In this document: positions 1 through 32,000 of the stretch, in pieces
How positions within the stretch are numbered: position 1 is the stretch's first letter
Layout: every line of letters begins with the position of its first letter
Assembly (NCBI GenBank): GCA_048938295.1
Contig: JBHLMI010000017.1
Location: forward strand, 1-32,000
Source: Promethearchaeota archaeon
Lineage (GTDB): Archaea; Asgardarchaeota; Hermodarchaeia; Hermodarchaeales; Hermodarchaeaceae
DNA: 32,000 nt
Direction: 5' to 3'
Program-made: the position numbers and the translations under genes
Notes under the pieces: generated by a model
The model's input: only the letters and a program-made list of their open reading frames with translations
Told to the model about the DNA's origin: nothing
Database searches by the model: none

Positions 1-83
1 TGTGCAACTATTCCGATATTGCGTATGTGGTCAGGATTTCTCATCAGTTCAAGCAATTCATCAATGCGCTGTTGACTAGTCAT
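1..83 (-). CDS. fusA: Translation elongation factor EF-2 family GTPase, N-terminal fragment (runs off window start)
   Basis: Not in the ORF track. Hand translation from ATG at 83 gives MTSQQRIDELLELMRNPDHIRNIGIVAH, the archaeal EF-2 IRNIGIVAH(IDHGKT) G1 lead-in. GGAG Shine-Dalgarno lies about 8 nt upstream. Confidence 0.88.
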   Translation of the reverse strand, partial: MTSQQRIDELLELMRNPDHIRNIGIVA

Positions 84-189
84 ATAGATACTCCAATATC
101 CATGGCTGGTTGAAGTGGCAATCTAGTAGAAATTACCCATTAACTACTAAATAATATGTGGCTGGGTTCTTGGTCTGTAATAATTTATT

Positions 190-1869
190 CTATACCCGTA
201 TCAAAACTGTTTGTTCAAATATTATCATTGTGAGTTGGATTGTACCCAGCGTAGTTATACCATCTTGTGCAATAAGGTGGAAACTGTGAAGCCCAAGACT
301 GTAGGTACTATCGATTAACCATGAGAGGGTGGCATATCCTGAGATATTAGTACACGCAATTTCCCATGTATTATTCGAACTGAGTTCAACCAAGTGTAGT
401 GAAATGTTGAATAATCCCTGGAAGTCTAACGTTGTAAGCTGCACAAGGTAAGATACGTTAGTGGGCCGAACAATCTCGAGCGTGGAATTACAAATAAAGC
501 GAATATCACCAGTATTGATTACCGTAAGTTCAGCTTCCCCGTCATTGAATTCAGGGTCACCTTGAAAAACAACCTTAAATCGAAAATCCTGGTTTCCCAT
601 GCTTTGCGCTTGCCAATAAAACTCTGCGCTACCGTTCTGATCTAATGCTATCTGCCTTAGCAAATTCCACACAGATTGGTTGTATAAGAAGACAGAACAG
701 ATTTTATCTGTAATGGGAACTTGGGAGGATGTATCGATTACTATAAGCGAAAAACCGATGTAGTCGCCATAGGCTGCCTCTGAGCGGTTTGAAATGAAGT
801 TTATTTGGGCTTGACGGTGAACTACTTCTAGCGCTATGGTTGAATTAACAGGATCATGATTAGGTGCAACTGCAGCCACCTTGATAGTATAGTTGCCCGG
901 GGTTGATGGCCCATGTATGACGGCAGAAAACTGATTCGGTCCAAAGTAACCCATTGTTGTGGAGTTAGTTCCTAGACTACAGGTAACATTTGCGTCCTCT
1001 AAGGTATGGCTTATCTCCTGGCAATTAAGGTTAGCTAAGACGAGTACGGAACAATTATCCGCAAAGGGGTAAAACGCTTCAATCGTTGAGGCATTTGATG
1101 TAGTAGTTAGTGAAAGGCCAGCTTTACTAATCGCGAACGGTTCTGTTTTAGATACAGCATTATAATCATCTGAATAAAGTGCAGAGATGTTTACTATGAA
1201 CTCACCTGTACCTAGTTCCGTCGTATCAATGGTGTGGCTAAAAGAATTGGTCAAATTTGTTTGCAAGTTCCAATAACAAAGTGACGTACTGTTTTGACTT
1301 ACTGAAATCAGTACTGGGTGATTGGAGACCAACAGTGAAGCATTATGCAGGTTTGTAATCAACCCTTCGATGCTGAAGTGGTCATGAAAAGTAACTTGAG
1401 ATGGCAGTGGATTATTTGTGAGTATGAGTTCGCCTCGTTGAACGGTAAACGGTTGCTGAACTGAGTCTGTCATCGATCCAACAGAATCTTGTACCCAACC
1501 TTCTACATGAACATATCCCGACTGGCCGGTTGTATTTGGAGCCCAATCATTTGGGGAAACATCAAAGGTCATTAGTTTATGGACATCAAACCCGCTTTCA
1601 GTAAATTCTTTAGAGTAGATTGGTAACGGGGTTCCGTAAACATGGATTGAAACACTTATCGACCCAACTCCTAATGGATCCATCAGGTCAAAGTCTAAAT
1701 CGTAGACGAGGTTCACCTGTATTTGTTCACCGATTTCAAAAGACGACTGGTTCAAAGTGACTGAGACAATTTGGACAAAGCAATCTTGAGTTAATATGGT
1801 GTTGTGTGAAAATGAGAGTGGGAGGACAAGAAAAGCACATAACAATATTAGGGTTGATAAACGCTTCAT
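190..1869 (-). CDS. Secreted or cell-surface beta-rich protein, probably several Ig-like domains
   Basis: 559 aa. N-terminal signal peptide (MKR plus hydrophobic stretch), Ser/Thr/Asn-rich, many N-x-S/T sequons, repeated beta-strand patterns, no C-terminal TM anchor. Confidence 0.6.
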   Translation of the reverse strand: MKRLSTLILLCAFLVLPLSFSHNTILTQDCFVQIVSVTLNQSSFEIGEQIQVNLVYDLDFDLMDPLGVGSISVSIHVYGTPLPIYSKEFTESGFDVHKLMTFDVSPNDWAPNTTGQSGYVHVEGWVQDSVGSMTDSVQQPFTVQRGELILTNNPLPSQVTFHDHFSIEGLITNLHNASLLVSNHPVLISVSQNSTSLCYWNLQTNLTNSFSHTIDTTELGTGEFIVNISALYSDDYNAVSKTEPFAISKAGLSLTTTSNASTIEAFYPFADNCSVLVLANLNCQEISHTLEDANVTCSLGTNSTTMGYFGPNQFSAVIHGPSTPGNYTIKVAAVAPNHDPVNSTIALEVVHRQAQINFISNRSEAAYGDYIGFSLIVIDTSSQVPITDKICSVFLYNQSVWNLLRQIALDQNGSAEFYWQAQSMGNQDFRFKVVFQGDPEFNDGEAELTVINTGDIRFICNSTLEIVRPTNVSYLVQLTTLDFQGLFNISLHLVELSSNNTWEIACTNISGYATLSWLIDSTYSLGLHSFHLIAQDGITTLGTIQLTMIIFEQTVLIRV

Positions 1870-2153
1870 TCTGGTCTTTTACTTAGATAGGCATAATTAA
1901 ACCCCTCAAAAGCTCTGCTAATACCAGTAACGTGGATTTATTGTATGCTTTCTGTTTGAAGATGTACAGGTTTCTCTATTGAGTACCTACCCAGCTAGTT
2001 GATCTCTTTCTTTGCAAGTCAATGATGAAAGATAGGTGTTTGGCAAAAGCGGTATAAAATGCCTGGTATCTTCTATTCATTTTGGCGTCAAATCTTGACA
2101 CAAATCTGTCTCAAAAAGGCTTACCTAAACCAATCACAAAGATTGTTAACAAG

Positions 2154-2543
2154 TCACGTGGTTTTCAGACGAAGGCTAATTGCCATGCCAGAATGAAGCG
2201 ATGAGAAGACCTCTTCAAAATCAATCTGTACTACTTTACCCAAAGGGTTGACTTTCCCGTAAGGAGCCATTTTCTCAAAGAAAATACAAATAGCGTCACC
2301 TTGAGGCCAATATGCAACATCACCTGCTTCGCACGAAGATAAAGCCTTCTCAGAACCCATTCGGATACCAATTTCGAAGTATAACTCCTTTTTCCAGAGA
2401 TGAATTCTACTGTTAATTGGGAGTATCTTCAAGATCTTGTCAATCGTACGGGGGGCTAAAACTTGTCGTAATACGCCTTCGATTATCTGATTACCACTAA
2501 GGACGAATTCAATAGGAATTGTCGATGAGAATTGGGCGCACAA
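2154..2543 (-). CDS. Cyclophilin-like fold protein (DUF369 / TM1367-AF2241 family)
   Basis: 129 aa. Pattern APRT..KILKILP...W.KELYF...E....EAGDVAYWPQG.AICIFF....PYGKVNPLGKV is typical of this family. Confidence 0.8.
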   Translation of the reverse strand: MCAQFSSTIPIEFVLSGNQIIEGVLRQVLAPRTIDKILKILPINSRIHLWKKELYFEIGIRMGSEKALSSCEAGDVAYWPQGDAICIFFEKMAPYGKVNPLGKVVQIDFEEVFSSLHSGMAISLRLKTT

Positions 2544-2555
2544 AGCTTTTCCCCA

Positions 2556-2858
2556 TTATGCCGCTGGTTTCGAATAAAGTTTAAACTTACCTTCAGATGA
2601 AACTCGGTGAATCAATCCCTTCATCTCAAGTTCAGTCAAAACGGCTTTGGCTATGCTGACTCTTACTCCATATTTCTTTGCTATAGTACTGGGAGTAATC
2701 ACACGCATCGAGGGGATTTCTTTCTCCATTTCCTGTTTTTGCTCTTCGCTGATAATGAGTTCACGTTTGATAGTCTCATGACTGCTGCTTTTCGTTTCTT
2801 CTTTCTGTTTGGTGATATTACTCGATTGTTTTGAAATTGGTTTGTTCTTCTTGACCAT
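2556..2858 (-). CDS. rps25e: 30S ribosomal protein eS25
   Basis: Basic N-terminus followed by the winged helix KEIPSMRVITPSTIAKKYGVRVSIAKAVLTELEMKGLI. ATG at 2858 is preferred over GTG at 2873 because GGTG precedes it. Confidence 0.9.
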   Translation of the reverse strand: MVKKNKPISKQSSNITKQKEETKSSSHETIKRELIISEEQKQEMEKEIPSMRVITPSTIAKKYGVRVSIAKAVLTELEMKGLIHRVSSEGKFKLYSKPAA

Positions 2859-2904
2859 ATGACCCACCTTCACTGATGGAAGAATCTCATCCTTAAAGAA
2901 CTTT

Positions 2905-4344
2905 CTAAGCCACTTGAGCTACACTTGCTCGTTGTTGCTGAATCTGGCCTTTCTTCTCTTTCAGTAACGAAACCAGTTCTTGTCTATTTCGAATGACATG
3001 AATCCGGTTAGCTATCATTTGATTTACCTGATCTCCGTGGCTCAGTCTCCTATCTTTCGGCTGTGCTAAGAGGAAAACAATCTCTTTTGTTTCATTCCCT
3101 TCTAAGAATCTACATATCTTACGATAAAACCAATTGAATTGAAGCTGTTTTACTTGGAAAAGTATGAAGAATAACCAGTTATTGCTTTGGAAATCCACAC
3201 GAACTGGGAGCTTATCTACAAAGATTACAATGTCTTTCTGGTATGGTAATTCAGCGAGTGAGAGTTCTCTACTTACCACCTCTCTCCATAGCAACGAGTT
3301 CATTATGTCAGATGTGGATTCTTGGTGTGCACCAGTCGTGTCTTCAGTGCTAAGATCTGAAGGCCAACTTGTTGATAATAAACTGGTAATTGTTGCTGCG
3401 GCCGCTTGATAATCTGATTCGAAGTGCTCTTCTTGAATCTGGTTTCGTGACAACACGTCACCGAACAATTTCATGGATTTTGACGCAGGTATGGGTTTTG
3501 CTGAAGCCAATGCAGACTGCAATTTGTGAAGTAAACTGTTAATATTCGGATTTCCTGAAACAAGAATAAAGGAGCTAGTCATCTGCATGGTGGTCTCTAG
3601 CTTTTTAATTGGCAGAACCAACCGGAAGCTATGATTATCATCCAGTGTTTGAATAATCGAATGCAACTGTTCAAAGGATTTTGGCGTAACCACTGCGATG
3701 GCTTTCTTCGTGCTGAATGTGTCAGTTCGGATGTCAATCTGATTTCTCCTAGTACTCAAGATTTTCTGAAATCGCCCCGGGATCCCCATAGAGAAGTGTG
3801 AAGTCAATTCAGCTCCGCTAAGGAGGCGATTTGATTGTGATCCTAGAGTTTTAGTTAAACTCTTTTGGATGTTATCCAGTAGTTCACTTGCACGATTTAG
3901 GAATGAAGACTTTTCTAGCTTAATGTAAAATGAAATGAAGCATTGTTTCTCCGATGTCCATTCAACTGCAATGATAGTTGAGCTAGGCAGTACTTTGAGA
4001 AGAATTGTCAGGGCTCTCTGAGTACGGCTTTGGCTACGACTTGTATTGGAAATGTTGAATGCAAAGAATATTGCACAACGGTTCCCTCGAGATGGGAAAA
4101 CAAGAAGGCCAGTCTCAAACAGAGTATGTGACGTTATGTCGAAGGTTTCCTGTTTTTGTTCAAGGTAGAATGTTCGAATTATCAGAATGGATGAGAAAAC
4201 CACAATTAACGCTAAAATCAGACTACCAAAGCCGAGGATAGGTGTGACGAATAGAAGAATTACCACTAAGAATGAGTCAAAACTGAGAATAGTTAAGAAT
4301 CTCGAAAGTGTCTGCTCGTATCTAGAGGTAATTGAGGTCCTCAT
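2905..4344 (-). CDS. Hypothetical membrane-anchored protein
   Basis: 479 aa ORF with two N-terminal hydrophobic helices and a large soluble remainder. No family recognised. Confidence 0.55.
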   Translation of the reverse strand: MRTSITSRYEQTLSRFLTILSFDSFLVVILLFVTPILGFGSLILALIVVFSSILIIRTFYLEQKQETFDITSHTLFETGLLVFPSRGNRCAIFFAFNISNTSRSQSRTQRALTILLKVLPSSTIIAVEWTSEKQCFISFYIKLEKSSFLNRASELLDNIQKSLTKTLGSQSNRLLSGAELTSHFSMGIPGRFQKILSTRRNQIDIRTDTFSTKKAIAVVTPKSFEQLHSIIQTLDDNHSFRLVLPIKKLETTMQMTSSFILVSGNPNINSLLHKLQSALASAKPIPASKSMKLFGDVLSRNQIQEEHFESDYQAAAATITSLLSTSWPSDLSTEDTTGAHQESTSDIMNSLLWREVVSRELSLAELPYQKDIVIFVDKLPVRVDFQSNNWLFFILFQVKQLQFNWFYRKICRFLEGNETKEIVFLLAQPKDRRLSHGDQVNQMIANRIHVIRNRQELVSLLKEKKGQIQQQRASVAQVA

Positions 4345-4498
4345 CTTTCTCCTTGAATTTCTAGAAAAAAGGTCCTAAAAACATACCAAATTAGTCTTAC
4401 AATCAGAATTGGCTGAGGTTCCTTTCAACTAATGAGAAAAATTTAAGACACCTTATAACTTTGCCGAGGCTTAGACCCTCTTCTAGGAGTGCTAAATC

Positions 4499-4936
4499 AT
4501 GCCAATATTTCGAACTGACCGATATGTTAAAGTCACTGTCACGGATTTCAAGCTCACAAAATCAAGCGAAGCGCTTTTGCAAGTCCTCCAGAAAGTCACT
4601 GCTCTTCGGAATGTACAGATGACTAAGGTCCAAAGAAATCGGGAAGAGCAGGGTAGAATAAGGGTCGAAGAGTGGTACGAGATAACTGGTTCTCTTAATG
4701 TTCCAGAAGGAGGGAAGTCTTTCTGGGTTATCTCCAAGCCAAGTACTGAAAAAGAACCTTATAATTTCTTCATGCGTGTTGATCGAAACATCGAAGCGAA
4801 TAACTATGAAGATGCACAGAAAAAGGCTACTACCTGGCTTAATCGAACAATCATTAAACCATTAGATGCAGCCTTTTCGATTGCAGCTAGTAGTGTTACC
4901 CCACCTGAAGATATTAGTCAATTAGCGAGTAGGTGA
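4499..4936 (+). CDS. Hypothetical protein upstream of tfrA
   Basis: 145 aa, AGGAG SD before the ATG, ends 6 nt before the tfrA start. Confidence 0.65.
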   Translation: MPIFRTDRYVKVTVTDFKLTKSSEALLQVLQKVTALRNVQMTKVQRNREEQGRIRVEEWYEITGSLNVPEGGKSFWVISKPSTEKEPYNFFMRVDRNIEANNYEDAQKKATTWLNRTIIKPLDAAFSIAASSVTPPEDISQLASR

Positions 4937-4942
4937 ATCCTG

Positions 4943-6646
4943 GTGACCTTTGAAGTTATTGATACAGATGTGTTAGTTGTTGGCGCTGGTGGAGCAGGTT
5001 GCCGCGCGGCAATCGCTGCTTCTGATTCTAACCAAGAAGTCACTATAATTACCAAAGATATTCTGGGAAAAGCCCACACCGTTATGGCCGAAGGTGGAAT
5101 CAACGCTGCTTTGGCAAATTTAGATCCTGATGACTTATGTGAAATTCATGCTCAAGACACATGTAATGCTGGGGCATATCTTAACAATCAGCAGCTCGTA
5201 GAAATCCTAGCAGAAGAAGCTCCTCAAAGGGTCTTTGATTTAGAAAATTTTGGCGCCATCTTCTCAAGAACCCCCGATGGTCTTATTATGCAACGCCCCT
5301 TTGGCCATCAAACTTATCGACGAACATGTTATGCTGGAGACCGAACAGGTCATGAGGTTCTAGCAACATTGACCGAAGAAATTCGGAGGCGGCAAATCAA
5401 TGTCGTTGATGAAGTCTTTGCAACGGCATTGCTTCGGAATAAGAATCGAGTCGCGGGCGTTTCTGTATTAGAGATTCGCACAGGAAAGTTCCAAGTGTAT
5501 CGGGCACCTGCTATTGTCTTGGCCACCGGTGGTGCTGGTCGGATTTATAATGTGACAACAAATGCCCAAGCGGATGTTGGCAGTGGATATGCAATTGCAT
5601 ACAACGCCAATGTAGAGCTCATCGATATGGAACAGTTTCAATTCCATCCAACAGGAGCTGCCATACCTCCTGCAGCACGGGGGCGTCTCGTTACAGAAGG
5701 CGTCCGTGGTGAAGGAGGGATCCTTCTAAATAAGGATGGGGAACGGTTCATGAAGCGCTACAACCCCCGACTTATGGAACTAGCTGGGCGTGATGAAGTC
5801 GCAAGGGCAATTGCAACGGAAATCCGAGAAGGTCGAGGAACAGAAAATGAGGCCGTATACTTAGACATTTCCTTTCTTCCTACAAAAATCATCGAAGAAC
5901 GTCTCCCCACAATGCTAGAAGATTTCCTCGACATTGGAATCGATATTCGTAATGAACGAATGGAAGTGACCCCAACGGCTCACCATGTAATGGGAGGATT
6001 AAAGATCGATTCATCCACAAGAACCAATCTCCATGGTCTGTTTGCTGCAGGTGAAGTTGCTGGTGGTGTACATGGCGGAAACAGATTAGGTGGAAATGCT
6101 CTTGCTGCTGGTCAAGTATTTGGAAAAATCGCAGGGGACTCTGCAGCTGCTTATGCTGCAAACAATCCACCTCCTGCTCTTGATAGAGATGCAATAGATG
6201 TAGAATTTTCACGTTTGACAGCTCCTCTTGAAAGAGAAGATGGAATTGGTGCGGCAGAGGAAACTAAACAGCTTCAACGTAACATGTGGGATAATGCGGG
6301 GTTATTCAGAAATGAAGAAGACCTAAATGCAGCACTCAATTTTATTACCCAGCAAAATAAGCGCGTCGATTCCAAACTTACTGTGCAGAATAAGTCTTCA
6401 CGGTATAACACAGAGTGGATCACTGCACTTGAATTGCAAGACATGATCCTCGTTGCAGAAATGATTGTACGTTCAGCATTGTTACGAAAAGAGTCCAGAG
6501 GTGCACACTATCGAACGGATTATCCTTCTCTCGACAACAAACTACAGTTCAATAATATTGTTATTTCAAAACAAAGGGAGAAAATGATTCTCAAACAAAT
6601 GCCTGTAGTAATTACAAAATGGACCCCACCATGGATAAAAAACTAA
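4943..6646 (+). CDS. tfrA: Fumarate reductase / succinate dehydrogenase flavoprotein, TfrA-like
   Basis: FAD motif GAGGAG, AHTVMAEGGINA, QRPFG.QTYRRTCY.GDRTGHE, QFHPTG, TEGVRGEG, HHVMGG, HGGNRLGGNAL, RKESRGAHYR. Confidence 0.9.
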   Translation: MTFEVIDTDVLVVGAGGAGCRAAIAASDSNQEVTIITKDILGKAHTVMAEGGINAALANLDPDDLCEIHAQDTCNAGAYLNNQQLVEILAEEAPQRVFDLENFGAIFSRTPDGLIMQRPFGHQTYRRTCYAGDRTGHEVLATLTEEIRRRQINVVDEVFATALLRNKNRVAGVSVLEIRTGKFQVYRAPAIVLATGGAGRIYNVTTNAQADVGSGYAIAYNANVELIDMEQFQFHPTGAAIPPAARGRLVTEGVRGEGGILLNKDGERFMKRYNPRLMELAGRDEVARAIATEIREGRGTENEAVYLDISFLPTKIIEERLPTMLEDFLDIGIDIRNERMEVTPTAHHVMGGLKIDSSTRTNLHGLFAAGEVAGGVHGGNRLGGNALAAGQVFGKIAGDSAAAYAANNPPPALDRDAIDVEFSRLTAPLEREDGIGAAEETKQLQRNMWDNAGLFRNEEDLNAALNFITQQNKRVDSKLTVQNKSSRYNTEWITALELQDMILVAEMIVRSALLRKESRGAHYRTDYPSLDNKLQFNNIVISKQREKMILKQMPVVITKWTPPWIKN

Positions 6647-6668
6647 CCTAACCTTGAGGTCAAAATCA

Positions 6669-8237
6669 ATGGGTAAAGAACAGATGGTTAATTTTAGAGT
6701 TCAACGCTATAATCCTGATATTCAGGATAAGCCAACATATACCACCTACCATGTTCCGTACACTGACAGGCAAGGCGTGCTTGATGCTTTACATTATATC
6801 TTCCGAGAATTGGATTCCTCGTTAGCATATCGTTGGAACTGCCGGACCGGTCAATGCGGTTCGTGTGCAATTACTATCAATGGCATACCAGGTCTAGCAT
6901 GTCGAACGGTCGTTGATCCTTCTCAAGATTACGTTTTAGAACCTCTACAAAACTTCCCAGTTATTCGTGACCTCGTTGTTGACCTTGGACCCGGGTTCAA
7001 ACGATTAGACAAACTCCGACCCTATTTAGAACGGACCTCAGCTCCAGACCGTCCCGAAAAGTTGACACGGGAAGAAATTTCATCTGCGATGGAACTGCGG
7101 GCATGTATCGAATGCTTTTCTTGTTATGCTGCCTGTCCAGCAGTAGCTTCAGCGAAGCAAGAATATCCTGGCCCCATTGCCATGCGAGAATTAGCCAGTT
7201 TTGAATTCGATCCACGTGACCAAGGTGATCGGGTTCAACTTGCTGTCAGCAGTGGTCTTTACGATTGCACAAGCTGCGGTATTTGCAAAGAAGTGTGCAT
7301 TCCCAAACACATAGATACCCGGCGAACAGCCGTTGAAGGGCTCCGTGCTCTCGCAGCAGAACGAGAGATGGGTCCCCTTGAAGGTCATCAAGGATTCATT
7401 AACCAAATAAAAGAAACAGGATATGCGGTGGATGTAAAAACAACACCACTGACCGATCAATTACCAGAAGTCATCGAGGTTTCAAATCCGGTGGACGAAG
7501 TGTTATTTTTCCCCGGATGTCTCATTAACTTGCGTATTCAGCATATTGGAATGAACATCGTCGAAGTGTTGAAACGTAATAACGTTAAGGTACATATTCC
7601 CAAGGATTTTGTGTGCTGTAGTAGTGTGGCATTTCGGACTGGCGCTCGTTCCATCGCCTACGATATGGTGATTCGAAATACAGAATATTTCCGGAAACTT
7701 GGGGTATCCAAAGTCGTATCGCTCTGTCCTGGTTGTATGTCAACTATCAAACAAGACTGGCCTGTTGTGCTACACGAGATGAATAAGCCACCATACGAAT
7801 TCGAACCTTTCGATATCACAGAATATCTAGTAAACCAACTCGGCCTAGAGAAAATTAACCAAAAAGACCTCAAACCACTCCCAATTCGGGTGGTTTATCA
7901 TGATCCCTGTCATCTCAATCGGCATCAAGGCATATCTGAGGAACCCAGAAAACTAATCCGAATGATTCCTGATATTGAATTCATTGACATTGAAGACAGT
8001 GATCGATGCTGCGGAGCTGGCGGTGGCGTCCGAGCTGGGCGTCGAGATTTATCTGAAGACATCGCTGGAATAAAATTTAAGCTACTAAGCGAACCTAAAC
8101 CTGATGTTATTGCCACTTCCTGCTCTTTTTGCTACATCCAGCTAATGGACGCAGCAAAGATAGCCAATTCCGATATCAAAATCATGAATGTCACAGATCT
8201 TCTCGCAGCCTCATATCGTGGTGACACCCTCAAATAG
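6669..8237 (+). CDS. tfrB: Fe-S subunit with SdhB/FrdB domain fused to two HdrD-type CCG domains (thiol:fumarate reductase subunit B architecture)
   Basis: [2Fe-2S] CRTGQCGSC..C; CIECFSCYAACP and CTSCGICKEVC; then FPGC..CCSS..SLCPGC and YHDPCHL..CCGAGGG..TSCSFC. GAGGT SD favours ATG 6669 (track start is TTG 6654). Confidence 0.88.
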   Translation: MGKEQMVNFRVQRYNPDIQDKPTYTTYHVPYTDRQGVLDALHYIFRELDSSLAYRWNCRTGQCGSCAITINGIPGLACRTVVDPSQDYVLEPLQNFPVIRDLVVDLGPGFKRLDKLRPYLERTSAPDRPEKLTREEISSAMELRACIECFSCYAACPAVASAKQEYPGPIAMRELASFEFDPRDQGDRVQLAVSSGLYDCTSCGICKEVCIPKHIDTRRTAVEGLRALAAEREMGPLEGHQGFINQIKETGYAVDVKTTPLTDQLPEVIEVSNPVDEVLFFPGCLINLRIQHIGMNIVEVLKRNNVKVHIPKDFVCCSSVAFRTGARSIAYDMVIRNTEYFRKLGVSKVVSLCPGCMSTIKQDWPVVLHEMNKPPYEFEPFDITEYLVNQLGLEKINQKDLKPLPIRVVYHDPCHLNRHQGISEEPRKLIRMIPDIEFIDIEDSDRCCGAGGGVRAGRRDLSEDIAGIKFKLLSEPKPDVIATSCSFCYIQLMDAAKIANSDIKIMNVTDLLAASYRGDTLK

Positions 8238-8243
8238 GGTAAT

Positions 8244-8843
8244 TCAGATTCCTGCTAATCTGTAAATCCGTTCTCGATTCCTTTCGACATTTGTGCTTAT
8301 CTGCTCGAAGAGGTTCTCTCCTGTAGAATCAATGGAAACGATTAGAGGTCCGAACTTTTCTACCTCCATAATCCAAAGTGCTTCAGGCATGCCAAGGTCG
8401 AGCCATTCCGCGCTTACTATTCGACGAATCGCCTTTGCTGCTAATACAGCAGCACCACCAGTAAAGGCCCCATAAACTGCACCGAACTGCTTCATTGCCA
8501 AAGCCGTTTTAGGTCCCATTCCTCCCTTTCCAATGACAACTCGAACACCAAAGGCTTCAATGAATTTATCTTCAAACATTTCCATCCGCGTGCTTGTTGT
8601 CGGACCCGCTGCTACGACTTCCCATCCCGACGCCGTTTGTCTGACAATGGGTCCACAATGAAAGACACATAAGCCAGAAGGATCAATCGGCAACGCCCTA
8701 TTTTCTTTAGCCCATTCAAGGGCCCGCTCATGCGCTTCATCACGAGCAGTGAACATCGTCCCGGTGATATATACAATATCATTGACGCGAAGCTTTCGAA
8801 TAGCCTCTTCTGAGATTGGAGTAGTTAAGTCATAGGTTGACAT
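8244..8843 (-). CDS. Class I Fe-S fumarate hydratase (fumarase/tartrate dehydratase family), beta subunit
   Basis: GTMFTARDEAH, FHCGP, GPTTSTRM, VIGKGGM, GGAAVL, LGMPEALW, FGPLIVSIDSTG. Confidence 0.92.
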   Translation of the reverse strand: MSTYDLTTPISEEAIRKLRVNDIVYITGTMFTARDEAHERALEWAKENRALPIDPSGLCVFHCGPIVRQTASGWEVVAAGPTTSTRMEMFEDKFIEAFGVRVVIGKGGMGPKTALAMKQFGAVYGAFTGGAAVLAAKAIRRIVSAEWLDLGMPEALWIMEVEKFGPLIVSIDSTGENLFEQISTNVERNRERIYRLAGI

Positions 8844-8848
8844 GTAGA

Positions 8849-9724
8849 TTAAACCTCATGTGATGTAAATGTCACTTTTCCTTCCTTTGAAATAACGGCA
8901 GTGGCACGTCTTGCTGCCCAGCATTGAACGGCAAGGCCAACAGGAAATGAAGCAGGATGTCTCATCGCAACATCGATATGTACATCCAAAACGGTCGTGT
9001 CTCCTCCTAAGCCCATGGGGCCAATACCCGTCTCATTAATTGCAGATAAAAGCTCTTCCTCCAACTTGGCAATTTTCGCATTCGGGTGATGTTGTCCCAC
9101 GGGTCTGAGCAGTTGCTCCTTTGCGATTTTCATGCAGATATCCGCGCCGCCTCCTATCCCAATTCCAAGAATTGTGGGTGGACAAGGCTTAGCCCCTGCA
9201 TCGATTATTGAATCAATTATGAATTTCTTCATTCCTTTCAATCCTTGGCCAGGAGTTAGCATTCCTAGCTTGCATACATTCTCTGATCCTCCCCCTTTTG
9301 GCAGAGCAGTAATTTCTAGATCTGTTCCCTCAATTACTCTCCAATTAATCCAAGGAATATGAAGACCCGTATTATCTCCTGGGTTCTTATTTAAAATCGG
9401 ATTTACAGTATTGGGTCGAAGCGGGATTTCCTGCGTTGCCCTCTTAACTGCTTTGTCGATGATGGACGGAAGTTGGTGAAGCAAGGGGAATTTCGAACCG
9501 ACCGTTAAGTAGAATATCTGGATTCCTGTATCTTGACACATCGGAATTGCGTTTTTCCTTGCAAGACTAATATTATCCAAAATGGCTTTTAGCTGGCTCT
9601 TAGCAGTGCTATTGGTCTCCCTTGCTAATGCGCGTTCAAGCCCCTCAGATACATCAGATGGTAAATCGGTTACGGCCAGCCGAAGAAGGGTTACGAAGGT
9701 GTCTTCTAAGATAGAACTCTGCAT
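8849..9724 (-). CDS. Class I Fe-S fumarate hydratase (fumarase/tartrate dehydratase family), alpha subunit
   Basis: PMCQDTG, LRPNTV, KGGGSEN, AKPCPP, GIGIGG, GIGPMGLGG, HPASFPV, VQCWAAR (three cluster cysteines present). Confidence 0.92.
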   Translation of the reverse strand: MQSSILEDTFVTLLRLAVTDLPSDVSEGLERALARETNSTAKSQLKAILDNISLARKNAIPMCQDTGIQIFYLTVGSKFPLLHQLPSIIDKAVKRATQEIPLRPNTVNPILNKNPGDNTGLHIPWINWRVIEGTDLEITALPKGGGSENVCKLGMLTPGQGLKGMKKFIIDSIIDAGAKPCPPTILGIGIGGGADICMKIAKEQLLRPVGQHHPNAKIAKLEEELLSAINETGIGPMGLGGDTTVLDVHIDVAMRHPASFPVGLAVQCWAARRATAVISKEGKVTFTSHEV

Positions 9725-9764
9725 TCTTAACAGCTCCTGATACAGGCTAACTGAGAATGCGAAT

Positions 9765-10355
9765 CTAAGTTCCTATTCTTTTGGGTTGTGCTAGATTTGA
9801 TCCTAAGAGAATTCGTCGCAACACTCCTTGTAATATTTCAAGAGTGAAAGAGCCTTGAGTGGCTACTGTTTCAAAAATCTGAGACGCGCCGTTAAGTCCA
9901 AGCATATTCATGAATTCAAATCGGCTAATCACAGGCCAAATATCTCGTTTATTCAAAGCAAAAATTACAGGGATTTCATCTCCCAGTCGATTTTCAAAGA
10001 AACCCTTAAGCTCGTCCCAACATCGTTTGTTTTCCTTTATTAAATTTGGATTAGAATCCGCTACAAATACGATTCCATCAGTTCCTGCAAGAACGGTCGA
10101 CCGCGTTTCTGCATAATAGTCTTGACCAGTTGCTGACCAAATATGGATTTGAATGACCCATTCACCGTGCGAAAGCTCAATGGGACCATAATCAAAAAAC
10201 AAAGTTCTTCCAGAGGTTGTCTCAATGGATTCAAGACGAGACAAGATATTCAGACGAGAAAAAAGAGCACGAATACTAGCTGTTTTTCCGCTCATGGCGG
10301 GACCATAGTAAACGATTTTTGTTTGTATGACTTTTTGGCTCCAATCAATTAGCAC
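9765..10355 (-). CDS. MglA-family small GTPase
   Basis: KIVYYGPAMSGKT (G1), GRTLFFD (G2 with the MglA-type Arg), SATGQ (G3), NKRD (G4). Confidence 0.88.
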   Translation of the reverse strand: MLIDWSQKVIQTKIVYYGPAMSGKTASIRALFSRLNILSRLESIETTSGRTLFFDYGPIELSHGEWVIQIHIWSATGQDYYAETRSTVLAGTDGIVFVADSNPNLIKENKRCWDELKGFFENRLGDEIPVIFALNKRDIWPVISRFEFMNMLGLNGASQIFETVATQGSFTLEILQGVLRRILLGSNLAQPKRIGT

Positions 10356-10370
10356 CTTTTTTCCTCCAGG

Positions 10371-11261
10371 TTAGATTGTCCAGAATCCCTCTAATCGGTC
10401 CCCAAAGGTTTGTCCTGTCCCGTCTTGTACAGAGGCTTGGAAATCTTCGCCCCATTCAGCCTTAATGAATTCCATTAAGCGGTTTATAGTAGCTCCCTTG
10501 TAATCCACAGCCTGCTGCAACATCTTGTCAGATATTACTGACCTTACACCCACTCCTTGTAATAATCGAAGTCGTAACAGAATAATCATGACTCTCCAGG
10601 CTGCCTCTACAAACGCCTGGATGTGTTCACGATAAAGGCTTTGTCTGATACGCTCTTCCTCATGATTGAGATCGACTAAGCTCTTTTCAAGCCGCTCACT
10701 AACTTTACCCTGTGCCGCCCTTTTTAAGATTCTAGTTATTCTTTCAATCTTGGTACGTGTTTCTGAAGTAACTTTTTCTAGCAATTTATTTTCAAAATTC
10801 GTTTCAGAAAACGTGTTTGAATCTCCGTTCGATTCGATTTTGAGTTTACCTTCATTAAACAGAAGAGTCAATGGAAGCGTAGAACTCTGGGATAACGACT
10901 GCATGATTTCTTCTAGATGTATCTGATCGGTTGCGATAACCCATCCTCTGAAATCTGTAATCTGCTTTGAGACAAGTTGTGCTGCAGATGAGGGGGCACG
11001 ATAAATCATTCGCTCTCCGTTATAGTCGCTTTTTTCATGTTGAACCATCTGCTCATGTTCTGAATAGGATACAAAATCTGATCCGAAAACCATCTCCCGA
11101 CGATGTGGCACAAGCTTAATTAACGACTCTGCAATCGAATCCACCGCTTCTAGCGAATCACTATAGATGATTACTGGATATCGATCTAATATTGTACGTA
11201 ATACAATAGCTAGCTGTTTTCTTCCAAGAGTAAATAACCCACTATCCAGAAGTGTGCTCAT
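10371..11261 (-). CDS. Hypothetical protein with DENN-core-like domain
   Basis: Start reassigned to ATG 11261, which overlaps the upstream stop as ATGA (11258-11261); 296 aa. LGRKQLAIVLRTILDRYPVIIYSDSLEAVDSIAESLIKLVP fits the cDENN helix-strand-helix-Pro signature. The CDS is confident; the DENN call is inference. Confidence 0.6.
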   Translation of the reverse strand: MSTLLDSGLFTLGRKQLAIVLRTILDRYPVIIYSDSLEAVDSIAESLIKLVPHRREMVFGSDFVSYSEHEQMVQHEKSDYNGERMIYRAPSSAAQLVSKQITDFRGWVIATDQIHLEEIMQSLSQSSTLPLTLLFNEGKLKIESNGDSNTFSETNFENKLLEKVTSETRTKIERITRILKRAAQGKVSERLEKSLVDLNHEEERIRQSLYREHIQAFVEAAWRVMIILLRLRLLQGVGVRSVISDKMLQQAVDYKGATINRLMEFIKAEWGEDFQASVQDGTGQTFGDRLEGFWTI

Positions 11262-12184
11262 CGTACGATTGCCTCCAAAAAACCATCCACATCTAGAGTC
11301 GGTTTCTGTGCTGGGGGAGCTTGTTGTAGCACCAATTCGATCTCGGCTATGAAATTTGGGATAATCAATCGCAGCAGGCCAAGACGAGTCGAATCCTTCT
11401 GTATCAGTGTACTGAAAAGGCCACCTGCCAACCTGTAGATGAAGTGTTGCCTTGAACCACAATCGCATAAAACCTGAAGAATCCTTGTTCGTTTGATTAA
11501 TTGTGCGACTTTTCGAGACGTATCAAATAAAGTATAGGTCAGCGTGGAATTGCGAATACGCTTTCCTTCATTAAATCGTTGTGTCGGAATTAGGTAGCCT
11601 CCTTCAAGACAGACCTCACCTGTTTGAGCAGAAGGCAAGGCCTGAAGAAAATCTGTGACTATCGCCGTTATCTGTTGGGCAGCGTTTTCGGTAATTGTCA
11701 TATTCAAAGAACCTGTTGACCAATTCTGTTGTGCCCCCTCTCGAACACTAAACGCATTATAGATTTGAGTACGTTGTGCCTTCTCAAAGGATCGCAAAGG
11801 TGGGATAAACCGCTCATTCCACAGAGCTTCGTCTAAATGGGAAATGCCTCGCTCTAATTGCAATAAAAGGGCTCCCAAATTACTTTGGCTTTGGGTTGTT
11901 ACCGTAACGAAATAGTTTGTAGCTCGGGGAAGTGTGGCTAATAAGAACTTACTGCGTTCTCCTTCAATAAGCACGTATGATAAATCGTCATGGAGTCTTT
12001 GTGCCACCGATAAAATTGCGGCAGCTGAAGATGATAAACCAAAAATCTCATTCTCTGACAACCAAACCCCAGTACTAGAAATGGGATAGCCATCTCTTTG
12101 AACTAGTACTGTGTTCTCTACACCAGGAACCGATTTGATATTCTGCAAATGCAAATTAAACTGGTCTAGCATCCTATGAGACAT
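11258..12184 (-). CDS. Tandem Roadblock/LC7 (MglB/LAMTOR-like) domain protein
   Basis: Domain 1: LQNIKSVPGVENTVLVQRDGYPISS..SAAAILSVAQRL..YVLIEGERSKFLL..NLGALLLQL. A second, more diverged copy starts near ITAIVTDF and ends RLGLLRLII. Confidence 0.82.
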   Translation of the reverse strand: MSHRMLDQFNLHLQNIKSVPGVENTVLVQRDGYPISSTGVWLSENEIFGLSSSAAAILSVAQRLHDDLSYVLIEGERSKFLLATLPRATNYFVTVTTQSQSNLGALLLQLERGISHLDEALWNERFIPPLRSFEKAQRTQIYNAFSVREGAQQNWSTGSLNMTITENAAQQITAIVTDFLQALPSAQTGEVCLEGGYLIPTQRFNEGKRIRNSTLTYTLFDTSRKVAQLIKRTRILQVLCDCGSRQHFIYRLAGGLFSTLIQKDSTRLGLLRLIIPNFIAEIELVLQQAPPAQKPTLDVDGFLEAIVR

Positions 12185-12219
12185 TCTTTATATGCTCCAT
12201 AATTTGGACAAGTTTGCTC

Positions 12220-12227
12220 TATAAAAA
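12220..12227 (-). promoter_or_regulatory. Candidate TATA box for the roadblock-DENN-MglA operon
   Basis: TTTTTATA on the minus strand about 35 nt upstream of ATG 12184. Confidence 0.45.
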
Positions 12228-12252
12228 CCAACAAAACTCTGAAAAACGATAG

Positions 12253-12369
12253 TGGTGCGGGGGGTGGGATTCGAACCCACGAAGGTCTACACCACAGGAG
12301 CCTCAGTCCTGCCCCTTTAATCAAAACAGGTTAGTCCTGGTTTTTTAGACCATGCTCGGGTACCCCCGC
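12253..12369 (-). tRNA. tRNA-Leu(GAG) with a 29-nt intron at D-loop position 21/22; CCA encoded
   Basis: Acceptor GCGGGGG/CCCCCGC, anticodon arm CAGGA-CTGAGGC-TCCTG, long variable arm GGT-GTAG-ACC, T arm GTGGG-TTCGAAT-CCCAC. Intron 12317-12345. Confidence 0.93.
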
Positions 12370-12401
12370 AAGGGGAACTAATCTTCTCGTCTTCTCAACA
12401 C

Positions 12402-12416
12402 TTTTAAAATTTTTCT
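12402..12416 (-). promoter_or_regulatory. BRE/TATA promoter of tRNA-Leu
   Basis: AGAAAAA followed by TTTTAAAA on the minus strand, about 33 nt upstream of tRNA G1. Confidence 0.55.
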
Positions 12417-12539
12417 TGGTAAAGCGTTGACCTATTGGCGCCAATCACTTAGACAAACATAATATTCATGTTAAGCACTTTATTCCTCTCTTCTTAAGAT
12501 TGGAAAACTAAAATTCTCTGATTTTTAGGCTCACATTAG

Positions 12540-12680
12540 GGGTAATACTGCGCTTTTTCAGGTAGTTTTACAAATAGAACCAAGAGCGCCCGAAGTTAAA
12601 CGGGTTTTGGCCTTTCTCGCCTTATCTTTTTTAGGATTGGGTAATACCCGGATAATACTAGAACCTTTTCAGGATAATAT
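12540..12680 (+). repeat. Four copies of GG(G/A)TAATA(C/T) upstream of cdrS-ftsZ
   Basis: GGGTAATAC at 12540 and 12639, GGATAATAC at 12650, GGATAATAT at 12672. Confidence 0.65.
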
Positions 12681-12701
12681 CTAGGTATGACCCTGATTGT
12701 T

Positions 12702-12869
12702 ATGAAACTAATCACTGTTAATCTACCAGAAGCTTATGTCAATGGGATTGAACGGCTCATTCTCGAAAAGCTGTATCCCAATCGAAGCGAAGCTATTAGA
12801 ATAGCCGTAAGGGACCTGTTGAAAAAAGAACTATGGGAGCTAAATATTCCACAGCCAAAAGCTAGGTGA
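12702..12869 (+). CDS. cdrS: Ribbon-helix-helix transcription factor, CdrS-like
   Basis: MKLITVNLPEAYVNGIERLI...YPNRSEAIRIAVRDLL is a classic RHH pattern. It lies 7 nt upstream of ftsZ, the known cdrS-ftsZ2 arrangement. ATG 12702 preferred over 12687. Confidence 0.78.
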   Translation: MKLITVNLPEAYVNGIERLILEKLYPNRSEAIRIAVRDLLKKELWELNIPQPKAR

Positions 12870-12876
12870 ATGAAAA

Positions 12877-14205
12877 ATGGAAAGTGGATTATCGAAGCTA
12901 GTTCGTGATGCAACTCAACGAACAACAAAGACGGTTACTAGGTATTCACAGCCAGGGGCAAGAATTATGGTGGCTGGCATCGGTGGAGGGGGAAATAATA
13001 CAATTAACAGGTTAGTGCAAATCGGTATTCAAGGTGCCGAATGTATCGCAGTTAATACAGATCAACAACATCTCGATCACGTGCAAGCCCATAAAAAAAT
13101 ACTCATTGGAAAAACAATCACCAGGGGGCTTGGTACAGGGGGATTTCCCGAATTAGGGGCTGCCGCTGCAGAAGAATCACGTCAAGATTTAATGAATCTT
13201 TTACGAGGAGTTGATTTGTTATTTATTGCTGCTGGGCTAGGAGGAGGCACCGGGACAGGTGCGGCTCCTGTTATCGCTGAAATTGCGAAGCAGAACGGGG
13301 CTATTGTGGTGTGTACTGTAACTACACCATTCACTATTGAAGGTGCTAGAATCGATAAAGCTCATCGGGGTCTCCAACGTTTGCGGAGATACGCTGACAC
13401 AGTTATCGTTATTGATAACAATAAACTACTCGAAATTGCACGAGATTTACCAATAGATGAGGCCTTTAGCGTTGCCGATGAAATTCTCGCAAGTATGGTG
13501 AAAGGAGTTACAGAAACCATCAGCTTACCTAGTTTGATTAATCTAGACTTTGCAGACGTTCGAAGTGTATTAGCTGGAGGTGGGGTTGCATTAGTAGGGT
13601 TAGGAGAAGCCACGCAATCTGATACTAAGGACTGCGATCGAATTTCAGAGGCCGTGAAGAATTCTCTCCATTCTCCATTACTCGGTGATTTGAGCGTAAA
13701 AGGTGCCACAGGTGCGCTAATTCATGTTATTGGTGGACCCGATCTCAGTCTTGAAGAAGCGACTCGGGTTGCCGATGTGGTAACTCGCCAAATGAGACAT
13801 GACGCAAGAATTATTTGGGGTGCACGGGTCATACCGGACTTTGCTGGGTATGTCCGTGTTCTTCTTATTGTTACCGGGTTAGAGGGAAATTCGGCGGTCT
13901 TACCAGGATTCCGAGGGAACATCGAAATTTTTGAGGATGTTGATTGGAACTCACTTCAACTTTATCGCTTAGATTCAGCGGTAAGTGATGCTACCCAGAA
14001 AGATGCGGAGCTCATAGGTGATACTCCTGTATTTGGTTCCTCTGATTCAGTTAAAACCACGCAGACTCAAGGAGACACTTCAGTCACGTACTCTGATAAC
14101 GGAAACATTGACGAGGAACCTTCAATCTCTCTCATTAGTACAAGTGTTTCAGGAACTCAACCTCTACAGGGGCTTGGATTGAAAAAAATCGAATCGACTT
14201 CCTAA
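12877..14205 (+). CDS. ftsZ: Cell division protein FtsZ (context suggests FtsZ2 type)
   Basis: GIGGGGNN, AVNTD, GLGTGG.PE.G, GLGGGTGTG tubulin signature, PF..EG, intact T7 loop INLDFADV, and a C-terminal tail of about 105 aa. Confidence 0.96.
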   Translation: MESGLSKLVRDATQRTTKTVTRYSQPGARIMVAGIGGGGNNTINRLVQIGIQGAECIAVNTDQQHLDHVQAHKKILIGKTITRGLGTGGFPELGAAAAEESRQDLMNLLRGVDLLFIAAGLGGGTGTGAAPVIAEIAKQNGAIVVCTVTTPFTIEGARIDKAHRGLQRLRRYADTVIVIDNNKLLEIARDLPIDEAFSVADEILASMVKGVTETISLPSLINLDFADVRSVLAGGGVALVGLGEATQSDTKDCDRISEAVKNSLHSPLLGDLSVKGATGALIHVIGGPDLSLEEATRVADVVTRQMRHDARIIWGARVIPDFAGYVRVLLIVTGLEGNSAVLPGFRGNIEIFEDVDWNSLQLYRLDSAVSDATQKDAELIGDTPVFGSSDSVKTTQTQGDTSVTYSDNGNIDEEPSISLISTSVSGTQPLQGLGLKKIESTS

Positions 14206-14243
14206 TGCTAGCATTCGACCTTCACGCCCTATCGCATTGTGGT

Positions 14244-14459
14244 TTATCCACCGATCCAACCAAGAAATGCTTGCCTTAATTGATCAAGCTGTATGATGAT
14301 AGACTGAAAAAGGCCCTGGGACCATCCCATTACATCCAAAATTACTGTAATCAAGATTGTGATGGTTAAGATGGCTAATCCTAATAGAAGACCCTGCTCA
14401 ATAAGAGGTGATCCTCTTTTATTTCGAATAAATTCTCTGATTAGTTTTAGCCTAGTCAT
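14244..14459 (-). CDS. Flp-like short type IV pilin with class III signal peptide
   Basis: FIRNKRG|SPLIE: basic leader, Gly at -1, Glu at +5, hydrophobic helix. Mature chain is only about 55 aa. Confidence 0.8.
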   Translation of the reverse strand: MTRLKLIREFIRNKRGSPLIEQGLLLGLAILTITILITVILDVMGWSQGLFQSIIIQLDQLRQAFLGWIGG

Positions 14460-14508
14460 GCTATAGTCCCATGAAAGAATCTCCTGATAAGCTATTTAAG
14501 CTCCCCAC

Positions 14509-15177
14509 TTACATGAGCACTGTCAACAAATGAGATATGAATATGAAAGTAGTCCCAAAGGCAACTAGATTGACGACAAGAGATCTAATGGGACCATCCA
14601 CAGTCTTGTTAAGACGATAGCCGGTAATAAGAATAGTAAAAATCGAAGCCACAACAACATATACTGAAAACCTTGAGGAGAAATCAATAGTACTATTCCA
14701 TCCACCCTGATAGAAAGTGAGTGAAAGCAAAGGCGCAATAGCCGCAATCATACCAATAACCACTGCGGAGACAAATGAAAGGGCAAATACTTTCACTCTT
14801 TGACCTTTGACCAAGTTCTGTCGGTTCTTCGTCAACCCATAATTCTTTCTAACTTGTTTTAGAACTTGGAGCATTCTATTTCCACCCACTACCGAGCCCT
14901 TATCGATGAAACGCCCAAGTAATTCCAACAAGCGAGAATAACGGCTGCTGCCGTATGCGATAACCAAATCCGACCAGGCAACACGAAAGGCTTTCACTCC
15001 ATTAGCCACGTCGTTAATCGCCACAAGAAGGTTATCTGGCGTTTGCTTTCCAAAGTAGTGGTAAGTTCTGACCAAAGCATATTCTGGGCTGATTCCTGAG
15101 GCGAGCTCAGTTGAAAGATGAGTGAGAAAATCAAGAAATTGGTCAAAATCAGTTCCTTCTAGCTGCAGTCCATTCAC
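14509..15177 (-). CDS. T2SSF-family pilus platform protein (TadB/TadC-like)
   Basis: LTHLSTELASGISPEYAL cytoplasmic T2SSF motif followed by three TM helices; in an operon with the assembly ATPase. Confidence 0.75.
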   Translation of the reverse strand: MNGLQLEGTDFDQFLDFLTHLSTELASGISPEYALVRTYHYFGKQTPDNLLVAINDVANGVKAFRVAWSDLVIAYGSSRYSRLLELLGRFIDKGSVVGGNRMLQVLKQVRKNYGLTKNRQNLVKGQRVKVFALSFVSAVVIGMIAAIAPLLSLTFYQGGWNSTIDFSSRFSVYVVVASIFTILITGYRLNKTVDGPIRSLVVNLVAFGTTFIFISHLLTVLM

Positions 15178-15959
15178 TCCCCCAACAATATCATTTCCTC
15201 TGGCAAGAGAGCTGACACTATTATCTTAGCAAGAACTAGCTGAAAGACTGGTAAAAGGAGAATAAGCGGGTGATTTGCCAAGCCACGTATTGCCACACCC
15301 AAAATGAAGATAATTGGTACAAACACCAAAACGCCTGCAACTACCACCATCCGGCTCTCCCACTGTAATGTACGTCTTTCATACTTTCTTTGCAGGTCTT
15401 CATGGGCATCTAAAATTACTGCTTCAAGATTTGTAGAGGAAGTCTCTACAAACTGGATAAATGTGAGTAGACCCCTTCGAAGAACTACTGAGGGCTGGCT
15501 GTTAGCGTATCGTCTCAGCAGCTGTTCAGGAGCTGTTCCACAGTTTAAAGGCGATAACATATCAGAAAAGGCTGAGGAAATTACATCATAGCCTCCTTTA
15601 GATACATATTCTATTGCTTCAAAAACAGATCCCGTAGTAAGAAAAATTGTAGATAATTCTTCAAGGATGTGTGGGGTCGCTTTTTCAATTAGCACTAAGT
15701 GCCGATGGTACTTGGATATTGTACTATTAAAGGTGAGGAGACAACTCATTAGTGAAATTGTAATCCCTAGCATTATGGCGCTTGGTAAAGATAGAACCAA
15801 GTTTAGGAGGATGCTTAATCCACTCAAAATAACAAAGCTAATAATAACTAATCCGCTAACGACTTGACTAGGCTTAATAGAGTGATGGTAAAGAAACTCG
15901 ATCGCTTCTCCAAACTCAGAAGGCATTAATCGTGTGAAGAAGCGCTTCTTACCTGGCAC
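15174..15959 (-). CDS. T2SSF-family pilus platform protein (TadB/TadC-like)
   Basis: Two TM helices, then EKATPHILEELSTIFLTTGSVFEAIEYVSKGGYDVISSAF, then two TM helices. 4-nt overlap with the next gene. Confidence 0.8.
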   Translation of the reverse strand: MPGKKRFFTRLMPSEFGEAIEFLYHHSIKPSQVVSGLVIISFVILSGLSILLNLVLSLPSAIMLGITISLMSCLLTFNSTISKYHRHLVLIEKATPHILEELSTIFLTTGSVFEAIEYVSKGGYDVISSAFSDMLSPLNCGTAPEQLLRRYANSQPSVVLRRGLLTFIQFVETSSTNLEAVILDAHEDLQRKYERRTLQWESRMVVVAGVLVFVPIIFILGVAIRGLANHPLILLLPVFQLVLAKIIVSALLPEEMILLGE

Positions 15960-15976
15960 ATATTTGCCAATATTAG

Positions 15977-18043
15977 CTAGAAACTTGATATAATCGAAGA
16001 TTGTCGCCTCCTCCTCTCTCGTCCCTCTGTTTTGGTTTGAGGGATTTCGCGACTAATAAGATCCTTTTGCGCATATGCCTCATCAAATGCTGCAACAATT
16101 TCGTTTGGGTTATATTGTTGATTTGAGACTAGTGTTGCTAACGTCTCTCGAAATAGTTGTAGACACTTTCGTATAACAAGTGGCGTTATCCGCTGATACC
16201 TACAAGTCCTAGTAACTAGCGAAGTGAATAGGTCAGAGACTTTCTGTTCAAGCTGACCTGAAGATTTGTTCCATTCAAAGATTGGAGTTAATATCGCTTT
16301 TTCCGATTCAAACCGAACATCACAAATCTGAGCAACCTTTCGGATTATCCGACCCTGAACTACCTCCCTTACCATATGGACTAGTAAACCAAGAGACTGA
16401 AAACACACCTCAGGTATGTCATGATGGATTTTCCAACGTAGTAGTAATTCTTCATTGGAATTCGCATGACATGTCTGGATTCCTCTAATTCCTGCACTGA
16501 TAGCGTGAAACATCGCGGCACTATGCTCTGCGGTTTGGATTTCGCCTAAAAAAACCCAATCAGGAGAACGATGCAACAACCGAATAATTTCATTTGATTT
16601 TGTTGATTGAGTTTCTCCATATGAATCGAAGGGGTCAACTCGAAATGTTACCTTATGTCTATCCCCTTCGTCTAATGAGATACTTTCCAGAGCATCCTCA
16701 ATCGCAATCTTCCTCCAACTTGGAGGTGCCAGCAGGTTAATTGCATTAGCTAAAGTCGTTTTGCCTGTTGAAGGTTCACCACTTATTGTTATGTTTATTC
16801 GCAGCATCATACATAGAATCAGAAATGCTGCAGCTGAAAGTGAAATGGTCTCATTAGCGATTAGTTCAGGTATAGTGAGAGTTCTAATTCGGATTTTTCT
16901 GATATTCAAATGGGGGCCTTCATAAGCAAGTGGTGGAATGTCTATAGCGGCACGAACATGAAATAGATTCGTCTTTAATTCTGTCTTTAGGGAGGGGTGT
17001 TGTTCATCAAGTGGTTTTCGGCTTTCCAGGCGCAGACGAGTAATGATGTGTGATAATTCTGACTCAGAAGGTGACAGGTTAGTCTTGCATCGACCCCATA
17101 TAGCATGGTCAAGATAGTAGGGGGTTCCTGGCTTATCCAGGTAGATTTCTTGTACATCGTCATCCAAAAGTAAAGGCATAGTCTTTGTCAAATTAAGAGT
17201 CTGTGCGGTAGCATATACTGCCAGATTGTCTTGTTCGACATTGGATAACTCTTTGAAATGCGAGAAGAGGTACTGCTTGAAGTCACCGATCTTTTGATTT
17301 ATTAGGGTGTCAAGGGTTTGAAGCTTCATCTCCTCTCTGAAAAAGTTCTGCTGCTGTAAAAACAGGGTTTGTAGGATTCTTGGCGAAAGGACCTCGTCTA
17401 GAGAAATGATTACCTGGTAGTATTTTTCTAATGGTTTTCGTGAAGATTCAAGTACCCGTATTGTGAATGGTTTCAAATTATATGTATCAAGAAGGTGAAA
17501 TGGCTCTTCAGCTAGTAATGGACCGAAGTGCTTTTTCTTAGTTTTTTGGATCTTTAGATATGCTTCGAGTAAGGTTTTCAGGCTAGCTGGACTTCCCTCT
17601 CTTTGGCTGTCCCTGATAATTGATACTAATCTTGTTTTTATCAATGAGAAGAGGAACTCGTGTATTGTACGGTTTCGAGTCGTCTTGGAAATGGCTTCTA
17701 ATGTTCTGTAGGCTATAATCGGATCTGTGTATAGCTTCCTTTCAATCTCGGGATGTTCTCGATTGATTTCCGAAATATGTGCCTCGTTTTTCATAAGAGT
17801 CAAAACATACTCTTGAAGAATTTCCATTGACAATCGAGGAAGTACGATAGTGTGGGTACGGGTTATGAATCTACAGGGGAATGTGCCCTCGACAAAAGGT
17901 AAAATCTTGAGAAATTGTTGGTGACAAAAAGGGCTGGAGGAAACATCACCTTTGTCTGTTGCCTGATGTGAACAGATATCACAACTAAACAGTAGACATT
18001 TCGATGAATCCTGCTCCTCAGTCACCTGAAAAGGGCAAACCAT
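15977..18043 (-). CDS. Type IV pilus / secretion assembly ATPase (TadA/CpaF/VirB11 family)
   Basis: Walker A GEPSTGKTT, Asp box IED..E, Walker B SPDWVFLGEI, His box TCHA; EIYLD..G and RAAIDIPP..EGPHLNIRK N-terminal motifs. Confidence 0.9.
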   Translation of the reverse strand: MVCPFQVTEEQDSSKCLLFSCDICSHQATDKGDVSSSPFCHQQFLKILPFVEGTFPCRFITRTHTIVLPRLSMEILQEYVLTLMKNEAHISEINREHPEIERKLYTDPIIAYRTLEAISKTTRNRTIHEFLFSLIKTRLVSIIRDSQREGSPASLKTLLEAYLKIQKTKKKHFGPLLAEEPFHLLDTYNLKPFTIRVLESSRKPLEKYYQVIISLDEVLSPRILQTLFLQQQNFFREEMKLQTLDTLINQKIGDFKQYLFSHFKELSNVEQDNLAVYATAQTLNLTKTMPLLLDDDVQEIYLDKPGTPYYLDHAIWGRCKTNLSPSESELSHIITRLRLESRKPLDEQHPSLKTELKTNLFHVRAAIDIPPLAYEGPHLNIRKIRIRTLTIPELIANETISLSAAAFLILCMMLRINITISGEPSTGKTTLANAINLLAPPSWRKIAIEDALESISLDEGDRHKVTFRVDPFDSYGETQSTKSNEIIRLLHRSPDWVFLGEIQTAEHSAAMFHAISAGIRGIQTCHANSNEELLLRWKIHHDIPEVCFQSLGLLVHMVREVVQGRIIRKVAQICDVRFESEKAILTPIFEWNKSSGQLEQKVSDLFTSLVTRTCRYQRITPLVIRKCLQLFRETLATLVSNQQYNPNEIVAAFDEAYAQKDLISREIPQTKTEGRERRRRQSSIISSF

Positions 18044-18143
18044 AATAATCGTAAACGTAGTTCGAAGATTCCTATTTAAAGCAAGAAAAAACCGGACATA
18101 GGACTTTAAATTCCTTTTACTAAGAATAAATTCTGGGCTTGTC

Positions 18144-18539
18144 TTGAATCAGAGTTTAGAGAAAATTGTAATAATCGGGCTTAACCTTACTCTTCTCATC
18201 ACAATAGGTGTGCCTTTGCTTTTCTCAACTACCCAGGTTCTTACCCAATCTGAACAAATAATAGCATTCCAAGATTTCGTGCAAGACGTTGACCAATCGA
18301 TAATTACAGCAGATCAGGAACGCGGGGCTTTTACTAGGCTCCTTTTTGTTCCTGACAACGTGACAATTGCATCTGTGAACAATCAACTAATATTCAAAAT
18401 ATATCTAGATGATTGGCACGTCGTCACCAGAACCTATAGATGTCAAATACAACTGATTGGCTCGCTTCATTCGGGAAACCATCAACTTTCAGTTAATGCA
18501 ACTGAATCACTTATTGTAGTCGACTTCCAACCAATCTAG
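18144..18539 (+). CDS. Pilin-like protein with N-terminal membrane helix
   Basis: 131 aa from TTG. QSLEKIVIIGLNLTLLITIGVPLL resembles a pilin N-terminus but lacks the K/R-G cleavage motif; a beta-rich globular part follows. Confidence 0.5.
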   Translation: MNQSLEKIVIIGLNLTLLITIGVPLLFSTTQVLTQSEQIIAFQDFVQDVDQSIITADQERGAFTRLLFVPDNVTIASVNNQLIFKIYLDDWHVVTRTYRCQIQLIGSLHSGNHQLSVNATESLIVVDFQPI

Positions 18540-18550
18540 AAGGGAGAATC

Positions 18551-18793
18551 GTGATTATTTATCAAATACTAAAGATTGCACTCTGCTGTTGGCTTCTTCT
18601 ATTAATTGTTCAATCTGTGAGTAACGACCATTCCTGTCTTGTCCTAATTTCTGGTATGATAATAACGTCAATGCCTATCGTGCTGTTCCTTTCATGGCTT
18701 GTTGGATTGGCGGTTTTCCGTTCTACGCTACTCTTCACGATGTTTACATTGATCGTAATTATACTCCACATAGTTCAATTAGCGATGTGGTAG
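18551..18793 (+). CDS. Small hydrophobic membrane protein
   Basis: 80 aa, about three TM helices, GGGAG SD before GTG, 15-nt convergent overlap with tfb. Confidence 0.45.
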   Translation: MIIYQILKIALCCWLLLLIVQSVSNDHSCLVLISGMIITSMPIVLFLSWLVGLAVFRSTLLFTMFTLIVIILHIVQLAMW

Positions 18794-19786
18794 CATTTTG
18801 AGAATATGCGGTTTTAGCAACTTTGCATAGTGATCTCGCACACTATATTCTGCAGCATTCGTTGCCTTGGAAATCAGCCGTTGAGTAAGGACTGGTCGAC
18901 GTTTTTCCAACTTTGCAATCAGAAGATCTGAACTGTAGACGATTGCAACGGCAAAGATGAACGGATTTCTTCCTCCTCTTTCAGAAACGTCAATTCTACT
19001 GAACAACTGATTCGAATACTTGATTAAATCTACCTGGTATGCTTGAACTAAGAGACCTGCACGACGCAGTCTCAGGCGTATTGTAGGATGATTGACGGTT
19101 TGTGACACGATACGCTGCAAGTAATCCTCACTTTTTCTCTTGATAGGCGCAAGTGGTATCTTCTTCTTGACTTCCAGGGCTTGACGGATAATCGAGCGGC
19201 TCGTTACTCGATGTCCAAGCTTCTGAAAGGCTTCTGCGATTTCCTGAAGCGTAATAGGGGCGTTTTCCTTGGATTCTCGGACTGCTAGCATTAACCCATA
19301 AGCCATGAGAGTGAGATGGCTTGTGATATCGCTGTTCTCAAGCTTCTTGTCAATCTTTTGATAATAATAAGCGGCTTTGTCCTTGATGCTATTTGTTAAT
19401 GAAAGTAAATTGGCTACTCGGTTCAGGGCTCTGAGTGCTCGGTATGTTGTTTCCCGTTTAGCGATACGCAGACGTAGATTGTAATCATACTTGAGTCTTC
19501 GAAACAGTTGCTGCCTTCTTGGAGCTAAAGGTCTACCAGCTTGGTCATAGAAGAAGCGGCTGGCTTGGTAGTCAATAAAACTTCCCAGTCCACCTACCAT
19601 AACCGATCGTTTTCCCAATGCAACGTACGCTTTAGATTGCGAGGAAGAACAATCATCCTCTCTATGCATCTGGTAAGGTGAGCTAACTATCTGCCGTGCC
19701 AAAACTAGACCACAGGCTGCACATACATATTCTCCGTTAGTAAGCACTGTGTATCCCGAACATTCAGTGCATTGCAAGTTCTCCAT
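18779..19786 (-). CDS. tfb: Transcription initiation factor IIB homologue, divergent
   Basis: Zn ribbon CTEC..CAACGLV, GLGSFI linker, two cyclin repeats (LNRVANLLSLTNSIKDKAAYYY; GGRNPFIFAVAIVY..LTQRLISKAT). Confidence 0.85.
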   Translation of the reverse strand: MENLQCTECSGYTVLTNGEYVCAACGLVLARQIVSSPYQMHREDDCSSSQSKAYVALGKRSVMVGGLGSFIDYQASRFFYDQAGRPLAPRRQQLFRRLKYDYNLRLRIAKRETTYRALRALNRVANLLSLTNSIKDKAAYYYQKIDKKLENSDITSHLTLMAYGLMLAVRESKENAPITLQEIAEAFQKLGHRVTSRSIIRQALEVKKKIPLAPIKRKSEDYLQRIVSQTVNHPTIRLRLRRAGLLVQAYQVDLIKYSNQLFSRIDVSERGGRNPFIFAVAIVYSSDLLIAKLEKRRPVLTQRLISKATNAAEYSVRDHYAKLLKPHILKMLPHR

Positions 19787-20046
19787 CTAAGTATCACTTC
19801 GGGTGGCTCTGCTATCTCAAAGCGGTACAACTCTTAACCAAAATTTCGGGGAAACACGGTGTGTTCTAAGGGCGACAAAATTCGCACACACCGACTGGTT
19901 CGTAAGCTTCAACGAATGATATAACCGGAGAGACACCTAGTTGAAACTACTCGAGCTAATCAAGGCTGATGTGACTTGCACTTTTAGTTGGCGTCAATAC
20001 CGGAAAAACACCTAAATCAAATATGCCCTAATGCGACTTAACAACA

Positions 20047-20054
20047 TATAAAAA
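20047..20054 (+). promoter_or_regulatory. Candidate TATA box for lsm-tgtA
   Basis: TATAAAAA about 48 nt upstream of ATG 20102; GGAGG SD just before the ATG. Confidence 0.5.
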
Positions 20055-20101
20055 CGGATGGATAGTCACTACTCAGAAGCAGAATATCTGGAGGACCCAT
20101 T

Positions 20102-20548
20102 ATGTCACAAAGTACAGGGGCTCGACACTTTTTCAAAGAATTAGCCTCTTTGATAGGAGCTACCGTTGTAGTTAGTACCAATACCGGAAAATCTCTCACA
20201 GGAAAGATGCAGGGATATGATCCCGCCACGTTAAGCGTGATATTAGGCGAAGCTCGAGATACAAAAGGAAATCTCTTTCACCGCATTCTAATTACTGGGC
20301 ATACAATACTTGAACTTGTAAAAACTGAGGATCCTTTTGATTTGAAAGGCTTAACTGAGCAGCTTGAAGCCCTATTTCCTCCAGGAGAGGTGCGTTTTCT
20401 TGAAGACGCTCGAGTCATTGTCGTCCTTAACAAGGTTCGCGTTACCGAGCAAGGTGTAGAAGGTACAGGACCACTCGCTGACAGAATTAGAAAGGTATAC
20501 ACAAGATTTCTTGAAGAGCAGGAAGCTAAAGAACAAGGTGCTACTTAA
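20102..20548 (+). CDS. Lsm/Sm-like RNA-binding protein with C-terminal domain (SmAP3 type)
   Basis: Sm fold ELASLIGATVVV..GKSLTGKMQGYDP.TLSVIL..RILITG plus the Lsm-C extension DLKGLTEQLEALFPPGEVRF..VIVVLNKVRVTEQGVEGTGPLADRI. Confidence 0.85.
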   Translation: MSQSTGARHFFKELASLIGATVVVSTNTGKSLTGKMQGYDPATLSVILGEARDTKGNLFHRILITGHTILELVKTEDPFDLKGLTEQLEALFPPGEVRFLEDARVIVVLNKVRVTEQGVEGTGPLADRIRKVYTRFLEEQEAKEQGAT

Positions 20549-20563
20549 GAAGTCGCGTTCGCA

Positions 20564-22165
20564 ATGATTGAAATCTTTCACAAAGATTTGCTTGCCCGAA
20601 TTGCACGGTTTGACACTAAAAGTGGAGTAGTTCATACCCCCACTTTCATTCCTGTAGTCCACCCCCTAAAAGAGCTAATATCACCGCGAAAAATGTTTCA
20701 GGAATTCAACTGCCAAATAATCATCACCAATGCGTATCTACTCTCAAAGGCCAAGTGCGAAGGGAAGGTCCATGATATTCTCGATTTTCCAGGTTCCATC
20801 ATGACTGATTCGGGAGCTTACCAACTACTTACTTATGGAGATGTACAAATTACTCCCAACCAAATAATTAAGTTTCAAGAAGAAATTGAAACTGATATTG
20901 CAGTCATTTTAGATATCCCGACGGGGGGGAATGCAACTTACAGCGAAGCGGAATTCACCGTAGAAGAAACCCTGAAGCGTGCAAATAATCTGTTTTCAGA
21001 AAATCGAAAGTCCAGCATCCTATGGGTTGGTCCAATACAGGGAGGTATCTATCCTAACCTAGTTGAAAAATCAGCGCGCGTGATTAGTCAACTTGACTTT
21101 TCGGTATATGCTATTGGGAGTCCCACTCAACTAATGGAACAATACCAGTTCAATAAACTAGTTGAATTAGTGCTAACTGCGAAAAGGTATTTGCCCTCTA
21201 ACAAACCTGTTCACCTCTTCGGAGCAGGCCATCCATTGATTTTCCCTCTCATCGTAGCCTTGGGGTGTGACATGTTTGACTCTGCTGCTTATGCGTTATT
21301 CGCTCGACATGATCGCATTCTATCACCTGAGGGTACTTACCGTCTAGCAGATATTCAAGATGGGTTCTGCAACTGTGCCACCTGTTCCAGATACACAGTT
21401 TCTGAAATGAAAAAATTAGAGAAGAATTTACGTGTTCAGGTACTAGCTGAACATAATCTGCGTGTCTGCCAAGACGAGATTTTACGGATTAAACATGCAA
21501 TTCGGGAGGGCCGTCTCTGGCGTATGGTTGAAAGCCGGCTAGCAAGCCACCCCGCCTTAGTTGATGCAATGTATACCCTACAATCATATCAACCCTTTTT
21601 CGAACAATTCTCACCTGTCACAAAAAAAAGGGCACTCTACATTACTAGCCCATGGTCTCTTTATCAACCTGAAGTTTACAGACACAAAAAACGAATGGAG
21701 AACTTTTCACCCCCTGAACCTAAACGAAACACTCTTCTGCTATTTTCTGCTCCTCAGAATGGTCCCTATCATTCAACCAAAGAATATGATCGCTTCAAAA
21801 GCCAATATCAGACCCTTATACCAGAGTCATCAGAACCGTTTGACACAGTTTTTCTCTCTTCTATCTTTGGTTTAGTTCCGACTGAAATAACTAATATTTA
21901 TCCCCTTGCACAAAACTTGGTCCCGCAATCCGATCTATTCGAAATCAACTCGACGATTGTTGAACAATTAGGAGATTATCTGACCAGACAGCAACAATAC
22001 ACCCGGATAATTGGAATATTCGGAAAATCGAGTAAATGGCAGTCCTTCGCTCGAAAATGCAGACGATTGTTATCAACGCTAGGGCGAGACTTTAGGTTAT
22101 TCACCACCGATTTCAGTAAAGCGTCTTTAAAATCAATAATCTCGAGGTCTTTCCTCGAACGATAG
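20564..22165 (+). CDS. tgtA: Archaeosine tRNA-guanine transglycosylase (7-cyano-7-deazaguanine tRNA-ribosyltransferase), no PUA domain evident
   Basis: ARIARFDTKSG..HTPTFIPV, IMTDSGAYQ, GPIQGG, PVHLFGAGHP, GCDMFDSAAY, Zn site CNCATC..H. Confidence 0.92.
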   Translation: MIEIFHKDLLARIARFDTKSGVVHTPTFIPVVHPLKELISPRKMFQEFNCQIIITNAYLLSKAKCEGKVHDILDFPGSIMTDSGAYQLLTYGDVQITPNQIIKFQEEIETDIAVILDIPTGGNATYSEAEFTVEETLKRANNLFSENRKSSILWVGPIQGGIYPNLVEKSARVISQLDFSVYAIGSPTQLMEQYQFNKLVELVLTAKRYLPSNKPVHLFGAGHPLIFPLIVALGCDMFDSAAYALFARHDRILSPEGTYRLADIQDGFCNCATCSRYTVSEMKKLEKNLRVQVLAEHNLRVCQDEILRIKHAIREGRLWRMVESRLASHPALVDAMYTLQSYQPFFEQFSPVTKKRALYITSPWSLYQPEVYRHKKRMENFSPPEPKRNTLLLFSAPQNGPYHSTKEYDRFKSQYQTLIPESSEPFDTVFLSSIFGLVPTEITNIYPLAQNLVPQSDLFEINSTIVEQLGDYLTRQQQYTRIIGIFGKSSKWQSFARKCRRLLSTLGRDFRLFTTDFSKASLKSIISRSFLER

Positions 22166-22195
22166 CTCTGGGCTCTCAATGAATGAAATAAGAAA

Positions 22196-22302
22196 TGGTG
22201 CCGCGTCGGGGATTTTCTCCTAACGGAATTACCGAAAAGGATTCGAACCCCGGTCCTAAGGGCGAGAGCCTCAGATGATTGACCTGACTACACTAACGCG
22301 GC
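22196..22302 (-). tRNA. tRNA-Glu(CTC) with a 29-nt intron in the T loop (59/60); CCA encoded
   Basis: Acceptor GCCGCGT/ACGCGGC, anticodon arm TGAGG-CTCTCGC-CCTTA, T stem CGGGG/CCCCG interrupted by the insert 22213-22241. Confidence 0.92.
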
Positions 22303-22329
22303 TGTAAAGAAAGGGGTTCATCCATCGGT

Positions 22330-22343
22330 TTTTTAAACTTTCG
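22330..22343 (-). promoter_or_regulatory. BRE/TATA promoter of tRNA-Glu
   Basis: CGAAAG-TTTAAAAA on the minus strand, about 28 nt upstream of G1. Confidence 0.65.
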
Positions 22344-22446
22344 AACGAGGTTTGTGAGAACTGATAACTACTCTTTCAAACCTACAAAATCCTAATAGCC
22401 TACTAAAAGTAACGCGATACATCACCTGCAAAAGGAGGAAAACGCC

Positions 22447-22656
22447 TTGGGTAAAGTAAGAACGGTTTTAGTAAAGCGCCTATCAAGAGAGCTCGTAGAG
22501 CGCTATCCTGATAGCTTCTCAACTGAATTTGACCAAAATAAAGAAGTCCTTGACGAGCTGCTTACCAATACAACCAAACGTCTTCGAAATCGGATCGCCG
22601 GTTACATAACACGCTTAATGATTATTCGTAAAGATGAAGATGTGATTATAGCGTGA
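22447..22656 (+). CDS. rps17e: 30S ribosomal protein eS17
   Basis: MGKVRT..VKR.SRELVERYPD.FSTEFDQNK..TKRLRNRIAGYITRL; AGGAGG SD with TTG start. Confidence 0.95.
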   Translation: MGKVRTVLVKRLSRELVERYPDSFSTEFDQNKEVLDELLTNTTKRLRNRIAGYITRLMIIRKDEDVIIA

Positions 22657-22708
22657 ATTTCTTTTAGAATTGTAGAAGTGATTTTACTCTCAAAATAGTG
22701 AGACGAAC

Positions 22709-23584
22709 TTGGAGTCTAAGCTAATGGGAACCATTATCGATGCCCCGAAACTACGAATGGAAATCAAGTTCGCTTCAGTCGAATCCCTGTTCACTCATGA
22801 AGAAACAATCCCATCTGCACTTGAAACTCTACAACAAGAAATTCTAGAGGAACAGCTCCTTAAGCATCCAATAATTGTTGATAAAGAAACTTGTGTTGTC
22901 TTAGACGGCATGCACAGAGTGGCTGCTTTGAAGAGTTTAGGGTGCACAATTATTCCGGTCTGTTTTGTTGACTATACTAATCCCGCTATTGAATTATTCG
23001 CGTGGTATCGGGAATTTGATGGTAATCAACCGTTCACCGAATTACTCACCGAAATTAGCTCCAGGGAAGACTTAGAAAAGTTTCTCACATCGCCACAAAA
23101 AGCAAATGAGATAGTAAAACGGCGTGAAGCCATGGCGGCCCTAGCTCATAAGGGTACTGCCTTTCTACTTAAATCAAAATCTCCGCTAACGATTAAACAA
23201 ATCTACGATACGATTGCTGAAATAGAACATATTGCTACACAGAATGGATATGACGTCTTTTATAGCACAGAAGCAGATGCACTAGAAGGGTTACGCTCTA
23301 AAGCTCACTCTGTGCTAATCGTTCCCTCATTAACCAAAAGTGAAGTAACTGAAGGTGCACTCAAACAACAGCTCTTTGCCCATAAAACTACACGGCATGT
23401 TGTACCGGCTCGACCCCTCTTCACTAATGTTCCTCTTTCTTGGTTAAAAGCAACTGACCTAAGGAAGGCAAATCGACGGTTATTTTTGCACTTACAAAGT
23501 AAGCAGATAATAACCAAAAATCCAGGAGCCATTATTGATGGTCGTCGATACGAAGAGTGTGCATACCTATTTACCGACTCATGA
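22709..23584 (+). CDS. serK: ParB/Srx-fold kinase, SerK-like (ADP-dependent free serine kinase family)
   Basis: THEE, HPIIVD, VLDGMHR, VDY..WY, TKSEV and FAHKTTRHVVP follow the order of the Thermococcus SerK motifs as recalled. Confidence 0.7.
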   Translation: MESKLMGTIIDAPKLRMEIKFASVESLFTHEETIPSALETLQQEILEEQLLKHPIIVDKETCVVLDGMHRVAALKSLGCTIIPVCFVDYTNPAIELFAWYREFDGNQPFTELLTEISSREDLEKFLTSPQKANEIVKRREAMAALAHKGTAFLLKSKSPLTIKQIYDTIAEIEHIATQNGYDVFYSTEADALEGLRSKAHSVLIVPSLTKSEVTEGALKQQLFAHKTTRHVVPARPLFTNVPLSWLKATDLRKANRRLFLHLQSKQIITKNPGAIIDGRRYEECAYLFTDS

Positions 23585-23698
23585 AAGGGACCCCTTTACC
23601 GATTCTGATGACTTCATATTACTGAAATGGGCAATTATGCATGATAAGAGAAATTTACGACCTTATTTACTATTTACTACTCTAACTTTTGATAATCG

Positions 23699-24703
23699 AT
23701 GTCAGACCAATCAATAGTAAATTATGTAACGAAGTTGATTAGGGGTCTAGAAACACGGGGTATTGATTTTGTAGTTTCAGAAGGTGCTCTAGGGTGTAAC
23801 GTTACTGAAATTTTTGTTACAGAAGCTCATGAACTTATCATATTCCCTTTGGATTCACTCGATACGGTTTCGATTCAGTGGATATTACAAGTGCGAACTC
23901 CATTAAATATTCGAATCACACTTTTTTCCTCAGAGGTACCAAAATTAAAAATCCAAGTGTGTAACGCAATAAAAAAACTCACACAAGATGGTGTAGAAAT
24001 TCCTCAAACTCAGCAATCTCTCTCAATCCAAGATTTAACAGAAACTAACATTAACCGATTCCTTGGCTCCCTTGAAAACTGGGCAAATATAAAAACGAAT
24101 GGAAGACCCCTCCCGGATGTAAAAATATCAAAATCTTTACCTGAGTCCGAAGAGGAATATAGCAGTTCAAATGAGCAAAACCGAGAAGACTTGCACGTTC
24201 ATCTAAGAAATGCCATCAAGACCTATTGGACAGAGCGATATTTTGCCAGATATATGAGTATTCCCCTACAGAAGGTTAAAGAATTAGCTGAAAAAATTGG
24301 AATACAACGCGAAGTATGCGGGCATGAAACCTTGTATTTCTTCAACAGAAAAAGAGCACTAGAGACTTACTTCGCACATATTATCAAATGCATTCTGAAT
24401 GAATTAAATCTGAAATACCAGGAGACATCTATGCACGACTTTTCTCTCCCGGACTTGCATCTCAGAATTCATTTCTTTGAAGGAGAGAAAGAACAGCTAA
24501 AGATCCTGGCTAGTGAATACGTTCAAAATCGTGATCTGATTGTTATAACGCCCGAATCATTACGTAAGGCGATTGGGCTGATTCAGGATGATATCTTTCA
24601 GGTGATGCCCCTAGACCAAGATAAGATTAAGGCTACTCTAATTAAAATCGTACGCCAAAGGATTGATTATATACCTGCATACTCATCAGGAATAATTCAA
24701 TAG
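23699..24703 (+). CDS. Hypothetical protein
   Basis: 334 aa soluble ORF with a central acidic linker and an HTH-like segment (TERYFARYMSIPLQKVKELAEKIG). Confidence 0.6.
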   Translation: MSDQSIVNYVTKLIRGLETRGIDFVVSEGALGCNVTEIFVTEAHELIIFPLDSLDTVSIQWILQVRTPLNIRITLFSSEVPKLKIQVCNAIKKLTQDGVEIPQTQQSLSIQDLTETNINRFLGSLENWANIKTNGRPLPDVKISKSLPESEEEYSSSNEQNREDLHVHLRNAIKTYWTERYFARYMSIPLQKVKELAEKIGIQREVCGHETLYFFNRKRALETYFAHIIKCILNELNLKYQETSMHDFSLPDLHLRIHFFEGEKEQLKILASEYVQNRDLIVITPESLRKAIGLIQDDIFQVMPLDQDKIKATLIKIVRQRIDYIPAYSSGIIQ

Positions 24704-24792
24704 AAAACAGTCATTTACGCGGCAAGATTGATGAAGGACATAAAGTTTAAATCTCATCTTCCTGATGCCTAGAACCCCGGTGGGGACTAAAC

Positions 24793-25566
24793 ATGATCGA
24801 GATAATCTGGCTAAAAGAGGTCAAGGATCTTCGAGATCCAATAGCACTTGTTGGCATGCCAGGCATTGCTAGTGTGGGAAAATTGGCCATTGAAGTTCTT
24901 ATCCGGAGTCTAAAAGCCGAACCCATAGTTCAGGTTCTTTCTGATGATTTCCCCCCCCATGTAATGATTAACGAAGAAGGCATGATGAAAATCCCTGAAT
25001 GTCAAATTTACCTGCATAAAAATTCTAATGCAAATCATGATATTTTACTCGTTTCAGGTGATTTTCAGCCATCAACCTCACAGGGCATATATGAGTTCTC
25101 GGACAGAATTGCGGAAACATTCAAGAAGCTTAATGTGAGTAAAGTTGCTGCAACGGGTGCATATGTTCCTGGCGAATACCCCGAAAATCCAAAGGTCTTT
25201 GTCTCATCTACAGGAACGAAATTTCAGGAATTTTTCACCGGGCTTGACTATATCGAACCAATGTCTGACGGAGTCATAAACGGGGCTAATGGGGTAATCC
25301 CTGCTTGGGCTAATCTAAAGTACGGCATCGAAGGTGTATGCCTATTGGCAGAAACAGTGCCTTTATTGCGCTTGGACCCGAGAGCCTCCAAATTAATTGT
25401 GAAGGTTCTCAATGACCGATTCAATATCAACGCCGATGTATCGGAGCTGGACCAAAAGATAGAGGAAATGAAAGGCATTTTCGCTCAAGTAAAATATCAT
25501 CTTCTTCAACAAAGAGAACGCCAAGAACCACGCGATGAATCAGAAAGTGCCAGTTACATTGGCTAG
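24793..25566 (+). CDS. PAC2-family proteasome assembly chaperone
   Basis: PIALVGMPGIASVGKLA, DFPPHV, LLVSGDFQP, GANGVIP, GVCLLAET, DPRASK, DVSELDQK. Confidence 0.88.
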   Translation: MIEIIWLKEVKDLRDPIALVGMPGIASVGKLAIEVLIRSLKAEPIVQVLSDDFPPHVMINEEGMMKIPECQIYLHKNSNANHDILLVSGDFQPSTSQGIYEFSDRIAETFKKLNVSKVAATGAYVPGEYPENPKVFVSSTGTKFQEFFTGLDYIEPMSDGVINGANGVIPAWANLKYGIEGVCLLAETVPLLRLDPRASKLIVKVLNDRFNINADVSELDQKIEEMKGIFAQVKYHLLQQRERQEPRDESESASYIG

Positions 25567-25596
25567 GACAGGGTTGTCTTAATCTGAGGGTAAATT

Positions 25597-26202
25597 ATGG
25601 GATTGCTATCCGCACTCATGAAAATAATATTGACCTTTCTCGGAATAGCAGTCGTATTGCTAATAATCGATTTCTTCCTTTTTCAATCACAAAATATCAC
25701 TGCGCTCTTGACCGCAATACAACTCGCGTTTACATTAAATCAACTCGCTAGCTGGGGCATACTGATACTCATTATCTCAATCATTGCTCTCATAGGAGGA
25801 TTACTCTTCTACAGACGGAGACTTTTCATACGAAATCTAAAAAATGAGCTCAACGAGGCAGAACGAATTACTCTAATCGAACTTGCACAAAGATTAGAGG
25901 AAAAACCCGCAAGAATCGAAGTGGAACTGAATCGAATGGCTAATTCCAAAGTTACACGGTTCCAAGGTCTCCTGATTATTTCCCAAGGCAAGCATGTCTA
26001 TATCGGAGAGAAACTACTTAAAGAAATAGTAGAGTCTTACAACGAGGGCCAGCCACGTGGAGAAATCGCGAATGCTCTTCAAATAAGCCGATCGGAACTA
26101 GACAAAACAATTGAACTCCTCATCGATAAAGAAGAGATTGAGGAACGCGAAGAAAAAGTAACGCGAAAAGTCCGTCCAAGCTATCGACGTGGTACCCGGT
26201 AA
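25597..26202 (+). CDS. Membrane-anchored tandem winged-helix protein (DDRGK/PCI-like)
   Basis: Two N-terminal TM helices ending in RRR, then RITLIELAQRL..GLLIISQGKHVYIGEKLL and a second HTH GEIANALQISRSELDKTIELL. Confidence 0.55.
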   Translation: MGLLSALMKIILTFLGIAVVLLIIDFFLFQSQNITALLTAIQLAFTLNQLASWGILILIISIIALIGGLLFYRRRLFIRNLKNELNEAERITLIELAQRLEEKPARIEVELNRMANSKVTRFQGLLIISQGKHVYIGEKLLKEIVESYNEGQPRGEIANALQISRSELDKTIELLIDKEEIEEREEKVTRKVRPSYRRGTR

Positions 26203-26230
26203 ATACCCCTGACAACAAGAAGGGAAATGG

Positions 26231-27070
26231 ATGAAGAAATGGCAGTCGGCTAATCGACCAGAAACATCCGATAGAATCCAATATCACATCGGGCTAAGAC
26301 CTGAGGACATCACATCATCTGTTCTCTTACCCGGTGATCCTGCTCGTGCTACATTAATTTCTAACCTATGGGATTCAGCGAAACAGATGGCTAACAAACG
26401 GAATTACGTAACCTATACGGGTCTTTACAAAAAAACCCCAATTACCACAACATCCACGGGAATCGGTTGTCCTGCAACGGCAATTGCCATCGAAGAACTA
26501 GCCTCAATTGGCGCCAAAACCCTAATTCGGGTAGGTAGCTCCGGGGCTATCCAAGAAAATATCAGCTGCGGTGACTTAATAATTACCACAGGCGCAGTCC
26601 GGTATGATGGTACAAGTTCGCAATACGTCAACCCACAATATCCCGCTTTTGCCAACCATCAAGTTATCCTTGCCCTCATTGAAGCTGCTGAAAACTTTGG
26701 GTACCCTTATCATGTTGGAATAACCTGCAGTACGGATAGCTTTTACACTGGCCAAGGACGACCGGGATTCAATAATTACTGGCAATCACACATGGACAAC
26801 ATAATCCCCGATTTGAGGGCAGCTCAGGTGTTAAACTTCGAGATGGAATGCTCAATACTGTTGACACTTACAAATCTTTTCGGATTACGAGGTGGAGCCG
26901 TCTGTGCAGTGTTTGCTAACCGAGTGACTGATGAGTTTGCGGTATTAGGCGAAACAGAGGTCAGCAAAACCGCTTGCGAAGCTGTAAAAATCCTCGCGGA
27001 ATGGGATGATCAATTAGATAAAACAGACAAAAAGACTTGGTTTCCAAGCCTGAGAACTGGGCCCAAATGA
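26231..27070 (+). CDS. udp: Uridine phosphorylase (PNP/UDP family nucleoside phosphorylase)
   Basis: QYHIGL, LLPGDPAR, STGIGCP..AIAIEEL, IRVGSSG, DSFYTGQGR, NFEME. Confidence 0.88.
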   Translation: MKKWQSANRPETSDRIQYHIGLRPEDITSSVLLPGDPARATLISNLWDSAKQMANKRNYVTYTGLYKKTPITTTSTGIGCPATAIAIEELASIGAKTLIRVGSSGAIQENISCGDLIITTGAVRYDGTSSQYVNPQYPAFANHQVILALIEAAENFGYPYHVGITCSTDSFYTGQGRPGFNNYWQSHMDNIIPDLRAAQVLNFEMECSILLTLTNLFGLRGGAVCAVFANRVTDEFAVLGETEVSKTACEAVKILAEWDDQLDKTDKKTWFPSLRTGPK

Positions 27071-27072
27071 AG

Positions 27073-27201
27073 TGGTAGCTCGGCGCGGATTCGAACCGCG
27101 GTCCCGGGGTATCTTCACTGTTTTTGAAAATTATAGTTCCAAAGCCCCGGATGATTGACCAATGTACATACTCATCAATGAGTAATCTACACTACCGAGC
27201 T
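27073..27201 (-). tRNA. tRNA-Gln(TTG) with two introns (D loop 16/17 and canonical 37/38); CCA encoded
   Basis: Acceptor AGCTCGG/CCGAGCT (A1-U72), anticodon CGGGG-CTTTGG|A-CCCCG, T arm CGCGG-TTCGAAT-CCGCG. Introns at 27111-27138 (28 nt) and 27163-27185 (23 nt, or 25 nt ending at 27161). Confidence 0.92.
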
Positions 27202-27267
27202 TATGAATTCACTGAGGCGATTCTTTTCTTTAGTGCTTCTTGAGTCTTTCGGCTTTTGAAGGACTTG

Positions 27268-29007
27268 CTATTCCGCAATTTCCTCTCGCAAAGATAACAG
27301 GATTCTATCCATTCGTCCTACGGCTTTATCCCGGCGTTTCTCCAAGTCTTTCTGGAGCTTCTGGTAGACGGAAGCTGTAATCCGCTTTTGCCTGTAACGC
27401 TGTTCAAGGGCATGAAGTGCTTCAATTGCACTGACTCTTTCTGCTTCCATCAGCTCAAGTTGACGAACACTGGATTCATACTTTCCACCAGCGTCAATTA
27501 ACGATTGGCTTCTGCTTGCTAATTCCTGGTCAAGTGCACGAAGTTTCTTTTCGAAGCTCTTTTTCTCCTTTCGGTATCTCGGTTTAGAAATCTTTCCTTG
27601 AAGCATGGTCTTTTCTAGCCTTTCTGACTGCAGTAAGAGGGCAATTTTTTCACCATATAACGCACAAAATTCGCTAAGAATTGCTGGATCAACTTCTGCA
27701 GCTACTACGATCTCTTCCTCCTCCTCACGGAAAAAGGGTACATGTCTAACTATAACATAACCGAGACAGAAAATCCCCACAAGAAGGAAGAGGACTACCG
27801 GTCGAATAAAAGCTTGTGAAAGCGGATACACATAGTTAAGTCTAACTTCACTCTGGGTGATGGAAGTGACATTATTAGCTCTAATGGAAACCAGGTATTG
27901 CCCTGTCGGAGAAATCGATGTCATAGCCCCAAGAGGAACACCTTGAAGCCAGCTTCCGATTGGAAGCAAGAATTCTGTTGTCTGTTGCTCAATTAGGAAG
28001 GGATATTCAAGATACAGGTCTAAAAATAACAATTGACCAGTTTGTAACACTAATTGGTTATGATCGAGAGGAATCCGGTATTCAAAATAGAAAGTGTAGG
28101 TATCTCCCTTTTCTAAGTGATATTGAAAGTTAACATTGATTATCCCTGGATCAAAAATACTGGCGGGAGTTTCGATTTGGCTAGATAAGTTTGTTACACT
28201 ATCATAAACTCTAAGAAATTGGCTACCTGGAGGCAACAGAAGTTGGATTGACTGCCAGACTCTATCAACATTTGAGAAACGGGGGTTATCACTATTCACT
28301 TGAAGCGTGTGTTCTTCATGAGCAAAGAGATATCCCCACGGATCGATCGAAAACTGTCGATGGAGTTCTGAATACGTAATTAAAGGAAAGAACTCAGCAG
28401 AATCGAACTCAAGATTAGATATTCCCCACTCAAATGAAAAAGGATGAAGATCACTCCCGGACCATAGAGTGCGAGTAGGCGCTGTAAAAACTTCGACATA
28501 AGTAAATCTTGTCTCATAGCTCTGGATGAAGTAAGGGCTAGTGGGTTTTACAGGAACTGCAATTTTAGCCTTCTCTCCTGTCTGGGAAGTCAGACCAGTT
28601 ATTGCCATCTGAGCTTTTATTGTGGTATTCTGGCTAGGCATAACCGGGGTGTGTAAAAAGATCTGCCATCCTGTACAGTTGGGGCCAATAATTGGAACAC
28701 GTTGGAAAAGCAGTGAGGTGCCATTCAAAGTTTCAGCTCGAAACTCCTTGACACTATTAATTTCAGAGAGGGGGTATGCTGTCAAGAATGAAAAAGCTGG
28801 TTCTGGTCCAGGATTATAGATCGTAATAGTGTCAGTCACGAGTGTCATTCCATAGGTCTCATAATAGACATCTCGGTCTATGTCTGTAATTATTAACTGC
28901 GAACCACTTCCACCTACAGGCAGCCCAAGAGCTAGAATCATAGGCAAACAGATGAGAATAAGTAGAAACGCGACTCTAGTCTTCAAAGACACACGCACCG
29001 ATGCCAA
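27268..29007 (-). CDS. Ribophorin I (OST1/RPN1) homologue
   Basis: Signal peptide; two aminopeptidase-N-like lumenal domains (IDRDV..TDTITIYNPG; ELHRQFSIDPWGYLFAHEEH; LPPGSQ..VYDSVTNL; YTFYFEYRIPL; EFLLPIG); one TM helix; C-terminal cytosolic helical bundle. Confidence 0.85.
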   Translation of the reverse strand: MASVRVSLKTRVAFLLILICLPMILALGLPVGGSGSQLIITDIDRDVYYETYGMTLVTDTITIYNPGPEPAFSFLTAYPLSEINSVKEFRAETLNGTSLLFQRVPIIGPNCTGWQIFLHTPVMPSQNTTIKAQMAITGLTSQTGEKAKIAVPVKPTSPYFIQSYETRFTYVEVFTAPTRTLWSGSDLHPFSFEWGISNLEFDSAEFFPLITYSELHRQFSIDPWGYLFAHEEHTLQVNSDNPRFSNVDRVWQSIQLLLPPGSQFLRVYDSVTNLSSQIETPASIFDPGIINVNFQYHLEKGDTYTFYFEYRIPLDHNQLVLQTGQLLFLDLYLEYPFLIEQQTTEFLLPIGSWLQGVPLGAMTSISPTGQYLVSIRANNVTSITQSEVRLNYVYPLSQAFIRPVVLFLLVGIFCLGYVIVRHVPFFREEEEEIVVAAEVDPAILSEFCALYGEKIALLLQSERLEKTMLQGKISKPRYRKEKKSFEKKLRALDQELASRSQSLIDAGGKYESSVRQLELMEAERVSAIEALHALEQRYRQKRITASVYQKLQKDLEKRRDKAVGRMDRILLSLREEIAE

Positions 29008-29195
29008 GTTTCGATTTGTCGATTCCGTTCACGTATTTAACTTTGTCGTTGTGTGCCCTGCCTGTGGGCTGGGAAAAATCGTTAGATTTCTTATCTAAGC
29101 CTTCACTCTGTGGTTTTTTGATAAAAAAAGCGCAACAACAAATCGTTCTACTAAAACCACCCAATTTCGTGTCTGCACCATTTTCTTAACGAAGT

Positions 29196-29963
29196 CTATT
29201 CTAAGGGCTTTTTCCATGAGTTGGGTATTTTATCTTGTATCTTTGCAGGTACCCCAAATACAATGGCTTTAGGAGGCACGTTCTTGGTTACGACGGCTCC
29301 AGCTCCTACAACAGCTTCTGCTCCAATTTCGATATTTGGCATAATTACAGCTCCTGCTCCAACGCTTACACCTTCTCGTAATATCGGGCCATGAAGGTCG
29401 TATCGTGTTCTCATAACATATTTATCGTTGGTAAGAATGCAGCTAGGTCCAAGGAAGACATGGTTTTCAATATGGGTATTCCATGGAATGTATGCATTGG
29501 ATTGGATTGATACCTTGCTTCCTATGGATGAGTTGCCATCGATTATCACACCAGTTCCGACAGTAGTGCCCTCGCCAATGGTGACTTTTTCACGTATTAA
29601 CACATTATGTCCTAAACGCACATTATTTCCCACTTGAGAACCTGCGTATATCATTGATCCCGATCGAATTATACATTCATGGCCAATTCTAGTGGACTCC
29701 AAGCCAATCCAAGGGGATTCAATTTTTCCTTGCTGAAAATCTCGGATTAAGCTCTGGGGAGGAAACCCGATTGTTGTCCTTTCACCAATAAAGGCTTGGT
29801 TTCCAATCAGAGCGGGTCCTTGAATAAAACAACCTGGTCCGAAGTAGCATCTCTCTCCACTTTCAACAGTCCCTCTTACTTGAACAAAGGCCTCTATTAG
29901 ACAGCCTGGCCCAAGATTTATTTCTCCTTCAAGAACTGCGCTAGGATGTATTCTTTCTTTCAA
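29196..29963 (-). CDS. Hexapeptide-repeat sugar-nucleotide N-acetyltransferase (WbpD/WlbB-like)
   Basis: Left-handed beta-helix repeats, IGSKVSIQSNAYIP, VFLGPSCILTNDKY, VSVGAGAVIMP..IGAEAVVGAGAVVTKNVP..GVPAK. Confidence 0.85.
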   Translation of the reverse strand: MKERIHPSAVLEGEINLGPGCLIEAFVQVRGTVESGERCYFGPGCFIQGPALIGNQAFIGERTTIGFPPQSLIRDFQQGKIESPWIGLESTRIGHECIIRSGSMIYAGSQVGNNVRLGHNVLIREKVTIGEGTTVGTGVIIDGNSSIGSKVSIQSNAYIPWNTHIENHVFLGPSCILTNDKYVMRTRYDLHGPILREGVSVGAGAVIMPNIEIGAEAVVGAGAVVTKNVPPKAIVFGVPAKIQDKIPNSWKKPLE

Positions 29964-30922
29964 TGGGCATGAAACTCCTCAAGATAGATAATTTTCTTTC
30001 TTCGAGCACTTTCAAGGGCTGCTTCTGCAATGCGAAGGGCTTCTAGCCCATCAGTGCCAGAAGTAAAGGGGGGTTGGTGTTCTGTAATACTTTTCACAAA
30101 GTGGCTAAGTTCTCGTTTTAATGGTTCATCCCATGCAGAATTGGATTTTTGTTCCCATTGACTAGTACCGATTGTAACTTCTTGTGAAATGTAATCTAAC
30201 GAGATGACGCCTTCGGAGCCTGTAATGTTTAATCCGCGAAGCTTTCGGGGGGTTAGCCAGTTGCATTCTAGGAAAAATGTTGGTTTATCGTTGAAACGAA
30301 TCACGATGTTGGCATGATCTTCATATTTGTGATACAAGTTCCCGGCGATTGCGTACACTGCTGTCGCCTCCTGCTTGACTAAGAATCGAGAGATGTCGAT
30401 ATCATGAATGGCCATGTCTTTGATTATTCCAATGTCTGCTACTCGACCAGGGACGAATGGACCTAGCCTGCGGGATGATCCCAACACAAGTTCACCGATT
30501 TTTCCTTGGTCAATGAATTCAGCTGCGGTCTTCACAGAGGGGTTGAAGCGTTCCACAAAACCTACCATTAACAGTATATTCGCTGCTTTTGCTCCATCTA
30601 TGACCCGTTGGGCTTGACCTACTGTATCCGTCATTGGTTTCTCAAGTAATACATGCTTTCCTGAAGCAATTGCCTCTAAGGCAAGGTCTGCATGCGTAAC
30701 CGTTGGTGTGCAGATGGTTACCGCGTCAATATCCTTGTTTCGGAACAGGTCACTCGGTTGCGTATAATGAATTACTTTGAATTTTTTCGCGAATGATTTA
30801 GCCTTATCCGCATCTCGATCTGCGATGGCAACTAGGTTCGCTTCTTCTAATTCTGAGAAAACCCGTACGTGGTGTTTACCCCAAGCACCAACACCGATTA
30901 CGCCAATTCCTAGAGGATCCAT
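29960..30922 (-). CDS. Gfo/Idh/MocA NAD-dependent oxidoreductase (WbpB/WlbA-like UDP-GlcNAcA 3-dehydrogenase)
   Basis: GVIGVGAWGKHH, ICTPTVTH, HVLLEKP, VGFVERFNP, DMAIHDID, EPLKRELSHF. 4-nt overlap with the acetyltransferase. ATG 30922 preferred (track start is TTG 30934). Confidence 0.85.
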   Translation of the reverse strand: MDPLGIGVIGVGAWGKHHVRVFSELEEANLVAIADRDADKAKSFAKKFKVIHYTQPSDLFRNKDIDAVTICTPTVTHADLALEAIASGKHVLLEKPMTDTVGQAQRVIDGAKAANILLMVGFVERFNPSVKTAAEFIDQGKIGELVLGSSRRLGPFVPGRVADIGIIKDMAIHDIDISRFLVKQEATAVYAIAGNLYHKYEDHANIVIRFNDKPTFFLECNWLTPRKLRGLNITGSEGVISLDYISQEVTIGTSQWEQKSNSAWDEPLKRELSHFVKSITEHQPPFTSGTDGLEALRIAEAALESARRKKIIYLEEFHAH

Positions 30923-31027
30923 TGTTGGCACCAAAGCTACAGGACAGGATAGCCCTAAAAAAGTTACCGATGTTACGTTTAAACCAGTTTAATCGAAACG
31001 ATAATTTAGGAGAATTCCAACAGGAAC

Positions 31028-31858
31028 TTGATGATTATGTCCCTCTCTGAACCGATGGCGAAACTCCGTCAACTAGGTCTTACAGAGTACGAAACACAAG
31101 CCTATTTGGTCTTGATTCAAGGAACACAGTTGAATGCTGAAGAAGTAGCTCGTAACGCGAATATTCCTATCCCACGTGTATACGGAGTTTTAGAAAGCCT
31201 TAGAGATTTAGGTCTAATTGTAATACTCGAAGGACGCCCCAAGAAGTACGAAATAATCAGCCCTGAGGAGGGCTTTCAAAACCTAATAGAACTAAGAAAA
31301 CGTGCTGCAGACGAATCCTTGCGCCAGCTTGAAGAAACAACTCAAGAAGTTAAAGAAGTGCTATCTCCAATCTTTTGGCGAGAACGACTTCGAATAAAGC
31401 CAGAAGATCTCCTTGAGTCATTAGAAAATCTAGCCATAACCGAAAAACAAACAAAGAAATTAATCAAGGAGGCGAAGAATACAATTGATATTTTCACCGA
31501 TGTCTTCAGTTGGTTTGAAGGCGTCGAAAAGCATCTCAGTAGGGCTATAGAGCAGGGAGTGAAAATCCGTGTGCTCATGAATATGGAGCATCCAATTACA
31601 CTATCAACGGTTCAAAAACTCAAATCCATGAAAATCAGTGTTCGTCAGCCATCCGATCTGAAATTTCCGGTCAGGGGAACCCTTGCCGACTCCTCAAGGG
31701 TTGTTTTTCTTATTTGGGCATCTCCAAAGAAAAATCGTCGTTCTCCTCGATACGTTTATCGACCAAGTTTTTCGGCCAATGAAGGAATAGTAGAGATCTT
31801 TCAACAAAGTTTTGAATACCGCTGGCAAATGGCTAAGTCTAAGAGTTTACCGGCTTAA
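31028..31858 (+). CDS. TrmB-family transcriptional regulator
   Basis: LRQLGLTEYETQAYLVL..A.EVA..ANIPIPRVYGVLESL..G.PKKY; C-terminal PLD-like effector domain. Confidence 0.9.
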   Translation: MMIMSLSEPMAKLRQLGLTEYETQAYLVLIQGTQLNAEEVARNANIPIPRVYGVLESLRDLGLIVILEGRPKKYEIISPEEGFQNLIELRKRAADESLRQLEETTQEVKEVLSPIFWRERLRIKPEDLLESLENLAITEKQTKKLIKEAKNTIDIFTDVFSWFEGVEKHLSRAIEQGVKIRVLMNMEHPITLSTVQKLKSMKISVRQPSDLKFPVRGTLADSSRVVFLIWASPKKNRRSPRYVYRPSFSANEGIVEIFQQSFEYRWQMAKSKSLPA

Positions 31859-32000
31859 AATAAGTGAATCTTTTCATTTCATAGCGGAAATATAGCCGTG
31901 TCGAAAAGTGCCACAAAGCAAACCAGCCTGAAATGAATAAAATCCCTGCAATAGGCCAGAAAATACTCTGATAAACATTAATCAAGAAATCTAAGATGGC
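31839..32000 (-). CDS. C-terminal fragment of a membrane protein entering from beyond the window
   Basis: Not in the track. Open frame from 32000: AILDFLINVYQSIFWPIAGILFISGWFALWHFSTRLYFRYEMKRFTYFKPVNS*, with one TM helix. Confidence 0.5.
   Translation of the reverse strand, partial: AILDFLINVYQSIFWPIAGILFISGWFALWHFSTRLYFRYEMKRFTYFKPVNS

Follow-up and report, generated by a model that had tools for sequence, protein, structure and literature searches.

The window analysed, a stretch of 32,000 nucleotides from a Promethearchaeota archaeon of the Hermodarchaeaceae (contig JBHLMI010000017.1 of assembly GCA_048938295.1), carries the genes of a two-subunit TfrAB next to both genes of an iron-sulfur fumarase (Table 1). 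The earlier note had placed tfrA, tfrB and the beta and alpha fumarase genes within positions 4943-9724, and this observation is confirmed for all four. The fumarase genes run toward tfrB in convergent orientation, with a gap of 6 bases. The other genes around them comprise a GTPase gene and genes of unknown function.

Table 1. Genes of the tfrAB-fumarase locus, with positions in the window
Gene	Position	Strand	Features
orf145	4499..4936	+	conserved 145-aa protein without cysteines, directly 5' of tfrA
tfrA, flavoprotein subunit	4943..6646	+	567 aa, GTG start; FAD_binding_2 and Succ_DH_flav_C (Pfam)
tfrB, Fe-S subunit	6669..8237	+	Fer2_3, Fer4_8 (4Fe-4S dicluster), two CCG domains (Pfam)
fumarate hydratase beta, class I (Fe-S)	8244..8843	-	PF05683 Fumerase_C, 2e-47
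fumarate hydratase alpha, class I (Fe-S)	8849..9724	-	PF05681 Fumerase, 5e-96

The tfrB reading frame spans 6654-8237 from a TTG at 6654, and the true start is likely the ATG at 6669, as the resulting 522 aa equal the length of the homologues. A single polypeptide joins an SdhB-like N-terminal half to an HdrB/HdrD-like half that bears two CCG motifs. This fusion, which had been claimed from the translation, is seen with Pfam as well as in the cysteine motifs, and PDB searches led to FrdB for the N-terminal half and to HdrB for the C-terminal half. All 22 cysteines lie within five motifs, namely CX4CX2CX11C, two CX2CX2CX3C, and two CCG motifs with spacings of X31/X35 and X32/X36. Hence the protein has the composition that defines TfrAB, which is an SdhB-like 2Fe-2S and two 4Fe-4S motifs fused to two CX31-39CCX35-36CXXC motifs. 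It reaches 501.5 bits on the TfrB equivalog NF004898 (cut-off 385; residues 10-520 on model positions 2-487 of 488), against 220 bits for dhsB, 157 for LdhH, 134 for GlpC and 60 for GlcF. The first CCG motif, VCCSS, had been singled out for reading CCS; this is trivial variation without meaning, as the third position is S, T, G or A among the homologues and the cysteines are retained.

The best family for TfrA is NF004900 (TfrA), which leads the next family by 120 bits, with a score of 691.7 bits that is 26 bits below the cut-off of 718. TfrA also passes the general SdhA/FrdA subfamily TIGR01812 (571.2 vs 567.3 bits). The TfrAB architecture proposed for the locus is borne out by the matches of both subunits. 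His45 within GKAHT is the covalent-FAD site of SdhA/FrdA; FHPTG, RDEVA, HHVMGG and NRLGGN are present too, and all the catalytic and cluster-binding motifs of TfrAB are intact. The gene is the sole SdhA-like gene of the genome. No SdhC/SdhD or FrdC/FrdD anchor lies beside tfrAB, Sdh_cyt was found in none of 15 genus genomes, and the hydrophobicity of TfrA, TfrB and the upstream ORF stays too low for a membrane helix throughout (Kyte-Doolittle maximum of 1.3 over 19 residues). The missing anchor of the earlier note is thereby upheld, and the enzyme is predicted to be soluble and anchorless. A classical succinate:quinone or quinol:fumarate reductase (types A-D) was rejected, since these have a membrane anchor.

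The fumarase alpha subunit scores 340.4 bits on the fumarate hydratase family NF004885 (cut-off 276). The best NCBIfam family of the beta subunit is the fumarate hydratase NF004708, with 241 bits below a cut-off of 269 and with TtdB at 228. With adjacent alpha and beta genes and with fumarate hydratase ahead of tartrate dehydratase, the pair has the features of a two-subunit class I fumarate hydratase. Linkage of fumAB with tfrAB recurs outside the methanogens, in about 40 loci from Thor-, Hermod- and Bathyarchaeia and from Nitrososphaeria, usually as one co-directional fumA-fumB-tfrA-tfrB unit, and hence the pairing is functional, as was supposed, and no accident. In the non-methanogen clade tfrA neighbours tfrB and the fumarase genes are almost always linked to the pair, in contrast to a solitary tfrB in 27 methanogen loci.

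In the TfrB tree the protein lies within a non-methanogen clade of Asgard, Bathyarchaeia and Nitrososphaeria (SH-aLRT 100). In this tree without outgroup, the clade is sister to methanogen TfrB and not nested inside it, and the identity to methanogen orthologues is 36-42%. The label 'methanogen-type' given earlier is therefore not strictly right, as both the clade and the gene organisation differ. The phylogeny suggested as a check sets the protein apart from methanogen TfrB as a sister clade, while the HMM scores rank TfrB far above GlcF, GlpC, LdhH and dhsB. The separate clade implies that the electron donor may differ. Of the 15 genus genomes, 13 have a TfrB above the cut-off.

The upstream orf145, present in one copy in the genome, has no Pfam or NCBIfam match, and its homologue clusters (n=74) are all named 'hypothetical'. 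Every one of the 11 subclade loci has it directly 5' of tfrA, whose start it overlaps in two loci (L099 and L100); Thor-type loci have TfrAB without it. Its AF2 model (pLDDT 90.4) has Bet v1/SRPBCC-like proteins as top fold matches, with a Z of 8.8 that is not clearly above background. In its subclade orf145 is a candidate for a third gene in the tfr operon and a new candidate partner tightly coupled to tfrA there.

The metabolic setting includes malic enzyme and SucCD. Genes for the alpha, beta and gamma subunits of a 2-oxoacid:ferredoxin oxidoreductase follow directly after hdrCB on another contig than tfrAB; 2-oxoglutarate synthase is the second-best family of this Kor-like enzyme, whose family scores give no specific 2-oxoglutarate assignment. 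Citrate synthase occurs in one of the 15 genus genomes and not in the genome studied, and so the reductive branch would be the route to 2-oxoglutarate. No LDH/MDH-type malate dehydrogenase was found, which makes the malate supply dependent on malic enzyme alone.

The reading that we favour, with somewhat better than even confidence, is that of a TfrAB-type fumarate reductase, cytoplasmic and anchorless, which is paired with the adjacent Fe-S fumarase and probably acts in a reductive branch. Gene content, motifs, family scores, conserved linkage and genomic context are observed; we infer in which direction the reaction runs, that thiols are oxidised and that Hdr recycles the disulfide. Malate would be converted to fumarate by fumarase, and fumarate to succinate at the FAD of TfrA. 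Electrons would enter at the two CCG-motif clusters in the HdrB-like half of TfrB, turning a thiol pair into a disulfide, and would then pass the three Fe-S clusters of the SdhB-like half to FAD; the disulfide would be re-reduced by Hdr complexes whose genes lie in other parts of the genome. The branch as a whole would lead from pyruvate through malate (malic enzyme), fumarate, succinate and succinyl-CoA (SucCD) to 2-oxoglutarate (Kor-like enzyme). The fumarate/succinate couple lies near +30 mV and CoM-S-S-CoB near -140 mV, and thus thiol-driven fumarate reduction is the favoured direction. Tfr in Methanobacteriales and Methanococcales serves the same anabolic branch.

The main role is probably the biosynthesis of succinate and 2-oxoglutarate through this branch, with a possible secondary role as a redox sink. 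The electron sink of the earlier note hence stays as one possible reading, but biosynthesis is indicated at least as strongly by the lack of citrate synthase and the presence of malic enzyme, SucCD and the Kor-like enzyme. CCG-domain proteins also work in quinol-linked enzymes (type E Sdh, Mfr), and the thiol chemistry is therefore not deducible from the motif alone. This ambiguity counts against the favoured reading, as do the shortfall of TfrA by 26 bits, the separate clade, the malate supply, the Kor assignment and a genome completeness of 91.6%.

On the evidence at hand the host is a non-methanogen, as had been suspected, for McrA was found neither in this 91.6%-complete genome nor in the 15 genus genomes. 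It is nevertheless conceivable, though unlikely, that the enzyme is a true CoM-SH + CoB-SH:fumarate oxidoreductase as in Methanothermobacter, with CoM and CoB made without Mcr; the outcome would be a CoM-S-S-CoB cycle of Tfr and Hdr, with fumarate as oxidant in place of methyl-CoM. Such a cycle is consistent with a TfrB above the CoM/CoB equivalog cut-off, with HdrB and HdrC above the CoB-CoM equivalog cut-offs (396.5 vs 345 and 208.9 vs 160 bits), and with an HdrD-like gene that adjoins complex-I/Fpo-like genes. An HdrA2-MvhD fusion and HdrBC-like genes are also found in the genome. The CoM/CoB reading gains further from one cluster of a PAPS-reductase-like gene, cysteate synthase (516 bits, cut-off 325) and a fused ComDE with both halves above their cut-offs, a set which is the Methanosarcina-type route to sulfoacetaldehyde; ComE is present in 13 of the 15 genus genomes, this one included. 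However, ComF/DUF39, for the step from sulfoacetaldehyde to the thiol, occurs in none of the 15, the search gave no match to ComA or to ComC/Ldh_2, and cysteate synthase is limited to 7 of the 15. The cluster is surrounded by glycosyltransferase, PIG-L, ATP-grasp and surface-carbohydrate genes, so that a sulfonated glycan fits it as well as CoM does. The genes for CoB are inseparable by sequence from their leucine/lysine paralogues. Moreover, TfrB and ComE do not co-vary over 301 Asgard genomes. For example, in one family TfrB matches 76 of 76 genomes and ComE 1 of 76, and in another ComE is found in 39 of 68, with TfrB matches that are weak and HdrD-like save for one genome just above the cut-off. 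As the CoM-type genes do not track TfrAB across Asgard, this argues against CoM as the general donor. The gene search suggested earlier has thus turned up hdr, cysteate synthase and ComDE but not mcrA, ComA, ComC or ComF.

A peripheral, type E-like succinate:quinone oxidoreductase (or one for a methanophenazine-like carrier), acting as respiratory complex II and not as a thiol enzyme, appears quite improbable. The fused CCG domain would then play the role of SdhE, which is the quinone-side CCG subunit in type E Sdh and Mfr, and orf145 would serve in docking by binding a lipid or quinone. The HdrB-like proteins found here match the MFR SdhE model with 125-176 bits, the complex-I/Fpo-like membrane subunits of the genome make some membrane carrier likely, and the predicted structure of orf145 is similar to helix-grip SRPBCC proteins, the CoxG fold class (Z 6.5-8.8). 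Against this, the TfrB model is far ahead of every Sdh/Frd and SdhE-type model, no hydrophobic or obviously amphipathic anchor segment was seen, the fold matches of orf145 lie inside the background range quoted by the tool itself, and orf145 is missing from the Thor-type TfrAB loci. The CCG module is a separate quinone-linked subunit in the type E Sdh of Sulfolobus and Acidianus (SdhABEF) and in MfrABE of Campylobacter. These enzymes share with the present one an SdhB with a third 4Fe-4S-type motif and a two-CCG module, which is here fused to SdhB, and a non-exhaustive search found neither an SdhF-like partner nor the menaquinone synthesis genes MqnA/D. Membership in type E Sdh or Mfr was rejected on the fusion, together with the lack of MqnA/D matches in that non-exhaustive search.

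It is very doubtful, taken as a whole, that TfrAB and orf145 of Hermodarchaeum serve as the oxidising side of a soluble loop between thiol and disulfide, comparable in function to a quinone pool but located in the cytoplasm. The disulfide would be made by fumarate reduction from a sulfonate thiol, itself derived from the cysteate synthase-ComDE route with a postulated thiol-forming enzyme, and would be re-reduced by bifurcating HdrA2BC/Mvh-type complexes and an ion-pumping Fpo-like/HdrD complex. If true, a relative of eukaryotes would respire fumarate with components known from methanogens, and orf145 would be a third subunit not described before.

That TfrAB is a succinate dehydrogenase regenerating fumarate for glycyl-radical alkyl-/benzylsuccinate synthases is extremely unlikely, because on general redox grounds a disulfide acceptor near -140 mV makes succinate oxidation strongly uphill, TfrAB-fumAB is equally conserved where no such pathway exists, and PFL-like glycyl-radical enzymes, found in 7 of the 15 genus genomes, are uncoupled from TfrB (13 of 15) and lacking in this one, even though hydrocarbon activation via fumarate-addition enzymes is proposed for Hermodarchaeota by Zhang 2021 (PMC8163825).

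The substrate of Hdr- and Tfr-type enzymes in non-methanogenic archaea and bacteria is a genuine open question, and the energy metabolism of Asgard archaea matters for models of eukaryote origins. Anchorless TfrAB in Hermodarchaeota is already known, the genes having been listed and the question posed in 2021 (PMC8163825). TfrAB homologues are reported from Hermodarchaeota (Zhang 2021, PMC8163825), Sifarchaeia (Sun 2021, PMC9723677) and Mnemosynellales (Adam 2022, PMC9635834), where a CoM-S-S-CoB cycle without Mcr has been raised as a question in print; the gene pair here is the same, in the same phylum or near relatives. At NCBI the homologues bear the name 'fumarate reductase (CoM/CoB) subunit TfrB'. 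The consulted sections of these three papers make no mention of orf145, of the distribution of ComDE and cysteate synthase, or of how the fumAB-tfrAB operon differs from the methanogen arrangement. The present analysis adds a non-methanogen TfrAB clade of its own with a conserved fumAB-tfrAB unit, as opposed to the scattered genes of methanogens, the independence of CoM-type biosynthesis genes from TfrAB across Asgard genomes, and orf145 as a candidate partner in one subclade.

The closest known system is TfrAB of Methanothermobacter marburgensis/thermautotrophicus, EC 1.3.4.1 (Heim et al., 1998, as cited in PMC8163825). The present enzyme resembles it and its orthologues in Methanobacteria and Methanococci in having two subunits, no anchor and the same five cysteine motifs, in which an extra cysteine makes a 4Fe-4S motif of what is usually a 3Fe-4S site. 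Unlike the solitary tfrB of the 27 methanogen loci, tfrB is here adjacent to tfrA and fumarase-linked; the additional orf145, a host without Mcr and a CoM pathway incomplete in its known enzymes are further differences. A bacterial soluble fumarate reductase is encoded in the korABCD-tfrAB-flxABCD-hdrABC operon of tubeworm symbionts (PMC6315080). It has in common with the present locus the lack of an anchor, the malate-fumarate-succinate-2-oxoglutarate setting and Hdr-type proteins in the genome, but here tfrAB and hdr are in separate operons, with hdrCB beside the Kor-like genes on the other contig.

Profile searches and the ORF listing bear out the gene content described by the earlier note, namely a fumarate reductase that lacks a membrane anchor (TfrAB, encoded by tfrA and tfrB) next to a two-subunit fumarase. 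The gap between tfrB and the convergent fumarase genes is 6 bases, and the start of tfrB is probably the ATG at 6669 since TfrB homologues are 522 aa in length. By sequence inspection, all 22 cysteines of TfrB lie inside five motifs, which include one CX4CX2CX11C, two CX2CX2CX3C, and two CCG motifs with spacings of X31/X35 and X32/X36. The second CX2CX2CX3C carries the additional cysteine characteristic of Tfr and of type E enzymes. The CCS reading of the first CCG motif is ordinary variation and not a meaningful deviation, since 13 homologues show S, T, G or A in the third place and keep the cysteines. TfrA retains the covalent-FAD-site histidine (GKAHT), and its FHPTG, RDEVA, HHVMGG, and NRLGGN motifs align with solved SdhA/FrdA chains. 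No hydrophobic segment of membrane-helix grade was found in TfrA, TfrB, or the upstream ORF orf145 by hydropathy scan, and no Sdh_cyt anchor was found in the 15 genomes of the genus. An Rfam scan of the 32,000-nt window gave no match.

Features of the tfr locus and the sole tRNA of the window
Feature	Position	Strand	Description
orf145	4499-4936	+	145 aa; stop 6 bases 5' of tfrA
tfrA	4943-6646	+	FAD_binding_2 and Succ_DH_flav_C (profile search)
tfrB	6654-8237 (ORF)	+	SdhB-type 2Fe-2S, 4Fe-4S dicluster, two CCG domains (profile search)
Fumarate hydratase beta	8244-8843	-	Class I Fe-S (profile search)
Fumarate hydratase alpha	8849-9724	-	Class I Fe-S (profile search)
tRNA-Glu	22225-22297		Unrelated to the tfr locus

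TfrB reaches 501.5 bits on the NCBI TfrB equivalog (cut-off 385). The runner-up models score far lower, at 220 bits for dhsB (N-terminal half only), 157 for LdhH, 134 for GlpC, 68 for HdrB, and 60 for GlcF, and no grouping with LldE/GlcF or membrane Sdh was seen. The sole SdhA-like gene product of the genome, TfrA, scores highest on the TfrA model with 691.7 bits, which falls 26 short of the cut-off of 718. Among solved structures in the PDB no Tfr was found; TfrB has matches to FrdB in its N-terminal half and to HdrB in its C-terminal half.

TfrB exceeds the cut-off in 100 of the 301 sampled Asgard genomes, among them almost every genome in a large family and 13/15 in the genus. Homologues from Hod-, Thor-, Atabey-, and Bathyarchaeia and from Nitrososphaeria are already labelled 'fumarate reductase (CoM/CoB) subunit TfrB' by NCBI and JGI. 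Passages of three papers discuss such enzymes. A cytoplasmic fumarate reductase was described in Hermodarchaeota with reference to work on Methanobacterium Tfr, and the CoM-S-S-CoB cycle without Mcr was left there to be determined (Zhang et al., 2021; PMC8163825). Tfr was invoked in Sifarchaeia for the reoxidation of CoM and CoB (Sun et al., 2021; PMC9723677), and earlier proposals of such reductases for Asgard lineages were noted (Adam et al., 2022; PMC9635834). Of further literature on TfrAB, papers on tubeworm symbionts and on Methanosarcina were relevant. Hence the TfrAB of the window, though real, is no new finding: it is an ordinary member of a family that has been annotated and discussed before. 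The earlier note was right in the core of its interpretation but overstated the novelty. The additions made here are two modest descriptive points, the operon organisation and orf145.

The host genome (2.52 Mb in 66 contigs, 91.6% complete) contains no McrA, nor do the 15 genomes of the genus, so the description of the organism as an apparent non-methanogen holds. The window itself carries genes typical of Asgard archaea, such as those for ribosomal protein S25e, a Roadblock/LC7 protein, Arf/Roc-like GTPases, and a ribophorin-like protein. The last is a 579-aa protein (27268-29007, - strand) whose C-terminal part weakly matches Ribophorin I, a subunit of the eukaryotic oligosaccharyltransferase and a known Asgard 'eukaryotic signature' protein. 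At 9765-12184 (- strand), a small Arf/Roc-like GTPase (196 aa), a 365-aa ORF without assignment, and a Roadblock/LC7-domain protein stand in a row and may form a regulatory module of the GTPase/Roadblock kind that is typical of Asgard archaea. The GTPase and the 365-aa ORF keep their position beside the fumarase genes in seven fetched Hermodarchaeota loci.

The 80 TfrB loci fetched from species-representative genomes separate into two groups (SH-aLRT 100) in a quick maximum-likelihood tree that is unrooted and without outgroup. One comprises Methanobacteria, one Methanococci sequence, and one row labelled Methanomicrobiales; the other holds Thor-, Hermod-, Heimdall-, and Sifarchaeia, Bathyarchaeia, and Nitrososphaeria. 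The TfrB of the window belongs to the second, non-methanogen group and is not strictly 'methanogen-type'. Its closest loci among the 80 are those of Hermodarchaeota MAGs, Candidatus Hermodarchaeum yapensis among them, and in its subclade (support 100) there are also single sequences from Bathyarchaeia and Nitrososphaeria. The MAGs so labelled (L020 and L022, respectively) share both TfrAB and orf145 with it, an indication of either mis-binning or lateral transfer between Asgard and TACK lineages.

Gene order follows the same division. None of the 27 methanogen loci has tfrA or fumarase genes near tfrB (up to 7 kb fetched on either side). In the non-methanogen loci, tfrA lies immediately 5' of tfrB, and most have fumA-fumB, the genes of the fumarase alpha and beta subunits, immediately before tfrA in the same orientation. 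In the Hermod subclade the fumarase genes have shifted downstream and are convergent, and the Nitrososphaeria locus reads fumA-fumB-orf145-tfrA-tfrB, all co-directional. The order kept across the non-methanogen loci shows the fumarase link to be conserved and functional rather than a chance neighbourhood.

The second point concerns orf145, which sits before tfrA in 11 of 11 loci of the subclade; in two additional contigs (L099 and L100) the two genes overlap, by 4 and 11 bases at the start of tfrA. An HMM search found one copy in the genome, none elsewhere in it, and none in Thor-type tfr loci. A divergent orf145 in the Thor loci was considered and rejected, as their fumB-tfrA gap has no conserved ORF. 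The tight coupling with tfrA is seen in one TfrAB subclade, that of Hermodarchaeota and the single Bathyarchaeia and Nitrososphaeria MAGs. The protein is without cysteine and matches no Pfam or NCBIfam model, and every one of its 74 homologue clusters is labelled 'hypothetical'. Its AF2 model is confident (pLDDT 90.4, pTM 0.83) and has a beta-sheet packed against long helices. Foldseek returned nothing from the PDB at E <= 0.001, VIA-align gave Bet v1/SRPBCC-like helix-grip chains at Z <= 8.8, within the tool's quoted background range, and the Atlas search gave unnamed Thorarchaeota proteins only. Since the fold matches are middling and the homologues unnamed, no fold family or function is assigned; orf145 is probably a third subunit or an assembly factor of this TfrAB subclade.

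As to the metabolic role, the genome encodes the alpha and beta subunits of succinyl-CoA synthetase, a malic enzyme, and a three-subunit 2-oxoacid:ferredoxin oxidoreductase for which 2-oxoglutarate synthase ranks as the second-best family. No malate dehydrogenase of the LDH/MDH or Ldh_2 type exceeds the threshold in the genome, and citrate synthase is found in one of the 15 genomes of the genus, not in that of the window. With SucCD, malic enzyme, and a Kor-like enzyme present and citrate synthase missing, the most economical reading is a reductive branch that would lead from pyruvate via malate, fumarate, succinate, and succinyl-CoA to 2-oxoglutarate. Tfr serves the same branch in Methanobacteriales and Methanococcales. 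The electron sink proposed earlier is possible, but the biosynthetic branch is the simpler account. It is unlikely that TfrAB runs in reverse to make fumarate for glycyl-radical hydrocarbon activation: PFL-like enzymes occur in 7 of the 15 relatives, but this genome has none, by which fumarate addition is rejected as the main role, and succinate oxidation by a disulfide is uphill on general redox knowledge.

The thiol donor of this reductive branch may be considered from the coenzyme M genes. Neither ComA nor a ComC-type Ldh_2 was found in the genome, and none of the 15 genomes of the genus has ComF/DUF39. A cluster on contig 38 (L011:7377-10450, - strand) contains genes for a PAPS-reductase-like protein, for cysteate synthase (516 bits against a cut-off of 325), and for a ComDE fusion (sulfopyruvate decarboxylase) in which both halves exceed their cut-offs; this is the Methanosarcina-type route up to sulfoacetaldehyde. 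Around it lie genes for a GT4 glycosyltransferase, a PIG-L deacetylase, an ATP-grasp protein, and a surface-carbohydrate protein, so a sulfonated glycan explains it as well as CoM does; rather than coenzyme M, the cluster may make such a glycan or a sulfonated lipid. One paper that names both sulfopyruvate decarboxylase and Asgard archaea was found. Cysteate synthase occurs in 14/301 Asgard genomes (7/15 in the genus) and ComE above cut-off in 51/301, being widespread in some families. The family with TfrB matches in 76/76 genomes has ComE in 1/76, and that with ComE in 39/68 has only weak HdrD-like matches to the TfrB model, save one genome barely above cut-off. This lack of co-variation across the 301 genomes speaks against a general role of CoM as donor in the non-methanogen clade; in this genus CoM is possible.

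A thiol/disulfide loop through Hdr-type partners is plausible from gene content. MqnA/D was not found in the genome. Contig 23 has an HdrA2-MvhD fusion with HdrC-like and HdrB-like genes, and on contig 43 a GlcD-like flavoprotein accompanies an HdrD/GlpC-like gene. On contig 51 (L095:5097-9397, + strand), hdrC and hdrB, both above the CoB-CoM equivalog cut-offs, are directly followed by the Kor-like alpha, beta, and gamma genes, an arrangement that recalls the bacterial kor-tfr-flx-hdr clusters. Similarly, an HdrD-like protein on contig 22 (L097:3025-5929; 471 aa, two CCG motifs and a ferredoxin domain) adjoins NuoN-type antiporter-like subunits of complex-I/Fpo-like kind, a pairing reminiscent of the Fpo-like/HdrD system of Methanomassiliicoccales.
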